Shown here: positions 1 to 64,000 of the stretch, one piece after another
How the letters are laid out: each line of letters starts with the position of its first letter
Position numbering within the stretch: the stretch's first letter is position 1
IMG/VR virus record: IMGVR_UViG_3300016476_000657
Span: 6,583-70,582 of that record
Origin: a virus
Direction: 5' to 3' (one strand)
Length of the DNA stretch: 64,000 bases
Program-made: the position numbers and the translations under genes
The notes under the pieces: model-generated
Database searches by the model: none
What the model was told of the DNA's origin: nothing
What the model saw: only the letters and a program-made list of their open reading frames with translations

Positions 1-165
1 GGATATCGTAGTTGGAGGTACAGTATGGTTATCAACGACGGCGTTATTGAAATGATGTGGGTTGAACCAGGCATTGAAGATGACAAAGCTAGCGATCCAT
101 TTTACGTATCAGATGTAGGCACAATGATTAAATGGTTGAAAGAGAACCCACCAGAGAGCGAATAG
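1..165 (+). CDS. Peroxiredoxin (Prx5/redoxin-like), C-terminal part, truncated by window start
   Basis: Frame 1 reads GYRSWRYSMVINDGVIEMMWVEPGIEDDKASDPFYVSDVGTMIKWLKENPPESE*, matching the RSWRY..V.DGVIE...VEPG C-terminus of Prx5-type redoxins; not in ORF track. Confidence 0.7.
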   Translation, partial: GYRSWRYSMVINDGVIEMMWVEPGIEDDKASDPFYVSDVGTMIKWLKENPPESE

Positions 166-797
166 AAATTATTCCATGGGCTGAGTTCCAACAAGGAATA
201 GCACCATTGTGGTATAGTAACAGCCCAAGTACTATTCCTATCTTTAATAACCCTTACGGCATTATTCAGTACGACCAATCCGACTGGGCTAATAAGATAA
301 TTTATTTCCCAGCGAAGTATGTTGTTGATGAAACTACAGTAGGCTACATCAGCATCTATAACCTAAGCGACATGCATATTCGTCCTAGAGGTATATACAT
401 ACTTCCGGAACATAGGGGTAAGGGACTAGGACATCGTATGCAAGAAGCAGCGTGGAATCTATTTCCTAAAACATTTTATCGTGCATTCATTTGGAGTAGA
501 GACGAAAACGTTGAACGGTTTTCCAAGTACTCTAAGATGAATGTAGTCCCAGGAGGATCGAACATATGGAGCGAGTACAGTCAACTTTATATGTTCTTCA
601 TGTACCGTGACAGGCACACTAAACCTACTGATGACGAGTTAACACTTAACCGTGAGTTCTTAGAACAGCACAGACGACAATTTAGCTTTGGCGGACGCAA
701 TAACCTAAATAATAGCTGGGACAAGGACACATGGAGTAAATATTTTAGTAAGCACGAAGGTAACTACATTCAGCTTAATATTAATCTAGACTTTTGA
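132..797 (+). CDS. GNAT-family acetyltransferase-like protein
   Basis: Acetyl-CoA binding motif A: GIYILPEHRGKGLGHRM. Confidence 0.6.
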   Translation: MVEREPTRERIEIIPWAEFQQGIAPLWYSNSPSTIPIFNNPYGIIQYDQSDWANKIIYFPAKYVVDETTVGYISIYNLSDMHIRPRGIYILPEHRGKGLGHRMQEAAWNLFPKTFYRAFIWSRDENVERFSKYSKMNVVPGGSNIWSEYSQLYMFFMYRDRHTKPTDDELTLNREFLEQHRRQFSFGGRNNLNNSWDKDTWSKYFSKHEGNYIQLNINLDF

Positions 798-804
798 GGA
801 AACT

Positions 805-1962
805 ATGAGCTATCCAAACGAACTTGATCCCCGTTGGGACAATAAAACACTAAACTACGATCTTTCGAAACATAACTGGCCTGAGTACTGGTTAAATATT
901 GCAAAGCAAAAGTTTCCTCAGATTACCAGTCTAGAAACTGTTCACGAAATCCTTACCCCACAAGAAATTTCAGAGCTAGGCAAGCATTGTCAGCGAGCAT
1001 GTGACACACCAGAGTTCATTGCAAGAGCAGATGCATATTATAAAGATGCACTAAAGGATCTAGTTGACGATGAGTGGATGGTGCAGCGTAGTTTTACTAT
1101 TCGCATCGTTATTCCAAACCAAGCAAAGGTTGGTAGACTTCTAGCTTTCCACCAAGGCATTTGGGTAGGTAACGGTATTGGTCTCCGTACAATCTGGACA
1201 CCGTTTACCCGTTGCTACGGCAACAACAGTATGCAGATTATGGGCTGGGAAGAAAGTGATGATCTAACTCAGCGTTGCTATAATGAGCAGTGGAGTTACG
1301 ATAAGCTACAAGAAGAATGCAGCAAGCATACTTGGCCAGTTACACTAGAACCAGGACAAGCACACTTATTCCAGCAGCACCACATTCACGGTAACTTTAA
1401 TAATGATACAGAAATTACTCGTTGGAGTATGGACGGTCGTGTACTAGTTAAGGGCGGCTACTATGGTCGTAAGGTACCGGGTGGCTACTTCCGCTTCCCA
1501 GATGAGGAAGAAGATACTCGTCCAGTAGATACAAGCAAGCGTTGGATCAGTTATGCTGGCTGGAACACTAAGTTCAGCAGCCCAATCCCACTACCAATGC
1601 AGCGAGCAATTGTTGATCAATATATTAACAAGCATGGTATTCGTATCAACGATTATCAGTTTGAAAACGAATTCCTAGACTGGCTCCCCGGGCTAGAGAA
1701 GTACATCACTGGTTATAATATCGATGCTATTGTAATGTGCAGCATCTTTAACCTACCTGATGATGCTGATCGTAGATACGAACTGCTTAAGCTAGCTGTA
1801 GACAGCGGTGTAGAACTACACTTTGCCAACGAAGTTTGCAGTGTCCGAGACTACAAGGACATTGAACACATTAAACGTGTATTCGAATTTGTTAACGAAA
1901 ATCCAGACCCTAACTTATTCTTAGGCTTCACAAGCGCAAAGAAGACTGGCTGGACTGTTTAA
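805..1962 (+). CDS. Fe(II)/2-oxoglutarate oxygenase-fold protein (StrG / sporadic carbohydrate cluster type) fused to an LIC12192-like domain; H-x-G metal motif
   Basis: DSBH motifs FHQG...IWTPFTRCYGNNSM...HIHGN...TRWSMDGR; C-terminal domain PLPMQRAIVDQY...IDAIVMCSIFNLPDD...ELHFANE resembles the LIC12192 family. Confidence 0.65.
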   Translation: MSYPNELDPRWDNKTLNYDLSKHNWPEYWLNIAKQKFPQITSLETVHEILTPQEISELGKHCQRACDTPEFIARADAYYKDALKDLVDDEWMVQRSFTIRIVIPNQAKVGRLLAFHQGIWVGNGIGLRTIWTPFTRCYGNNSMQIMGWEESDDLTQRCYNEQWSYDKLQEECSKHTWPVTLEPGQAHLFQQHHIHGNFNNDTEITRWSMDGRVLVKGGYYGRKVPGGYFRFPDEEEDTRPVDTSKRWISYAGWNTKFSSPIPLPMQRAIVDQYINKHGIRINDYQFENEFLDWLPGLEKYITGYNIDAIVMCSIFNLPDDADRRYELLKLAVDSGVELHFANEVCSVRDYKDIEHIKRVFEFVNENPDPNLFLGFTSAKKTGWTV

Positions 1963-2549
1963 TGGCAGCACGTTTTACTCATCCGAGTACCGTTGTAGTA
2001 GCAGCACTGGAAATGGAACTTCCTACCTTTTGGGGTGGGCCAGTGCTGTTTACTGGTGTAGGTAAGGTACGAGCAGCAACAGCACTGTCTAAGTATCTAG
2101 CACTTAATCCGCACATCGAGCGTGTTATTAACTACGGCACAGCAGGAGGCATTAAAGGTGTAACCAAAGGCCACCTTTATCCTGTTAATAAATTTATTGA
2201 GAGTGACTTCCGTAGTTGTGCTATTAACCTTCCGCACAAAGATTTGGTTGAAGTTACACCTTGGATTGCAGGCACAGAGTTCTTCTGTTGCAGTACTCAA
2301 GATCATTTTGTAACAGATCCTACAGAGCTAGATGAAGCACCGTTTGGGGATCAAGTTAATTTAGTTGATATGGAAAGCTACGCCCTAGCTTTTGTTTGCT
2401 TACAACATGGCGTAGAGTTTATTTGCTATAAGTATGTAAGCGACGATGCTGACCATAAAGCTGCTGACGAGTGGATTGAAAATGTTAATGGCGGAGAAGA
2501 TCAGTTCAAAGAGATGTTAACGAAGTACCATGGCTATCAGTGTAATTGA
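1962..2549 (+). CDS. MTA/SAH nucleosidase-like (PNP/UDP phosphorylase superfamily)
   Basis: ALEME, GVGKVRAA, NYGTAGG, VDMESYAL, KYVSDDAD motifs. Confidence 0.8.
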   Translation: MAARFTHPSTVVVAALEMELPTFWGGPVLFTGVGKVRAATALSKYLALNPHIERVINYGTAGGIKGVTKGHLYPVNKFIESDFRSCAINLPHKDLVEVTPWIAGTEFFCCSTQDHFVTDPTELDEAPFGDQVNLVDMESYALAFVCLQHGVEFICYKYVSDDADHKAADEWIENVNGGEDQFKEMLTKYHGYQCN

Positions 2550-2748
2550 TAACATTCTAAACGAAGCTGAATTCAAGCCCGGTGGCATGGTGTGGAAACA
2601 TATTGCTAGTGGTCGTAGCGATCCGCTAGTTGCTGTTCGCAGTGCAGTAGATCGTATGCGTGAGCTACATGACATACCAGACAATCAATTCAATGCAGTA
2701 TGCAATGAAGTGTTAAAAGGAATACAAGCTAAGATAGCTGGATTTTAA
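2530..2748 (+). CDS. Hypothetical protein
   Basis: 72-aa ORF overlapping the upstream gene, with GGAG upstream. Confidence 0.5.
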   Translation: MAISVIDNILNEAEFKPGGMVWKHIASGRSDPLVAVRSAVDRMRELHDIPDNQFNAVCNEVLKGIQAKIAGF

Positions 2749-3476
2749 AGTCCGTATAAGGATTTAGTTGCGTCGTAGTTTTGCGTAACTTCTGCTTGTG
2801 TAAGAACTTTATTATAAAGTCTTATCACTCCTAGTTTACCTTGGAATGCCGCACCATTAGCAAATTTTGTAGTATCGCTGTTACCAAAATTTAGATACCA
2901 CCCCGGCGAGGGAGTAGTCCAAGCGATAGCAGTATCACTAGATTTAACCTTATTCAAATAAGCATAAGCAGTATTTGATCCGTTATAGACTCTGACCAGC
3001 TGGTACCAGTTGTTGAGCGTGGGGATACCTCCGCCTACTCTAGTAACGCCTGCACTACTCCATAACATAGCGTTAACATTGTAGAATGGCCCTGTCTGGT
3101 AGACTTCTAAACCTGTACTATGATAACCTGTGTTAGTAGGACCAGAGCCAGTGTCACTAAACACCGCACCACCAGCACTGGGGCTGAACCATACTTCTAA
3201 ACTGTGCTGCCAGCCACTATACAAGGTAGCTAAGTTGCCTGTTTGAATACTCTGTGAGCCGGTAAATGTAAACCAATTGCCTGCATCTGTAGGGCTACCT
3301 GATAACGTGGCATTAACACCGCTGGGTGATAAGTCGTATAAGGTAGTACCACTACCCGGATAACTTGTGTTATTACTTGGATCGTAATACAGCTCTAAAC
3401 CTGATGTGACACTATTGTCAACTCTAGTGTTATCAACAACTGTAACGCCTTTGAGTGCTACGCCTTGTATAAACAT
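2745..3476 (-). CDS. LamG/concanavalin A-like lectin domain virion protein
   Basis: GLELYYDPSNNTSYPGSGTTLYDLS N-terminus and FQGKLGVIRLYNKVLTQAEVTQNY C-terminus typical of phage LamG proteins. Confidence 0.75.
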   Translation of the reverse strand: MFIQGVALKGVTVVDNTRVDNSVTSGLELYYDPSNNTSYPGSGTTLYDLSPSGVNATLSGSPTDAGNWFTFTGSQSIQTGNLATLYSGWQHSLEVWFSPSAGGAVFSDTGSGPTNTGYHSTGLEVYQTGPFYNVNAMLWSSAGVTRVGGGIPTLNNWYQLVRVYNGSNTAYAYLNKVKSSDTAIAWTTPSPGWYLNFGNSDTTKFANGAAFQGKLGVIRLYNKVLTQAEVTQNYDATKSLYGL

Positions 3477-5383
3477 TAGATTAATCTTTCAATGCTGATC
3501 ATGTTGTTGTTGAAGCTAGCACCTATCTGTAATGTAATACGATAGCATCTACTGTTTGTAGTATCTGTTAGTACATAAGTCGATAAATCGCCGGATACTG
3601 TAAAGCCCCAACCAAATATTGAACCAGTTGCTGTTGTTGTCAGTGTTTGTCCTGCTGCTACTGATGCACCAGGTCCACCCGAAAGAGCAAAGTTGCCAGC
3701 TATGTTGTAAGAGAATGTTCCGGATACTGTTGCTAAACTTAATCCGCGAGGTGCGCTTGAAGTAACAGTTGCTTTGATATTGTCCATTGTGACAAATGTG
3801 CCAGCATTAACAAATGCACTCACACGATTGTTTAGTAATGTGCCTACACCTGTTGCTGCCTGGCTCAAATCAATATATACACCTTTAGTGCTGCCATCAA
3901 AGATTCTAACTCTATCTTGATATACATCTAATTTTACACGATCTACTAAAGTAGTGTTGGCAGTAGGAATTGCAAAATTGATCTCACCACCTTCGCTGCC
4001 GCCAACAGCAGGCAAGGTCAGCACACCAGTGTTATCAAAAGTAGCAGTATAACTTCCAGCAACCAGCGAAACGTTTTGACTTGTACCTACAATATTTCCT
4101 GCAACACTTACAGTTACATTTGTAAGAGCACTACCGTCACCAACAAATTTACCTGTTGAAATAACGTTACCACCACTTATATTACCTGTAGTTATTAGTG
4201 TATTTGATCCAAAACTACTTAGTAAGGTTACAACATCAGTATTGCTGTAATTGCTTAAACTAGCATCAGCAGGTGTAAATGTAAAAACACCAGTAGTGTT
4301 ATCATAAGATAAGCTACCGTTACCGCTTGGACTGTTTGAAGCAACACTTATATCTGCTAGGGATATACCACCAGCGCCTAGTACACTTGTACCTGAGCTG
4401 TTCTTAATGTCGCCACTTGCTGGTAATATTAAATCACCGTTACTAGCAAACTTCCAGGTTTTATCACCATTATTGGATTTTAGATAAACATCGTTGAGGC
4501 CTTCATATGACATGCCCAGTGAACCGGCATCGTCAACTGGTCGAATATAACCGTAATCATTACCTGCTGTATAATTATAAAAAATCGCTAAGCCGCCATC
4601 GGTATATCGCAATTCCCATGTGTAAGTATTTGCGGCAAAGTCATGTCCGGTTCTAAATCTAATGTCGTCGCTAGCTCGTAAGTGAACATCATCATCCAGC
4701 GCATCTAGAAATAAATCATCTATTGCCTTAACATACATATCTTCGTTGGTAAGACCAGATACAGTTAATGTAGTATCTGTAAATACAAACTCGCCTACGT
4801 TGGCTGCATTGCCGCCACCTGAGCCATAATTGATTGCACCACCATTTACAACTGGACCGTCAACAACACTTACTAGAACAGTACCAGCACCTTGTGTAGC
4901 ACCAGCTGGTGTTACATAAATGTTCAGTGTACTGTTGCTGGCAAACTCAACTACGTTAACTGTTTGATATGTACCAGCAACTTCAATTTCCGCATAACTG
5001 TCGCTCATCAACAAACTGTTATCTGAACTATCGCCAACTGTTACTATTGCAGCAGGATCATCAAATGCTGTTGTGACTTCAAATGTGGTAATGATTGTTT
5101 TTGTACCGTAGCTGATGTTTCCAAGTAGAATTGGACTGCTGTCGTTGTAGTTAACATTGGCTAAGAACGTAGCTTCTGTATAAACTGCATCTAATTGAGA
5201 TTTTGTAATAAAGTGTGTGCCGCTGGTAGCGTTTGCACCACTCATATTTGTTAACGTTGCTGCGTCTTGTAGTGTGACACTGAAACTATCTGTATCAGCG
5301 TTGCCTACAAGAACAGGACCTTGCTTGCCCAATTGCAGTGTACGATGTACGCCACTTAGACCATAATTTTTGACTTCAGCCAC
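3476..5383 (-). CDS. Virion structural / fibre-like protein
   Basis: Gly/Thr/Ser-rich, GTG start with AGGAG RBS, late-promoter box upstream; N-terminus paralogous to 55308..59276; shares SPSGNGSLSY.NTTGVFTFTPA module with 49987..53205. Confidence 0.6.
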   Translation of the reverse strand: MAEVKNYGLSGVHRTLQLGKQGPVLVGNADTDSFSVTLQDAATLTNMSGANATSGTHFITKSQLDAVYTEATFLANVNYNDSSPILLGNISYGTKTIITTFEVTTAFDDPAAIVTVGDSSDNSLLMSDSYAEIEVAGTYQTVNVVEFASNSTLNIYVTPAGATQGAGTVLVSVVDGPVVNGGAINYGSGGGNAANVGEFVFTDTTLTVSGLTNEDMYVKAIDDLFLDALDDDVHLRASDDIRFRTGHDFAANTYTWELRYTDGGLAIFYNYTAGNDYGYIRPVDDAGSLGMSYEGLNDVYLKSNNGDKTWKFASNGDLILPASGDIKNSSGTSVLGAGGISLADISVASNSPSGNGSLSYDNTTGVFTFTPADASLSNYSNTDVVTLLSSFGSNTLITTGNISGGNVISTGKFVGDGSALTNVTVSVAGNIVGTSQNVSLVAGSYTATFDNTGVLTLPAVGGSEGGEINFAIPTANTTLVDRVKLDVYQDRVRIFDGSTKGVYIDLSQAATGVGTLLNNRVSAFVNAGTFVTMDNIKATVTSSAPRGLSLATVSGTFSYNIAGNFALSGGPGASVAAGQTLTTTATGSIFGWGFTVSGDLSTYVLTDTTNSRCYRITLQIGASFNNNMISIERLI

Positions 5384-5414
5384 GGCTACTCCTAAAGAAT
5401 CCTACCATTAGTTA

Positions 5415-5422
5415 TATTTATC
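5415..5422 (-). promoter_or_regulatory. T4-late-like promoter box GATAAATA
   Basis: Exact 8-mer on the minus strand just upstream of the 3476..5383 structural gene. Confidence 0.6.
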
Positions 5423-5423
5423 A

Positions 5424-5452
5424 TTGACACACCAAAATAAATATGCTACAAT
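5424..5452 (+). promoter_or_regulatory. Sigma70-type promoter
   Basis: TTGACA-17-TACAAT with TG extension. Confidence 0.7.
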
Positions 5453-5483
5453 AACACACATAATACAGAAGAATAGGTAAAAA

Positions 5484-6245
5484 ATGGAACTAAAAACCGA
5501 ACAGAGTGGGTATCTTGTGCTTGGAGATGTCCACGCGGTTTATACACCTTTTGCACGAGCAGTGGAATATGCAGTAGCTAACGATCTTACAATTGTTGCT
5601 GTAGGCGATCTAGTCGACAACGGTAATGAGGGCGACATGGTAGTTGATGCCATGTTAGAACTTATTTTTGCTGAACAAGCATATGCTATTTGGGGCAATC
5701 ACGAATGGAAGGTTCGACGCTGGTTGGCTGATAACTCGACACCAGTTGGCTGGCCCAGCAAAATTACTATCAGTCAATTTCACGATGATCGTCAATTTCA
5801 ACAGGCATTTCTAGAATTATGCAACAGACTTCACGACTTTGTCAGCTTCACAATTAATGGACGCAGTTACTTTGTGGCTCACGCAGGTTTTCATCCTCGA
5901 TTCTGGGAGGGTGAACTTAATGATGAAGTATTGAGCACATTTAGAAATGGTATGGCGGACTATTCTAAACAGTACGATTGGAAAGGCCAGATTTACCCTC
6001 TTAGAGTATACGACTGGACTGAATATGTGCCAGAAGGAGTAACTGTTTTTGTAGGTCATGATCCTACTCCTCTGAAGCCTGAGCCAATCTGGGATCAGTT
6101 TCAAGCTCGTCCTACAGTTGTAACTAACCATCAAAATGGTACATCAGTATTCCTAGATTGCGGCAGCGGAAAAGGCGGAGACCTTTGGGGTGCTGTGATC
6201 ATGAACGATTCAGACTCAATCGAATATGTAAACTTTGGAAGGTAA
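5484..6245 (+). CDS. Calcineurin-like metallophosphoesterase (PrpE/ApaH/Ser-Thr phosphatase type)
   Basis: GDVHA, GDLVDNG, GNHE, HAG, VGHD and LDCGSGKGG motifs. Confidence 0.85.
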   Translation: MELKTEQSGYLVLGDVHAVYTPFARAVEYAVANDLTIVAVGDLVDNGNEGDMVVDAMLELIFAEQAYAIWGNHEWKVRRWLADNSTPVGWPSKITISQFHDDRQFQQAFLELCNRLHDFVSFTINGRSYFVAHAGFHPRFWEGELNDEVLSTFRNGMADYSKQYDWKGQIYPLRVYDWTEYVPEGVTVFVGHDPTPLKPEPIWDQFQARPTVVTNHQNGTSVFLDCGSGKGGDLWGAVIMNDSDSIEYVNFGR

Positions 6246-6251
6246 AACACA

Positions 6252-6476
6252 ATGGCTAGAATCGAAACTTATGTTGAAGTAGATGTTGACCTAGACGAGT
6301 TCGATGACGACGAACTGCTGGAAGAAATCGAACGCAGGAATCTATCGATAAGCGATGCAAGCCCAGCTGAGGCTCGTAGACTACTAGAAGATATCTATTA
6401 TAAGCGTGTGATGGACAAGGACTATACAGTTGAACTAGATCGTTACTTTTATCTAACACTGGGGAGAGTTGCATAA
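6252..6476 (+). CDS. Hypothetical acidic protein
   Basis: 74-aa ORF in operon. Confidence 0.6.
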   Translation: MARIETYVEVDVDLDEFDDDELLEEIERRNLSISDASPAEARRLLEDIYYKRVMDKDYTVELDRYFYLTLGRVA

Positions 6477-6583
6477 TGTCAGGTTTGTTTATTGTTTTTG
6501 TTGCATGGGTATGCAACAAGGAAATCAAAGAATGGTTTTCATCAGCTATTGCAGAAGGCATTCGCCGCAGTAAGGAATCATAA
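6476..6583 (+). CDS. Small hypothetical membrane peptide (35 aa)
   Basis: TAATG overlaps at both ends; MSGLFIVFVAWVCNKEIKEWFSSAIAEGIRRSKES. Confidence 0.5.
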   Translation: MSGLFIVFVAWVCNKEIKEWFSSAIAEGIRRSKES

Positions 6584-6885
6584 TGGCTTATTGGATGTAT
6601 CGAACTCGTGACGGAATGGGTGACAGCGGCACTATGAGCATGGCGCTACTTCCTACATATGATGAGAATGGTAAGGTGGTAGATGTACAGTATATTAACA
6701 ATGCACGGCCACAAGTTGGTTATGTGATGCGTGTAGGCAGCGGTTATGCACGTAGCTACTCTGCACAGGATTGGTGGCAGACCACAGTAATCACAGAAAT
6801 ACTAGAGGATACAGTCAATGGGGACGGCAGCGAATATGTACGCTTCAAAACAGGCAACAGCATATACGAGTGGCGCAAAGATTAA
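6583..6885 (+). CDS. Hypothetical protein
   Basis: 100-aa ORF coupled by TAATG. Confidence 0.6.
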   Translation: MAYWMYRTRDGMGDSGTMSMALLPTYDENGKVVDVQYINNARPQVGYVMRVGSGYARSYSAQDWWQTTVITEILEDTVNGDGSEYVRFKTGNSIYEWRKD

Positions 6886-6952
6886 CCGGGTAACTGCAAT
6901 AGGCGGTGGTGTTCCCGGACCTAAACGAAAGAAACAAAAAGGAACAAACAGA

Positions 6953-7237
6953 ATGTTTAAGTGGTTTGCAAAAAAGATTCGCAATGCAATTCGTGAAATG
7001 GATAGCGAGTACGAAGCCGAGCTAGTACCAAGTCGTGATACTATTACTCGCGAACGCAGTAGCGACGAACGTATCACACTGCGTCTAGAAAAAGCTATTG
7101 GTGGACATATTGTAACTGTGAGCAAGTACAATGGTAAGATTGATCGGCACCGCGAGAACACTTATCTAATTCGCGACGACGATAATCTAGAAGAAGCACT
7201 AACAGGTGTATTCATTCAAGAAAAAATTTCACAATGA
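6953..7237 (+). CDS. Hypothetical protein
   Basis: Start at MFKWFAKK preferred over 6818, which overlaps the previous gene and an intergenic hairpin. Confidence 0.55.
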   Translation: MFKWFAKKIRNAIREMDSEYEAELVPSRDTITRERSSDERITLRLEKAIGGHIVTVSKYNGKIDRHRENTYLIRDDDNLEEALTGVFIQEKISQ

Positions 7238-7593
7238 TTCAAAATATTTCAGGCGGCCCGGGCATTGTAGTACATGGCGGAGGCGCATATCCAGTTTATC
7301 TAAATTCTTCAACACCGGGCAATCCTGCCAGCGGTGAAGTACGCTATAACAACGGTCAGCTCGAAGTTTGGGATGGCAGCAGTTGGCGACAAGTGAGTCA
7401 GGGCTATACTAACATCAGTTTAGAAAATGAACTTTATGAAGCTCTACAGTGGGCTAGAAAAAAGATGCAGGAAGAACAAGAACTTGAAGCATTAGCCAAA
7501 GAGTATCCTATTCTCGAGGATGCTATGCGTGATCTAGAAGTAATTAAAGTTCTTGTAAAGGGCAAGCGTAACAATGATATTCAACAAAGTTAA
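7234..7593 (+). CDS. Hypothetical protein
   Basis: ATGA overlap; GEVRYNNGQLEVWDGSSW motif plus coiled-coil tail. Confidence 0.6.
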   Translation: MIQNISGGPGIVVHGGGAYPVYLNSSTPGNPASGEVRYNNGQLEVWDGSSWRQVSQGYTNISLENELYEALQWARKKMQEEQELEALAKEYPILEDAMRDLEVIKVLVKGKRNNDIQQS

Positions 7594-8053
7594 ACAACTA
7601 AAGAACGAAGGTAAAACTATTGGTATTACCTTTAGCACCTTTGATCTTTTTCACGCAGGGCATATTGCTATGCTAAGTGAAGCAAAGAACTTCTGCGATT
7701 ATCTAATTGTGGGACTGCAAACAGATCCTACAATTGATCGTCCTGATTCAAAGAACCCTCCAGTACAGAGCATTCTAGAGAGACAGATACAAGTTAGTGC
7801 TTGCCGTTTTGTAGATGAGATTGTTGTATACCAAACCGAAAAGGATTTGGAAGACATTCTACTAACACTGCCTATCGATGTTCGTATCCTGGGCATTGAG
7901 TATGCTGACAAAGACTTTACTGGACGCAACATCTGTGATAGAAAAGGCATTGAACTAATATTCAACAGCCGAGACCATAGCTTTAGTAGTAGCAATCTGC
8001 GGCAGCGTGTTTGGGGAGCAGAAAATATCAAACGTGAACGCAAAAGTAATTGA
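7574..8053 (+). CDS. Cytidylyltransferase (TagD/glycerol-3-phosphate cytidylyltransferase-like)
   Basis: FDLFHAGH (HxGH), IVGLQTDP, RDHSFSSSNLR. Confidence 0.85.
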   Translation: MIFNKVKQLKNEGKTIGITFSTFDLFHAGHIAMLSEAKNFCDYLIVGLQTDPTIDRPDSKNPPVQSILERQIQVSACRFVDEIVVYQTEKDLEDILLTLPIDVRILGIEYADKDFTGRNICDRKGIELIFNSRDHSFSSSNLRQRVWGAENIKRERKSN

Positions 8054-8078
8054 CACAATACCATAATTCGTATATACT
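8050..8078 (+). promoter_or_regulatory. Sigma70-type promoter
   Basis: TTGACA-17-TATACT. Confidence 0.7.
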
Positions 8079-8111
8079 AAAGACATAGTAACACAGAGTA
8101 AGGATTTAAAA

Positions 8112-9185
8112 GTGACGTACTTTCTTAAGAATGGCAGCAGCTATCGTGTAGCAACCGAAGAATCACTAGACATTCACGAGCAGCTACCAGCCGGAAACTT
8201 TATCGTAAAGGAAGATGCATTCGGCAACCTTTACCTAGAACATATCGGCAGCTTCACTCCGTTAAGCCGTTACTACGGCGATACACTACGCAACTCAGAT
8301 CGTATCCTTCGTACCTTTATGGACCGCGACAACAGCACTGGCGTTATGCTGACTGGTGAGAAGGGATCTGGTAAGACTCTGCTAGCAAAGAACCTTTGCA
8401 TTGAAGGTGCAAAGATGGGTATGCCTACTATTGTTATTAACGATAGCTGGCATGGCGACAAGTTCAACAAGCTAATCCAAGATATCAGTCAGCCTTGCAT
8501 TGTTCTGTTTGACGAGTTTGAAAAGGTGTATGACAGCCAGGAACAGGAGAGCATCCTTACACTGCTAGACGGTGTATTCCCTTCAAAGAAGCTGTTCGTT
8601 CTAACTTGTAATGACAAGTGGCGCATTGATCGTCATATGCGTAATCGTCCTGGTCGTATCTTTTACATGCTAGACTTTAAGGGTCTATCAGCAGAGTTTA
8701 TTACTGAATACTGCGAAGAGAACCTTAACGAAAAGAAGTACATTCCTCAGGTCTGTAAGATTGCAGCACTGTTCACTGAGTTTAACTTTGATATGCTTAA
8801 GGCCCTAGTTGAAGATATGAACCGCTACAACGAAAGTCCACAGGAAGCAATGGAAATCCTAAACGCAAAGCCTGAGTATGATCAGGAAAGCAGCAGCAGT
8901 AAGTTTAAGATTGAGCTCGTAGTAGACAAGAAGCCAATCAAGGAAACCAAGCTCTACGATAAGTTCTGGAAGACCAACCCTCTAAGCCATCGTGTTATTA
9001 ATATTGAGTACGAACTTGATACTGACACAGACAGCGATGAATATCGTACTGCACAGTTTGAACCAACTGACCTACGCAACATTAACGGCGACACTGGCGA
9101 GTTCACGTACATTAATAGCCGCGGCGATACGCTAAAGCTAACTCGCGAGCGTCCAGAAGCCTTCAACTACTGGAAGGCGTTTTGA
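8112..9185 (+). CDS. AAA+ ATPase
   Basis: Walker A GEKGSGKT, Walker B LFDEFEK, RPGRIFY sensor region. Confidence 0.85.
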   Translation: MTYFLKNGSSYRVATEESLDIHEQLPAGNFIVKEDAFGNLYLEHIGSFTPLSRYYGDTLRNSDRILRTFMDRDNSTGVMLTGEKGSGKTLLAKNLCIEGAKMGMPTIVINDSWHGDKFNKLIQDISQPCIVLFDEFEKVYDSQEQESILTLLDGVFPSKKLFVLTCNDKWRIDRHMRNRPGRIFYMLDFKGLSAEFITEYCEENLNEKKYIPQVCKIAALFTEFNFDMLKALVEDMNRYNESPQEAMEILNAKPEYDQESSSSKFKIELVVDKKPIKETKLYDKFWKTNPLSHRVINIEYELDTDTDSDEYRTAQFEPTDLRNINGDTGEFTYINSRGDTLKLTRERPEAFNYWKAF

Positions 9186-9188
9186 TCT

Positions 9189-9560
9189 ATGTCAACTAAA
9201 CTATTGTTAGTTGACCTAGACAAAGATTACATCAGGCGAGTTGAGAATGGTTCAGACTTCAAGCTGAACCACGACTTGTTTCAAGAAGCTGTGAGCAATC
9301 TAAGTCAGGATATTAAATATTGGACAGCAAGCAGCGGCATTGAACTAGAGTTAGAAACTGTAAACGAGACTGAAGTAGAAGAGCTGGAAACAGGTCAAAC
9401 ATTAACACGAATCTACACTCGAGTATATGCCGTTCCGGGGTCTGAGGATGACCTTGCGTGGATTAATCTCAGCTTGGGTAATCTAAAGCCAGCTAAGAGA
9501 CTAGCACACGGACAGATGCGAGGATGGCAATTCGATTGGGGACACAGTGAAGGTTATTAA
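9189..9560 (+). CDS. Hypothetical protein
   Basis: 123-aa ORF in operon. Confidence 0.55.
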   Translation: MSTKLLLVDLDKDYIRRVENGSDFKLNHDLFQEAVSNLSQDIKYWTASSGIELELETVNETEVEELETGQTLTRIYTRVYAVPGSEDDLAWINLSLGNLKPAKRLAHGQMRGWQFDWGHSEGY

Positions 9561-10092
9561 CTTTTTTGGTGGTGCGGGCGTAGGTAAAAGTACACATGCA
9601 GCTGGCTTATTCTATCATATGAAGAGTCGGGGCTATAATGTAGAACTAATAAACGAATACGCCAAGCAAATGGTTTGGGAAGGTCACAGCGAAGTTATGC
9701 GTGACCAGTTCTACCTAGCGGCCAACCAACACCGTCAAATGATTCGTCTGGATGGTAAAGTTGATTACTGTATCACTGACAGCCCTATGCTGCTAAACAT
9801 TGTTTACCGTGACATGTACGGCGAACCCTTGTACAGTGACACTTTGGACAAACTGGTATTAGAATGCCATCGTCGTTATGAAAATATCAACATAGTAATG
9901 AAAAGGCCTCAAGCTAATTCTTTCAAACAAGAAGGTAGGTTGCAGGACTATATTCAAAGCTGTGTAGTAGACGAGCGCATTGAACGTGTATTAGATAGCA
10001 TAAGCGAAAACTATATCAAAGTTAACTATGAATGGAGCAACAGCATTTTTGATGAGCTCCTAGATTATATTGTAAATTGGCCACGAGAATGA
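9547..10092 (+). CDS. P-loop nucleoside/nucleotide kinase-like (NadR/AAA_28 type)
   Basis: GGAGVGKST Walker A, EYAK, ITDSPMLL motifs. Confidence 0.7.
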   Translation: MKVINFFGGAGVGKSTHAAGLFYHMKSRGYNVELINEYAKQMVWEGHSEVMRDQFYLAANQHRQMIRLDGKVDYCITDSPMLLNIVYRDMYGEPLYSDTLDKLVLECHRRYENINIVMKRPQANSFKQEGRLQDYIQSCVVDERIERVLDSISENYIKVNYEWSNSIFDELLDYIVNWPRE

Positions 10093-11969
10093 GCGACGAA
10101 CAAAACATGAAGCCAAAGCATCTAGATGCTTTTATGGATACAGCATATAAATTTGCTGACCTAAGCACAGCAGTTCGCGCTCAAGTGGGCGCTATCATTG
10201 TGAAAGATCGCCGTATCATCAGCATCGGTTATAATGGTATGCCATCGGGTTGGGACAATAACTGCGAAGATCGCGAATATATGCCGCAGGACGCTGGTGG
10301 TTGGTTGAATCCTGAAGAGATTGAAATGCAATGGCCTTATCAAGATGAACAAGGTCGTTACAAACTTAAAACTAAACCCCAGGTACTTCATGCAGAAGCA
10401 AACGCTATTGCTAAACTAGCACAAAGCCCAGAAAGCGCACGTGACGCTGTACTGTTCTGTACTCACATGCCCTGCATGGAATGCGCTAAACTGATTCATC
10501 AAAGCGGCATCCGCACAGTATACTATGGCGAGCAGTATGTAGCAGCCAAGGGCAGTGGCGAACAGTTTCTAAGCAAGAGCGGCATTAAGCTAGAATGGCT
10601 ACCACCTAAACCTAAGCCAGTTAAGACAGTTGAAAAGATTGTTGAGGTTGAGCGTGTAATTAACGCAGGTATTCCTCTAGCATTTGATAATGGTAAGCTG
10701 CTACCTCCAGATAGTTTCTATAAAATTCTACACCGTAGGGATGAGCGCGGCGAAATTATCACTATCAAGGTGTTTAAGAACATAGCGTTTCTTCATATTA
10801 GTGCAAAATACAATTGGGATATGCTATACAGCGATGTGATGGCTGTTAATAAATTGTTTGATATTACGGATTGGGTAATTGATTACAGCTACGAAGCACA
10901 TATTCTACAAGCAGATAATCAACGCAAGGGTCTTATTTTTGATTTAATTCATCAGAGTATTGCAAAGCTATCGCTTGAAAACTGTAATTGGCATTTAATT
11001 CACGGAAATTATTATGTAGAAAAGCAGTACAACGAATGGTGTAAACATAATAATTATGAGAAAATGTTTGCAACTGTAGACCATTTGCCTACATTATTCT
11101 TCCACAGATATTATAAGACTGCAACAGAACAATACAAGCCAATTGAGTTTAGACAGATTTTCAGCAAAACTCCTGTCAAGCATTACTGCACCTTTAATGG
11201 TCGCGCTGGTTATGATCGTGTAGGGCTATTAAAGTTCTTGCACAGTGAGAATCTATTAGATAAAGGCTACAGCACTTGGCACTTTGATCCTGAAAGCTGG
11301 CAGATCATTTACATCGAAGCGCCAGATATTGCGGCTGAAAATCGTTTGCCTAATGGCGTTGAGCCAGTAAAACATTTTAGTGAAATCTCCACAGCGTGGA
11401 ATTATCAAAGTGAACAAGAGCTAATTGATTGCTATGCTCAAAGCTGCTTTGAGATTGTAATAGAAACTATCACAAACATAGAACAAGAAAGCTATAACTG
11501 GGATATACTGCAAATCGGCCGTATGCCTAATCAGCTAATCACAGATAAAATCCCTGACCCTAACACAGTGTTCCTAACTGAAAAGACCGCAAGGCCGTTG
11601 CTATGGGGCATGCCTTTCTTTCTTAATGCAGGCTATCGCAGCCTAGCAGCCCTACGTGAACTAGGCTTTAAGACATTCAGTGATATCTGGGACGAGAGTT
11701 ATGACGAAATTGCTGATCCTGACAGCAGAGCCGCTTCTATGCATAACTCTATTCGAGCAGTATTAGCATTGCCCTTAGACGAACTTGCACAGCGTATTGC
11801 TGATCACAAAGAAATACTAGTGCATAACCAACAGCATTTTCAGAAATTAGCTAGACTAATTCCTATTCGACTTTGGCTTGAAGCACACAATGCACGACAC
11901 AGCGGACACAGCAAGCGCCGTGTTCTATCGCAGTTTGCAGAACCTAACGCTCATATTAAGATTGATTAA
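10089..11969 (+). CDS. dCMP deaminase fused to a ~440-aa glycosyltransferase-like domain
   Basis: N-terminal GYNGMPSG, HAEANA, PCMEC zinc motifs; C-terminal FEIVIET...FLTEKTARP...LRELGFKTFSDIWDESYD; one continuous reading frame. Confidence 0.75.
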   Translation: MSDEQNMKPKHLDAFMDTAYKFADLSTAVRAQVGAIIVKDRRIISIGYNGMPSGWDNNCEDREYMPQDAGGWLNPEEIEMQWPYQDEQGRYKLKTKPQVLHAEANAIAKLAQSPESARDAVLFCTHMPCMECAKLIHQSGIRTVYYGEQYVAAKGSGEQFLSKSGIKLEWLPPKPKPVKTVEKIVEVERVINAGIPLAFDNGKLLPPDSFYKILHRRDERGEIITIKVFKNIAFLHISAKYNWDMLYSDVMAVNKLFDITDWVIDYSYEAHILQADNQRKGLIFDLIHQSIAKLSLENCNWHLIHGNYYVEKQYNEWCKHNNYEKMFATVDHLPTLFFHRYYKTATEQYKPIEFRQIFSKTPVKHYCTFNGRAGYDRVGLLKFLHSENLLDKGYSTWHFDPESWQIIYIEAPDIAAENRLPNGVEPVKHFSEISTAWNYQSEQELIDCYAQSCFEIVIETITNIEQESYNWDILQIGRMPNQLITDKIPDPNTVFLTEKTARPLLWGMPFFLNAGYRSLAALRELGFKTFSDIWDESYDEIADPDSRAASMHNSIRAVLALPLDELAQRIADHKEILVHNQQHFQKLARLIPIRLWLEAHNARHSGHSKRRVLSQFAEPNAHIKID

Positions 11970-11971
11970 AC

Positions 11972-12583
11972 ATGATTGAGAGCAGAGAAAACTTTTATTG
12001 GGTGGAGCAGCACAACATTAACTTAGTTGAGCTAGAGTCTAGCTGCCGGAAAATTGTAGACTATGCTAACACTAACCTTAAAGGTATTGCTCCGGATCCT
12101 ATGAGGGAAAATAAACTAATCGGCGACACATACAACGGTTATAACTTACTGCTATATCCCTTGCCCGGGATTAGTGCGCTATACAATGCTATTAGAAGCA
12201 GTTGGAGTCAGTTGAATCAAGGTCCTGATTGGTGGATTAAATGTTGGGCAAACGTGTACACTAACAGTCAATATCACAATTGGCATCAGCACAAGACACA
12301 CATTGCAGAGGATTACGACAACTACGAACCACAGTATCCCAGCTATCACGGCATCTTTTGTGTTAGCGGTAATGACACTGTTACCAGCTATCGCAATGAA
12401 TCACGTGTAATTCATATTCCTCAACAGCCTAATCAATTAAGTATTATTCCTAATCGCGACGATTGGTATCATAGAACTTGGCCCTACAAGGGCGAGGTAG
12501 ATCGTGTAACTGTGGCATTTAACATACTGCACGGCACTGAGATTGAACCGTTTAGATACGCTAACCATTGGCTACCACTTTAA
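11972..12583 (+). CDS. 2OG-Fe(II) oxygenase-like protein (TIGR02466-like)
   Basis: WANVY...HNWHQH...YHGIFCV...WYHRTWP...RVTVAFNI. Confidence 0.65.
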   Translation: MIESRENFYWVEQHNINLVELESSCRKIVDYANTNLKGIAPDPMRENKLIGDTYNGYNLLLYPLPGISALYNAIRSSWSQLNQGPDWWIKCWANVYTNSQYHNWHQHKTHIAEDYDNYEPQYPSYHGIFCVSGNDTVTSYRNESRVIHIPQQPNQLSIIPNRDDWYHRTWPYKGEVDRVTVAFNILHGTEIEPFRYANHWLPL

Positions 12584-12601
12584 GCCAGAAAAACATATCT
12601 T

Positions 12602-12616
12602 TGCTGCGTTGCAGCA
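12602..12616. promoter_or_regulatory. Candidate PhaR-type operator (TGCTGC-GTT-GCAGCA palindrome)
   Basis: Contains CTGC-N3-GCAG and TGCGTTGCAGCA; intergenic, upstream of the phasin-like gene. Confidence 0.6.
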
Positions 12617-12622
12617 TAAATA
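12615..12622 (+). promoter_or_regulatory. T4-late-like promoter box CATAAATA overlapping the operator
   Basis: ATAAATA core shared with nine other intergenic boxes. Confidence 0.55.
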
Positions 12623-12675
12623 CAATGTCGCTGAAAAGTCAGGACAAAAACTCTGTCAATACGAGGAGAATACAA

Positions 12676-12780
12676 ATGACACATAATAAGGGTGCGGTTC
12701 TAGTTAGCCGCGCAGGTCACATCGTAGGTCTAAGCTCAATGCTAGCACTTACATGGGCTTTCATTTTTGCAGTACTATAA
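12676..12780 (+). CDS. Small membrane peptide (34 aa)
   Basis: GAGGAG RBS; MTHNKGAVLVSRAGHIVGLSSMLALTWAFIFAVL with hydrophobic C-terminal helix. Confidence 0.6.
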   Translation: MTHNKGAVLVSRAGHIVGLSSMLALTWAFIFAVL

Positions 12781-12813
12781 ACACTAACGTTTCGCTTAAG
12801 GAAAGGAAAACAT

Positions 12814-13071
12814 ATGTTAGCATTTTCAATTAATCGCGCTGTAGAATCAGTGCAGAATCTAAAGAAAAATTGGGTAAACAGCACAGTTTTTGATACTAAA
12901 CTAGCTGAAAGCCTAAACAGTTTTGTGGACACACAAACTGAATATACCAAATCAATGTTTAATAACTTTGAACGCACAGGCATGAGCCTAGCGGGTTATG
13001 CCATTGGCAAAGCACAAGAGGCTGCAAAGACTGTTAGTGACTGGGCTGAAAAGTTTACTCAAAAGAGCTAA
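12814..13071 (+). CDS. Phasin-like amphipathic helical protein
   Basis: AAGGAAAGGA RBS; all-helical composition, LNSFVDTQTEYTKSMF segment resembles phasin-type proteins; PhaR-type box upstream. Confidence 0.5.
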   Translation: MLAFSINRAVESVQNLKKNWVNSTVFDTKLAESLNSFVDTQTEYTKSMFNNFERTGMSLAGYAIGKAQEAAKTVSDWAEKFTQKS

Positions 13072-13073
13072 TA

Positions 13074-13163
13074 ATGGATTTGCACAGCATTGTGGAACGT
13101 CTCGCAGAAATGTTCCCCAGTAGTCACTGGACAAATTTATACACTGCCCTTAACGTAGAATAA
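13074..13163 (+). CDS. Small peptide resembling the N-terminus of DUF3563-type proteins (29 aa)
   Basis: MDLHSIVERLAEMFPSSHWTNLYTALNVE; starts 2 nt after the previous stop. Confidence 0.4.
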   Translation: MDLHSIVERLAEMFPSSHWTNLYTALNVE

Positions 13164-13171
13164 CAAAAGAT

Positions 13172-13206
13172 AACCCCACAGTATAAACACTATGGGGTTT
13201 CTTTTT
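13172..13206. terminator. Intrinsic terminator between convergent units
   Basis: AACCCCACAGT-ATAAAC-ACTATGGGGTT hairpin followed by TCTTTTT, A-run upstream. Confidence 0.75.
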
Positions 13207-13208
13207 GA

Positions 13209-13418
13209 CTAAGCTACGGGCCCTACATAGTCTGCACGTACATACCAATCCGGAGCGTAATCCAAGTTGTTATGCTTCTCATTGTAGTTTAGTGCATAAG
13301 CACGAGCTTCAGCTGCATTATCAAAATACAGTGTATCCCAATGCTTGCTGCCCCATCCCCGTTCATACTCAGTAAGTACGACTTTATATACAGTAGCGGG
13401 AGCATTAACTTGCGGCAT
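13209..13418 (-). CDS. Hypothetical phage protein
   Basis: ATG with GGAAAGGA RBS; EYERGWG motif; own promoter. Confidence 0.65.
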   Translation of the reverse strand: MPQVNAPATVYKVVLTEYERGWGSKHWDTLYFDNAAEARAYALNYNEKHNNLDYAPDWYVRADYVGPVA

Positions 13419-13441
13419 AAACAATTCCTTTCCGTATAACT

Positions 13442-13469
13442 AGCATAGCAGAACACACAAGTATGTCAA
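13442..13469 (-). promoter_or_regulatory. Sigma70-type promoter (leftward)
   Basis: Minus strand TTGACA-16-TATGCT. Confidence 0.55.
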
Positions 13470-13611
13470 GCATAAAAGCTACGAGCCTAGTCCCCAAAGG
13501 GCAGGGCTTTATTACACTATAGCGAGTAGCGAGCGCAGCGAGCGTCCGCGCCCGAGTCCTATTTGTAAATTCTAGCCCTATTCTAAAGCTAAAAATAGTA
13601 TCCAAAAACGG

Positions 13612-13639
13612 TTGACAACATGCCCAAAGATGCTATTAT
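13612..13639 (+). promoter_or_regulatory. Early sigma70-type promoter with TGCCCAAAGATGC spacer
   Basis: TTGACA-16-TATTAT. Confidence 0.7.
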
Positions 13640-13664
13640 CAAACTGTAACAAAGAGGAAGTGTC

Positions 13665-13838
13665 GTGCGTAACCTAGTAATACTAATCCTAATTCCATTG
13701 CTGCTACTGTTGGGCATTGCTGCTAACGTTATGCTGTATAACGAATGTAAGCGTGATGGCTATTCAACGTTTGCTTGCGTTAGTATGCTGCAACGAGGTC
13801 ACTACATTATAGTAGACGCAACAGACAACAAATCATAA
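13665..13838 (+). CDS. Small membrane protein (57 aa)
   Basis: GTG start, AGAGGA RBS, N-terminal hydrophobic helix; not in ORF track. Confidence 0.55.
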   Translation: MRNLVILILIPLLLLLGIAANVMLYNECKRDGYSTFACVSMLQRGHYIIVDATDNKS

Positions 13839-13849
13839 AGGATAACGAT

Positions 13850-14116
13850 ATGTTTCGCATCAACGATAACAAGGGTTTCCAGATCACGTTTGATAACGGA
13901 TATACTGTAAGCGTACAGTTTGGTCCTGGCAACTACGGTACTAACTATAATGCAGACTTTAGAACTAATCTAAACAAGCCACAAATTGCTATTACTGCGG
14001 AAACTGCACTTATAGCAGCTAACGGTGAGTTTATAGAGTATAAGGGCGGTGACGTACAGGGCTATCAAACACCTAATGACGTACTAGAACTGCTTAACTA
14101 CGCTAGTAAGCTGTAG
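13850..14116 (+). CDS. Hypothetical phage protein
   Basis: AGGA RBS; FDNGYTVSVQFGPGNY motif. Confidence 0.65.
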   Translation: MFRINDNKGFQITFDNGYTVSVQFGPGNYGTNYNADFRTNLNKPQIAITAETALIAANGEFIEYKGGDVQGYQTPNDVLELLNYASKL

Positions 14117-14301
14117 GAACTATGTGAGTCATACACTAGCTATAGTAGTAGTATAGTAGAGAATAACGCAGTATATAGTAGTGAAGGGATGTGAAAATAT
14201 TTTCGGAATAATTGGTAAAATTTTCTTTTTGACGCCTTCCTTATAGCTAACCACCACTGTAGACGTCAAAATTGCGCCATTTAACACACCGTATTAACAG
14301 G

Positions 14302-14310
14302 TTATCCACA
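14302..14310 (+). promoter_or_regulatory. Perfect DnaA box TTATCCACA
   Basis: Exact consensus 9-mer inside a 340-bp non-coding stretch. Confidence 0.45.
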
Positions 14311-14376
14311 GCTTAATATTTTCGGGAAAAACCCTCTACTATAGCTCACTGTAGTGCTATACTGTGCGTACACTGC

Positions 14377-14389
14377 TAAGTCATTGATT
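14377..14389. promoter_or_regulatory. IHF consensus site
   Basis: TAAGTCATTGATT = YAA-N4-TTGATW. Confidence 0.55.
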
Positions 14390-14419
14390 CTATTGGGTTA
14401 AACCATGCCCAAAAAGGTC

Positions 14420-14447
14420 TTGACAATGCCCGCAAAGATGCTATTAT
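14420..14447 (+). promoter_or_regulatory. Early sigma70-type promoter with TGCCCGCAAAGATGC spacer
   Basis: TTGACA-16-TATTAT; extra TGCCCAAAAAG just upstream of -35. Confidence 0.7.
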
Positions 14448-14453
14448 ACTAGT

Positions 14454-14663
14454 ATGGATAGAGAAGATTTCATCGAGTACGTGCTGGACTTTTACAGCAC
14501 TAGTAGTGAGCTTTACCCTTGGGTTGCTGCTACACGGGCTGAGGTTCTAGATGCTACACTACAGCTAGAGCGTTGGTACAGTGCTAACAGTGGGGGAACA
14601 CCTTGCTGGGACAGCATTGATCGCGAGCGTGTACGGGACTTTATTCTGGAAAATCGTGGTTGA
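14454..14663 (+). CDS. Hypothetical protein
   Basis: 69-aa ORF directly after promoter. Confidence 0.55.
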   Translation: MDREDFIEYVLDFYSTSSELYPWVAATRAEVLDATLQLERWYSANSGGTPCWDSIDRERVRDFILENRG

Positions 14664-14687
14664 CATTTGGGCAGAACCTGCTATTAT
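14660..14687 (+). promoter_or_regulatory. Early sigma70-type promoter with inverted motif TTTGGGCA in spacer
   Basis: TTGACA-16-TATTAT. Confidence 0.7.
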
Positions 14688-14717
14688 TATAATGTAGGTT
14701 GTGACAGCGAGGACACT

Positions 14718-15170
14718 ATGAAGCTGGTAATTCAGACTCAGTACTGCGAGAACTACGGTGATGAGGATCAGCCCCGTTGGAAGTTCAAGGGTGGCAGTAC
14801 CTACGTAGTAGAGAACATTACCCCTAAGCAGGCTACCCGCATTGAGAGTCAGGGTATTCCCACTCTTACTGAGCTCGTTGAATACTCAAACCCCATGAGC
14901 CGCGAGTATATCATAGACTACGCTGTACGTGAGGATGATGCGGTTGTATGTGAGCCCTGGGAGACCCCTACTGTATGCTCTTACAGTGATGGTGCTTGGC
15001 ATGCCAGTGAGGAAATCCTCAACGATGAATACGGCTACTTGCGAGAGGATATTGGCCGCAAACTAAGTGTTTGGACCATGCTGCCCCAGGGTGAGCGACA
15101 GGATTACACTGTAGAGTACTATGATCGCGAGGGTAAAGTAATGGTGTTAGAGGTCTTGACACCTGCTTAA
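14718..15170 (+). CDS. Hypothetical phage protein
   Basis: GAGG RBS; TQYCENYG...WKFKGGSTY motif. Confidence 0.65.
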   Translation: MKLVIQTQYCENYGDEDQPRWKFKGGSTYVVENITPKQATRIESQGIPTLTELVEYSNPMSREYIIDYAVREDDAVVCEPWETPTVCSYSDGAWHASEEILNDEYGYLREDIGRKLSVWTMLPQGERQDYTVEYYDREGKVMVLEVLTPA

Positions 15171-15183
15171 ATGGTGCTATACT
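15156..15183 (+). promoter_or_regulatory. Early sigma70-type promoter
   Basis: TTGACA-16-TATACT with TGC extension. Confidence 0.7.
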
Positions 15184-15265
15184 AGTAGTATGAGTTAGGG
15201 CATATGCCCCAGGGCTGAAGCTGCTGAGCCCCTCACACAGCGGCACGTTAGATGAGGTATTACAA

Positions 15266-15580
15266 ATGAGTACGAAGACTTTTACAATTGCTGGTTATTC
15301 AAATCTCAATGGTCGTGTCAAGCTGCGTGTAGCAACTGGCACCATTGCGCGCCGAACTGCTGTGCTCAAGAGTGCAGGTCACACTGACATTAACCTTGTA
15401 GAGCTCCCCGAGCCCATGACTCGTGCTGCTGCTACTGAGTATGTGGAGCGGACCTTTGCGGGCGTTGAGCTGTTTAAGAGCAAGGTAGCTGCACCCAAGA
15501 CTGTGGCCAAGGAACTTGAAGTTGAAGTAGAGCTTGAAGCTGCACCTGAGGGTGTGTTTGCAGACGTAGCCGAGGCCTAA
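15266..15580 (+). CDS. Hypothetical phage protein
   Basis: GAGGT RBS; AGYSNLNGRVKLRVA...GHTDINLVELPEPMT. Confidence 0.7.
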   Translation: MSTKTFTIAGYSNLNGRVKLRVATGTIARRTAVLKSAGHTDINLVELPEPMTRAAATEYVERTFAGVELFKSKVAAPKTVAKELEVEVELEAAPEGVFADVAEA

Positions 15581-15637
15581 TAGCAGCGCACAGGGTGGGG
15601 GACACTGTTCCCCTAACCCCTAATATAGTGTAGGACC

Positions 15638-15820
15638 ATGAAGAAGCCAAAGATTCCTCCCGGGACTCATCGCGAATTGTGGGATCAGGATAGCCCATTT
15701 CGCTATAATCGAGTGGAACAACAGCGTGATCGGGACCGGCGTGAAACCAAATACCGCAAGCGCCCCGATGAATATCTAGAAGATGACGACTGGGAATGGG
15801 ACGACGATTGGGGATCATGA
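15638..15820 (+). CDS. Small basic/acidic hypothetical protein
   Basis: AGGA RBS, 60 aa. Confidence 0.5.
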   Translation: MKKPKIPPGTHRELWDQDSPFRYNRVEQQRDRDRRETKYRKRPDEYLEDDDWEWDDDWGS

Positions 15821-15833
15821 TGCCCAAAAGTGG

Positions 15834-15861
15834 TTGACACCCTGCCCAAAGATGCTATTAT
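15834..15861 (+). promoter_or_regulatory. Early sigma70-type promoter with TGCCCAAAGATGC spacer
   Basis: TTGACA-16-TATTAT; extra TGCCCAAAAG upstream of -35. Confidence 0.7.
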
Positions 15862-15893
15862 ATAGTTATAGTGTTTGATAAGGAGTGTTGCCC

Positions 15894-16241
15894 ATGCAGT
15901 ATACAGTTCTCCAAGTCCAGGTTCTGGACAGTGTGTATGACAGTGTTAATGAGCTGGGCCACAGTGCCGCGGCAACTCAGTACCCCGAGTATGGTGCGTA
16001 CTTAGACACCATGATGGGCGGGTTCAAAAGCTACAAGCCAGAATACTTGCAGTACTACAAACCCGTTTGTGAGATCGAAGCCGACGACCTCAACGGTGTA
16101 TTCCATACGGGCAACATGGGCCCAGAAACTTCAATTACACGACTGGCTCCCATGCACAGCGTAAGCGTCGGTGATATCATCCAAGACACCAACGGCAGCA
16201 TGTATATGGTAGACCGCTTCGGCTTCAAGGAGATAGTGTAA
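15894..16241 (+). CDS. YodL-like domain protein
   Basis: DDLNGVFHTGN...MHSVSVGDII...YMVDRFGFKEI resembles the YodL C-terminal signature. Confidence 0.55.
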   Translation: MQYTVLQVQVLDSVYDSVNELGHSAAATQYPEYGAYLDTMMGGFKSYKPEYLQYYKPVCEIEADDLNGVFHTGNMGPETSITRLAPMHSVSVGDIIQDTNGSMYMVDRFGFKEIV

Positions 16242-16384
16242 TGTATAGTGTAACATATACATACTATAACTATAGTCCACAAACCAAAGTGTTTGACTCG
16301 TATATAGCAGCTAAGGGTTTCCTCAAGCGCATTACACGGAGTGCTGGAGTACGCCGTGCTGAACTAATCATACAGGGAGAGTGA
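16241..16384 (+). CDS. Small hypothetical protein (47 aa)
   Basis: TAATG coupling; MYSVTYTYYNYSPQTKVFDSYIAAKGFLKRITRSAGVRRAELIIQGE. Confidence 0.5.
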   Translation: MYSVTYTYYNYSPQTKVFDSYIAAKGFLKRITRSAGVRRAELIIQGE

Positions 16385-16385
16385 G

Positions 16386-16622
16386 ATGCTTAACAGTCGA
16401 GTATTAGCATATAGTGCAGGCACTGTGGCCTTCATAGTGTTAGCCGGTTGGGCTGGCCGCAGTGACTATGAAGATGCACAGCGCAGTGAGCGTGCTTACT
16501 GTGAACAAGTACAGCTATACATGGACACACAGGGGCAGATGGGGTGGCCTGACTATAGGGACCTATACACTACTATGTGTGTGCCTCTTAATGAAAAAAA
16601 CCAAATGATTTCAAATACTTAA
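16386..16622 (+). CDS. Small membrane-anchored hypothetical protein
   Basis: N-terminal TM helix; YCEQV...GWPDY motif. Confidence 0.6.
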   Translation: MLNSRVLAYSAGTVAFIVLAGWAGRSDYEDAQRSERAYCEQVQLYMDTQGQMGWPDYRDLYTTMCVPLNEKNQMISNT

Positions 16623-16630
16623 AAACCGTG

Positions 16631-16716
16631 GGGGTAGGTGGTTCAAACGAGTAGATGGAAAATACCGGGTGGTGGTGGCTATACCGGAATCAAAATTTTT
16701 CAAGATTTTACTGTAG
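16631..16716 (+). repeat. Imperfect non-coding repeat, copy 1
   Basis: GGGGTAGGTGGTT ... AAATACCG ... TTTTTCAAGATTTTACTGTAG shared with 18024..18108. Confidence 0.7.
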
Positions 16717-16747
16717 AACCTTCTTTTACACACTAAGCAAATAGTTC

Positions 16748-16776
16748 TTGACACTTCTCCCCAAAACATGTATAGT
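16748..16776 (+). promoter_or_regulatory. Sigma70-type promoter
   Basis: TTGACA-17-TATAGT. Confidence 0.65.
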
Positions 16777-16805
16777 ATAGATATACTGTAAAGAAAGATA
16801 CTGTT

Positions 16806-17015
16806 ATGCGTCCCGCTACTGCTATTATCAATTACTTTAGTCAAGCTGTTGTAGAAGCTGCTGCTGCTACATACTTTAAGCGTGAGGGCATTAATCCAGC
16901 AGCACTTAAAGCGTTAATAGCTATGAGTGAGGATGATCCTGAAGCTTTCTTTGATCTAGTCAGTGGCTATGTAGAGACTACCTATGCAACTACACAAGTT
17001 TACACTAAGCGATAG
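16806..17015 (+). CDS. Hypothetical protein
   Basis: ORF downstream of promoter. Confidence 0.5.
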   Translation: MRPATAIINYFSQAVVEAAAATYFKREGINPAALKALIAMSEDDPEAFFDLVSGYVETTYATTQVYTKR

Positions 17016-17226
17016 TCAGTTCACTAACTTTGAGCGTTGGTTCTTAACTCACTATAACTATAAGCTACGGGGCATTAATAACGACACTGTGAATCGCTTT
17101 CTAGGGCATCACTGGGGTGTGCGTATGCTAAACTGGCCCTCAAAAACGTTTGTTACTATGACACCCGCCAATGCTGGATTCTTTGTGTTAGCTATGAGCA
17201 CTAGGGTAGAACACAATGACAGTTAA
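16984..17226 (+). CDS. Hypothetical protein
   Basis: Overlapping ORF in operon. Confidence 0.5.
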   Translation: MQLHKFTLSDSQFTNFERWFLTHYNYKLRGINNDTVNRFLGHHWGVRMLNWPSKTFVTMTPANAGFFVLAMSTRVEHNDS

Positions 17227-17569
17227 TGCTTTTTTAATGAGTTGGGATTGCACGGGCGTAGAAGCTATTGTGCCTATTACTCAATATGAGGATTGGGATA
17301 CAGTTAATGCTTTTGAAATACTACAGGGCAATGCATCTAATAACTCTAACCCACTAAACAGTATCCTTAACAGCATACTACTGCGAGCACGTTTTAACAG
17401 TCAACGCTACTATGAAGTGTATGCCATTGACTGTGATGAGTCTTTCACGGAAGATGATTGGCGGAGTATGTGGGAATCCAATCCACAAGCTACTGCTAAC
17501 CTAGTACGTGCTCGTGGTGTTAAGCTATATGGTGAGGGTATGGGCAGTGTGCGGAGTGTTATCTTGTAA
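17216..17569 (+). CDS. Hypothetical phage protein
   Basis: FLMSWDCTGVEAIVPIT...LRARFNSQRYYEVY. Confidence 0.65.
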   Translation: MTVNAFLMSWDCTGVEAIVPITQYEDWDTVNAFEILQGNASNNSNPLNSILNSILLRARFNSQRYYEVYAIDCDESFTEDDWRSMWESNPQATANLVRARGVKLYGEGMGSVRSVIL

Positions 17570-17868
17570 TGCCTGTGTACAAGAACTTTACTCCTGAAGA
17601 AAACGAGTTCTGGGAAACCTATAAGGACTATAGCTATACGTACATGCGATTGGATCTAGCAAAGCTGTTAGATGTACCCTCTAAACGTGTAAGCGTTCCT
17701 CTGCTGCGAGAACTGTTTTATACTGCGGGCGTACAGCCCCATGAGTTTCTAATTAGAACTAACGCTCGCTATCCTGCTAGCTATAGTCATATGGATTGGC
17801 AGTTTGAAATACGCTTTGCAGGACCTGAGGTAGTTAGTTTGCTTAAACTAGCGGGACTTGTTGCCTAA
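17569..17868 (+). CDS. Hypothetical protein
   Basis: TAATG coupling. Confidence 0.55.
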   Translation: MPVYKNFTPEENEFWETYKDYSYTYMRLDLAKLLDVPSKRVSVPLLRELFYTAGVQPHEFLIRTNARYPASYSHMDWQFEIRFAGPEVVSLLKLAGLVA

Positions 17869-18023
17869 GCCTGTGGTAATGCTGTCTAGGAATGCGTTTT
17901 GCTTTGCTTGATCCTCTTTGGGATCGCGGAATAGGTATGCTAGTGCAAAGCCCCCGAGTATTAGTAACAGTGCAGTTTTTAATAGTATTGTTAACATATA
18001 TTAATATATATCATAATTATGGT

Positions 18024-18108
18024 GGGGTAGGTGGTTATTTTGTGCAGGTGGTTAAAAGTCGTGAGTGCGCGAAATACCGAAGCGCAGATTTTTGAGATTT
18101 TACTGTAG
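18024..18108 (+). repeat. Imperfect non-coding repeat, copy 2
   Basis: GGGGTAGGTGGTT ... TGCGCGAAATACCGAAGCGCA hairpin ... TTTTTGAGATTTTACTGTAG. Confidence 0.7.
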
Positions 18109-18117
18109 GGGTGGTTT

Positions 18118-18324
18118 TTGGTGATTGAAGTATATTTAGACGACGGCGACGGTGTAAACTTTAGTGCTGCGGATCTGTGGGCGCAGGAGTGTTGCGAGTC
18201 CTATCGTGGCGTAGTTATTACTGATATACATGATCTCGGCTGGGGTGCGGATGAGCTAGCTGTGTATAAGTTTGAATCTAGTGCGGATGCAGCGTTCTTT
18301 ACTATGACTTGGAAGGCTGTGTAG
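18118..18324 (+). CDS. Hypothetical protein
   Basis: 68-aa ORF ending in DAAFFTMTWK. Confidence 0.5.
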   Translation: MVIEVYLDDGDGVNFSAADLWAQECCESYRGVVITDIHDLGWGADELAVYKFESSADAAFFTMTWKAV

Positions 18325-18379
18325 GACTCGGGCGCGGGGCGGCTTCGCCGCTATATACGTTGTAATAGCGGCCTCGCCC

Positions 18380-18387
18380 TATAAATA
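18380..18387 (+). promoter_or_regulatory. T4-late-like promoter TATAAATA
   Basis: Exact T4 late consensus 5 nt before the ATG at 18393. Confidence 0.6.
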
Positions 18388-18392
18388 GTCAC

Positions 18393-19319
18393 ATGAAGTT
18401 CTACTCCAGTGACACTGACTACGATGAATATTTGCATGGTTTGCTGAATAACCATTTACCTGAACTGTATAATGTAGGGGTTGGGCCCGAATATCAAGAA
18501 CACACTGACTTAACACTGAGCAGTGCTGTAGCTGAAAGTGTTTGGCACAACAGTACTGTATTTGGCGTTACCACTCCTGATGCAGCGTATCCTGTGCGAG
18601 TTGAATGGACAGGTTGTGACAATGCTGAAACTTATCGTCGACATCTAGACAGTCCTGATCATCGCGAGCTGTTAGCACAGAATGGGTGGATTGATCGCGA
18701 AGTAGTATATGAAATCAACAGTGAAGGTTGGCGCAGTGCAAATTGTCGCGAGTACGACATAGCTGAACCCAGCTTGGTTGTGTTGGGCTGTAGTTTTACT
18801 TATGGCACTGGACTTAATCTAGAACAAACTTGGGGAGCCAAGCTGGCTCAACGTATGGGACTTACTTTGGTTAATCTTGGCATGCCCGGACACAGTTTAG
18901 ACCTTAGCACCGCTTGGCTGATGTTGAATCAACATCGTTTACAACAACCACGTGCTGTGATCATATGCGAAACACCTCCTGCTCGTATGAGTTGGTTAAC
19001 TACAGTTGCTCATGCGAGAACCGCAGTGTATACCTATCCACTGTTTACACTGGTAACAGAGCACAGCAGCCGGGAACCACAAGATATAGCTAGACATCAT
19101 TGGATAATTAATAATCTAAAACTCAACAGTGCGGTTTCTTATTTTAAAAATCGCAAGCTGGTTGAGTATTGGGCTAAGAGTAAAAACATACCCTTTGTGC
19201 ATTTCAATGCTCTTAGTGTAGGCTCTAACACTTATGCTCGTGACCTAGCACACTTTGGTGAGGATTGGCACGACACTGTTGCTCTTGGTGTAGAATCATA
19301 TCTATCAGAAAATACTTGA
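18393..19319 (+). CDS. SGNH/GDSL hydrolase-like protein
   Basis: LGCSFTYG (block I), VNLGMPGHS (block II), DLAHFG (DxxH). Confidence 0.65.
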   Translation: MKFYSSDTDYDEYLHGLLNNHLPELYNVGVGPEYQEHTDLTLSSAVAESVWHNSTVFGVTTPDAAYPVRVEWTGCDNAETYRRHLDSPDHRELLAQNGWIDREVVYEINSEGWRSANCREYDIAEPSLVVLGCSFTYGTGLNLEQTWGAKLAQRMGLTLVNLGMPGHSLDLSTAWLMLNQHRLQQPRAVIICETPPARMSWLTTVAHARTAVYTYPLFTLVTEHSSREPQDIARHHWIINNLKLNSAVSYFKNRKLVEYWAKSKNIPFVHFNALSVGSNTYARDLAHFGEDWHDTVALGVESYLSENT

Positions 19320-19344
19320 CATTGCCCTAATTCTAGCGTATACT
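19316..19344 (+). promoter_or_regulatory. Sigma70-type promoter
   Basis: TTGACA-17-TATACT; spacer holds TGCCCTAA. Confidence 0.7.
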
Positions 19345-19379
19345 TAACGTATGGTATTAGAATTCTAAATGGAACAAGT

Positions 19380-19580
19380 ATGGTACAGAAATTTTCCCTA
19401 GATCGTCGTGAGATTGAAGAAATACTGCGGCTCATGAACAAGTTTGATTGCAACCGCGTTAAGCTAGAGGAAAGCTCGGGCAGCGGCATTGGTACTACGC
19501 TCACAGGATACTTTCCAGTAATACACAACGATGAAGTAGGTGAACTGCAAATAGAGATCACCGGTGTGGAGAATTGGTAA
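19380..19580 (+). CDS. Hypothetical protein
   Basis: 66-aa ORF. Confidence 0.55.
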   Translation: MVQKFSLDRREIEEILRLMNKFDCNRVKLEESSGSGIGTTLTGYFPVIHNDEVGELQIEITGVENW

Positions 19581-19717
19581 TGTGGGAAGTTATACTAGCA
19601 ATCTTTTTATTCCCCGCGGCATTCCTGCTGTACTTGTTTTGGATCGCACCTGAGGGCTACGAAGACGAAACTGGATTCCATCTTGGAAAGAAAGACGACA
19701 ATGAACCTAGAACTTGA
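19580..19717 (+). CDS. Small membrane protein (45 aa)
   Basis: TAATG coupling; MWEVILAIFLFPAAFLLYLFWIAPEGYEDETGFHLG. Confidence 0.55.
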   Translation: MWEVILAIFLFPAAFLLYLFWIAPEGYEDETGFHLGKKDDNEPRT

Positions 19718-20030
19718 ACGCTATGAAGGCGAGCTACGTACCTTGCGTGAGCAAGTGCAGGTATATGAGCAACTGCTACATAAGATTCATCTTAACGCAG
19801 AAGTTGTAATGGATCATGAAGTTGTTGGCGATCTAATTACTAATATCTGTCGCTGGAGTTATGCACATCGTCGTGGTAACGGCGAGAACAGTGAGCAGGA
19901 ACAGGATGAGATTGTTCGTGCAGCATTTGATAAGCTGCTGGATACTCGCGAGCCTTGGCGTGTTCGCAATCGTAAAGCAAAGGAAAGTAATGAGAAAGAT
20001 TCTACTAACAACACTGCTAGCACTGTGTAG
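19701..20030 (+). CDS. Hypothetical protein
   Basis: Coiled-coil N-terminus, WSYAHRRGNGE motif. Confidence 0.6.
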   Translation: MNLELERYEGELRTLREQVQVYEQLLHKIHLNAEVVMDHEVVGDLITNICRWSYAHRRGNGENSEQEQDEIVRAAFDKLLDTREPWRVRNRKAKESNEKDSTNNTASTV

Positions 20031-20634
20031 TGCGCCGGCGCTAGCAGGCACAACCAAAGTTAACCTAGGTGCTAATATCATTGACGGCAAGGATATTACA
20101 TCTAACATTAACATTGAACACATTCATGAGAGCGGCCGATGGCGTCAAGAGTATGAAGCTGAGCACGACTATCAGAATGTGACCAATAAGGTTGGCAAGA
20201 ACGACTTCTACGGTCTAGCGAAGGTTAACTATTCGCTAGATAAGAAGAATTATGTTCTCGGCGTTGTTAAGTATGAATACGATCATTTTCTAGCTAACCA
20301 ACACAATGCTGTGGCCGCAGTAGGTTATGGCCACAAGATATTGCGTACTGATGTACTCAAGGTCAGCAACGAAGTATCTGGAGGTGTAATGCGTACAGAT
20401 ACTGATACTAAACCTGTATTGCGTAACAGTCTTTGGATTCGTTACGATGACAAGAAGTATGTGTTTATTAACAAGATGCTGCTTGAGTACACAGACTTCA
20501 TGTATGTACGCAATCAAACAGAGTTGGGATACAAAGTAACCAATCGTGTTACAGTGGGCATTAGAAATGTTTATACTCGTAACATACAACGTAATTCAAA
20601 CGTAACACTTATTAACCTCGGACTAACACTTTAA
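19990..20634 (+). CDS. Outer-membrane beta-barrel protein (DUF481/YdiY-like)
   Basis: Signal peptide MRKILLTTLLALCSAPALA; alternating beta-strand pattern, YEYDHF...AVGYGHKI, TELGYKV...VGIRNVY...INLGLTL. Confidence 0.65.
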   Translation: MRKILLTTLLALCSAPALAGTTKVNLGANIIDGKDITSNINIEHIHESGRWRQEYEAEHDYQNVTNKVGKNDFYGLAKVNYSLDKKNYVLGVVKYEYDHFLANQHNAVAAVGYGHKILRTDVLKVSNEVSGGVMRTDTDTKPVLRNSLWIRYDDKKYVFINKMLLEYTDFMYVRNQTELGYKVTNRVTVGIRNVYTRNIQRNSNVTLINLGLTL

Positions 20635-20636
20635 AT

Positions 20637-21086
20637 ATGAACGCTCCAGACGAAACATATTGGCAGACTAAGGAACGCATTGGTAATGCGTCTAATCGTT
20701 ATCAAGGCAAGTACAAGCGTGTATTAGCAGTGTGCAGTGGCGGACTACTTCGCAGTCCTACTATTGCTCATACTCTAGCTGCTGAACCCTACAACTATAA
20801 TACTCGCAGTGTAGGGATTAACGTTGACTATGCACTGAACATCATTGACCAAGTGTTACTTGAGTGGGCAGATGAAATCGTTTGTGCAGACAGCGAGCAT
20901 GAAGTTGAAATCCGTAACATGCTTATGGACATTGGTATTACAACTAAGAAGATCGTATGTTTAAAGTTGCCCGATGTATATCCATATCGTGACCGTAAAC
21001 TTGTGCATTTGATCAAGAAGCGTTATAATCAATACCTAGAAGGTCAAACAGTAACTGAAGAGGATAATGATTATGACGAACAATAA
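20637..21086 (+). CDS. Low-molecular-weight protein tyrosine phosphatase-like
   Basis: CX5R loop VCSGGLLRSPT; LLEWADEIV; LPDVY. Confidence 0.8.
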   Translation: MNAPDETYWQTKERIGNASNRYQGKYKRVLAVCSGGLLRSPTIAHTLAAEPYNYNTRSVGINVDYALNIIDQVLLEWADEIVCADSEHEVEIRNMLMDIGITTKKIVCLKLPDVYPYRDRKLVHLIKKRYNQYLEGQTVTEEDNDYDEQ

Positions 21087-21303
21087 GATTCGAGAACTGA
21101 TTCAACGAGTAGGTACAGATACCAGCGGTAAGTGGATTAGCATCGACAATGCAGAAGAACTTGTTAAGCTAGTCGTAGCCGAATGTTATATCGCTATTGA
21201 AAATACGAATACCAATCATGTGTATACAACATTCGACGAAGGCCTAGTTAAGCAAACCATTCGCAACAGCAAAGATGCAGTACAGCAACACTTTGGAGTT
21301 TGA
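21073..21303 (+). CDS. Hypothetical phage protein
   Basis: Paralog of 22368 and 22583 (KIREL...LVVAEC...QHFGV). Confidence 0.55.
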   Translation: MTNNKIRELIQRVGTDTSGKWISIDNAEELVKLVVAECYIAIENTNTNHVYTTFDEGLVKQTIRNSKDAVQQHFGV

Positions 21304-21307
21304 TAAC

Positions 21308-21568
21308 ATGAGCGGCTATTCAGATCTAATCAGCGATGGCGGTATGGATCCACGTGAACGAGAATTAATTGGTTACTGTGAACGAGAGGAAGGATTTTAT
21401 CCTATCTACAAAGCGCCGCGAGGTAGTATTGTTACACAGGCATTTATTCTCTGCAAATATTGTCGAGGAGCAATTGACAGTGTAGGCGGACCAAAGATTG
21501 ACAGTGTATGCATTCCGTGCTACAATAGTGTTGAACGTAGAGAGATGTATCATGACAATAGCCAGTGA
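21308..21568 (+). CDS. Hypothetical Cys-containing protein
   Basis: CKYC...CIPC possible zinc ligands. Confidence 0.5.
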   Translation: MSGYSDLISDGGMDPRERELIGYCEREEGFYPIYKAPRGSIVTQAFILCKYCRGAIDSVGGPKIDSVCIPCYNSVERREMYHDNSQ

Positions 21569-21806
21569 ACGAACTCGAGCAGTTAATTACACATACGACT
21601 TCTTGTGTGACTTGCTGGATCCTTCTAAGACACCACGTGTGCCTAAGGAAGTGAGACAGCGAGCAAGCAGGTTACTTAAACACTATCCTAGTCGATGGGA
21701 TATGGAAATGGCAGTGCAGGAAGGCAGCAGCCGATTTGGTGATGAGAAGAATCCGTTTGGAACAAAGAGCTTAGAAGATATGCTAAGAGGACAAGGACAT
21801 GCGTAA
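21552..21806 (+). CDS. BPSL0761-like protein
   Basis: MT..SERTRAV...FLCDL...PKEVRQRASRLLKHYP. Confidence 0.55.
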   Translation: MTIASERTRAVNYTYDFLCDLLDPSKTPRVPKEVRQRASRLLKHYPSRWDMEMAVQEGSSRFGDEKNPFGTKSLEDMLRGQGHA

Positions 21807-22371
21807 AGAATTAGATGAGCAACTGTGTGCCAAGTATCCTAAGATCTTTAGGGATCGTCATGCACCACCAAACCGTACCTGCATGTATTGGGGGTTCGAT
21901 CATGGCGATGGATGGTATAACATCATTGATATGATGTGTTCTAATATTCAAAGTCATATCAATCATACTCGCCGTCAACGACATGATGCATTGGTTTGGA
22001 ATCGTGCGCTGAGTCGTGCTATCCGTGGAGACTTCAGCACTTACAATCGTCTAAAGAGCTGGCAGCAGAAATGGATTGATGAAGCACTGGCTGATCCGGA
22101 GCCACAGCTAAAGATTGTGCCGGAGGCCTGCCCTCAAGTAGTAGCAGTACAAGTCAAGGAAAAGTTTGGCACATTGCGCTTCTACTACAATGGCGGCGAC
22201 GATGAAGTACGCGGTATTGAGCGTATGGCTGAAAGCATGACCGCAGTAACCTGTGAGACTTGTGGCTCGCCTGGCGTTGCTCGCAGTGGTGGTTGGATTC
22301 AAACTCTGTGTGATACACATGCAGCGGAAGTAGGCAAAACTGAAATTATGGAATGGAAGACAATGCCATGA
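21799..22371 (+). CDS. Conserved hypothetical phage protein
   Basis: GDGWYNII...QVKEKFGTLRFYY...CETCG...TLCDTH. Confidence 0.7.
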   Translation: MRKELDEQLCAKYPKIFRDRHAPPNRTCMYWGFDHGDGWYNIIDMMCSNIQSHINHTRRQRHDALVWNRALSRAIRGDFSTYNRLKSWQQKWIDEALADPEPQLKIVPEACPQVVAVQVKEKFGTLRFYYNGGDDEVRGIERMAESMTAVTCETCGSPGVARSGGWIQTLCDTHAAEVGKTEIMEWKTMP

Positions 22372-22586
22372 ACGAACGAATTAAAGAACTTTGGTCTCAG
22401 AGCAAGACTTCCGGAACTCATCCTGAGTTTGGCGAGTATGACAAGTATTCGATCGAAACATTTGCTGAGTTGATTGTGCAGGAATGTGTACGATATTTCA
22501 ATGAAGACTATCAACGAGATTTTGATACACCATGGCGAGAAGATCTGTCTAAAGGTATTAAAGAACATTTTGGAGTTAACACATGA
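22368..22586 (+). CDS. Hypothetical phage protein
   Basis: MNERIKEL...FAELIVQEC...IKEHFGV. Confidence 0.6.
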   Translation: MNERIKELWSQSKTSGTHPEFGEYDKYSIETFAELIVQECVRYFNEDYQRDFDTPWREDLSKGIKEHFGVNT

Positions 22587-22960
22587 ACGAGAATGTAAAG
22601 AACCTGGCTAAGCGAGCTGGATTTGTATTGTGGGGCAACGAAGATTGGAACCCCGGTGATGTTATTGATTGGGCTAGTCGTTATGACGAACAGTTTATTA
22701 AGTATACTCAACTGTTAGTACACGAAGTGCTTGCACTACAAGCCGCCGGAACTGATGTACTAACTTACTTTGGCATCACTGAAACAGATGGTAAGGAATC
22801 TATCGACGTTGACTTTAGTGATGAGGAACTGCTACTGTATATGCGGTTAGCACACGAAAAGGATATTACGTTTAACAAGTTCATTGAACTTGCACTACGT
22901 AAAGTTATTGATGAGGAAAATCTAAAGGATGACGATTTTGAAAGCTCAGAAGGCTGCTAA
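22583..22960 (+). CDS. Hypothetical phage protein
   Basis: Paralogous N-terminus plus ribbon-helix-helix-like C-terminus (AHEKDITFNKFIELALR). Confidence 0.6.
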   Translation: MNENVKNLAKRAGFVLWGNEDWNPGDVIDWASRYDEQFIKYTQLLVHEVLALQAAGTDVLTYFGITETDGKESIDVDFSDEELLLYMRLAHEKDITFNKFIELALRKVIDEENLKDDDFESSEGC

Positions 22961-23279
22961 AGGTATTATGCTCCAGGGTGAGTGGAAGGATGCTAAATCA
23001 TTCCACGTGCCTTGCGAGTGTACTGACCCTGATCATGGGGTAGACATGTGGATTGAAGTTGACCACGAGCAGGATATCGATGCTGTTAATGTAACCTTCT
23101 ATGTAAAGACTACAAACGAGTTTTGGCGTGAAGGTTATAGCAGGATTCGCGCAGCATGGGATATTCTCACCAAAGGAGTGCATACTCAATCCAACACATT
23201 GATTTTGGATAAGCAGTCTGCACTTAATATGGCTGAAGCAATCAAACGTACAGTAAAAGACTTGACAGTATCCAAATAA
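22929..23279 (+). CDS. Hypothetical protein
   Basis: 116-aa ORF with CECTDPDH. Confidence 0.6.
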   Translation: MTILKAQKAAKGIMLQGEWKDAKSFHVPCECTDPDHGVDMWIEVDHEQDIDAVNVTFYVKTTNEFWREGYSRIRAAWDILTKGVHTQSNTLILDKQSALNMAEAIKRTVKDLTVSK

Positions 23280-23290
23280 CTTGCTATAAT
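23262..23290 (+). promoter_or_regulatory. Sigma70 consensus promoter
   Basis: TTGACA-17-TATAAT. Confidence 0.8.
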
Positions 23291-23296
23291 AGTAGC

Positions 23297-23785
23297 ATGA
23301 CTAGTAATAATGGAAATCACGTGAAGAAGATCTTTTACGAGAAGGTTGGTCGCCGTTACGTTCCTGTAGCGGAGTATGACAGTGACTACCTCGATAGTTT
23401 TCCAAAAGGCAATCATCTAGTGATGTGCTATCCAGGTGGAACAACTCGTCGCTTTAACATTGAGCCTAACTATGCTGCAATGATTGCTGCTGGTCGCATC
23501 GCTGAAGATGCTATGTGTAAGGCAATGAGTAAAGCTAGCGAACTACGTCCTGCTAAGGCACCCATTACTCCGGAACAAAAAGCTGCATGGGAAAATCTTG
23601 CAGCGGCGTTCGGCGAAGAGTTAAGTACGCTGTATGGATCAAGCACTGCCGACATTGCACAAGCCGGTGTTAAAGCTATGATAGAAGAAGCAGACAAGCT
23701 GATGCAGAATCCAAATGTGCGTGAAGCGTTTGAACACTTTGTTGTAGTGTGCAAACTTACCAAGGAACAAACAAATGAAAGTTAA
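23297..23785 (+). CDS. Conserved hypothetical phage protein
   Basis: YEKVGRRYVPVAEYD...GNHLVMCYPGG. Confidence 0.65.
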   Translation: MTSNNGNHVKKIFYEKVGRRYVPVAEYDSDYLDSFPKGNHLVMCYPGGTTRRFNIEPNYAAMIAAGRIAEDAMCKAMSKASELRPAKAPITPEQKAAWENLAAAFGEELSTLYGSSTADIAQAGVKAMIEEADKLMQNPNVREAFEHFVVVCKLTKEQTNES

Positions 23786-24521
23786 TATTGGCCCATATAC
23801 AAATTGGTTCGGACCATACCAGTTGGCAGAAAAACTCTGCTTCTGGGCTAAGCCAGTAAAGGATGAGTGGGGCATTGAAAGCAAGCCTGACTGGGTACAC
23901 AGTTTTGGTGAGTGGCTTGCCCACGGCAGTGTGCAACCAGACCCTACTCCAGATAATCCTGTTAGCCGCTGGGATGAAGATCGACCTAATACTTGGCTGT
24001 ATAATTTTCTACTTTGGATTGACAGCAAGAAGAAGCGTAAGGTACAAGTACGTATCGACAAGTGGGACACATGGAGTATGGATCATACTCTAGCATATAT
24101 TGTGCTGCCTATGCTTGAGCAACTGCAAAAGACCAAGCACGGCGCACCTTTTGTAGATGACAAGGATGTTCCTAAGCATCTACGTAGCACTAGCGCACCT
24201 CCACTCAGCCAAGAGGATATTGATTGTGGTGCAGTGGATGACCTGCACTTCAAACGTTGGGAGTGGGCTCTAGATGAAATGATCTTTGCATTCCGTAGTA
24301 AGATAGATGACAACTGGGAAAATCAATTCTTCACAGGCGAGTCAGAGTGGATCAGTACTGCTACTGAGTTTTACGAAAACGGAAAGCCTAAGTTGTTTCA
24401 AATGTCTAAAGGTCCTAACGATACTAGCAAGGTTGATATGAAGGGACTTAAGGCTTACCAAAAGCGTATCAGCAACGGCTTTAGGTTGTTTGGGAAGTAC
24501 TACGAGAATCTTTGGGATTAA
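23775..24521 (+). CDS. Conserved hypothetical myovirus protein
   Basis: IDKWDTWSMDHTLA...KHGAP...LDEMIFAF...NGFRLFGKYYENLWD. Confidence 0.7.
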   Translation: MKVNIGPYTNWFGPYQLAEKLCFWAKPVKDEWGIESKPDWVHSFGEWLAHGSVQPDPTPDNPVSRWDEDRPNTWLYNFLLWIDSKKKRKVQVRIDKWDTWSMDHTLAYIVLPMLEQLQKTKHGAPFVDDKDVPKHLRSTSAPPLSQEDIDCGAVDDLHFKRWEWALDEMIFAFRSKIDDNWENQFFTGESEWISTATEFYENGKPKLFQMSKGPNDTSKVDMKGLKAYQKRISNGFRLFGKYYENLWD

Positions 24522-24538
24522 TTTAAAAGGAGATGTAA

Positions 24539-24766
24539 ATGGCAACAGCAAGTGTGTTAACATCAAAAGTTCGACCAGAAGTTGAGTTTGATCCTTCTAA
24601 CTCTGAGCATCGCCGCTTATACGGTTTATTCTTAAAGAATCGTAGCTGGCGCCATTCTCCGATTCGTTTTATTACTCGTCCAAGTTACGGCATTGACAAA
24701 GGTGTTATTGATCGTAAGCTGCTCGAGTACTATACTAACAATGAATTTCCTAGCATCCAGGAATAG
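24539..24766 (+). CDS. Hypothetical protein
   Basis: GGAG RBS; FDPSNSEHRR motif. Confidence 0.6.
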   Translation: MATASVLTSKVRPEVEFDPSNSEHRRLYGLFLKNRSWRHSPIRFITRPSYGIDKGVIDRKLLEYYTNNEFPSIQE

Positions 24767-24813
24767 TAGTTGTGTACGATATCTGCTTGTAAATAGAAGC
24801 AATAGGATAACAT

Positions 24814-25035
24814 ATGGCTGTTAAGAGTACAACACAAATGACCAAAGGTGAACTTATTTCTCTCTTGCGGGAGAAAGATAAGATCATTGCTGACCTTAAC
24901 GCCAGGATCGATGACCTAGAAAGTTTGGCTATTACAAGTCAAGCTATTCCTCTAGATGCTGACAGTAGTCGTTTGCTCACACTAATGAATCAACGAATCA
25001 AAGCATTAGAAGAACAAATAAATGCAAAAAAATAA
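24814..25035 (+). CDS. Hypothetical coiled-coil protein
   Basis: AGGA RBS; TGTAAATA late-like box at 24788. Confidence 0.55.
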   Translation: MAVKSTTQMTKGELISLLREKDKIIADLNARIDDLESLAITSQAIPLDADSSRLLTLMNQRIKALEEQINAKK

Positions 25036-25396
25036 AGTTTTTGTTTACGGTACACTAAAAAAGGATAACAGCACTAGAGGTCTTAACCTTTGGAGCGATG
25101 CTACCTACGTAGGTGATGCTGTAACACACGATCAATTTAATTTGTGGGACATGGGTTCCTTCCCGGCAGTTACACTAAAAGGTAATGCTAGTATTAGTGG
25201 AGAAGTGTGGGAAGTAAGCGACGAGGTATTTGAGAGCCTCGATCGTATCGAAGGCTACCCAGAGTTTTACGAGCGAACAGAAATTGAAACTGCATACGGT
25301 AAAGCATGGATGTATTACATTCCAGATATTGAACCTTATTACCGGGCAGAGCTAATCGAACCATTTAACAACACAGCATCATGGAGAGCACAATGA
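25022..25396 (+). CDS. Gamma-glutamylcyclotransferase (AIG2-like)
   Basis: VFVYGTLK, ISGEVWEV, LDRIEGYPEFYER. Confidence 0.85.
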   Translation: MQKNKVFVYGTLKKDNSTRGLNLWSDATYVGDAVTHDQFNLWDMGSFPAVTLKGNASISGEVWEVSDEVFESLDRIEGYPEFYERTEIETAYGKAWMYYIPDIEPYYRAELIEPFNNTASWRAQ

Positions 25397-25800
25397 ATCA
25401 AGTTGACCTAAACCGATATATGGATTTTGTACGAGCAGTTACTAGCAAGGAATCAGATAACTTTGATCACCTTCAAGCTCGCGCACAAGAACTACGTAAC
25501 GAAACATTTAATCCTGCACTGCTACTTACTGCCGCTATTGGTCTTGGTAGCGAAGGTGGAGAGTTTCAGGAGATTGTAAAGAAGATCATGTTCCAAGGCA
25601 AACCAGTTAATGATGAATCGGTTTTCCATATGAAGCGTGAACTTGGTGACATCATGTGGTACTGGATCAACGCTTGCCGCGCACTAGGTCTAGAGCCTAA
25701 CGATGTTATTGCAGAAAATGTACGCAAGTTAGAAGCACGTTACCCAGGCGGACAGTTCGATGTACACTACAGCGAAAATCGTAAGGCGGGGGATCTCTAA
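25393..25800 (+). CDS. MazG-like NTP pyrophosphohydrolase
   Basis: GLGSEGGEFQEIVKK, KRELGDIMWY, ENVRKLEARYP. Confidence 0.85.
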   Translation: MNQVDLNRYMDFVRAVTSKESDNFDHLQARAQELRNETFNPALLLTAAIGLGSEGGEFQEIVKKIMFQGKPVNDESVFHMKRELGDIMWYWINACRALGLEPNDVIAENVRKLEARYPGGQFDVHYSENRKAGDL

Positions 25801-25988
25801 TGGCAGAGTATATTATGTGCCACAAAAGGCAGAAGGACTATAACGGGAAGGGCGCATTCACAATCCTTCGCAATAGCGAACCGCCTGAAGGCATGGTTTT
25901 TCTAAAGGTTAACGCTAGCGGAATGCCGACATACTGCTATCCAGAAGACCTGGAGTATTTTCAGAATCGTAAGGAAGGCGACCTATAA
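25800..25988 (+). CDS. Hypothetical protein
   Basis: TAATG coupled at both ends. Confidence 0.5.
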   Translation: MAEYIMCHKRQKDYNGKGAFTILRNSEPPEGMVFLKVNASGMPTYCYPEDLEYFQNRKEGDL

Positions 25989-26209
25989 TGAAAAAGGTTG
26001 AGAAGTTAATTGCAGAGCATTTTGGTTTAGGTAAGATCCATGAAAGTGATCTGCTCCAAGAAGACCTTGGTGGCGATGCCCTAGATGTTATTGAACTGAT
26101 AATGACCTTAGAAGAAGAATTCAATATTGAGATCTCCGATGAGGAAGCAGAAGACATGCGAACAGTTCAAGACGTGTATGACTGTGTTGCTAAGAAAAGT
26201 TTAGCCTAA
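25988..26209 (+). CDS. Acyl carrier protein homolog lacking the phosphopantetheine serine
   Basis: EDLGGDALDVIELIMTLEEEFNIEISDEEAEDMRTVQDV; Ala (GCC, 26078-26080) where ACP has DSLD. Confidence 0.8.
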   Translation: MKKVEKLIAEHFGLGKIHESDLLQEDLGGDALDVIELIMTLEEEFNIEISDEEAEDMRTVQDVYDCVAKKSLA

Positions 26210-26583
26210 TGGAACTGTTACTCATAACCTTATTGCTAATTAAACACACCGTTGCAGATTTCTTTCTGCAACGGTCATTCATGTTTAAGGACAAACATAT
26301 CTACGCAGGCCGTGGCGGCCTGGTTCATGCCGGGTCGCATGGACTACTAACAGCAATTGCAGTTGCAATCTGCGTTCCTACTCCACTTCAACTATCAATG
26401 GCACTAGCTGCTGGTATGCTTGATATGGTGATTCACTACCATGTTGATTACATTAAAAGTAATTGGAATGTTAGAACCAAAGCCTCGCCTAGTGAAACAC
26501 GTTACTGGTATGCGTTTGGCTTAGATCAATTAGCGCATTTCTTAACTTATGTGCTTATTGTATATACAATTTTTATAAGGTAA
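26209..26583 (+). CDS. DUF3307-like membrane protein
   Basis: KHTVADFFLQ...HAGSHG...HYHVDY...GLDQLAH. Confidence 0.7.
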   Translation: MELLLITLLLIKHTVADFFLQRSFMFKDKHIYAGRGGLVHAGSHGLLTAIAVAICVPTPLQLSMALAAGMLDMVIHYHVDYIKSNWNVRTKASPSETRYWYAFGLDQLAHFLTYVLIVYTIFIR

Positions 26584-26587
26584 AATT

Positions 26588-27379
26588 ATGAAGCGTATTC
26601 TTTTATGCGGCTTGCCAGGCTCTGGCAAAACAACTCTTGCAAAGCGACTTGTTGAAACACTAGGCAATGCTGACTGGTATAATGCGGATGCAGTCCGCGA
26701 ACAGTTTAAAGATTGGGATTTTAGTCCCGAAGGCAGAGCTCGACAGATGAAGCGTATGCAAGACTTTACTCGTAAGAGTGTTGCCAAAGGTCGCTACGGT
26801 ATTGCAGACTTTGTATGTCCTACTCAAGCACTGCGAGATGAGTTCAAAGCTGATTATGTAATCTGGATGCACACTATTAAAGAGGGACGTTACGAAGATA
26901 CAAATAAAGTTTTCGAAGCACCTACTAATGTCAACATGGAGATTACTGCCGACGAATGGTGGAATGATGAATGGGTCGAGCATTGGGCCAGATTACTAGC
27001 AGTTGACATTAAGGATCACGAATTCCAAACTAAGTTGCCTACTACACAGATGCTGGGCCGGTTCCAACCATTTCATCCAGGTCATCGTGCGCTGTTCGAA
27101 CGAGCCCTTGCCAAGCACGGTCAGGTTGCTATTCTAATTCGCGACATGCCTATTACAGAAAGCAATCCTTGGCAGCAGGATGATATTGCTACTAACATCG
27201 AAAAAGAACTATATGAGTACGCAGGTAAGTTTAGAATTTATCCTGTGCCTAACATTATGAACATCACATATGGACGCGATGTAGGATATAAGATTGAGCA
27301 AGAAGTTTTTGACGATGCTATCCACAGTATCAGTGCTACAAAGATTCGCGAGCAGATGAGAAAGGATGGTAAGTTATAA
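26588..27379 (+). CDS. APS-kinase-like P-loop domain fused to an HxGH nucleotidyltransferase domain
   Basis: GLPGSGKTT, NADAVR, DWDFSPEGRARQ; C-terminal GRFQPFHPGH and ISATKIR. Confidence 0.75.
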   Translation: MKRILLCGLPGSGKTTLAKRLVETLGNADWYNADAVREQFKDWDFSPEGRARQMKRMQDFTRKSVAKGRYGIADFVCPTQALRDEFKADYVIWMHTIKEGRYEDTNKVFEAPTNVNMEITADEWWNDEWVEHWARLLAVDIKDHEFQTKLPTTQMLGRFQPFHPGHRALFERALAKHGQVAILIRDMPITESNPWQQDDIATNIEKELYEYAGKFRIYPVPNIMNITYGRDVGYKIEQEVFDDAIHSISATKIREQMRKDGKL

Positions 27380-27597
27380 TGGTAGGACGTAGACGACACA
27401 TAGCTAAGGCTATTACTTGGCGCTTGCTAGGAACACTAGACACTATTCTTATCAGTTGGTTCTTTACTGGTTCACTTGCTATTGGTGCAGCTATTGGTGG
27501 CTTTGAAGTGATCACAAAAACTATTTTGTATTACTTCCACGAACGTGCTTGGTATAATTACATTCCGTACGGTTTAGAAAAAGGCGTTGACAAGTAG
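27379..27597 (+). CDS. DUF2061-like small membrane protein
   Basis: RHIAKAITWRLLGTLDT...LYYFHERAW. Confidence 0.75.
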   Translation: MVGRRRHIAKAITWRLLGTLDTILISWFFTGSLAIGAAIGGFEVITKTILYYFHERAWYNYIPYGLEKGVDK

Positions 27598-27615
27598 ACT
27601 CAACTGTTATATAAT
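27587..27615 (+). promoter_or_regulatory. Sigma70 consensus promoter
   Basis: TTGACA-17-TATAAT. Confidence 0.8.
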
Positions 27616-27648
27616 GAACTTATTAATCTAATAAGAGGAATACTAACT

Positions 27649-27852
27649 ATGGCTAAGGTAACTAAGATTGCAGACAAGCTGTCGAAGGTAAATGACAACT
27701 TTACTGTTAACATGTACGACAATGGCTTCATGCTAGAGATTGGCGGACGCGATGCAGACGACGATTGGGCTAATGCCAAGATCATGTGCAGTTCCGATGA
27801 AGAGCTGCTTACTCTAGTTAAGGAAGCTGCTTCCTTGCCACGGAGCGAGTAA
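27649..27852 (+). CDS. Conserved hypothetical phage protein
   Basis: GAGGA RBS; YDNGFMLEIGGRD..DDW. Confidence 0.65.
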   Translation: MAKVTKIADKLSKVNDNFTVNMYDNGFMLEIGGRDADDDWANAKIMCSSDEELLTLVKEAASLPRSE

Positions 27853-27853
27853 C

Positions 27854-28267
27854 ATGGCTGTGTGGACACTGATGCCTGTCAACAAGAAGAGCATCGAGGA
27901 AGTTACATTCTGGACCAAGGATAATATGACTATCGCTTTTCGTCATGGCTGGCGAGGAGGTAGTGTCACGCTTGTTACTACTGATGACAATGCACCTGAT
28001 ATTGATCTAGAAGGTAATGATGAGCTTAACGTATATGATCTAGTTGACGATCATGTTGTTAGCGTTGATCTTGATAGCTTCTGGGATGGCTGTTGGGCTG
28101 AGTGGGATTGGAATGAACAAGACCTCTCTTCAGAAGAGCAAGAAGAAATTGAAGAGGCTTGGAACGAAGATGGGCATGACGGTCTTGAGGAACTTGGTTG
28201 GACCGAAGACGACTGCGAAGCCTATTTCTACGGTGAACTAAGTCTAGAGCGAGTTAGTGAAAATTGA
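27854..28267 (+). CDS. Acidic hypothetical phage protein
   Basis: 137 aa, GWRGG and DGCW motifs. Confidence 0.6.
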   Translation: MAVWTLMPVNKKSIEEVTFWTKDNMTIAFRHGWRGGSVTLVTTDDNAPDIDLEGNDELNVYDLVDDHVVSVDLDSFWDGCWAEWDWNEQDLSSEEQEEIEEAWNEDGHDGLEELGWTEDDCEAYFYGELSLERVSEN

Positions 28268-28629
28268 AAGTAGTTATTGCTGGTTCTCGAACCATTGACG
28301 ATTACAAGCTAGTAGTCCAAGCAATGAAACGCTGTGGCTATACCGTTACAGAAGTAGTGTGTGGTATGGCCACAGGCATTGACAAGCAGGGCGAAGTGTG
28401 GGCTCGAGCCAATAACATTCCTGTAAAGGAAATGCCAGCTGACTGGCATCGACACGGTAAAGCTGCTGGACCTATTCGTAATCGTGAAATGGCCAAGTAT
28501 GCAGATGCCGCAGTTGTTATCTGGGATGGCAAGAGCCGCGGCTCACGCAACATGATAAATGAAATGATACGACAGGGCAAGCCCTACTTCGTACAACTAA
28601 CAGAGTCTGAAGACGAACCTGTACTATGA
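28264..28629 (+). CDS. SLOG-superfamily protein (DUF2493/YspA-like)
   Basis: [35 protein letters not shown]. Confidence 0.75.
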
Positions 28630-29735
28630 GAATTGAACGAGAAGTAAAACTTGATTATAGCGATGTGCTGTTCCGTCCTAAGCGGAGCACAATGGGCAGT
28701 AGAAGTGAAGTTGATCTAACTCGCACTTATGCATTTAGGAACAGTAAGCAAAACTACACCGGTGTTCCTATCATGGCTGCTAACATGGATGGCGTTGGTA
28801 CTTTTGCTATGGCTGAAGCACTAACCAATCAAGGACTGTTTACTTGTTTAGTAAAAAGTTATTCGCCATCCGAAGTACATAGTTGGTTAAACAATCATAA
28901 TAACAAACTTGATTTAGTTAATAACTTTGCAGTTAGTACAGGTATCACTGAAGCAGACAGTGAGCGTGTTGAAGAAACACTCAAACTGAGTCGCAGCATT
29001 AAGTATGTTTGCATCGATGTTGCTAATGGCTATAGTGAAAAGTTTATTGATTATGTAGCACGTTTTAGGGACAGGTTCCCTCATGTAACTATTATTGCAG
29101 GCAATGTTGTAACGCCTGATGTAACAGAGGAGTTAATTTTACGTGGAGCTGATATTATTAAAGTGGGTATTGGCCCTGGCAGTGTTTGCACTACTCGCAT
29201 TAAGACTGGCGTGGGTTACCCGCAGTTGTCCGCGGTCATCGAATGTGCGGATGCTGCACACGGTCTTGGCGGGCATATCATTGCTGACGGCGGCTGTACT
29301 TGCCCTGGCGATGTTGCCAAGGCTTTTGGAGCAGGCTCCGATTTTGTCATGCTGGGAGGAATGCTTGCCGGATGTGATGAGGGCGGAGGAGAACCCGAAA
29401 CTAAAATTTACACCCTCCCGTATACAGGAATGGATCGAAAGCCTGTAGTAGAACTCAAAGGATATGTTAAATTCTATGGAATGAGTTCTACTGCGGCGCA
29501 GGATAAACACGGTGGACGTAAGAACTATAGGGCCAGTGAGGGGCGTGTGGTTGAGGTTCCGTATCGAGGACCAATTGAACCTGTAGTACAAGATATACTT
29601 GGCGGTGTTAGAAGCACCTGTACTTATGTAGGTGCTAAGAGTTTGAAGGAACTCAGCAAGCGTACTACATTCATTCAGGTTAATAACGGAAAGCAATTTA
29701 ACACAGTGTACGAAAACTACACTGTTGGTAGCTAA
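28626..29735 (+). CDS. guaC: GMP reductase
   Basis: [58 protein letters not shown]. Confidence 0.9.
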
Positions 29736-29736
29736 T

Positions 29737-30657
29737 ATGAATACATTAGATAAAATTTTTAAGTACAATAGAAATCCTGTTATATCTGATTTCTTTAAAG
29801 AGAAGTTAAACGAGCTTATTGGCTTTGGTACATACCATAACGAGATCGAAACAATCAGGGATAGTATTCTTCGAGAACTTGTTGACTATAGAGAAAAGCA
29901 TAGTATTAATACTGTAGTCATCGGAATGAGCGGAGGACTTGATAGCGCACTAACAGCAAGTTTGTTTAAGGATGCAGGCTATCGTGTTATTGGTGTTACA
30001 TTACCAATTCATCAAAACCCAGATGAAACTGAACGGGGCATCGAAGCAATTAACACACTAGGCATCGAACATGTGCATATTGATTTAACTGATGCGTATG
30101 ATACCTTGCTTGGCTTTTTCCAATCAGAAACAGCAGATCTAATAGAAACTGACAGGCACACATTGATGCGTAAGGGTAATATTAGAGCCCGCTTACGTAT
30201 GATTACGCTGTACAATCTTGCAGGCAAGCACCGCGGCTTTGTTGCTAGTACTGATAACTTTAGTGAGCTTGCAGCAGGCTTCTGGACACTGCACGGTGAT
30301 GTAGGCGATGTAGCACCTGTACAGAGTTTAACTAAAAGCTGGGAAGTACCTGCTCTAGCAGAACTACAAGGTGTTCCCTCTAGCACTATCTATGCTGTAC
30401 CCACTGACGGACTAGGTATTGCTAATGGTGACGAGGACCAGTTTGGTTTCAGTTACCTAGAGTTTGACATTGCTGTGTTTACTCTTATTAAGGGGCTGAG
30501 CCTAGCAAACGCTACTGATCGAGATATCCAAATTATTAATAATGTTAAGAATAGGCTTAAAGGAACAGCGTTTAAACGTGCTAACCCATATAACCTATCT
30601 CATCCTATTTTTGGTATTAGATTTGAAGAACTCAGAATGCTAGATGAAACACTCTAA
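29737..30657 (+). CDS. nadE: NH3-dependent NAD+ synthetase
   Basis: GMSGGLDSA, GNIRARLRM, STDNFSE, TLHGD, PTDGL, DEDQFG; no glutaminase domain. Confidence 0.85.
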   Translation: MNTLDKIFKYNRNPVISDFFKEKLNELIGFGTYHNEIETIRDSILRELVDYREKHSINTVVIGMSGGLDSALTASLFKDAGYRVIGVTLPIHQNPDETERGIEAINTLGIEHVHIDLTDAYDTLLGFFQSETADLIETDRHTLMRKGNIRARLRMITLYNLAGKHRGFVASTDNFSELAAGFWTLHGDVGDVAPVQSLTKSWEVPALAELQGVPSSTIYAVPTDGLGIANGDEDQFGFSYLEFDIAVFTLIKGLSLANATDRDIQIINNVKNRLKGTAFKRANPYNLSHPIFGIRFEELRMLDETL

Positions 30658-30663
30658 GCAGAT

Positions 30664-30671
30664 TATAAATA
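30664..30671 (+). promoter_or_regulatory. T4-late-like promoter TATAAATA
   Basis: Exact consensus, intergenic. Confidence 0.65.
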
Positions 30672-30704
30672 ACTGTTAATACACATTTACTACAGGAGAA
30701 GATA

Positions 30705-31010
30705 ATGAGTATTGAACTATTAGTAGTGGTAGTTGTTGTTCTAGCAGGCGTAGCCGTTTGGTACTTCAACAGATCCGCTAAGACCACTGATCTAAACAGT
30801 GATGGTAAGACTGATGTTAAGGATGTACTTGTTGCAGTCGAAAACACAGTTTCTGGTGTTAAGGCCGCTGCTGACCTAAATAAGGACGGCAAGGTAAACT
30901 CTGGTGATGCTAAGGTTGTTGTTAAGAAGGCTAAGACTACTGCAAAGAAAGCAGCAGCTAAAGTTAAGGAAACTGCAACTAAGAAGCCCAGAGCTAAGAA
31001 AAAGCAGTAA
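30705..31010 (+). CDS. Membrane-anchored protein with two Ca-binding-loop-like motifs and a Lys/Ala-rich tail
   Basis: N-terminal TM; DLNSDGKTD and DLNKDGKVN; KKAKTTAKKAAAKVKETATKKPRAKKKQ. Confidence 0.65.
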   Translation: MSIELLVVVVVVLAGVAVWYFNRSAKTTDLNSDGKTDVKDVLVAVENTVSGVKAAADLNKDGKVNSGDAKVVVKKAKTTAKKAAAKVKETATKKPRAKKKQ

Positions 31011-31019
31011 TTAACTTCC

Positions 31020-31766
31020 GTGTTTTTTGCGTTTGACGTAGACGGCACGTTAACGCCGAGTAGGCAAAGAATTGACCCTGATTTTGAGCAGTGGTTCATC
31101 AGATGGATGAGTCTTGTTCAAGAGAAGGGTCATTCTGTTCTTTTAGTTACTGGTAGTGACTATGATAAGACTGTAGAGCAGTTAGGCACCGCTATTACTG
31201 AAGCAGTTGATTATTGTTGCAACTGTTTAGGCAATCACGTGCTCAGTAAAGGTAAGTTAATTGAAACTTACACATTTGAACCAACCAGCGAGTTGGTTAA
31301 CTTTTTAGAAACAGAGCTAGCAGCTAGTCCGTATACTGAACGATATGGAAATCATATTGAGCATCGCGGCAGTATGATTAACTTTAGCATAGTAGGACGC
31401 AATGCTGTAGGAGAACAGCGTAAGCGTTATTATGATTGGGACAAGTTCAGTTGTGAGCGTTTAACATTAGCTGAAAAGATTAATTCGTTATTTCCCGAAG
31501 TAGCTGCACAAGCTGGCGGCGAAACCGGTATAGATATTATACCTATAGGCAGAGACAAGCGCCAAGTAATTAAGTATACTGAGGATCAGAAGGTTTGGTT
31601 CTTTGGTGATCGGTTGGACGAAGGTGGTAATGACAAACCCTTAGCAGATGTACTGTTAGCATCAGATACAAGCTCAGAAGCGTTCCACGTAAAGTCGTGG
31701 CAAGAGACATGGGAAGTGCTACAAGACATAACTACAAATGTTTTAAAGATTACAATACATAAGTGA
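31020..31766 (+). CDS. HAD-IIB hydrolase, eukaryote-type phosphomannomutase-like
   Basis: FDVDGTLT, VTGSD, IEHRGSMINFSIVGR, GGETGIDI, FFGDRLDEGGND. Confidence 0.8.
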   Translation: MFFAFDVDGTLTPSRQRIDPDFEQWFIRWMSLVQEKGHSVLLVTGSDYDKTVEQLGTAITEAVDYCCNCLGNHVLSKGKLIETYTFEPTSELVNFLETELAASPYTERYGNHIEHRGSMINFSIVGRNAVGEQRKRYYDWDKFSCERLTLAEKINSLFPEVAAQAGGETGIDIIPIGRDKRQVIKYTEDQKVWFFGDRLDEGGNDKPLADVLLASDTSSEAFHVKSWQETWEVLQDITTNVLKITIHK

Positions 31767-31773
31767 ATAGAAA

Positions 31774-31781
31774 GATAAATA
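31774..31781 (+). promoter_or_regulatory. T4-late-like promoter GATAAATA
   Basis: Intergenic, upstream of 31812. Confidence 0.6.
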
Positions 31782-31811
31782 CACTTATATAACCTACTCG
31801 AGGAGTTTAAA

Positions 31812-32162
31812 ATGGGAACAGTATCATATCCATCAGGCACACCTACTTGGAATGTATCAGATCGTGAAGCCCAAAAAGCATTTGCAGCAAAGCTACATGG
31901 TGTTGCGGTTGAGGATCTGATCGTTGGTGTACACATTGGTCCAGAAGAATCAAACGGTGTCGGACTACCAGCAGACTTTGAAGGTCTACGTCCATTCCAC
32001 AAAGTTGATAAGCCAGAAGACGGTTGGAACAATGGCGCTAAGTATGTAGTTTACTTTGAAGATGAAAACGGTTCAGTCTTTAAAGCAGTTAATGCAGATC
32101 CATCAACAATTGCTGCATTAACAGAAGGTCCTGAATTTGATTCGGTAATTTCATACAAGTAA
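31812..32162 (+). CDS. Hypothetical late protein
   Basis: GAGGAG RBS, late box. Confidence 0.65.
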   Translation: MGTVSYPSGTPTWNVSDREAQKAFAAKLHGVAVEDLIVGVHIGPEESNGVGLPADFEGLRPFHKVDKPEDGWNNGAKYVVYFEDENGSVFKAVNADPSTIAALTEGPEFDSVISYK

Positions 32163-32165
32163 CAC

Positions 32166-32194
32166 TTGACTTTTAGTGTAATATACACTATACT
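32166..32194 (+). promoter_or_regulatory. Sigma70-type promoter with spacer palindrome
   Basis: TTGACT-17-TATACT; AGTGTA-ATA-TACACT at 32175-32189. Confidence 0.7.
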
Positions 32195-32203
32195 TAATGT
32201 ATT

Positions 32204-32611
32204 ATGTCAAAACACAATCTTGAAGAATACATTAAGATTATATCAGAAATAGACGACTATAGCAAACTTATAGAGTGGATCAATTCTTTATCGCAAGAGT
32301 TAAAGGTTGATCCATCTATAAGAATTCCTGCTAATTATGTATACGGTTGCCAAGTGTCTACTTGGATTAACTGTACTGTCAAAGACAATAATATTTTCTT
32401 TTCGTTTGATAGCGACTCTAATGTAACAAAAGGGGTCGTTAAGATTCTACTTGACATTATAAACGGAAAATCTATAGCAGAAATTAAACAACTTAAGTTT
32501 TATGATTTACGGGAAATCACATCTAGATTGCCCACAGAAAGACAAAAGACGTTACAGATTATCTTAAATAAAGCACACGAACTTGCACAGAAGACAGGAG
32601 AAACACAGTGA
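32204..32611 (+). CDS. sufE: SufE-like sulfur acceptor
   Basis: [12 protein letters not shown] with conserved Cys; [18 protein letters not shown]. Confidence 0.75.
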
Positions 32612-33195
32612 ACTTTGTACCATTTGTAATTGAGAAGACTAGCCAGGGCGAACGTAGTTACGACATTTATAGTCGACTACTAAAGGAACGAATTGTGTTT
32701 CTTAACGGAGAAGTAAACGACACAGTAAGTAATAGTATCTGTGCTCAGCTATTGTTCCTTGAAGCAGAAGATCCAGATGCAGACATCAGCTTCTATATTA
32801 ATAGTCCTGGTGGTGTTGTTACTGCTGGCATGGCTATGTATGATACCATGCAGTATATTCGACCCGATGTAAGCACAATCGTTATGGGGCAGGCTTGCTC
32901 AATGGGCTCACTGTTAGCACAAGCAGGCGCAGCCGGTAAGCGCAAGATGCTACCTAATGCACGCCACATGATTCACCAGCCGTCAGGAGGCGCCCGCGGG
33001 CAAGCAACTGATATGGAAATTCAGGTTCGTGAAATTCTTGCAATGAAGAAGAACCTAACTGAAATCTACGTTAAGCATAACAGCAAGGGCAAGACCTTTG
33101 ACGAACTAAGTCGTGACATGGAACGCGACTTCTTTATGTCAGCTGACGAAGCACTTGCTTACGGTCTTGTTGACGAGATCATTTCCGGAAGGTAA
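32608..33195 (+). CDS. clpP: ATP-dependent Clp protease proteolytic subunit
   Basis: [30 protein letters not shown] (Ser), MIHQPSGG (His), MERDFFMSA (Asp). Confidence 0.95.
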
Positions 33196-33203
33196 ACTTA
33201 TTA

Positions 33204-33710
33204 ATGAGAACATTAATTAAGGATGCACTACCTTCTAATTTAATAGACGAAGCACTACACTTATACCGCAACTCAACTAACCAAGTTGTGATTGATGGTA
33301 TTCCCGGTGAGAGATATATTTCGGGTGCATTGGGAGTTTTTGTTCTCAGCTTTTATTCAGAAGAAGAATTTAAGAACATATGGGGTCACCTCAAGCCTCT
33401 TATCGAAGGTAGTGTTGGGTGCGAGGTTGACCCCTATGAATTTCGTATTCTTCGGTACGGAACTAATGGTTTTATTAAATCTCACAACGACTCAGTTGTC
33501 TTTGATCAATCTCTAAATAGTAAGTTGATTTCTATTATTATATTGTTGTCATCTAGTAACGAAGGAGGCGACTTTGTAATTGACGGAGAAAAATGCGCTT
33601 TAAATGCCGGGGACCTAGTGTTGTGGACATCAGAACATTCTCACGAAGTTCGTCCTGTTAAACAAGGTATTCGGTATTCAATTAACATTCGATGTTTAAT
33701 GGTTAAATAA
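33204..33710 (+). CDS. 2OG-Fe(II) oxygenase (prolyl-hydroxylase-like)
   Basis: HND triad, EGGDFV, HEVRPVKQGIRYSI. Confidence 0.8.
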   Translation: MRTLIKDALPSNLIDEALHLYRNSTNQVVIDGIPGERYISGALGVFVLSFYSEEEFKNIWGHLKPLIEGSVGCEVDPYEFRILRYGTNGFIKSHNDSVVFDQSLNSKLISIIILLSSSNEGGDFVIDGEKCALNAGDLVLWTSEHSHEVRPVKQGIRYSINIRCLMVK

Positions 33711-33714
33711 ATTT

Positions 33715-34065
33715 ATGAGCACAAATAAAGAACTTATTAATTTCACTGATCCTGCAATGGATCATTTTAAAAAGATTACTCACAATGCAAATGCATTAGG
33801 TGTTCGTCTTTCATTAGCTGGCGGCGGGTGCGCCGGGTTTAGTTATAAGTGGGAACTAGTTAACTCACCTAGTGAGATTGAACCGTCAGATTATTCAAAG
33901 TCATATGAAGGTTGGACCTTTTGGTTAGACAAGACATCTGAAATGTATCTCATTGGAAGCACTGTAAACAAAAAGGAAGACATTGCCGGTAGCGTGATTG
34001 AAATCCAGTCACCTATGGCTGCTAGTAGTTGCGGATGCGGCGAAAGCATTAGTTTCAAAGTATAA
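33715..34065 (+). CDS. HesB/IscA A-type Fe-S carrier
   Basis: GGGCAGFSY and SSCGCGESISF. Confidence 0.9.
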   Translation: MSTNKELINFTDPAMDHFKKITHNANALGVRLSLAGGGCAGFSYKWELVNSPSEIEPSDYSKSYEGWTFWLDKTSEMYLIGSTVNKKEDIAGSVIEIQSPMAASSCGCGESISFKV

Positions 34066-34910
34066 TGTCTAACTTTAGTTTCATAGAGTATTCGTTCGAT
34101 CCTTATAAGTCGGATCCAGAGGACATCTTTGTAGCGTTAAACAAACTAGGCTTTGTTCAACGTAATGCACATATCTCTGGCTACTATAGTATGTGGACAC
34201 AAAATCAGTCTATCATACTATTACGACAATCAGAGGATGTGAAAACGTTTTGCATCACAGGGATAGGTCTTATTCTCAAGGACGACCTATTAGAGAAGTA
34301 TGATGCTGTATTCGACGAAGAATGCAGTATGCATATTATGCACGATCCTAATGGGGTGAGAATATTAGCAATGCCTGAAAAGAGATTGTCTAAGATGATA
34401 GAGCACGGCTACCAAGTAGTTGACAAACGTCTGTATGATACTCCTGGCATAGAATATTTTAGCGGTATTGTGTATAATGCTGCCGATACTGCAACATTAG
34501 ACTTTTATCAAGATTTAGGTTTTCGATTTACAAAAAGCTCTGACAAGTATAATACATTAATGTCTGATGGTAATAGATTTACAATGCTCTTAAGTAAGGA
34601 CGATAACTCTAAGACTATTGATGCAGTGTATACAGATACTAACGATGTTTTTAAAACAACTCGATGCTATACTGTTGCTGGACTTGACTTAAAAGAATAT
34701 AATATAGAAAAAGAAAAACTAGCGTTTGGTGTATCCTTAAATCACAAAATTATCGGTTACAACTGTGCAGCATTTGGTAATGAGCAAAGCTATACAATTG
34801 AAAACTGCGTTAAGCAAGCACTTCCTAATTTAGATTTTATTTTTAGAACTAGGAAGCAGTACCTACACATTAACGAAGAAGTAGTTGAGTTTCATAATGC
34901 AACAACGTAG
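34065..34910 (+). CDS. VOC/glyoxalase-fold protein resembling the HPPD N-terminal domain
   Basis: FSFIEY...LNKLGFVQRNAH...MWTQNQSIILL. Confidence 0.4.
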   Translation: MSNFSFIEYSFDPYKSDPEDIFVALNKLGFVQRNAHISGYYSMWTQNQSIILLRQSEDVKTFCITGIGLILKDDLLEKYDAVFDEECSMHIMHDPNGVRILAMPEKRLSKMIEHGYQVVDKRLYDTPGIEYFSGIVYNAADTATLDFYQDLGFRFTKSSDKYNTLMSDGNRFTMLLSKDDNSKTIDAVYTDTNDVFKTTRCYTVAGLDLKEYNIEKEKLAFGVSLNHKIIGYNCAAFGNEQSYTIENCVKQALPNLDFIFRTRKQYLHINEEVVEFHNATT

Positions 34911-35214
34911 TAATCTATATTCTGAACTTTTTCCCGAGGAACTAATGATGGAAGCATTTGGTACAACGACACCTGCCCAATCAAAAAAGAATGAGTACTT
35001 CTTTGATTGTTGGATGGAATGGAGAAACAACGAGTTTAAAACCGCTGCATTATTTTCTCCTACTACAAGTCCTGTGCAGTTTAAGACTTTAGTTAAAACT
35101 ACATGTAAGCAAATGGGCTTGAGAGAGTTTTGGGATTATCAAGTTAGAGGATACTCAGTTAGATTTAGAGAGCCTGAGATGAAAGCATTCTTTAAGATAT
35201 CTGCGAGCAAGTAA
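34897..35214 (+). CDS. Hypothetical protein
   Basis: ORF in operon. Confidence 0.55.
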   Translation: MQQRSNLYSELFPEELMMEAFGTTTPAQSKKNEYFFDCWMEWRNNEFKTAALFSPTTSPVQFKTLVKTTCKQMGLREFWDYQVRGYSVRFREPEMKAFFKISASK

Positions 35215-35525
35215 TGGATTATGTAGCTAAACTATACGGTCTTTCAGAAGATAAAGTTTCGCAGGAGATAATGAATCTCCATAAACGTCTTGCTACCGTT
35301 AACAGCACATCACCCATATATAATCAACTTTTAGAGATGCTTGATACTGCTGAAGCTATTAGGCAAGAAAAGATGATTATGGCTTCTCTTAAGGATGAAG
35401 ATAAACAAGATCAAGTTATTGATATTGGTTCTATTGAATCAGTTGTCTACACACCTATCTATTCACAAGAAGAATTTTTAGATGTAGTAGCAAGAATGTA
35501 TATTGACAATAAAGGTAAAAAATAA
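35214..35525 (+). CDS. Hypothetical protein
   Basis: TAATG coupling. Confidence 0.6.
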   Translation: MDYVAKLYGLSEDKVSQEIMNLHKRLATVNSTSPIYNQLLEMLDTAEAIRQEKMIMASLKDEDKQDQVIDIGSIESVVYTPIYSQEEFLDVVARMYIDNKGKK

Positions 35526-36271
35526 TGAAAAGTTTGTCTTTAGAAAAAACTAGTCGCGTTAAGTTAATGGTACTAGAAAATAAAAAGTTTGTTGTTCGTG
35601 AGTATGAAGTATCGTTCTCTATGATGACTCCAATTTCAGAAGCTGAGAGGCCTATGGCTGAACTACAGCTGGATCAGAATATTAGTTTTGCTAAAGCAAT
35701 TTGTTTCATTGATGCAGTGTTCAATAACAGTATTTTGATTACTCACGAAAATATGCAGCAATATGAAAAGACGCTGTGCGAATATTCAAATAACTTTATG
35801 CTGCTACCAGATGTAGCAGATACTACTATTATTCATGCACTGTACCATAAGTTAAGTTCAGTTGTTAGCGAGCTTACCGAAGTTACTAGCGTAACACTAA
35901 CTGACCTCGATGATCACTTAAAGTATCGCTTAGACATTTATGAGATCGATGAAGAGACAGATGAGCTACCTTCTATCACTGAATGGCTAGGTGAACTAGC
36001 CATTAATGAAAAGCCTTGGTGGAAGCGTTCAGATGAAAGCACTTGGGACGGTGTTGCCAAGAGTGCAGATGAATTAGAACACATTAGAGCTAACATAACA
36101 GAGGACAGCGACGAACCTTCTATGTTCGAAGACATTGAAGAAAGCATCACTAGCTTGTTTAAGTCGTTGGAGAAGGAAGCCAAAGGCGAAGAGGTTGGTG
36201 AGATTATTGAAGTTGACTTCAATCAAGAGCCCAAAAAGAAATCTAAGAAATGGAAGCCAACAATCATCTAA
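35525..36271 (+). CDS. Conserved hypothetical phage protein
   Basis: 248 aa, acidic C-terminal half, PWWKRSD motif. Confidence 0.65.
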   Translation: MKSLSLEKTSRVKLMVLENKKFVVREYEVSFSMMTPISEAERPMAELQLDQNISFAKAICFIDAVFNNSILITHENMQQYEKTLCEYSNNFMLLPDVADTTIIHALYHKLSSVVSELTEVTSVTLTDLDDHLKYRLDIYEIDEETDELPSITEWLGELAINEKPWWKRSDESTWDGVAKSADELEHIRANITEDSDEPSMFEDIEESITSLFKSLEKEAKGEEVGEIIEVDFNQEPKKKSKKWKPTII

Positions 36272-36274
36272 TGG

Positions 36275-36303
36275 TTGACTTTGGTGCAAAAAGGTGTTAT
36301 CAT
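36275..36303 (+). promoter_or_regulatory. Sigma70-type promoter
   Basis: TTGACT-17-TATCAT. Confidence 0.6.
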
Positions 36304-36309
36304 AATAGT

Positions 36310-36768
36310 ATGAATATTGTAAAAGCCACAGAGTCAGACGGTATTGAGTTACTGTACAGAAACAAGAGTTTGTATGGAATTCCGTTTTACGATGCTGATA
36401 GCTTTAACCGAGTATGCGATTCACTAGAACTAGACAAGCTGGCAACTGATATCGAATACAGTCAGCAGTTCAATATACCTCAACATTATGTCGAGATTGA
36501 CGTTGAGTCTTATATTAGAACGCTAGTCGCAGATGCTGGGCCTGCGGCGCAGGCAAGAGTAGAACAAGAACTTGAGATGTTCCGTACCAGGAACCTGTAT
36601 CCCATACTACAACTACTGATATATATTGTAGACACCATGCGTAAAAATAATATTGTGTGGGGTGTTGGTAGAGGTAGTAGCGTGGCCAGTTATTGTCTTT
36701 ACTTGTTAGGTGTTCATAAAATTGATAGCCTAAAGTATAATTTAGATATTCGCGAATTTTTAAAATGA
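36310..36768 (+). CDS. DNA polymerase III alpha subunit fragment (split DnaE piece)
   Basis: RVEQELEMF...IVWGVGRGSSVASYCLYLLGVHKIDSLKYNLDIREFLK*; stops before the PDxDxD catalytic motif. Confidence 0.8.
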   Translation: MNIVKATESDGIELLYRNKSLYGIPFYDADSFNRVCDSLELDKLATDIEYSQQFNIPQHYVEIDVESYIRTLVADAGPAAQARVEQELEMFRTRNLYPILQLLIYIVDTMRKNNIVWGVGRGSSVASYCLYLLGVHKIDSLKYNLDIREFLK

Positions 36769-36775
36769 GGATAGT

Positions 36776-37213
36776 ATGACAGTTAAAAGAAGCAATAGAG
36801 GCGTACCCATTGATTTTGACGCCTTAATGGCTAAAGCAGGAGAGTCAACCGCTGTTGGTAACATGCGTGTTAACGCTCACGGCGATGTACTTGGACCTGG
36901 TGGTCAAGTAGTACAGAGTAACGAAGATAGGGTACGTGCATACTATAAAAATAATCCTAGAAGCAGCACATCAGCTAGCCTCAAAGGCAATGCACCAACT
37001 TCAAAGTTGCAGCCAGATACAGCAACGCCTGAAGTTAAGACTGCTGCTACCGCAAAAGAAAATGTACGCACTAAGGCAGTACAACCAGACCCAACTCCTG
37101 TAGTTGAGCCCGATGAGTTCGATGCTCCACAAGAGCCAGTTGGATATAAAGAAGTAACGTTGCCTAACGGCGACATTGAAATGGTGCCTATTTACAAGTC
37201 GGAAGATGAGTAA
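36776..37213 (+). CDS. Conserved hypothetical phage protein
   Basis: GVPIDFDAL...AVGNMRVNAHGDVLGPGG. Confidence 0.65.
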   Translation: MTVKRSNRGVPIDFDALMAKAGESTAVGNMRVNAHGDVLGPGGQVVQSNEDRVRAYYKNNPRSSTSASLKGNAPTSKLQPDTATPEVKTAATAKENVRTKAVQPDPTPVVEPDEFDAPQEPVGYKEVTLPNGDIEMVPIYKSEDE

Positions 37214-37544
37214 CACTATTACAACAGTTGCTAATGGCGGCACAGGTATAACTGCTGGGCCACATCACGGACTAAAAACTACTATCTCCGCCGCCAATGG
37301 TAATCTTTCTGCACCTTTAATCACTAATGGTGGATTTACTTTTACTCAACCCAGTTCAGATTTCAAAGCTGGCACTATTACTATGAAGGGTGAAGGCAGT
37401 GAATCAGCAGAGTTCGATGCTGCATTCATTAACGATCTAAAACTACTATTAGAAGTAATTAACGAACTCCCAGACGAGCATCCACTGGGAGATCTAAAAC
37501 ATGATATGCGGATGCGCCGCGCTTTTAAACGTCTTGGAGGTTAA
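37206..37544 (+). CDS. Hypothetical protein
   Basis: ORF in operon. Confidence 0.5.
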   Translation: MSNTITTVANGGTGITAGPHHGLKTTISAANGNLSAPLITNGGFTFTQPSSDFKAGTITMKGEGSESAEFDAAFINDLKLLLEVINELPDEHPLGDLKHDMRMRRAFKRLGG

Positions 37545-37919
37545 ATGAAACTGCGAGCAATTAAGGATAACATTCTTTGTACTGATGGCGACTTTGGTGA
37601 CAAGGTTACCGCTAGTGGACTAATTGTACAAAGCACTATTGGTAAATCAGAAGGAATCGTTCCTCGCTGGTTCCGAGTGTTTGAGGTTGGCAGTGACATT
37701 GATTGGGTCAAGCCAGGTCAGTGGGTTTATGTAGATTACGGTCGCTGGTCTGAAGGTATCGAAGTAGAAGACGAACGATTTGATACTGAAAACAACAAGA
37801 AGAAGATCTGGAAGGTTGATCCTAATGCTTGCCTGCTAGTTACTGACGAAGAACCTAACTTGCACGAAATCGTTATCAACACTGATGCAGTTTCAGCAGT
37901 TAAGAAGACTCTGGTGTAA
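37545..37919 (+). CDS. GroES/gp31-like co-chaperonin
   Basis: LRAIKDNIL...TASGLIV...VFEVGSD...VKPGQWV. Confidence 0.7.
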   Translation: MKLRAIKDNILCTDGDFGDKVTASGLIVQSTIGKSEGIVPRWFRVFEVGSDIDWVKPGQWVYVDYGRWSEGIEVEDERFDTENNKKKIWKVDPNACLLVTDEEPNLHEIVINTDAVSAVKKTLV

Positions 37920-37923
37920 TAGT

Positions 37924-38100
37924 ATGAAACTACCTGAATTTAACAACGTAACAGTTAACGGCGGTCTCACCACTGTTGGCCTACTAGGGGTATCGCTTAC
38001 TGTGCTAGTGGCGCTAGGAGAAATTAGCATTTGGTGGCTTGTGCCTAGTGTACTATGTGTTCTTACTGGTATCGGCATGGAATCAACTAGATCTAAATAA
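37924..38100 (+). CDS. Small two-TM membrane protein
   Basis: Two hydrophobic helices, 58 aa. Confidence 0.55.
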   Translation: MKLPEFNNVTVNGGLTTVGLLGVSLTVLVALGEISIWWLVPSVLCVLTGIGMESTRSK

Positions 38101-38103
38101 TTT

Positions 38104-38919
38104 ATGCTTAGATTAAAGTTGGGGATCGTTGGTTGCGGTTTTGTTGGCAACGCTGTAGTTAATGGCTTTGGTGCACCTAACGTTGATATGTGGATAGTAG
38201 ATCCTCAACATACTACAACTAGGTTGCAAGAGCTAGTTGAAGCTGATACTCATTTAACATTTATATGCTTGCCAACTCCCGAAGCCAGTGACGGCTCAGT
38301 AGATGTTACTATAGTTGATAATGTACTGGTTGAATTAAACAAATATGCATACGATGGTATAGTTGTTATTAAAAGTACTATTACTCCAGATCACTTAATT
38401 AGATTCACAGAACAATATAATTTACGTATCGTATACAACCCAGAGTTTTTAACTGAAGCTAATGCACATCAAGACTTCATTAATCCACCTATGCAGATCC
38501 TAGGTGGTGTTTGGGAAGAATGCGAAATTGTTGAACGTGCATATGTTGAGTTCAGTAAGGTAAAGGTAGTACCTACATTTAAAACAGATATTGTTAGTGC
38601 TAGCTTACTCAAATATACCATTAACAGTTGGCTAGCAACTAAAGTTTCCTTTATGAATGAATTGTACCATTTGCATCAATCTAGTGGTGCTAAGACAAGT
38701 TGGGAACAGTTTACTGACATGCTGCAAAGAGACCCACGTGTCGGAAGCAGTCACTTAGGTGTTCCTGGTACTGACGGCAAGTTTGGTTTTGGGGGACATT
38801 GTTTCCCTAAAGACACCAATGCGCTGCTTGCATATTCATCTAAGAATAATGTTGGTATGAGCGTATTAGGTCAAGCAGTATCTTACAACAATTCAATTAG
38901 AAAAGACGTTGACAAATAA
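38104..38919 (+). CDS. UDP-glucose/GDP-mannose dehydrogenase family protein, lacking the C-terminal domain
   Basis: GIVGCGFVG, ICLPTP, IKSTITP, YNPEFL, KYTINSWLA, GFGGHCFPKD. Confidence 0.85.
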   Translation: MLRLKLGIVGCGFVGNAVVNGFGAPNVDMWIVDPQHTTTRLQELVEADTHLTFICLPTPEASDGSVDVTIVDNVLVELNKYAYDGIVVIKSTITPDHLIRFTEQYNLRIVYNPEFLTEANAHQDFINPPMQILGGVWEECEIVERAYVEFSKVKVVPTFKTDIVSASLLKYTINSWLATKVSFMNELYHLHQSSGAKTSWEQFTDMLQRDPRVGSSHLGVPGTDGKFGFGGHCFPKDTNALLAYSSKNNVGMSVLGQAVSYNNSIRKDVDK

Positions 38920-38937
38920 TCTTACTTCGTGTATACT
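38909..38937 (+). promoter_or_regulatory. Sigma70-type promoter
   Basis: TTGACA-17-TATACT. Confidence 0.7.
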
Positions 38938-38959
38938 AAGTTAATTATAGGAGTAAGTT

Positions 38960-39148
38960 ATGCCAATGCCTGAAAAAGTTATTATCCCCGCAGCCAAAGA
39001 CCCGGGTCGAGGTCATTTTTATGTTAGCTTAATAAAGAGCTTCATTCGTATTGGCGCTGGTGGCGCACTGATAGCAGGTAATGTAATTCTTGCCGGTGTG
39101 CTGCTTATTGTAGCAGAACTACTAGGTATCGTTGAGGAAATTGTATGA
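38960..39148 (+). CDS. Small membrane protein
   Basis: AGGAG RBS; HFYVSLIKSFIRI...AELLGIVEEI. Confidence 0.65.
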   Translation: MPMPEKVIIPAAKDPGRGHFYVSLIKSFIRIGAGGALIAGNVILAGVLLIVAELLGIVEEIV

Positions 39149-40068
39149 AAGAGCTTTGGACAGAAAAGTATCGCCCTACAGACATTAACAGTTACGTCTT
39201 TAGGGACGCAAAGCAGAAGCAGCAAGTATCAGGGTGGCTAAGTGATGGTGCTCTGCCACACTTGCTATTCAGTGGTGCGCCTGGTACAGGTAAGACTACA
39301 CTAGCAAAGGTACTACTCAACGAGCTAGGTATCAACAGCATGGATATCCTAGAGATCAACGCTTCAAACGAAAACAACGTTGATACTATTCGTAACAAGA
39401 TCACAAACTTTGCTAGCACTATGCCATTTGGTGATATGAAGTATGTGTTGCTAGACGAAGCTGACTACATTACTCCTAACGGTCAAGCTGCACTACGTGG
39501 TGTTATGGAAATGTATGCTAGTAGCTGTCGCTTTATTCTAACCTGTAACTATCCGCAGCGTGTTATTCCTGCGCTGCATAGCAGAACACAGGGCTTCCAT
39601 ATTGAGAAGCTAGACGTTACAGAGTTTACTGCTCGCATCGCAGAGATCGCAGTAACTGAAGGGGTTGACATTGATCTAGAAACACTAGACACATATGTAC
39701 AAGCAACCTATCCAGACTTGCGTAAGTGCATTAACCTTGTTCAGCAAAACGTAGTAGATGGCGTGCTACAGAAGCCTCAAGCTGGCGACAGCAACCAAAG
39801 TGATTGGATGCTAAGTGCTATTGATCTGTTTAAGAGCGGAGAGTTTAAGCCAGCACGTGAGCTTATTGTAAGTCAGGCTCGGCCAGAGGAGTACGACGAA
39901 GTGTATCGCTTCATGTACCGTAACTTAGAACTTTGGGGTAAGTCGCAGCTACAGCAAGATCAAGCTATTGTTATTATTCGCGATGGCATGGCTAAGAGCA
40001 GCTTGTGTGCTGATCCAGAAATCAATCTTAGCGCAACGCTAATTGAACTGCAAATGAACGCAGGTTAA
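39145..40068 (+). CDS. Clamp loader small subunit (RFC/T4 gp44-like)
   Basis: LWTEKYRP, GAPGTGKTT, EINASNE, LLDEAD, FILTCNY, LHSR, PDLRKCIN. Confidence 0.9.
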   Translation: MKELWTEKYRPTDINSYVFRDAKQKQQVSGWLSDGALPHLLFSGAPGTGKTTLAKVLLNELGINSMDILEINASNENNVDTIRNKITNFASTMPFGDMKYVLLDEADYITPNGQAALRGVMEMYASSCRFILTCNYPQRVIPALHSRTQGFHIEKLDVTEFTARIAEIAVTEGVDIDLETLDTYVQATYPDLRKCINLVQQNVVDGVLQKPQAGDSNQSDWMLSAIDLFKSGEFKPARELIVSQARPEEYDEVYRFMYRNLELWGKSQLQQDQAIVIIRDGMAKSSLCADPEINLSATLIELQMNAG

Positions 40069-40097
40069 AAATATAGGGGCTTGCGCCCCTATATTTT
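40068..40097. terminator. Bidirectional intrinsic terminator
   Basis: Perfect 13-bp inverted repeat AAAATATAGGGGC-TTGC-GCCCCTATATTTT between convergent genes. Confidence 0.85.
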
Positions 40098-40845
40098 ATT
40101 CTTCTCCGTAAATGCGTAGTACTTCTTCTACTACAGGGTGACGTTCAATATCGCCTCTGTCAAAGTTTACTACTTTAATTCTTTCGGAACCTCTGTCTAG
40201 TAAACGTTCCATAAACATCTTTAGACCATTACTTTCGTAACCGCGATCATGTTGGTTAAGGTCACCTGTTACTACTAGCTTGCTGCCTTCGCCGATACGT
40301 GTTAGCAACATCTTCATCTGGTTGTCTGTTGCGTTCTGCATTTCGTCAGCAATAATAAAACTGTTCTTAAATGTTCTACCGCGCATGTATGCAAGCGGCG
40401 CAATTTCTAGTTTATTTGCTTTTAGCAAATATTCGAGCTGCTCTGGGTGGTAGTATTCCTCAAAAATGTCAAAGATTGGTCGGGTCCACGGTGCCATCTT
40501 CTCTTGTAGAGTGCCTGGTAGGAAACCATGTTGCTCATCAACGCTGACTGCTGGTCTGGTGAGAACAAACTTATCGATATAACCTTTTTTGAATCCTTTG
40601 ATACCTGCTAGGGTTGAGATTAGTGTTTTACCTGTTCCTGCTGGACCAATCGCAAACACTATATTGACTTTGTCATCTTCTAAGTGACCTAGTAAGTCGT
40701 CTTGGTGAAAATTTCTTGGTACAATATTAACTTCTTTCTGTCTGGGCTTTGTAACAGCACCGCCCTCAATTACTCTCAAATGGTTATCTCCCTTATGGTT
40801 AAACTCTTTCGCATATTCGCGTTCTTTTCTTCTGCGTCTTGACAT
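40096..40845 (-). CDS. phoH: PhoH-like ATPase
   Basis: GPAGTGKT, LTRPAV, GFLPGTLQEKMAPW, PLAYMRGRTF, ADEMQN, GDLNQHD; CAT at 40843-40845 and TTA at 40096-40098 show minus strand (track label is wrong). Confidence 0.9.
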   Translation of the reverse strand: MSRRRRKEREYAKEFNHKGDNHLRVIEGGAVTKPRQKEVNIVPRNFHQDDLLGHLEDDKVNIVFAIGPAGTGKTLISTLAGIKGFKKGYIDKFVLTRPAVSVDEQHGFLPGTLQEKMAPWTRPIFDIFEEYYHPEQLEYLLKANKLEIAPLAYMRGRTFKNSFIIADEMQNATDNQMKMLLTRIGEGSKLVVTGDLNQHDRGYESNGLKMFMERLLDRGSERIKVVNFDRGDIERHPVVEEVLRIYGEE

Positions 40846-40990
40846 CTTAAGGTACTCCCTTTAGTATAGTCAATAAAAAAGGCGCTGGCAGCACTTTCCG
40901 CTGTTCCTAACGCCTTGTTTAGTTGAGTGTCGTATAAAGTGTTAAACATCATACACTTTTATTTAGCTAGGTACTTAAAATGATAACAGC

Positions 40991-41003
40991 TAACTTATTG
41001 ATT
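40991..41003. promoter_or_regulatory. IHF consensus site
   Basis: TAACTTATTGATT. Confidence 0.55.
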
Positions 41004-41023
41004 TTGAAAGATATTAAAAATGG

Positions 41024-41051
41024 TTGACTTTTGCTTATTATCGTTTATAAT
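41024..41051 (+). promoter_or_regulatory. Sigma70-type promoter
   Basis: TTGACT-16-TATAAT. Confidence 0.7.
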
Positions 41052-41083
41052 GTATGTATGTTAACAGTAATTAGGAATTAATC

Positions 41084-42202
41084 ATGACCTTATCTTACGC
41101 TGACCAGTTTAACGCAAGATATAATTACTCAGAAAGCGACTACGTTGATGTCCCAACTCGTTTTCAAGAGTTCGTTGATGAAAATCGACTAATCGAAATT
41201 AAGATGGCTTGCCGAGAGTTCAAGCGCCGCAATCCAAACTGGAAAAGTTTTAGCGACATTCCGCTGTGTATTGCACAAAAGGCTAAAGGCTCAAAGATTC
41301 GCATCGATAAGACGATGCAGCGTTTTCTTGTTATCGATAGCTGTGTTAATAAGGTAGACAGCTTTAAGTCTACTAAGGTTATGCCTATTCAGGTTAACCC
41401 CCACCCAACCGAAGAAGACACATACACTGCATGGGATGGCCAGCACACTGTAATTATGCTGTACATTATTTGTACATATGTGTTTGGTGAGAATTGGGAC
41501 GAAGTCGATATTCCAATTGTGATTTATGCGACTACCGAGAAGGCCGAAATTCGTGAAGGCTTTGTTGGACTTAACGGTGAGGATAAGAATCCGCTAGATC
41601 CAATTGATATCTGGATGCAGATGTTGTACGGTGTTCGAGTAGACGGCTCAGAAAATCCGAAGTGGGTTGATGCTAACGAAAAGCAAAAGCAGTTGGAAAA
41701 GTTTAAGCTGTTTGCAACTCACGAAAAGTTTGACAATGCTCATGAAGTAGGTGCGATTTCACGTTTGGCTGAAATTGAAAAGGCTACTGCTGAAGATCTG
41801 CATCTGTTTGGTATTTATTGGGCTGCTATTCGACAGCAACGTTCAGTTCAGCCAAAGGAAAGTTACATGATGCTAACTTGGATCATGTTGTGCCGAACTG
41901 AAGGTGTTAAGCTAGATGAAGATTACATGCTTGACCTAGCAGACATGGCTACTACATTTTGGCGTGCTGACTTCTCGCCAAGTGGACCGTTCTGGGCCAA
42001 GGCAGAGATTGCGTATGAGAATTGGCATGAAGAAAAGTATAAGGACTTTAAGGATGCTGACAAGCCAGAGCCAAGTATGCAAAAGCTACCGACTCACGGT
42101 ATCCCATTCCTTAACGCACAAATTCAAAAAACGTTGAAGCGTAAGGTCCCTGCTTATTTTGCTAACAATGGCTTTAAGCCTGCCGAGGAAGATCTGTGGT
42201 AA
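41084..42202 (+). CDS. ParB/Srx-superfamily-like (DGQH motif) protein
   Basis: IRIDKTMQR...VMPIQV...YTAWDGQHT. Confidence 0.5.
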   Translation: MTLSYADQFNARYNYSESDYVDVPTRFQEFVDENRLIEIKMACREFKRRNPNWKSFSDIPLCIAQKAKGSKIRIDKTMQRFLVIDSCVNKVDSFKSTKVMPIQVNPHPTEEDTYTAWDGQHTVIMLYIICTYVFGENWDEVDIPIVIYATTEKAEIREGFVGLNGEDKNPLDPIDIWMQMLYGVRVDGSENPKWVDANEKQKQLEKFKLFATHEKFDNAHEVGAISRLAEIEKATAEDLHLFGIYWAAIRQQRSVQPKESYMMLTWIMLCRTEGVKLDEDYMLDLADMATTFWRADFSPSGPFWAKAEIAYENWHEEKYKDFKDADKPEPSMQKLPTHGIPFLNAQIQKTLKRKVPAYFANNGFKPAEEDLW

Positions 42203-42639
42203 GGTCGATACACGACATTCCAAAGAGCAAACACGAACGTCGCAGGATCATTGAAAACAATGTGACCTGCGATGTTCCTGGTTGTACCGAACTCATTAGT
42301 TTGTACAAGGGTCCAAACTGTGATACTAAATGCCGCGAGCACCAGCTTCAAGGTGTTGAGTATAGCGGCAATGCGTTCTCTGATCGAGTATACACCTATC
42401 ACAAAAAACATGTTTGTGAGGAGTGCGGGTACGATCCTTATGTAGATACTGTTAGGTTTAAGATTGAGGATTTTGAAAGCGAAGCTGATATGAAACGCTG
42501 TCAAAATAAGCTACTAACAGTTGACCACATTGACGGCAATCATGCAAATAACGAACCTGACAATTGTAGGACGCTATGCCATCTTTGCCATACGATTAAA
42601 ACTCACATAAACAAAGACTGGACGTGGAAGTCCGAGTAG
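42196..42639 (+). CDS. HNH endonuclease with zinc-binding Cys pairs
   Basis: CEECG...LTVDHIDGNHANNEPDNCRTLCHLCHTIKT. Confidence 0.85.
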   Translation: MVRSIHDIPKSKHERRRIIENNVTCDVPGCTELISLYKGPNCDTKCREHQLQGVEYSGNAFSDRVYTYHKKHVCEECGYDPYVDTVRFKIEDFESEADMKRCQNKLLTVDHIDGNHANNEPDNCRTLCHLCHTIKTHINKDWTWKSE

Positions 42640-42649
42640 ACATGCGTTA

Positions 42650-42991
42650 ATGTATTATAAAATAACCAAACTTAACAAACGCTACACTTGGCACGAGCAT
42701 TTTAGTCATCGGGTTGAAATCATACGTCCTGCTAGTCGTATGACAGTTAATGACCACGATCGTAACTCTAACTTTGTTATGCTACGGCAATGGTGCTGGG
42801 ACAACTTTGGCCCTAGCGTTGAAACTATCTATTGGGACAAGCTAAAAAATAGCCATCAAGCTCATTTATCTAATGAAAAATGGGCATGGTACGTTAATGT
42901 ACACGATGGCTATCGTACTTTCCTATATTTTGCAGACGAAACTGCACTATTCTTTTTTAAGCTCAATTGGCCCTTAACTCTTAAGCGTTAA
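42650..42991 (+). CDS. Hypothetical phage protein
   Basis: LRQWCWDNFGPS motif. Confidence 0.6.
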   Translation: MYYKITKLNKRYTWHEHFSHRVEIIRPASRMTVNDHDRNSNFVMLRQWCWDNFGPSVETIYWDKLKNSHQAHLSNEKWAWYVNVHDGYRTFLYFADETALFFFKLNWPLTLKR

Positions 42992-42994
42992 ACT

Positions 42995-43002
42995 GATAAA
43001 TA
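42995..43002 (+). promoter_or_regulatory. T4-late-like promoter GATAAATA
   Basis: Intergenic, upstream of 43022. Confidence 0.6.
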
Positions 43003-43021
43003 GTTGTAACAGGAGAATGTT

Positions 43022-43573
43022 ATGACTATATCAGTTAAGATGGTCAACGACCAGATTAAGAAGATCAGCGAAACAAACACCCTTCTAGACATGTTGCTAG
43101 AAGTTGAAAAGGTGCTAGACAGTTGCGATCTATATGCGTATGCTAACTGGAAGAAGGGCGAAGTATTAGAGGGCCCTACACTAGAGCGCCATTGGGTTAA
43201 TGTAAAGCTACTTTACCCATACAATGAGATGCCAGATCCAGAAGGTGCAAAGCGTTTATTAGCACGTCAGTGCTTAGTTGACTATAAAAAAGAAACTCTA
43301 CTAACTCCTGTTAAAGTTAGAAATTTTGACGATGTTGAAGTAACAGTTCGTCCTGATGGTAGCACACGCTACAAGACTCGTACTGAAAGTCAACCAGTAT
43401 GGGTAGTTGAACTAAAGATTCCTCGCAAGTACGTAGATGAATTCTCTACCGCAGTTATTGAAGCTGATGAGGATTCATATGTTGATACCGAAGATACAAA
43501 TACAGAAACTGATCTTGAGGCACAACAGTTGGTAGCCCCACCTGAACAACAGCCTGCACAAGGAGCATTTTAA
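43022..43573 (+). CDS. Conserved hypothetical late protein
   Basis: AGGAG RBS; DLYAYANWKKGEVLEGP...MPDPEGAKRL. Confidence 0.7.
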   Translation: MTISVKMVNDQIKKISETNTLLDMLLEVEKVLDSCDLYAYANWKKGEVLEGPTLERHWVNVKLLYPYNEMPDPEGAKRLLARQCLVDYKKETLLTPVKVRNFDDVEVTVRPDGSTRYKTRTESQPVWVVELKIPRKYVDEFSTAVIEADEDSYVDTEDTNTETDLEAQQLVAPPEQQPAQGAF

Positions 43574-44379
43574 TGGCTCTCAAAGAAGGTGATCTTAAAG
43601 ACGTAGTTCTAAAGAAAATTAGCATTGATGAGTTCGAACCTAAGACAGGCGATGCTAAAGATGTGTTAGTAATGGGATTCCAAGTTACTGAAAGTAATGT
43701 GGGCGATGATCTATACGGTTTCCTAAATGGATCAAACGTTACCATTAGAGATATTGAAGTAAGCCCAAACCCAAACGATGATGGCTTCTACATGGTATTC
43801 GTTGAACTTGACCGTAACGATAGTGTTGTAGAATCTATCAAAACATTATTACGTGATACTGAACGCCTAGCAGGTAAGTTACGCTGGGAAGCGAAAACTT
43901 ATCTAAATGATGACTATCTTCCTCTATCAGAAGATGAGATTTATCAGTACATCATTACTGATCCAAGTAACTATATGACCAGAGAAGAATTTGAAGCTAA
44001 ACGAGAAGTTGAAGAAGCAGCACGTTTAGAAGAAGAACAGCGTCTAGCTGAAGAAGCAGCAGCACAAGATGCAAGTAATAATATTCTAGAATTTTTAAAA
44101 GATAGCAATCTATTACAAGCCGGCGTGAACGAAGGACGCCTTGTATTACAAGATTCGAGAAACGTTATTGCATTAGAAATTGTTGATTTTGGACCAAGCG
44201 AAGATGTAATGCTCAAGCACGGCATTAAAGAAAGTGCTATTAAATTTGATTTCGATAAGGTACTATTTGGTAGATTAAAAAGTATGTTAGGTGAAATGGC
44301 AGCATTGCCAATTGACCAGTACGTTGTTATCTATAATCCAGCAAAGCAAGATAATGTCTTGCTTGCTAAAGCAACCTAA
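43573..44379 (+). CDS. Conserved hypothetical late protein
   Basis: TAATG coupling; ISIDEFEPKTGD...VFVELDR. Confidence 0.7.
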   Translation: MALKEGDLKDVVLKKISIDEFEPKTGDAKDVLVMGFQVTESNVGDDLYGFLNGSNVTIRDIEVSPNPNDDGFYMVFVELDRNDSVVESIKTLLRDTERLAGKLRWEAKTYLNDDYLPLSEDEIYQYIITDPSNYMTREEFEAKREVEEAARLEEEQRLAEEAAAQDASNNILEFLKDSNLLQAGVNEGRLVLQDSRNVIALEIVDFGPSEDVMLKHGIKESAIKFDFDKVLFGRLKSMLGEMAALPIDQYVVIYNPAKQDNVLLAKAT

Positions 44380-44429
44380 TTTAGCCGAAAGGTAAAATAT
44401 CGAAAACACAGGACAGGAGTAATTAGGCC

Positions 44430-44915
44430 ATGATGATGTGGTTGTTCTTTTGGATCATTGGAAAAATACCTGCAACATTCTGGCTCATTATGGCTTGTGT
44501 TGGTGTTGCACTTTTCTTTGCAGCAGGCATATTAGGAAAACTTCCTCCTTTCAAAGCCTACTCATTCTTTATCAAACCCCTTAGTGTTATAATGGCTGTA
44601 CTAGGAATCTATATGTACGGCGGCGCAAGTATCAATGATCATTACCAAAAACTAATCAAAGAGTACGAGCAAAAGATTGCTATTGCTGAACAACAAAGTG
44701 CAGCAGTTAATACAGTAATCGAAGAACGTGTTAAGTACCAAACACAAGTTATTAGAGATAACCAAATAGTTTATCAAGATAGAATCATCGAAGTAGCCAA
44801 AGAAGTAGACGGCCAATGTAAACTTGATCCTAGAGTTGCCGAAATACTTAACGGTGCTACTATCTATCCAATTACAAAGTCTGCACCAGACGCAGATAAG
44901 AAGGACACAAAATGA
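44430..44915 (+). CDS. Inner-membrane spanin (Rz-like)
   Basis: N-terminal TM helices, YMYGG, periplasmic coiled coil, CKLDP; directly precedes a lipoprotein. Confidence 0.65.
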   Translation: MMMWLFFWIIGKIPATFWLIMACVGVALFFAAGILGKLPPFKAYSFFIKPLSVIMAVLGIYMYGGASINDHYQKLIKEYEQKIAIAEQQSAAVNTVIEERVKYQTQVIRDNQIVYQDRIIEVAKEVDGQCKLDPRVAEILNGATIYPITKSAPDADKKDTK

Positions 44916-45193
44916 AAAAACTATTATTGATTCCAATGCTGGTTATTATGTCTGGATGTGCAACAAAGGTGCCTGTTGCCATGAAATTCCCTGCCGCACC
45001 TGAAAGTCTGCTAATTACTTGTAAGGATCTCGATCAAGTAAAACCTAATGAAGAACAACTCAGCGAGATGCTTAAAGTAGTTGTTAAGAATTACGGACAA
45101 TATCACGAGTGCAGAGCAAAAGTTGAAGCGTGGATAGATTGGTATAACCAGCAAAAAGAAATACACGATTCAGTTACCGGTAAAGGGAAATAA
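44912..45193 (+). CDS. Outer-membrane spanin lipoprotein (Rz1-like)
   Basis: Signal II with lipobox MSG-C, Pro-rich PAAPESLLITC, NYGQYHECRAK. Confidence 0.7.
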   Translation: MKKLLLIPMLVIMSGCATKVPVAMKFPAAPESLLITCKDLDQVKPNEEQLSEMLKVVVKNYGQYHECRAKVEAWIDWYNQQKEIHDSVTGKGK

Positions 45194-45197
45194 ACAC

Positions 45198-45470
45198 ATG
45201 CGTAAATGGTTTTTTGAACTGTTTGAACAAAAGGCAGCAAATAGACTCAAGTTAATGTTTATGGATTCGCAGAGATTAATTTCTGAGTCCGAAAGTGAGA
45301 TTGCTAAGTGGGAAGCTCTAATTAAAAATGAACGTGAGTTTCTTGCTAAGGTAGTAGCGAAGAATCAATCAATTGCAATCGAGCGTGCTAAGTTAGCTAG
45401 AAAAGAAGCTGACGAGCGTCTCAAGGAAATTGCAGCAGCAACCAATTTAGCGAACAAGTATAAAAAATGA
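45198..45470 (+). CDS. Hypothetical coiled-coil protein
   Basis: 90-aa ORF. Confidence 0.55.
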   Translation: MRKWFFELFEQKAANRLKLMFMDSQRLISESESEIAKWEALIKNEREFLAKVVAKNQSIAIERAKLARKEADERLKEIAAATNLANKYKK

Positions 45471-45781
45471 CAAGAACAAAAGAAGAAATCGTAGCAGCCA
45501 TTGTTGAGCAGCTAGACGAAAAAGTAGCACCCATGGTAGACCAACACGGCGGCATTGTCAAGTTTATTGACTTTGACATGGAGAATGGTTATGTTGAACT
45601 CATGCTTAGTGGTTCTTGCAGCGGCTGTGCTGGTAGCAGTATGACACTAAAGTACGGTATTGAAAACCTACTAATGCACTATGTTCCTGAAGTAAAAGGT
45701 GTAATTGGTCACCATGATCCAATGACCATGAGTCAACCATATTTCCAACCTAATTTATTTAATCCTACATTTGATCGTTGA
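45467..45781 (+). CDS. Nfu/NifU C-terminal domain Fe-S carrier
   Basis: VAPMVDQHGGIVKF...LSGSCSGCAGSSMTLKYGIENLL..YVPEV. Confidence 0.9.
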   Translation: MTRTKEEIVAAIVEQLDEKVAPMVDQHGGIVKFIDFDMENGYVELMLSGSCSGCAGSSMTLKYGIENLLMHYVPEVKGVIGHHDPMTMSQPYFQPNLFNPTFDR

Positions 45782-45806
45782 CATTCGCGCCTGTTGGTAA
45801 TATAAT
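45778..45806 (+). promoter_or_regulatory. Sigma70 consensus promoter
   Basis: TTGACA-17-TATAAT. Confidence 0.8.
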
Positions 45807-45812
45807 AGTATA

Positions 45813-46631
45813 ATGGACTATTATCAAATACTAGGCGTAAATAGAAATTCCTCACCAGAAGAATTAAAACAAGCCTATAGAAAACTTGCAATGCAACATC
45901 ACCCCGATCGGGGTGGTGATGAAAACGAGTTTAAGAAAATCAGCGAAGCATACGATGTTCTCAGCAACCCTGAGAAGAAAGCATCATATGATAATCCAAG
46001 ACAAGCATACGGTGATTGGCGCGGCCCATTTGATCCAGGTGAACCTTTTGACTTTGAAGATATACTTCGGCAAGCTAGATCAGCATTCCACGAAAATCGA
46101 CGACAGGCCCGAAACCCTGATGCAATAACTGATGTTAATGTAAGCCTTAGTCAGGTCTTCACTGGCACTGATATGTTAGTTGATGTTGGTTATACTAGAG
46201 AAGTAATTTATATCAACCCAGGTGTTAAGAACGGCACTAAGTTAAGGTTAAAAGGAAAAGGGCCTAGTCGTTATAAAGATATGCTGCCCGGAGATCTCAT
46301 TGTTCGTGTAAATGTTGAACTACCACATAACACAGCAATTGACGGAAATCATTTTTTTGTTAAAATAGATGTTAATGCGTTGTCTGCAATTGTAGGCACT
46401 ACAATAGATTACCGACATCCAACAGGATCTGATTTAAAAATTACAGTACCCCCAGGAACACAGAATAATACTAAACTAAGATTACGTGGGTTAGGTGTAC
46501 CTGATTCTAATACACGGCAAAATGGAGATATGTTTGTCATAGTTAATGTTTTTATACCAAATGTAACAGATCCTACACACATTGAAGAATTAAATAAAAT
46601 TATTAAGGCAGGTAAATTTAATGAGCAATAA
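45813..46631 (+). CDS. DnaJ/CbpA-type co-chaperone (no zinc finger)
   Basis: J domain with HPD (HHPDRGG), C-terminal GKG...PGDL and GDMFV. Confidence 0.9.
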   Translation: MDYYQILGVNRNSSPEELKQAYRKLAMQHHPDRGGDENEFKKISEAYDVLSNPEKKASYDNPRQAYGDWRGPFDPGEPFDFEDILRQARSAFHENRRQARNPDAITDVNVSLSQVFTGTDMLVDVGYTREVIYINPGVKNGTKLRLKGKGPSRYKDMLPGDLIVRVNVELPHNTAIDGNHFFVKIDVNALSAIVGTTIDYRHPTGSDLKITVPPGTQNNTKLRLRGLGVPDSNTRQNGDMFVIVNVFIPNVTDPTHIEELNKIIKAGKFNEQ

Positions 46632-48825
46632 CACACAAGTAGAAAAGATCATTCACAGTGCAGCAGCGTTTGCTACAGAAAAAGGTCACGAATATATTTG
46701 CTTAGAGCATCTTGCATTATCACTTTTTGAAGACGATGACATTATTAGTCTTTGTAAAAATCTAAAAGTAGATCATACTCAGATCAAAGACGATCTAGTT
46801 AACTACCTAGCCGATAACGAGCTCAATGGACTTATTCCCACTAACGGTACTAAAGGGCTACCAAAAAAGACTGCTAGTTTAGATAGAGTTATTCAGAGGT
46901 CACTTGCACAAGTATTGTTTACTGGTCGTGATCGACTAAGCCCAATTGATGTACTAGTAAGTATTCTTACCGAAGACCAATGTCATGCAAAGTACTTCTG
47001 TGAAGTGAATGGGCTTGATAGAAATGTTATTATTCATTACATTGAACAGCAATCTAGGTCAGAAGAAAACACAGAGCTTCTGGAAGAGTTTACTACTAAC
47101 CTCAATCAGGAAGCAATGAATAGCAAGATCGATCCTCTTATTGGTCGACATGAAGAAGTAAGCGATCTGATTCATATTCTTGCTCGTCGCAAGAAGAATA
47201 ACTGTGTACTAGTAGGTGAGCCTGGTACAGGTAAGACTGCGATTGCAGAAGGCCTTGCAAAGAAGATCGTAGAGGGCGATGTGCCTGACATTCTTAAGAA
47301 CAAGGTCGTGTACAGCCTGGACATTGGTAACCTACTAGCTGGTACACGTTACCGCGGTGACTTTGAAGAACGAATCAAGGGTGTGCTACAAACGCTAGAA
47401 GCAAACCCAGATGCTATTTTGTTTATTGACGAAATTCATATGATTATGGGTGCAGGCAGTGCAGGTGGTAGCAGTGTTGACGTTGCTAACTTGATTAAGC
47501 CAGTACTTGGTAAGGGTCGTCTACTAACCATTGGTGCAACTACACCTGACGAGTTTGCAGACAGCTTTGAAAAGGATCGTGCATTGATGCGCCGCTTTGC
47601 ACGTTTAGAAATTGAAGAAACTAGCGTCGAAGACACTAAACTAATTGTCAAGGGGTTAAAGAATTACTACGAGGAATTCCACGGCGTTGAGTATGACGAC
47701 AAGATTCTAGACAAGAGTGTTGAGCTCGTTGATCGTTATGTAAAGACTAAGCACTTCCCCGATAAGGCGCTCGATGCTGTTGACGCCGCCGGTGCAGCCG
47801 TAAAGCTACGTGGGGAGAAAGTAGTAGCACTTAAAGACATTGTAACTGTTGTTGCTAAGACTAGTAAGATTGGGGTTGATGTAATTGACACCGAAAGCAC
47901 AACAGGTTACAAGAATCTAGACGGACGTATTAAGGGTACAGTATACGGACAGGATACAGCAGTTGATAAGATTGTAGAAGCTATCCTTGTTAGCAAGAGC
48001 GGACTACGTGAGCCTAATAAGCCTATCGGTAGCTTCCTCTTTGTAGGTCCAACTGGTACTGGTAAGACTGAAACAGCACGTTCACTAGCTAACGAGCTAC
48101 AAGCCAAGCTGGTTAAGTTTGATATGAGTGAATATCAAGAGCGTCACAGTGTTGCTAAACTAATTGGTGCACCTCCAGGTTATGTTGGCCATGCTGAAGG
48201 TAAGATGGGTCAAGGTCAGCTAATTGCCGCAGTCGAAGATAGCCCTAACTGTGTTCTACTGCTAGACGAAGTTGAAAAGGCTGCACCAGAAGTACTACAG
48301 GTTCTACTACAGGTAATGGATGATGGACGACTAACCAGTGCTACAGGTAAGACTGTAGATTTCACTAACGTCATCCTTATTATGACATCTAACCTTGGTG
48401 CTGCTAATGCAGAGAAGCGTAAGATTGGTTTCGGCGACAGTGTTAAGGCAGGTGAGATTAGCAAAGCTATCGAAAACTTCTTTACTCCAGAATTCCGTAA
48501 CCGACTAGATGCAGTTGTTGAGTTCAGCAAGCTAGACAAGACTATGATGCTCAAGATTGTTGACCGTCTAGTTGTAGATACTAACAAGCTACTAAGCGGT
48601 AACGACAGCAGTGTACGTATTGCTATTACAGAAATTTGTCGTCAGCAGCTTGCAGAGGATGGTTATGAGCCTAGTATGGGCGCAAGACCATTGAAGCGTG
48701 TCTTTGAAGAAAAGATTAAGAAGCCACTCAGTAGAAAAATCTTATTTGATAATCTGGCTGATTGCACAGTAGAAGTTAATTATGACAAAGAAACAGCTAC
48801 ATACAATTTCGCAGTCCAACATTAA
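46621..48825 (+). CDS. clpA: ClpA-like Hsp100 ATPase
   Basis: Clp N domain, two AAA modules ([14 protein letters not shown]; [15 protein letters not shown]), IGF ClpP-docking loop (KIGFGD), no ClpB middle domain. Confidence 0.9.
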
Positions 48826-49486
48826 AATTTTATCAAAGAAGGCAATATCTAAAACGGTATTGCCTTCTAACAATATCTATTTTAACCGATATCCGTATAA
48901 AGTTGTATTTGATTTACAATTTGATGCTGATAGGACTTATCGCGAACAATTGTTAGACTTTAAATTTGATCTAACAAACTTTACCGAAGAAGCTCTTAAG
49001 TATCCTACTAGATCCCTTATGAGTACCCAGACACCTAGTTTGTTTATTCACGATTATAAGGATCTGTTAGTAACACTAGCTTATTACAAGGACCAGATAA
49101 GTGAAGTACATGGTCCAAGTTCAAAAGAGCATTTAGAGTTACTATTATCCAATACTTATAGATGTCAGGCTAAAGAACGCTTGTGGTACGGTATCTACGA
49201 TTGTAAGGTTGAAACATGGTTGCCTTTTAGGTTGCGTACTAATCAGCATATAAACATTGGTAGCTTTAATTCAATATTGACCCCGCCTGAAGTAGATGAA
49301 GAAGTAGTGTCTATAATTAATTACATTAAGGACAATGTAAATACTCATGTGCCAAAGCAGACTGGGAGATACATCTCTACACTGTATTGTAAATTTGAAG
49401 AATTTTTAAACATCTTGCCATTCGTTAAAATGAGTTACCCGAAACATAAGATGTTGATTACTAAAGCTATACTTAGCACTAAGTGA
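48782..49486 (+). CDS. Hypothetical protein
   Basis: 234-aa ORF overlapping the clpA end. Confidence 0.55.
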   Translation: MTKKQLHTISQSNIKILSKKAISKTVLPSNNIYFNRYPYKVVFDLQFDADRTYREQLLDFKFDLTNFTEEALKYPTRSLMSTQTPSLFIHDYKDLLVTLAYYKDQISEVHGPSSKEHLELLLSNTYRCQAKERLWYGIYDCKVETWLPFRLRTNQHINIGSFNSILTPPEVDEEVVSIINYIKDNVNTHVPKQTGRYISTLYCKFEEFLNILPFVKMSYPKHKMLITKAILSTK

Positions 49487-49492
49487 TAAATA
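49485..49492 (+). promoter_or_regulatory. T4-late-like promoter GATAAATA
   Basis: Upstream of the structural block. Confidence 0.6.
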
Positions 49493-49518
49493 TATTGATA
49501 TAGCTTTTAGGAATCACT

Positions 49519-49932
49519 ATGCCAATAAACCGTAGAAGTGTAACAATAATGGGTGCCAGCGGCACAGATATGAACAAGTATAGCGAAGTCGCTAAAGGTG
49601 ACAGCTATTACGGCTACACCGACGGATTCCATACTATTCAGGTGATCTATAACCAATTTGTTGGCAGATTAAGAATACAAGGTACATTAAGTTTAAATCC
49701 AATCGACTCTGATTGGTTTGACATCGTTCCTAGCACTACTAGTGGTAGTTCGTGGAACCCAGCTGGTTACATTCAGTTCAATGCAAACGAACCGGCAGAT
49801 TTATCAGAAGCATACAGTTTCCAGGGAAACTTCACGTTTATACGTGTATATATGGACCGTGAGCACGTTGGTGATGGTGCTACATACGATAGTTCATATG
49901 GTCAAGTAAGCCGAGTTATTCTATCTAGCTAA
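49519..49932 (+). CDS. Putative virion protein
   Basis: KGDSYYGYTDGFHT...IQGTL..NP..SDWF...FQGNFTFIR; late box. Confidence 0.6.
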   Translation: MPINRRSVTIMGASGTDMNKYSEVAKGDSYYGYTDGFHTIQVIYNQFVGRLRIQGTLSLNPIDSDWFDIVPSTTSGSSWNPAGYIQFNANEPADLSEAYSFQGNFTFIRVYMDREHVGDGATYDSSYGQVSRVILSS

Positions 49933-49936
49933 AAGT

Positions 49937-49944
49937 GATAAATA
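49937..49944 (+). promoter_or_regulatory. T4-late-like promoter GATAAATA
   Basis: Intergenic. Confidence 0.6.
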
Positions 49945-49986
49945 GTTGTAATAAACAGCTATATTACTTTGCTGATAGGATGGCAG

Positions 49987-52900
49987 ATGGCAAACACCTT
50001 TATAGATTTAAACGATACCCCTTCAGATTATTCCGGACAAGGATCTAAGTTTGTCCGCGTAAACGCTGATGGCAATGCGCTGGTTTTTGGATTCGTTGAG
50101 CTAAATGATTTAGTTGACGTTCAAACAAACCTCGCATATACTCCTTCAGGTGGCCAAGCATTAATTTACAGTTCAGCAGCAGGTAAATGGCGTCCTGGCA
50201 CTATGGATGTTTATAGTGCAGGCAACGGTTTAAATAAAAATGCACTAACACTTAACGTAGTAGCTGGCGCTGGCGGCGGGTTAACATCTAATTCAGATGG
50301 TGTTTACATTACTGATATTATTGGTGTATCTGGTACTTGGGGCAACGCTAGTCACGTACCTGTGTTAACTATTAATAGTAAAGGTCAGGTAACAGGTGTA
50401 ACACCTACACTAATTACTGCAACACAAGCTGAAACTATTACAAGTGCATTCGTTGGTAACGTAATTGGTACTCCAGGACAAATTCGTGTTGTTGGTGGTA
50501 CAGGTAATAATTCAAATGCAACAATTGACTTAGTTGCAACTGGTGTAACCGCAGCAACATACGGTAACGCAACTCACTTACCACAAATTACTGTTGACTC
50601 GTACGGTCGAATCCAGAATGTTGACTTAGTTCAAATTTCTGGTGTTATTGGCGGCGGCACAGGAACAGGTAATGCGCTTGGCTTTGCAAATATTGTAGTA
50701 GCTGGACAAACAACTGTTAGTGCAGAAACACCTGCTGATACTTTAACATTTGTTGCAGGTCCTGGTGTTTCTATCTCTACTCAAGCTAATGCTGATACAA
50801 TTACATTTGGCATGGATACTAGCACTGTTGCTAGTGCTATTAGCTTATCAGATTTAAACGATGTTGATGCTAGTGGAATTACTAACGGCCAAGTATTAAT
50901 TTGGAACGGTTCAACTGGTAAGTTTGAAGCTGGCACAATCACCGGTGATGGCGCAGGTGGTAATGTTGATCTAACTGACTTTAGTGTTGTAACAGCAAGT
51001 CCAAACGGCAATGGTAGCTTGGTGTACAATAATGCAGGTGTATTTACATTTACTCCTGCAAATATACAAGCTACTGCACAGTCATTAAGTTGGAACTCAT
51101 CGACCTATGTATTAAGTCTTAGCGGTGGTAACTCAGTTAACCTAAGCGTTCTTAAAGATAACACTGATTCACAGACATTAAGTTTATCAGGTAACGTTAT
51201 TACTATTAGTGGTAGTAATAGTTCAGTTAACTTAACTTCTGTATTAGGCAGTGTTGCAGGTAACTATGGTAACAGTAATGTTGCAGCATACCTAAACACA
51301 AACAGTTATGCTACGCAAACTTATGTTAATAATGCAATTGCAAACATTGCGCCATCAAGTAGTTATGGTGATAGTAATGTATTAAATCTACTTGGTGCTG
51401 TAAGTACCAATATTGTTCCTAGTGCTAATAATGTTTATAGTTTAGGTACAGCATCAAACAGATGGACTGAGCTGCATCTTTCAGGTAATTCAATTTACTT
51501 AAACGGTAGCACATTAAGTGCTGATACAAACTTAAAATATAACGGCACAAACCTTGCTACTGAAAATTATGTAGACATCGCAATTAACGACTTAGTAAAT
51601 GGCGCATCGGCTGCACTAGATACATTAGGTGAAATCGCTAATGTACTTAATAATAGTAATGGTAGTTTATCAACAGTAGCATTTAGTGGTGATTATGCTG
51701 ATCTAAATAATAGACCAACAATGAGTGTTGTTGGCAATACCTATCTAGTATACGATGGGTCAAATATTGATCTCAGTGGTGTTGTAGGGCAAAAAGGTGA
51801 TAAAGGTGATACTGGTGTAAGTGTTAGCTCTGCTAGTGTAAACGGTAGTGGCAACTTAGTTCTAACCCTTTCAAATGCTAGTACAATTGACGCTGGTAAT
51901 GTCCGCGGAACAAATGGTACTAACGGTACTAACGGTGTTAGTGTTACTAACGCAACCGTTACTGGTGCTAACTTAATCATTACATTAAGCAACAGCACTA
52001 CAATCAATGCCGGTAATGTACAAGGACCTAAGGGCGATACTGGTAGTGCTGGTGTTGGTATTACAAGTGTAAACCTAGTAGGTAGCAACCTAGTACTAAA
52101 CTATTCAAATACTTCAACACAAGATGTTGGAAACATTCGTGGCCCACAAGGTACTGCTGGTACTAATGGTGTAAGTGTTAGCTCAGCCACGGTAAATGCT
52201 AGTGGTAATTTAGTAATTACACTAAGCAATACTGCAACAATTAATGCTGGTAACGTTCGCGGTGCAGATGGCGCATCAGGCATCCAGCTAACAAATCTCA
52301 GCGTTACAACAGCAAGTCCAAGTGGTAACGGCAGCTTAAGCTATAACAACACAACTGGTGTGTTTACATTTACTCCTGCTAACCTAAGCAGTGTAGCTGG
52401 TAACTACGGCAATAGCAACGTAGCAGCATATCTAGCTGCAAACGGTTACAGTAATGTTGACAGCGATGCACAAACGCTAACTCTAAGCGGCAGCAACCTA
52501 AGCATCAGCGGCGGCAATACTGTTGACTTAAGTGGCTTAGGTAGTGGTGGCGGAACTGGTGATATCACTAGTGTAGTAGCTGGAAATGGTTTAGTTGGCG
52601 GCGGCACAACAGGTGACGTCACATTAAACATTGGTGCTGGTACAGGCATTAGCGTTACTGCTGATGCAATTGCTCTTGCTAATAGTGGTGTAACTGCTGG
52701 TACATATGGTAGTGCTACAAAGAGTGCAAGGGTAACAATTGACCAATACGGGCGTGTTACTAGCGTTACTGAAGCAACTATTACTGGTGGTGGCACTGGT
52801 AGTAGTGGTGCTAAAGTTGAGCGATTTAAACTAAATTACACCAGCTCTGGTACGCTAGCAGGGACAGCAAACCTAAGTGCAGGTATTAGTAATGTAACAA

Positions 52901-53205
52901 TTGATAGCGCATCTGGTGGTGAATGTACAATTACTTTTGCTAACGGAACATATTTCTTACCTCCAGCAGGTATTATGTTCTATGGATACGATTATACTAA
53001 TAACAAATATCAAATTGTTCCAATGGAAACATCAATGGGATACAGAGAAGTCCCAGCAGGCGGCACTAGTGGTAGTCCAACACTATTCAATGGTGCCAGC
53101 CAAGTAGTAGTCAAGCTAAGATTACGTGAAGCTGAAACAGGCGCGAGCAGAGGTGGGTTTGGTACTACTACCCATGCATGGATTCAGTTTGTAATGTATG
53201 ATTAA
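49987..53205 (+). CDS. Long tail-fibre-like virion protein with collagen-like and tandem beta repeats
   Basis: G/T/S/N-rich; GQKGDKGDTG, GPKGDTG, GPQGTAG; four GVS..SA.VN.SGNL..TLSN...I.AGNV.G-type units; ATG at 49987 after ATAGGA. Confidence 0.7.
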   Translation: MANTFIDLNDTPSDYSGQGSKFVRVNADGNALVFGFVELNDLVDVQTNLAYTPSGGQALIYSSAAGKWRPGTMDVYSAGNGLNKNALTLNVVAGAGGGLTSNSDGVYITDIIGVSGTWGNASHVPVLTINSKGQVTGVTPTLITATQAETITSAFVGNVIGTPGQIRVVGGTGNNSNATIDLVATGVTAATYGNATHLPQITVDSYGRIQNVDLVQISGVIGGGTGTGNALGFANIVVAGQTTVSAETPADTLTFVAGPGVSISTQANADTITFGMDTSTVASAISLSDLNDVDASGITNGQVLIWNGSTGKFEAGTITGDGAGGNVDLTDFSVVTASPNGNGSLVYNNAGVFTFTPANIQATAQSLSWNSSTYVLSLSGGNSVNLSVLKDNTDSQTLSLSGNVITISGSNSSVNLTSVLGSVAGNYGNSNVAAYLNTNSYATQTYVNNAIANIAPSSSYGDSNVLNLLGAVSTNIVPSANNVYSLGTASNRWTELHLSGNSIYLNGSTLSADTNLKYNGTNLATENYVDIAINDLVNGASAALDTLGEIANVLNNSNGSLSTVAFSGDYADLNNRPTMSVVGNTYLVYDGSNIDLSGVVGQKGDKGDTGVSVSSASVNGSGNLVLTLSNASTIDAGNVRGTNGTNGTNGVSVTNATVTGANLIITLSNSTTINAGNVQGPKGDTGSAGVGITSVNLVGSNLVLNYSNTSTQDVGNIRGPQGTAGTNGVSVSSATVNASGNLVITLSNTATINAGNVRGADGASGIQLTNLSVTTASPSGNGSLSYNNTTGVFTFTPANLSSVAGNYGNSNVAAYLAANGYSNVDSDAQTLTLSGSNLSISGGNTVDLSGLGSGGGTGDITSVVAGNGLVGGGTTGDVTLNIGAGTGISVTADAIALANSGVTAGTYGSATKSARVTIDQYGRVTSVTEATITGGGTGSSGAKVERFKLNYTSSGTLAGTANLSAGISNVTIDSASGGECTITFANGTYFLPPAGIMFYGYDYTNNKYQIVPMETSMGYREVPAGGTSGSPTLFNGASQVVVKLRLREAETGASRGGFGTTTHAWIQFVMYD

Positions 53206-53215
53206 GGATTTCTAA

Positions 53216-55234
53216 ATGTCGCTGTCATATAGATCAAGTCAGATAAAATTAAATTATCCAAATAAGGTACTAGGTGTAAGTGTTAGTTCTATTGCAGGTA
53301 CTGAGTACTGGCCTTTTGCAAACGGCAGCGGAGACTTGTGGTATGAAGGATCAGCAAGTAAAAAATATTATCGCTGGCAGATTACCTTCAGCGTAACAGC
53401 ACAAAATCACGGCAGTCACTTAACTCGCGATGACTTTCAGTATAACGGTCTAGATGTTCAAGTAGGTGATTGGATCGCCGGTGCTACTGACGGTAAGTGC
53501 TTAAAAATTATTAGTATTAGTGCAAAGACAAGAACAAGTGTAACCTGCGTAGTTGAAGATTGGTTACGCTATAATACATTTGCTATTACTACAGGTAATG
53601 GTATTTTTGGTACAGGTGCAGCGGTTGTATTTACTCTGAATGAAAATGGTTATCCAATGTTGGATCCATTACCTACCTCAGTTACCTCAGCTTTCTATCC
53701 AACTGTAATGAGTCGATTCCAATATTTGAATCCTCAAGTTAATTACGTATTAGAAAAAACTAATCATGGTTTTGTTAAAGGTGATGTTATTGCAGTTACA
53801 GCTAATGGGTTTGAAAAAGCTAATGCATTAACAGCAGATAAAATGATTGGCGTTGTGACTGAAAGCGGTCCTGGTCCAAACTATTTTATGATTCTACCTA
53901 ACAACAGAATCATTGACTTTGATCCAAACATTCCTGGTGTGCAGGGTGACTACATTTATGTTGATACTAACGGTACACTAACTAACGTAACAACTTCAAC
54001 AGGCAAGGTTGCGTTTCTAAATATCCAGAGTCCAGTACCAACAGTATTAACTGGTAACAAGGGTAATCCTCAAATTTCATCTGGTTATGCTATTAGCATC
54101 AATGGCTATAGTGTAACTCTAACTGGTGCTAACGGTAACGCTAGTGTTAATGAAATTGTAAGTTTAATTAATACTCAGACATCTAATACACAAGTTGTAG
54201 CAACAGCACTACCTTTAGAACGTACGATTGTTAGTAATGAAGTAGAAGCAGTCTACGGACTAGTTGGCGGTTACACTCCATTTAGTGCATACTTTAATAC
54301 CGGTAGCGGAAATACTCTAGTTAACTTCACAACGAACGGTAGTGTGTATGCTGGTGTAAGCACACCGCAAGATATGGCTGCTGATATTAATGCAAAAAAT
54401 ATTGCTAACCTAGTAGTCAGTGCAACAGCAACCGTTTTAACATTAACTGAACTAAATGGTAATGCAATTACTATTACTAACGGTAATGCTGAAGGCGGCG
54501 GCTACTTCTTTGTAGGCCCAAGCAACGTTTCAGGTTTACCTGCAACTACACCTGCTACTAATGCAGCTAAACTTCGCTTAACTCGTAGCAATGGCGGCGA
54601 GATTCTAATCTACGAAGATAGTACATTGTGGCAAGATCAAACAGGCATCTTCAGCGGACACACTGGTAGTCTGCCACTTGCAATGAACATTGAGCAAGGT
54701 GTACGTACCGGTGGTACTACAGTTGTTGCAAATATCGCAGCACGTGATGCACTACAACCGGCAGCAGGTGACCAAGCCTATGTAGTTAATAAAGGCGACG
54801 GTGAATGGGGTCTATACTTGTATACTGGTAGTGCATGGGAGATGTTAGGCAACAAGGATAGCTCAACAGTTGATGCTAAGACTATGACAACTACCTTTAC
54901 CATGCCGGCAGCTGGCTTTGGTAATAGCACAACTCAAACACTAGGTAACATCAGCCCTGGACGTAAGATTGTTTCAGTAAGTATGGAGATTCATACAGCG
55001 TTTAGCGGCTATACTGGTAACATTCTGCCTAATATTGAAGTTGGTACAATTTCCGATCAAGACATGTTTGTTGACGATATAAGCAACGACTTAACAGATT
55101 CTAGTGTCGAATTTATTGTTCATCCCGAGTATGTTTACCCAGCAACAGAAGCACAAGACTTGCAAATTCGTGTTCGTTGCAACCACTATAGAGCCACTTC
55201 CGGAAACGTCACAGTTAAGCTGACTTACGTATAA
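53216..55234 (+). CDS. Large virion structural protein (baseplate/fibre-associated)
   Basis: 672 aa in late structural block; C-terminal beta-sandwich with IHTAF motif. Confidence 0.6.
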   Translation: MSLSYRSSQIKLNYPNKVLGVSVSSIAGTEYWPFANGSGDLWYEGSASKKYYRWQITFSVTAQNHGSHLTRDDFQYNGLDVQVGDWIAGATDGKCLKIISISAKTRTSVTCVVEDWLRYNTFAITTGNGIFGTGAAVVFTLNENGYPMLDPLPTSVTSAFYPTVMSRFQYLNPQVNYVLEKTNHGFVKGDVIAVTANGFEKANALTADKMIGVVTESGPGPNYFMILPNNRIIDFDPNIPGVQGDYIYVDTNGTLTNVTTSTGKVAFLNIQSPVPTVLTGNKGNPQISSGYAISINGYSVTLTGANGNASVNEIVSLINTQTSNTQVVATALPLERTIVSNEVEAVYGLVGGYTPFSAYFNTGSGNTLVNFTTNGSVYAGVSTPQDMAADINAKNIANLVVSATATVLTLTELNGNAITITNGNAEGGGYFFVGPSNVSGLPATTPATNAAKLRLTRSNGGEILIYEDSTLWQDQTGIFSGHTGSLPLAMNIEQGVRTGGTTVVANIAARDALQPAAGDQAYVVNKGDGEWGLYLYTGSAWEMLGNKDSSTVDAKTMTTTFTMPAAGFGNSTTQTLGNISPGRKIVSVSMEIHTAFSGYTGNILPNIEVGTISDQDMFVDDISNDLTDSSVEFIVHPEYVYPATEAQDLQIRVRCNHYRATSGNVTVKLTYV

Positions 55235-55248
55235 AATTCCCGTTTTCT

Positions 55249-55256
55249 GATAAATA
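55249..55256 (+). promoter_or_regulatory. T4-late-like promoter GATAAATA
   Basis: Intergenic. Confidence 0.6.
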
Positions 55257-55307
55257 TCAGTAACGATTCACAGTCGTTACAATAATACGTATTATTAGGA
55301 GAAACTA

Positions 55308-58300
55308 ATGGCTGATATTAAGAACTTTGGTATCAAGGGTCTTGCAGCTGACGTTCAGATGGGTAAGAGTGGTGGTCGTCTAAAGTATGACGCCGCTAAC
55401 AATAGATTTGATTTTACCCAAAGCAATGGTTCTACACTCGAAGACGTTCGTTTTGGTAGTGTTGTTGCTGGTACCTGGACAGGTTCGGCGGTAGGTGCAC
55501 AGTACGGTGGTACTGGACAAGACCTAAGTGGTTCTACAGGTGTTCTACAGTTTAGCAACGGTACAGCAAGTGCCGCGGCAGTAGACTTATCTGATAGCAA
55601 CTATGTAACAGGCGTACTAAGCGTTGCAAACGGCGGTACTGGTGCAAGCACTGAATCAGGTGCTAGAACTTCACTAGGACTAGGCAGCATTGCAACTCAA
55701 GACGCAAATAATATTTCACTAACTGGTGGTTCACTGGACGGTGTTACAATTGGTGGTAGCACAGCGGCGGCTGGTAGCTTCACTACATTAAGCGCAACTA
55801 GCGGAATTACTGGTGATTTAACCGGTGACGTAACCGGTACAGCAGATTTTGCTGATTCACTTTCAAGTGCAGTAACAATTAACATTAGCAGCGATGCAAC
55901 AGGTTCAGCTACTTTCTCAGCAGCAGGCGATCAAGCTAACATCAGCCTAACACTAGCAAACAGCGGTGTTACAGCTGGTTCATATGGTGACTCATCAAGC
56001 ATTCCAGTAATTACTGTCGATGCTAAGGGTCGCGTTACAAGCGTAAGCACTCAGTCAATTTCAACAAGCTGGGACGTTGCTGGCGATAGCGGTTCATACA
56101 CTGTAGCAGGCGGTTCAACACTAGACATCGTTGGTGCTAGTGGTCAAATTGCAACTTCTGTAACTTCAGGTCAAATTGAAATTGGTATCGTTGATGGCGC
56201 AAGTATTGCTAACCTAACAGTTACTGGTACATTCACATCAGACGATATTACTTCAAGTCAGGTTACTGTACAGGGCGATGCAATCATCACAGGTAACTTA
56301 ACTGTTCAGGGTCAACAGACAATTGTTGAATCAACAACAGTAAGCACAGGTGATGCAGTTGTTCGTGTTAACAGCGACGGACAAGTAGTTAGCGCAGGTT
56401 TAGAAGCTAACGTTGGTGGTACTATTGAGAGCGTTCTTTACGTTCCAACCAGCAGCCGTTGGGAACTAAGCGGTGACGTTTACACAGCAGGCGGTGTTGA
56501 AGCTGCTACATTCACCGGTGACTTAACTGGTGATGTTGTTGGTAACTTAACTGGTGATGTAACTGGTACAGTTAGCGACATCAGCAACCACAGCACAACT
56601 GATCTTGCAGAAGGTACAAACCTTTACTACACCACTGCTCGTGCAAACAGTGCAATGGATGCATACCTAATTGGTGGTACAGGCTTAACTTATACTTCAG
56701 GTACAATTGATCTAGATGATACCGCAGTTGCCGCAGGCACATACGGTAGTGCTACTCAGATCCCAACCTTTACTGTTGACGCACAAGGTCGTTTAACATC
56801 AGCAAGCAACGTAAGTATTTCAACTTACTGGACACTAGCTGGTGATACTGGCACAAGCCAGATCGACGGTGCTGACACTGCAACAGTTGCTGGTGGTACA
56901 AACATCACAACTAGCGTAAGCGGTGATACAGTAACAGTTGACCTAGATGCTAATATTAACTTAACAAGCGTAACAGCAACTGGCACAGTAACAGCAGATA
57001 CATTTACTGATGGTACTTTAACAATTGCTGATGGTGACATCACTGGTGCTGGTGACGGCTTCTTCAGTGGTAACCTACAAGGTGATACCATTTCAGATGG
57101 CTTCTTAGACATCAATGCAGGTAATATCAGCAGCGCAGTTAACGGTACATTCAGTGGCACAGTAACTGGTGGTAGCCTAACAGATGGTACTGCTACTTTA
57201 ACAGGTGGTGACCTTTCAGTTGTTGATATCACAGCAACTGGTGACGTAACTGTAACAGGTAACGTTTCAGCAGCAGACGTAACAGCAACTGGTACAGTTA
57301 ACTTTGGTTCACTAAGTGACGGTTCAATCACAATCACTGGCTTTGTCGATGAAGACAACATGGCTAGCGATAGTGCTTCACTAATCCCAACACAGCAAAG
57401 TGTTAAGGCTTATGTTGATGCACAACTAGGTGCAAGCGCACTTGATATTGCTGGCGACAGTGGTAGTGATACAGTTGACCTAGATACTCAAACACTAACA
57501 ATTGCTGGTGGTACTGGTCTAAGCTCAAGCGTAAGTGGTCAAACAGTTACACTCGATCTAGACGATACCGCAGTTACAGCAGCTAGCTACGGCGCAGCAG
57601 GTAGTGTTGCAACTTTCACAGTTGATGCACAAGGTCGTTTAACAGCAGCAAGTGATGTTGCAATCGACATTACAGCTAGCCAAGTTAATGACTTTAACTC
57701 AGCAGTTGACAGTCACTTATCAGGCGGTACAGGCATTACCTATACCAACGGTACGATTGACCTGGACGACACAGCAGTAACAGCTGGAACTTATGGTAGT
57801 GCAACTAACATTCCACAGTTCACAGTTGATGCACAAGGTCGTATTACCGCAGCAAGCAACATTGCAGTAGCAACTAACTTCACCATTGCTGGTGATAACG
57901 GTAGCAGCGATGTTGTTAACGGTGGTGAGACTCTAACTGTTGTAGGTACAAGCGGTCAAATCGAAACAACAATTACTAACAACAGCATTGAAGTTGGTAT
58001 TGTTGACGGTGCAAGTATTGCTAACCTAACTGTTACTGGCACATTTACCTCAGACGACATTACTTCAAGTACTGTTACAGTAACAGGTGATGCTGTTATT
58101 ACGGGTAACTTAACTGTACAGGGTCAGCAAACTATTGTTGATTCAACAACAGTTCAAACTGCTGATGCAGTATTCCGTGTTAACAGCAACGGTACAACTG
58201 GTACTAACGTAGGTTTTGAAGCCAACGTTGGCGGCAGCATGAAGCAGATCCTTTACACTACAGCTAGTGAGTGGGACTTTGGTTCAGAGAACGTTAAGGC

Positions 58301-59276
58301 AAGCACTTTTGAAGGTGACCTAGTTGGTAACGCTGATACAGCAACCGCACTAGAAACAGCACGTGACTTCAGTGCAAGCGGCGATGCTACAGCATCAGCA
58401 GTTAGCTTTGATGGTACAGGTGCAGTTGATCTAGCACTAACACTTGCAACTGTTAACAGTGACGTTGGTACTTACGGTAACGCTACATTAATCCCAAGCA
58501 TTACAGTTAATGCTAAGGGTCTTATTACTGGTGTAACAACTAACGCAGTAGCTAGCGATCTAAGCATCGCAGGCGACAGCGGTAGTGATTCAGTAAGCCT
58601 ACTAAATCAAAGCCTAACAATTGCTGGTGGTACAAACCTAACATCAAGTGTAAGCGGTCAAACCGTAACAGTTGATCTAGACAACGATATCACACTAAGC
58701 GGCAACGTTACAGCAGCAGCACTTATTGGTGACTTAACTGGTAACGTTACAGCAACCGGTGCAGTACAGTTTGGTTCACTAAGTGATGGTACAACAAGTA
58801 TCACTGACTTTGTAACTGAAGCTGGCGGCATTGCAAACAGCGATAACGATACTAGCGTTCCAACAACAGCAGCCGTTATTGACTATGTTGCTAATAACTC
58901 AGGCGATGGTCTACTACTACGTAGCACATTCACTGCTGATGGTAGCGCAACTAGCTTCACAGCTGGTACAGTACCAAACGTAAGTGGACGTACATACTAT
59001 GCTGAAAAGGTTGTTATCAAGGTTGGTACAGCATTCAGCGGTGGTAGCTTCAACCATATCCTAATTAAGGAAAACGGTGGTAGTGGTGCAGTTCTAGTAG
59101 CAGCAGATGATGCTGATGCAGCAACACAAGGCACTTACATTGTTGAGCTAGACGGTGATTTAACACTTACAAAGAATGCAGGTGTTGAAGTACTATTCAA
59201 GCAGAGCGATGGTACAACCGCAGCAGCTACCTCAGCAGGTAGCATGACTGTAAGCATACACTATAAGTACGTGTAA
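55308..59276 (+). CDS. Very long repeat-rich virion fibre/filament protein (1322 aa)
   Basis: AGGAG RBS; five G.YG....TV...G..T units, repeated IAGDSG units, duplicated ~65-aa block. Confidence 0.7.
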   Translation: MADIKNFGIKGLAADVQMGKSGGRLKYDAANNRFDFTQSNGSTLEDVRFGSVVAGTWTGSAVGAQYGGTGQDLSGSTGVLQFSNGTASAAAVDLSDSNYVTGVLSVANGGTGASTESGARTSLGLGSIATQDANNISLTGGSLDGVTIGGSTAAAGSFTTLSATSGITGDLTGDVTGTADFADSLSSAVTINISSDATGSATFSAAGDQANISLTLANSGVTAGSYGDSSSIPVITVDAKGRVTSVSTQSISTSWDVAGDSGSYTVAGGSTLDIVGASGQIATSVTSGQIEIGIVDGASIANLTVTGTFTSDDITSSQVTVQGDAIITGNLTVQGQQTIVESTTVSTGDAVVRVNSDGQVVSAGLEANVGGTIESVLYVPTSSRWELSGDVYTAGGVEAATFTGDLTGDVVGNLTGDVTGTVSDISNHSTTDLAEGTNLYYTTARANSAMDAYLIGGTGLTYTSGTIDLDDTAVAAGTYGSATQIPTFTVDAQGRLTSASNVSISTYWTLAGDTGTSQIDGADTATVAGGTNITTSVSGDTVTVDLDANINLTSVTATGTVTADTFTDGTLTIADGDITGAGDGFFSGNLQGDTISDGFLDINAGNISSAVNGTFSGTVTGGSLTDGTATLTGGDLSVVDITATGDVTVTGNVSAADVTATGTVNFGSLSDGSITITGFVDEDNMASDSASLIPTQQSVKAYVDAQLGASALDIAGDSGSDTVDLDTQTLTIAGGTGLSSSVSGQTVTLDLDDTAVTAASYGAAGSVATFTVDAQGRLTAASDVAIDITASQVNDFNSAVDSHLSGGTGITYTNGTIDLDDTAVTAGTYGSATNIPQFTVDAQGRITAASNIAVATNFTIAGDNGSSDVVNGGETLTVVGTSGQIETTITNNSIEVGIVDGASIANLTVTGTFTSDDITSSTVTVTGDAVITGNLTVQGQQTIVDSTTVQTADAVFRVNSNGTTGTNVGFEANVGGSMKQILYTTASEWDFGSENVKASTFEGDLVGNADTATALETARDFSASGDATASAVSFDGTGAVDLALTLATVNSDVGTYGNATLIPSITVNAKGLITGVTTNAVASDLSIAGDSGSDSVSLLNQSLTIAGGTNLTSSVSGQTVTVDLDNDITLSGNVTAAALIGDLTGNVTATGAVQFGSLSDGTTSITDFVTEAGGIANSDNDTSVPTTAAVIDYVANNSGDGLLLRSTFTADGSATSFTAGTVPNVSGRTYYAEKVVIKVGTAFSGGSFNHILIKENGGSGAVLVAADDADAATQGTYIVELDGDLTLTKNAGVEVLFKQSDGTTAAATSAGSMTVSIHYKYV

Positions 59277-59305
59277 TAGTTAAAACTTTCGGGATGGGAA
59301 GTTTG

Positions 59306-59334
59306 GGAAGGGGTCGAAAGGCCCCTTCCTTTTT
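59306..59334 (+). terminator. Intrinsic terminator after the structural block
   Basis: GGAAGGGGTC-GAAA-GGCCCCTTCC followed by TTTTT. Confidence 0.85.
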
Positions 59335-59337
59335 GTC

Positions 59338-59925
59338 TTAATGCTTTTTAATAATAAAGCTATTGCAGAAGACTAGTGAGTCTGTGTCAGAGTTGTTTGG
59401 GGTGAATCCCCACGGTATGTGTGCTGGAATAAACACAATTTTATTTTGAAAAGGTTCAATGATATGGTCAAAACTTTGTACACCAGCAGGTGTTGAGTAA
59501 AGTTTTGAATTATGCATTTCTAAATATAGCTTTGGACCATTGGTCGGTGCGTTTAAGAAAACAACTGCTTGGTACCATCTGTGCGGGATAATCATTTGTG
59601 GTACACAGTGCTTAGGTTTAATACCATAGAGCCAACTTTCACAAATCTGAATGTCTTTGTTGTCATTGCCTAATCTAAAATGTGCAGTAGCTGATTCATA
59701 AAAAACGGAACCAATTAATTTATTAAGTTTTAGAATATTTTGCCCTAAGCGTACATTTCTATTTGTACACCAGCCAAAATTTGTTTCTAAAAAGTTATTA
59801 CTACCTCTAACTGACTGTACATCTGCTAAAACAGAGTTAGCCATAGTTTCGTCAATTTGTAGTTCTCCCTCAAATACCCAATCTGGGAACAAAGGATAGG
59901 TGGTCAATGTTGGGCCTAGTTTCAT
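59338..59925 (-). CDS. TIGR02466-like 2OG-Fe(II) oxygenase fold with degenerate metal ligands
   Basis: TYPLFP, ICESW, AVVFLNAP, KIVFIPAHIPW, LVFCNSF; CAT at 59923-59925 shows minus strand (track label is wrong). Confidence 0.6.
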   Translation of the reverse strand: MKLGPTLTTYPLFPDWVFEGELQIDETMANSVLADVQSVRGSNNFLETNFGWCTNRNVRLGQNILKLNKLIGSVFYESATAHFRLGNDNKDIQICESWLYGIKPKHCVPQMIIPHRWYQAVVFLNAPTNGPKLYLEMHNSKLYSTPAGVQSFDHIIEPFQNKIVFIPAHIPWGFTPNNSDTDSLVFCNSFIIKKH

Positions 59926-59968
59926 GCTATTATTTACTGATAGTTGTGATATTTTTTCTACTTTTTGG

Positions 59969-59981
59969 TAAGTTGTTGATT
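59969..59981. promoter_or_regulatory. IHF consensus site
   Basis: TAAGTTGTTGATT. Confidence 0.55.
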
Positions 59982-60009
59982 TATAACAGACTGTTTCGCT
60001 TAAAAGTGG

Positions 60010-60037
60010 TTGACACTATGGCTAAATCTGCTATACT
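60010..60037 (+). promoter_or_regulatory. Early sigma70-type promoter
   Basis: TTGACA-16-TATACT with TGC extension. Confidence 0.7.
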
Positions 60038-60069
60038 ACATAAGTAGGATGAGAGTCAAGGAGTGAAGA

Positions 60070-60345
60070 ATGCTTTATACTGTTGAAATTTACAAGACGG
60101 ACAAGCGCACTAAGGCTGGTGAACGTCTGGTTGGTAAGTATGACTTCGATCGTAAGGATCGCGCTGCTATCGAGCGTGAGGTCAAGGAACTTTATCCCAC
60201 TTACAAGGTTGCGGATGGTTATCGTTTCAACATTGTTGAGACTATGGTAACTAAAGTAAATGCTATCTCTGGTAAGGCTTTCCAGGAGCGTTACGACACG
60301 CCCTACTACTGCTCTGCCTCTTCCGAATCTTATTGGAGCATGTGA
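60070..60345 (+). CDS. Conserved hypothetical phage protein
   Basis: AAGGAG RBS; YKTDKRTKAGER...ERYDTPYYCSASSESYWSM. Confidence 0.7.
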   Translation: MLYTVEIYKTDKRTKAGERLVGKYDFDRKDRAAIEREVKELYPTYKVADGYRFNIVETMVTKVNAISGKAFQERYDTPYYCSASSESYWSM

Positions 60346-60347
60346 TT

Positions 60348-60731
60348 ATGACTAAGATTGTTGCAAATGGTTGTTTCGGTGGCTTTGGTCTGTCTGAGGC
60401 CGCTGTTCGTCGCTATGCAGAGATTAAGGGTATTACACTTTATTCCCAGAAGGATTCAGGATTCACTGCTTGGTACCGGGTGCCAGTTGAAGAATATAAT
60501 GCTATTGAAGATTGGGAAGCTAAGAACGCTGCTTACTTTTCAGTTAGCGATATTGACCGTGCCGATCCCGCATTAGCTCAGGTTGTTGAAGAACTCGGTA
60601 AGGCTGCTAATGATACTTTTGCTGATCTTTACATTGTCGATGTTCCTGCTGGTACTAAGTACCGCATCGATGAATACGATGGCAGCGAATCGGTAATGAC
60701 TATTGATGATTATGAATGGAGCGTAGCATAA
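60348..60731 (+). CDS. Conserved hypothetical phage protein
   Basis: CFGGFGLSEAA...RADPALAQVVEELG...YRIDEYDGSE. Confidence 0.7.
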   Translation: MTKIVANGCFGGFGLSEAAVRRYAEIKGITLYSQKDSGFTAWYRVPVEEYNAIEDWEAKNAAYFSVSDIDRADPALAQVVEELGKAANDTFADLYIVDVPAGTKYRIDEYDGSESVMTIDDYEWSVA

Positions 60732-60961
60732 TGACTGTTGAATACAACGGCAAGACATACGATGATCGCCATGGCGGTCCATTTGATCGCGGCAGTGCTG
60801 ACAGCTACTATGGTCGTCCTTTCCGACCTCACTACTTTCTAGGTGCTACCTATTCTACTCCGGAGGTCATTCCAGAGGAAGGTAGCGCAGAGTACGAAGA
60901 ATATGAAGCTGGCTTCATGTTTAACGAAATGGAACAGAACTTTAAAGATTGGGGTCGTTAA
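60731..60961 (+). CDS. Conserved hypothetical phage protein
   Basis: RHGGPFDRGSADSYYGR. Confidence 0.7.
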   Translation: MTVEYNGKTYDDRHGGPFDRGSADSYYGRPFRPHYFLGATYSTPEVIPEEGSAEYEEYEAGFMFNEMEQNFKDWGR

Positions 60962-60963
60962 TA

Positions 60964-61557
60964 GTGCGTGTAAATAAAAACAAGATTATTTTAACTGACG
61001 TTGACGGCGTCTTACTAGACTGGGAAGAGGGCTTCTCGGTTTGGATGGAGCATCACGGTTACAAGACTGTTGAAGGCTTCAAGAAGATGTATAAGATTGG
61101 TGAACGTTACGGTATTACTAGCAACGAAGGGCATCGTCAGGTGCGTATCTTTAACGAGAGCGCAGCTATTGGATTTCTTCCTCCGGTCCGTGATGCACAG
61201 TATTACATTAAGATGCTTGCCGAAAAGCATCAGTATCGTTTCCTTGCTGTCACTTCGCTGAGTACTGATCCATATGCTAAGGAACTACGGGTACGTAACC
61301 TTAAGAAGCTGTTTGGTGATATCTTTATTGATGTTATTTGCCTAGACACTGGTGCTGACAAGGACGAGGTTCTTGAAGAACTAGCCCAGACCTATAAGGG
61401 TAACTGGTGGGTTGAGGACAAGCCCGAAAACGTTGATGCTGGAGTTGCAGCCGGGTTCAAGGGTATTCTAGTAGAGCACGGTCACAACATGCACTACGAA
61501 GGCGATGCAGTTGTTGCTAAAACTTGGGAGGAGATTTACAATGTCATCACTAATTGA
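60964..61557 (+). CDS. HAD-family 5'(3')-nucleotidase-like phosphatase
   Basis: ILTDVDGVLLDW, WWVEDKPENVDAG. Confidence 0.75.
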   Translation: MRVNKNKIILTDVDGVLLDWEEGFSVWMEHHGYKTVEGFKKMYKIGERYGITSNEGHRQVRIFNESAAIGFLPPVRDAQYYIKMLAEKHQYRFLAVTSLSTDPYAKELRVRNLKKLFGDIFIDVICLDTGADKDEVLEELAQTYKGNWWVEDKPENVDAGVAAGFKGILVEHGHNMHYEGDAVVAKTWEEIYNVITN

Positions 61558-62203
61558 TTTCAATACTAAGGAAGTAGTTGCAGTTTCTTGTGCTGTTGAT
61601 CGGATCAATGGCTTTGTAAAAAAGAGCGATGTAGGTTTCGGCACTAACACTGATAAGAAGCCTAACGTGCATTTCCTCTATCAGCACTTTTGCAATAATG
61701 AAATTGTCGAAGTAACCGAGGCTGACATCGAGATGGCCGATGAGATCATTGACTACCTAAAGGGTCTTAGTTTCAAAGCACTAGAGCGTAAGCTAACTGA
61801 GTTTGAAACTAATGTTCTAAACTTTGTAGGCGCTGAAACTGTAAATAAGAATCAGCTGGGCATTGCTGCTAGCCTCCCAAATGTATACCGTAATAAGCTA
61901 GAAGCTGATGTATGGACAGCTCGAGAAGCAGAGCTTGGCCGTACTAGCGAATACGTAGGTGCTGTTGGCAGTCGTAGCGACTTTGTCGCTAAGGTAGAAA
62001 ACCTTCGATACATTGGAAAGACTATGTCTTACCTAGTAAGTTGTAGCGTTGATGATAAGCATATTCTCAAGTTCTTCAGCGTTGATCGTGTTGGTGAAGT
62101 AGGTGATGTTATTAATGTAACTGGCTTTGTTAAAAGTCAGTCCGTTAGTAAATACAGTAATGCCAAAGAAACAATGATTAATAGGGTTAAGATTACCAAG
62201 TAA
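61541..62203 (+). CDS. Conserved hypothetical phage protein
   Basis: GGAG RBS; LGIAASLP...ETMINRVKI. Confidence 0.65.
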   Translation: MSSLIDFNTKEVVAVSCAVDRINGFVKKSDVGFGTNTDKKPNVHFLYQHFCNNEIVEVTEADIEMADEIIDYLKGLSFKALERKLTEFETNVLNFVGAETVNKNQLGIAASLPNVYRNKLEADVWTAREAELGRTSEYVGAVGSRSDFVAKVENLRYIGKTMSYLVSCSVDDKHILKFFSVDRVGEVGDVINVTGFVKSQSVSKYSNAKETMINRVKITK

Positions 62204-62220
62204 ATATATCGTATTGCAAT

Positions 62221-62249
62221 AAAAAGCCCCTTTAGTTAGGGGCTTTTTT
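62221..62249. terminator. Intrinsic terminator
   Basis: AAAAAGCCCC-TTTAGTTA-GGGGCTTTTTT. Confidence 0.85.
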
Positions 62250-62262
62250 GTATCCTCTTTTT

Positions 62263-62270
62263 GATAAATA
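62263..62270 (+). promoter_or_regulatory. T4-late-like promoter GATAAATA
   Basis: Intergenic after terminator. Confidence 0.6.
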
Positions 62271-62311
62271 GTATGTAGGATAGGTACATCACACCAATTA
62301 GAGGAGTTAAC

Positions 62312-62677
62312 ATGGCAGGTGGCAAAAGATTAGAAAGCGGATCAAAATACGCACAGTTCGACCACGATAATGACGGCGTTGTAACTGATGAGGAAATGAT
62401 CCAAGCAGAGAAACTAATGGCTTTAGAAGAAGAACGTATTCGTTTTGAAAACGAAGATAAGAAAGAAGATGCACAGCGTAACATGGCTTGGTTCGCACTT
62501 GCAGGTATGTTACTATACCCAGCATGTGTTGTAGCAGCAGAGTTCATCGGACTATCAAATGCTAGCCAAATCCTAGGCGATATGGCAGCTACTTACTTCG
62601 TATCGGTTGCAGCAATTGTTGCAGCGTTCTATGCTAAAGAAGGTTACGTTAAAGCTAAATCATCTGAAGAAGCATAA
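62312..62677 (+). CDS. EF-hand-loop-containing two-TM membrane protein
   Basis: DHDNDGVVTDEE canonical 12-residue loop; two C-terminal hydrophobic helices. Confidence 0.65.
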   Translation: MAGGKRLESGSKYAQFDHDNDGVVTDEEMIQAEKLMALEEERIRFENEDKKEDAQRNMAWFALAGMLLYPACVVAAEFIGLSNASQILGDMAATYFVSVAAIVAAFYAKEGYVKAKSSEEA

Positions 62678-62985
62678 TGGCATTTATTAAAAACTTTTGT
62701 AGACTACTAACAAACGAAGAACTCGACGACAGTGATGTTATCGAGTTCTTCGATATCGTTCAAAGTGTTGTGCCAACTAAGTTGGTAACAGCATACACAG
62801 CCGACAATAAAGAAGTTGTTAGTGTTGAGGTTATCGCTTATGCAAACCCAAGCGACAACAGTCAAAATGTATACGAAATTATTTTATCCGGTGCGATAGA
62901 CCCCGACGAAGGCGATGCTATTGCACAACAATTAACCGATGCTTTTGATTTTGATTTTGATTTTGAAGCATCTATAGAGGTATAG
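62677..62985 (+). CDS. Acidic hypothetical protein
   Basis: TAATG coupling; ends DFDFDFEASIE. Confidence 0.6.
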   Translation: MAFIKNFCRLLTNEELDDSDVIEFFDIVQSVVPTKLVTAYTADNKEVVSVEVIAYANPSDNSQNVYEIILSGAIDPDEGDAIAQQLTDAFDFDFDFEASIEV

Positions 62986-62986
62986 T

Positions 62987-64000
62987 ATGAGCTACGAACA
63001 CCCATCAATGTTGCCTCCTGCAGGTCCGCATCATTTGCGAGATCTGTCTAATGCAATGGATTATAATTCTGCTGGTCAACCAGTGGTTAGAGTTATTACT
63101 ACTAGCGGTACAGCGACTAACGATGGTAGATCGGATGCGTTTGGCAGGCAGCGTATGTCTATGCCATTCACAATGTTCGACTCTACTCAGCGTTATTCAA
63201 ATCGTGACGATCAGTGGGTAACAAAAACTGTTACAGGTGGCTCAACTAGCTACAATACAAACCAAAGCACATCAACCCTGTCAGTGACTAATGCACTCAA
63301 TGCACGAGTTACTCGTGAGACAAAACGTGTGTTTGCATATCAGCCAGGTAAGAGCCTACAAGTCATGACTACGTTTGCTTTTGATGAGGGGCAAACAGGA
63401 CTGGCGCAGCGTGTGGGCTACTTTAATAATCAAAATGGTATATTCTTCTCTAACAAGAATGGTACTAACTATATTGTAAAGCGCACATACATTAACGGAT
63501 CAGCGCAGGATACGGAGATTGCACAAAGCGATTGGAACGTTGATAAACTAGATGGTACTACACCGACCGAGATTGAACTAGATGTTACAAAAGCACAAAT
63601 CTTTTTCATGGACATTGAATGGTTAGGTGTCGGTCAGGTACGCACTGGTTTTGTTATCGATGGAAACTTTTATCTAGCACATGTGTTCCAACATGCGAAC
63701 ACATTAGATACAGTATACATGACCACAGCGACATTGCCTGTGCGTTATGAGATTGAAAACATTGCAGCCACAGTAGCAGGTAGCAATATGAAACAAATCT
63801 GTGCTACTGTTATCAGCGAAGGCGGCTTTGAAATCAGAGGTCGTCCATATAGTATAGGTCGTCCTGTTACTGCACCAATGAACTTGGCTACTGCCGGTAC
63901 TTTTTATCCGTTAGTATCAGTAAGATTAAATTCAAGTTATTTAGACGCGGTTGCTGTTCTTAAAAACATCAGTATGTTAGGTATTGCCAACAATGGCAAG
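62987..64000 (+). CDS. Conserved large-phage virion protein, truncated by window end
   Basis: Open to the end of the window: DAFGRQRMS...AYQPGKS...RVGYF...WNVDKLDG...DIEWLGVG...TATLPVRYEI...ICATVISEGG; absent from ORF track. Confidence 0.7.
   Translation, partial: MSYEHPSMLPPAGPHHLRDLSNAMDYNSAGQPVVRVITTSGTATNDGRSDAFGRQRMSMPFTMFDSTQRYSNRDDQWVTKTVTGGSTSYNTNQSTSTLSVTNALNARVTRETKRVFAYQPGKSLQVMTTFAFDEGQTGLAQRVGYFNNQNGIFFSNKNGTNYIVKRTYINGSAQDTEIAQSDWNVDKLDGTTPTEIELDVTKAQIFFMDIEWLGVGQVRTGFVIDGNFYLAHVFQHANTLDTVYMTTATLPVRYEIENIAATVAGSNMKQICATVISEGGFEIRGRPYSIGRPVTAPMNLATAGTFYPLVSVRLNSSYLDAVAVLKNISMLGIANNGK

What the first reader, a model, noticed from the sequence alone, without database searches (positions are those of the whole stretch)
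25988..26209. ACP homolog that cannot be phosphopantetheinylated (DSL to DAL)
Seen: the ACP signature is otherwise well kept (DLGGD-A-LD..ELIM.LEEEF.IEISDEEAE...TVQD), but residue 31 is Ala (GCC, 26078-26080). Known: the Ser of DSL is the sole 4'-phosphopantetheine site; apo-ACP accumulation inhibits glycerol-3-phosphate acyltransferase in E. coli; ACP also binds SpoT, MukB and AcpS. Inference: a permanent apo-ACP mimic acting as a decoy for lipid synthesis, stringent-response or ACP-dependent defence proteins. Caveat: TCC to GCC is a single base change.
Basis: partly seen in the sequence, partly recalled or inferred. Interest (0 to 1): 0.7.

Follow-up and report, generated by a model that had tools for sequence, protein, structure and literature searches.

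The report
Serine-less carrier-protein mimic behind phage MazG
An uncultured giant phage carries a well-kept copy of the bacterial acyl carrier protein that lacks the one serine needed to carry anything, so it most likely works by docking onto other proteins; the gene is optional, always travels with the phage's MazG gene, and its target is unknown.

Summary
ORF 25988-26209 (+) encodes a 73-aa protein with an acyl carrier protein (ACP) fold: Pfam PP-binding 1e-9, AlphaFold pLDDT 93.5, TM about 0.9 to E. coli AcpP. Ala31 (GCC) sits where Ser36 takes phosphopantetheine.

It is not a sequencing slip. All 39 close relatives (59-100% identity) have Ala, using both GCC and GCA codons. More distant members have Gln, Asp or Pro, never Ser. 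dN/dS is 0.08-0.24. All 80 best hits in 185,579 prokaryote species genomes keep Ser, so the clade is known only from viral and metagenomic DNA.

The AcpP docking face is invariant (D35, D38, E41, M44, E47, E48 in E. coli numbering).

New here:
- The gene lies directly behind a MazG pyrophosphohydrolase in 14 of 14 testable loci.
- It is optional. The nearest relative, L203, lacks exactly the 414-bp block (62-aa ORF plus ACP-like gene), and 75 of 76 nearest testable MazG loci lack it.
- Its alleles are shuffled among near-identical MazG genes.
- It sits in a unit opened by a perfect sigma-70 promoter.

Best reading: a cofactor-free docking protein, either a decoy for host ACP clients or a MazG partner. 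The target is unknown. This scan found the same clade on other DNA (e1-5677112).

The parts
25988..26209 (+). ACP-like gene, 73 aa, no phosphopantetheine serine
   Evidence: ORF; Pfam PP-binding 1e-9; AF2 pLDDT 93.5; Foldseek to AcpP, TM about 0.9; dN/dS 0.08-0.24
26078..26080 (+). GCC = Ala31, the position of AcpP Ser36
   Evidence: Sequence; alignment to 1l0i; Ala in 39 of 39 clade members; GCA, GCC or CAA in related loci
25971..25978 (+). AAGGAAGG ribosome-binding site, 9 nt before the ATG; the upstream stop overlaps the start (TAATG)
   Evidence: Sequence; the same junction is seen at the MazG 3' ends of ACP-bearing loci
25956..25987 (+). Copy of a MazG 3' end (..Y-F-Q-NRKEGDL-stop) forming the last 8-10 codons of the 62-aa ORF
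   Evidence: 21 of 22 nt identical to the MazG tail of L280, against 21 of 26 to the window's own MazG tail; a 35-nt match to L283
25800..25988 (+). 62-aa ORF with no family match, between MazG and the ACP-like gene; part of the indel block
   Evidence: No Pfam or PHROG hit; absent from L203 together with the ACP-like gene
25801..26214 (+). 414-bp block that is present here and absent from the nearest relative L203
   Evidence: L203 is collinear with window 22897-25800 (76.7% nt) and 26215-27372 (80.7% nt), with nothing in between
25381..25800 (+). MazG-type nucleotide pyrophosphohydrolase, the constant upstream neighbour
   Evidence: Pfam MazG 2.6e-8; PHROG 229 2.1e-48; directly upstream of the ACP-like gene in all 13 related loci that hold upstream DNA
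26209..26583 (+). DUF3307 membrane protein; its start overlaps the ACP-like stop (TAATG)
   Evidence: Pfam DUF3307 3.6e-13; follows MazG directly in L203
23262..23290 (+). Perfect sigma-70 consensus promoter (TTGACA-17-TATAAT, with TG) that opens the unit holding the gene
   Evidence: 12 of 12 match; 3 perfect sites in the window against 0.01 expected
27587..27615 (+). Next perfect sigma-70 consensus promoter, marking the start of the following unit

Best explanation
The gene encodes a folded ACP homologue that can never receive phosphopantetheine, so it is not a carrier. It keeps, unchanged, the acidic helix II/III face with which bacterial AcpP docks onto its client enzymes. The most likely mechanism is this. 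The gene is expressed, probably early, from a host-type promoter and is translationally coupled to the genes upstream. The protein then occupies the AcpP-docking site of one or more host ACP clients without delivering an acyl group. That would block or re-tune an ACP-dependent host process, such as lipid synthesis, cofactor attachment or an SMC-type ATPase. It is an optional accessory gene that moves between phages as a small cassette lying just behind MazG.

Shown here: the fold, the loss of Ser, purifying selection, the conserved docking face, the restriction to viruses, the MazG linkage, and the optional and mobile nature of the gene.

Inferred: that it binds a host ACP client, and which one.
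For: - Fold and family.
- Loss of Ser is fixed. Ala in 39 of 39 close relatives. Gln, Asp or Pro in more distant members. Synonymous GCC/GCA codons. dN/dS 0.08-0.24.
- Docking residues D35, L37, D38, E41, L42, M44, E47, E48 and D56 (E. coli numbering) are 100% conserved in the clade. D35, E41 and E47/E48 are the ion-pair residues AcpS needs (bioRxiv 10.1101/2025.01.28.635281).
- The core and pocket are repacked: L15F, F28L, A34G, V40I, Y71C.
- Virus-only: 80 of 80 prokaryote-genome hits keep Ser.
- Optional and mobile: a clean 414-bp indel against L203; the slot behind MazG is hypervariable; ACP alleles are incongruent with MazG, for example MazG 97% against ACP 59% identity. This pattern is typical of host-interaction genes.
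- Host-type perfect promoters bracket the unit.
- No phosphopantetheinyl transferase gene and no second carrier-protein gene in the six partial phage records searched.
- Precedents for ACP acting without its cofactor: apo-ACP inhibits PlsB more strongly than holo-ACP (PMC3896788); apo-AcpP activates MukB as well as holo-AcpP (PMC8602292); Plasmodium mACP (PMC8547962).
Against: - No binding partner was identified and no complex could be modelled with these tools.
- The host is unknown, so it is unknown whether PlsB, MukB or similar clients are present.
- The invariable MazG linkage, and the degenerate ACP-like domains fused to MazG-like enzymes in two Rhizobiales phages, point equally to a phage-internal partner.
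- Only about 20-30% of any carrier genome is available, so the absence of PPTase or fab genes is weak evidence.
- Early expression is inferred from promoter consensus alone.
Confidence: 0.45

Rival explanations
1. It is an accessory subunit, regulator or targeting module of the phage MazG pyrophosphohydrolase. The two proteins are made together and act as a pair. The ACP-like protein would dock on MazG, or tether MazG to something else.
For: - Directly behind MazG, with start/stop overlap, in 13 of 13 related loci that hold upstream DNA; 190 bp behind MazG in the window, still carrying a MazG-tail junction.
- The linkage holds in two different genome layouts.
- Independent hint: Rhizobium phage P106B gp67 (246 aa) and Agrobacterium phage 7-7-1 gp087 (371 aa) are MazG-like enzymes carrying a degenerate, serine-less ACP-like domain. 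Foldseek E=8e-3, TMq 0.71; hhalign probability 75%, E=2.5e-5; Pfam PP-binding_2 E=0.06 at the matching place.
Against: - 75 of the 76 nearest MazG loci with downstream DNA lack the gene.
- MazG of L238 (no ACP) and L280 (ACP) are identical at 135 of 137 residues and differ only in the tail, so MazG is not adapted to a partner.
- ACP alleles of 43-59% identity sit behind MazGs of 93-97% identity.
- The helix II motif has not drifted from the bacterial AcpP consensus, as one might expect for a new partner.
- No fusion exists within this clade.
- The fused domains in P106B and 7-7-1 have lost the acidic helix II, and their homology is only moderately supported.
Confidence: 0.3
2. It is a generic acidic decoy, such as a DNA or nucleotide mimic of the kind used against restriction enzymes or SMC complexes. 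The ACP fold would be reused only as a negatively charged scaffold.
For: Net charge -13 over 73 residues, pI 4.2. It is a small accessory gene in a variable slot. Phages do use small acidic mimics, for example against MukBEF (title of PMC7617805).
Against: What is conserved is not charge in general but the exact AcpP docking motif and its hydrophobic residues (L37, L42, M44, F50, I54), while other acidic positions vary (E49K, E57 variable).
Confidence: 0.07
3. It is still a carrier, with the acyl group or cofactor attached elsewhere, for example on the nearly invariant Cys66.
For: Cys66 replaces AcpP Tyr71 in 37 of 38 clade members.
Against: Cys66 is Gln in L125 and Leu in P0038, and is absent from several more distant members. 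It lies in helix IV, facing the core position of Tyr71. No PPTase, acyl-ACP synthetase or fab/PKS gene was seen in the available DNA. I know of no precedent.
Confidence: 0.03
4. It is a sequencing error or a decaying pseudogene of an ordinary phage ACP.
Against: Ala in 39 of 39 relatives from independent samples; two Ala codons in use; dN/dS 0.08-0.24 with saturated synonymous sites; intact ORF, ribosome-binding site and a confident fold.
Confidence: 0.01

Closest known systems
Bacterial type II acyl carrier protein AcpP (E. coli; PDB 1l0i, 1l0h, 1t8k), especially its apo form
   Same: Same four-helix fold (TM about 0.9, rmsd 0.7-1.0 A; 44-46% identity). Same DxLD..E..M..EE docking helix, and the same helix III acidic residues.
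   Different: Ser36 is Ala (Gln, Asp or Pro in relatives). The loop between helices I and II is 2-3 residues shorter. The core is repacked (L15F, F28L, A34G, V40I, Y71C). The gene is found only in viruses, behind MazG, and not among fab genes.
Plasmodium falciparum mitochondrial ACP, which lacks the phosphopantetheine group yet binds Isd11-Nfs1 (PMC8547962)
   Same: A natural ACP that has lost its cofactor site and works purely as a protein-binding subunit.
   Different: An independent origin in a eukaryotic organelle. Its partner (an LYR protein) is known; here no partner is known and no LYR-type gene was seen.
Serine-less ACP-like proteins of Vi01/ViI-like (Ackermannviridae) phages: earlier notes of this scan; BFVD E1XTD1 'Acyl carrier protein [Salmonella phage ViI]'
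   Same: Phage ACP-fold proteins with a non-Ser residue at the attachment site. Loci L314-L319, from 157-161 kb genomes, read DLGGDDLD. ViI appears among the structural matches.
   Different: A separate, very long branch in the tree, with Asp or Glu instead of Ala and no MazG within 2.5 kb.
Ordinary phage-encoded ACPs (PHROG 5934; for example roseophage prophage acpP-fabF-fabG sets, PMC8224337; jumbophage ACP modules, PMC13573597)
   Same: Same family. 34 of 41 viral ACP loci fetched with the clade profile keep Ser. They are annotated as auxiliary metabolic genes.
   Different: Those keep the DSL serine, and some sit beside fab genes, so they can be true carriers. This clade cannot.
MazG-like enzymes with an added ACP-like domain: Rhizobium phage P106B gp67, Agrobacterium phage 7-7-1 gp087
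   Same: A serine-less ACP-like module physically joined to a MazG-type pyrophosphohydrolase, and optional among close relatives: homologues in RHph_X2_24, OLIVR4 and Milano match only from residue 96.
   Different: It is a fusion and not a neighbouring gene. The MazG belongs to a different subfamily. Helix II is degenerate and the acidic motif is lost. Homology is only moderately supported.

Membership tests
Acyl carrier protein, type II (Pfam PF00550 PP-binding; AcpP) | Sequence match above the curated family threshold | tested here: met
   38.9 bits against a cut-off of 20.8
Acyl carrier protein, type II (Pfam PF00550 PP-binding; AcpP) | Four-helix ACP fold | tested here: met
   AF2 pLDDT 93.5; TM 0.85-0.91 to AcpP structures
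Acyl carrier protein, type II (Pfam PF00550 PP-binding; AcpP) | Conserved Ser of the DSL motif that takes 4'-phosphopantetheine | tested here: not met
   Ala31 (GCC) here; Ala, Gln, Asp or Pro in all relatives of the clade
Acyl carrier protein, type II (Pfam PF00550 PP-binding; AcpP) | Acidic helix II recognition surface | tested here: met
   D35, D38, E41, E47 and E48 equivalents are invariant
Acyl carrier protein, type II (Pfam PF00550 PP-binding; AcpP) | Genomic company of fab, PKS, NRPS or PPTase genes | tested here: not met
   Neighbours are MazG, DUF3307, a kinase, and NAD and GMP genes. No PF01648 hit in six partial phage records. This is weak evidence, because the records are only 3-29% complete.
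Acyl carrier protein, type II (Pfam PF00550 PP-binding; AcpP) | Carries acyl groups as a thioester (holo form exists) | not testable with these tools
   Needs mass spectrometry of the expressed protein
Cofactor-independent ACP subunits (Plasmodium mACP type; AcpP on MukB) | Attachment site lost, or dispensable for function | tested here: met
   Site lost. Precedents read in PMC8547962 and PMC8602292.
Cofactor-independent ACP subunits (Plasmodium mACP type; AcpP on MukB) | Stable binding to a defined partner protein | not testable with these tools
   No multimer modelling or interaction data available
MazG-linked serine-less phage ACP clade (this scan, e1-5677112) | Non-Ser residue at the site, plus an AE(H/Q)FG motif in helix I and a shortened loop | tested here: met
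MazG-linked serine-less phage ACP clade (this scan, e1-5677112) | Gene lies just downstream of a cyanophage-type MazG gene | tested here: met
   13 of 13 related loci directly. In the window the gene lies 190 bp downstream and keeps a MazG-tail junction.

The most novel reading that the evidence does not exclude
The serine-less ACP is a portable adaptor. It uses the universal AcpP docking helix to bring, or couple, the phage's MazG nucleotide pyrophosphohydrolase to a host ACP-client protein, or else to shut that client down. That would make ACP mimicry a new class of phage host-takeover or counter-defence device that links nucleotide and alarmone control to the host's lipid-status sensing.
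Probability: 0.2. Interest if true: 0.8.

Novelty: new variant of a known kind. Interest (0 to 1): 0.55.

Why it matters
Databases label these genes 'acyl carrier protein' and count them as lipid-metabolism auxiliary genes. For this clade that label is wrong, because the protein cannot carry anything.

A protein that keeps only the docking face of the most connected small protein in bacterial metabolism is a ready-made probe for which ACP-dependent step a phage needs to block or hijack. The gene is optional, exchanged between phages and fast-diverging outside its docking face, and these are hallmarks of host-interaction or counter-defence genes.

Finding its target would show a new route of phage takeover. 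It might also explain the still disputed role of phage MazG. I found no paper describing serine-less phage ACPs in the searchable library.

Tried and rejected
The genomic context of the closest relatives P0002-P0037, including one on a 333-kb contig, could therefore not be read. Context came from the search for related loci instead.
- tblastn against 50,697 cultured-phage records found nothing at E<=1e-3 and only weak Ser-ACP hits at E<=10. There is no cultured relative.
- The search for longer or fused forms of this clade found none.
- The protein atlas gave only generic ACP clusters.
- PPTase (PF01648) was absent from the six partial phage records. This is weak evidence.
- A SpoT decoy was considered and down-weighted, because SpoT is reported not to bind apo-ACP.
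- Sequencing error or pseudogene was rejected.
- The antisense ORF 25915-26157 (80 aa) is a shadow of the + strand gene.
- The promoter-like site 25960-25989 overlaps the start codon and cannot serve this gene.
- The hairpin 26248-26275 lies inside the DUF3307 coding region and has no T tail. I do not take it as a terminator.
- I first thought the NRKEGDL tail marked ACP-bearing MazGs. It does not: 24 of the 80 nearest MazG loci have it, and only one of those 80 carries the ACP-like gene. Only the duplication of a MazG tail in front of the window's gene stands.
- The ACP tree (82 columns) is too weakly resolved to name the Ser-bearing sister group.

Full report
**1. The observation**

The + strand ORF 25988-26209 starts with ATG and encodes 73 residues. 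It has a strong ribosome-binding site (AAGGAAGG, 25971-25978), and its start overlaps the stop of the upstream ORF (TAATG).

It matches Pfam PP-binding at E=1e-9, with 38.9 bits against a cut-off of 20.8. It matches PHROG 5934 'acyl carrier protein' at 8.4e-19.

HMMER alignment to E. coli ACP (PDB 1l0i) puts query residue n opposite E. coli residue n+5. Ala31 (GCC, 26078-26080) therefore occupies the place of Ser36, the phosphopantetheine site.

An AlphaFold2 model built on 50 sequences has mean pLDDT 93.5 and four helices, with Ala31 as the first residue of helix II. Foldseek places it on AcpP structures at TM 0.85-0.91 and rmsd 0.7-1.0 A.

**2. It is not an error**

A search of 5.8 billion proteins returned 39 close relatives at 59-100% identity. 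Every one reads GDALD. Of the other 81 listed hits, all at 56% identity or less and including Buchnera AcpP, 79 read DSLD; one reads ESLD and one DLLD.

In DNA loci the Ala codon is GCA where the window has GCC. Two viral loci (L001, L002) have CAA, which is Gln.

A profile search of 1.84 billion cluster representatives found further stand-alone members with Ala (P0121, P0123, P0129, P0138, P0142), Pro (P0130), Asp (P0139) and Gln (P0214). More viral loci have Gln (L283) and Asp (L293-L295).

Pairwise dN/dS over 60 codons is 0.08-0.24, and synonymous sites are saturated between lineages.

The loss of Ser is therefore old, fixed and maintained in a protein under purifying selection. Raw reads could not be examined.

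**3. Where the clade lives**

A scan of one genome for each of 185,579 prokaryote species used the literal peptide GDALD[VI]IEL as one of its patterns. It returned only ordinary ACPs: the 80 best hits all carry Ser, and the best is 57% identical.

Members of the clade came only from viral contigs and metagenomes. No cultured phage has one.

The window lies in a 71.7-kb IMG/VR record judged 19% complete. The related records are 3-29% complete at 10-100 kb. These are therefore fragments of phages of roughly 350 kb, with a long tail sheath.

**4. What is kept and what is changed**

I compared 38 clade members with 80 Ser-bearing ACPs.

*Invariant in both sets (E. coli numbering):*
- the docking face of helices II and III: D35, L37, D38, E41, M44, E47, E48, I54, D56 (L42 is invariant in the clade, 97% in the Ser set);
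- this includes D35, E41 and E47/E48, the ion-pair residues that AcpS needs to recognise ACP (bioRxiv 10.1101/2025.01.28.635281).

*Specific to the clade:*
- S36A;
- K8E, Q14H, L15F, A26D, F28L, A34G, V40I and Y71C;
- a loop between helices I and II that is 2-3 residues shorter.

Several of these positions line the core where AcpP hides the acyl chain. I read this as repacking after the loss of the cargo. That is an inference.

**5. Context: MazG**

Every related locus that holds upstream DNA has a cyanophage-type MazG pyrophosphohydrolase directly upstream, and the ACP-like start overlaps the MazG stop. These are 13 loci: L001-L004, L006, L123-L125, L198, L280, L283, L293 and L295. L005 and L294 have no upstream DNA.

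In the window a 62-aa ORF lies between the two genes. Its last 22-35 nt are a copy of a MazG 3' end (..NRKEGDL-stop). That copy is 21 of 22 nt identical to the MazG tail of L280, against 21 of 26 to the window's own MazG tail. The gene therefore keeps its usual junction even here.

The dependence runs one way:
- Of the 80 nearest MazG loci, 76 have at least 400 bp downstream, and only one of them (L280) has the ACP-like gene.
- MazG of L238 (no ACP) and L280 (ACP) are identical at 135 of 137 residues.

**6. An optional, mobile gene**

The nearest relative, L203, is collinear with window 22897-25800 (76.7% nt identity) and 26215-27372 (80.7%). It goes straight from MazG to DUF3307. The 414-bp block 25801-26214, which is the 62-aa ORF plus the ACP-like gene, is a clean indel.

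The other lineage has the gene order: unknown 386-419-aa gene, MazG, slot, head-tail adaptor-like 261-aa gene, dNMP kinase, tail sheath. Its slot holds the ACP-like gene, or unrelated 55-70-aa ORFs, or nothing.

MazG and ACP-like histories disagree:

| Locus pair | MazG identity | ACP-like identity |
|---|---|---|
| L123 / L125 | 97% | 59% |
| L003 / L283 | 93% | 43% |
| L006 / L280 | 74% | 91% |
| Mean of 45 pairs | 79% | 60% |

Deeply diverged ACP-like alleles (Ala, Gln and Asp types) thus circulate among near-identical MazG backgrounds, while the docking face stays constant.

A weakly resolved tree groups 19 serine-less sequences, both Ala and Gln types, at SH-aLRT 91. It does not rule out a single origin.

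**7. Expression**

Perfect TTGACA-17-TATAAT promoters sit at 23262 and 27587. The window holds three such sites against 0.01 expected. They bracket an 11-gene + strand unit that holds a gamma-glutamyl cyclotransferase-like gene, MazG, the 62-aa ORF, the ACP-like gene, DUF3307, a kinase/cytidylyltransferase-like gene and DUF2061.

Transcription by unmodified host polymerase, that is early in infection, is inferred from this and not shown.

**8. Mechanism**

*Shown:* the protein is a stable ACP fold that cannot be a carrier, and it keeps the client-docking face.

*From the literature:*
- ACP docks on many enzymes through helix II. It also binds AcpS, PlsB, MukB, IscS and SpoT (PMC3340395).
- Apo-ACP inhibits glycerol-3-phosphate acyltransferase more strongly than holo-ACP does, and SpoT does not bind apo-ACP (PMC3896788).
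- MukB ATPase is stimulated equally by apo- and holo-AcpP (PMC8602292).
- Plasmodium mACP works without the cofactor (PMC8547962).

*My preferred reading (0.45):* a host-directed decoy that occupies ACP-docking sites. I prefer it for two reasons. The motif has not drifted from the bacterial consensus. And the gene behaves like an accessory host-interaction gene.

*The main rival (0.30):* a partner of MazG. It rests on the invariable linkage and on a further hint. Rhizobium phage P106B gp67 and Agrobacterium phage 7-7-1 gp087 are MazG-like enzymes that carry a degenerate, serine-less ACP-like domain. The support is Foldseek E=8e-3, hhalign probability 75% and E=2.5e-5, and Pfam PP-binding_2 at E=0.06 in the matching place. 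That domain is again optional among close relatives.

*Minor rivals:* a generic acidic mimic, attachment through Cys66, and an artefact.

**9. Comparison and novelty**

The protein is a homologue of AcpP but fails the defining test of an ACP, the serine. It should not be annotated as a carrier.

It works like the cofactor-independent uses of ACP (MukB, Plasmodium mACP), but it is not related to them by descent in any way I could show.

A second phage group, from 157-161 kb genomes (L314-L319, reading DLGGDDLD), lost the serine separately and has no MazG nearby. Earlier notes of this scan file that group under Vi01-like phages.

I reached the MazG linkage before reading it, and I add the following:
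- the clean indel against L203;
- the MazG-tail scrap in front of the gene;
- the hypervariable slot behind MazG;
- the incongruence between ACP-like alleles and MazG;
- the Gln, Asp and Pro variants;
- the dN/dS values;
- the promoters;
- the fusion hint.

I found no publication on serine-less phage ACPs.

**Verdict:** a real and interesting variant of a known family with an unknown target. Interest 0.55.

Noticed in passing
window 25800-25988: The 62-aa ORF has no family match, and its last 8-10 codons are a diverged copy of a MazG 3' end (..YFQNRKEGDL against MazG ..YSENRKAGDL). It looks like a chimera left by the recombination that brought in, or rearranged, the ACP-like cassette.
   Followed up: partly
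L003, L238, L248, L249, L261, L273, L277, L280, L283, L293 (slot between MazG and the 261-aa adaptor-like gene): This is a hypervariable slot in a jumbo-myovirus lineage. It holds the ACP-like gene, or a 59-aa ORF (MKPDDTDSK...), or a 55-aa ORF, or a 64-aa membrane-like ORF plus a 70-aa zinc-ribbon ORF, or nothing, between genes that are otherwise well conserved.
   Followed up: partly
L331 (KF977490) 43584-44324 minus strand; L332 (NC_019519) 643-1758: The MazG-like pyrophosphatases of Rhizobium phage P106B (246 aa) and Agrobacterium phage 7-7-1 (371 aa) carry an unannotated, degenerate, serine-less ACP-like domain ahead of the MazG domain (..IEKEFNIDLDDEFAKHWETVADV..). Relatives such as RHph_X2_24, OLIVR4 and Milano lack it.
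   Followed up: partly
L314, L315, L318, L319 (157-161 kb viral genomes), about 2366-2686: A separate group of ACP-like proteins with Asp at the attachment site (DLGGDDLD). It sits on a very long branch and has no MazG within 2.5 kb. It is probably the Vi01-like phage group noted earlier in this scan.
   Followed up: partly
L008 7809-8213 (64.7-kb viral contig): Another viral ACP-like protein with Glu at the site (DLSFDELD). It is not part of the MazG-linked clade.
   Followed up: no
window 26588-27597 and L203 3299-4090: A 263-aa protein with an APS-kinase-like P-loop domain and a short cytidylyltransferase-like segment is followed, with overlap, by a 72-aa DUF2061 membrane protein. Window 26215-27372, which covers DUF3307 and nearly all of the 263-aa gene, is about 81% nt identical to the nearest relative L203. 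It lies upstream of the SLOG / GMP reductase / NAD synthase set.
   Followed up: no
window 26248-26275: A perfect 11-bp-stem hairpin (ACCGTTGCAGA...TCTGCAACGGT) lies inside the 5' part of the DUF3307 coding region, 40 nt after the ACP-like stop. It has no T tail and its function is unknown.
   Followed up: no
window 23262, 27587, 45778: Three perfect TTGACA-17-TATAAT promoters on the + strand, against 0.01 expected by chance. This suggests strong host-polymerase (early) transcription units in this jumbo phage.
   Followed up: partly
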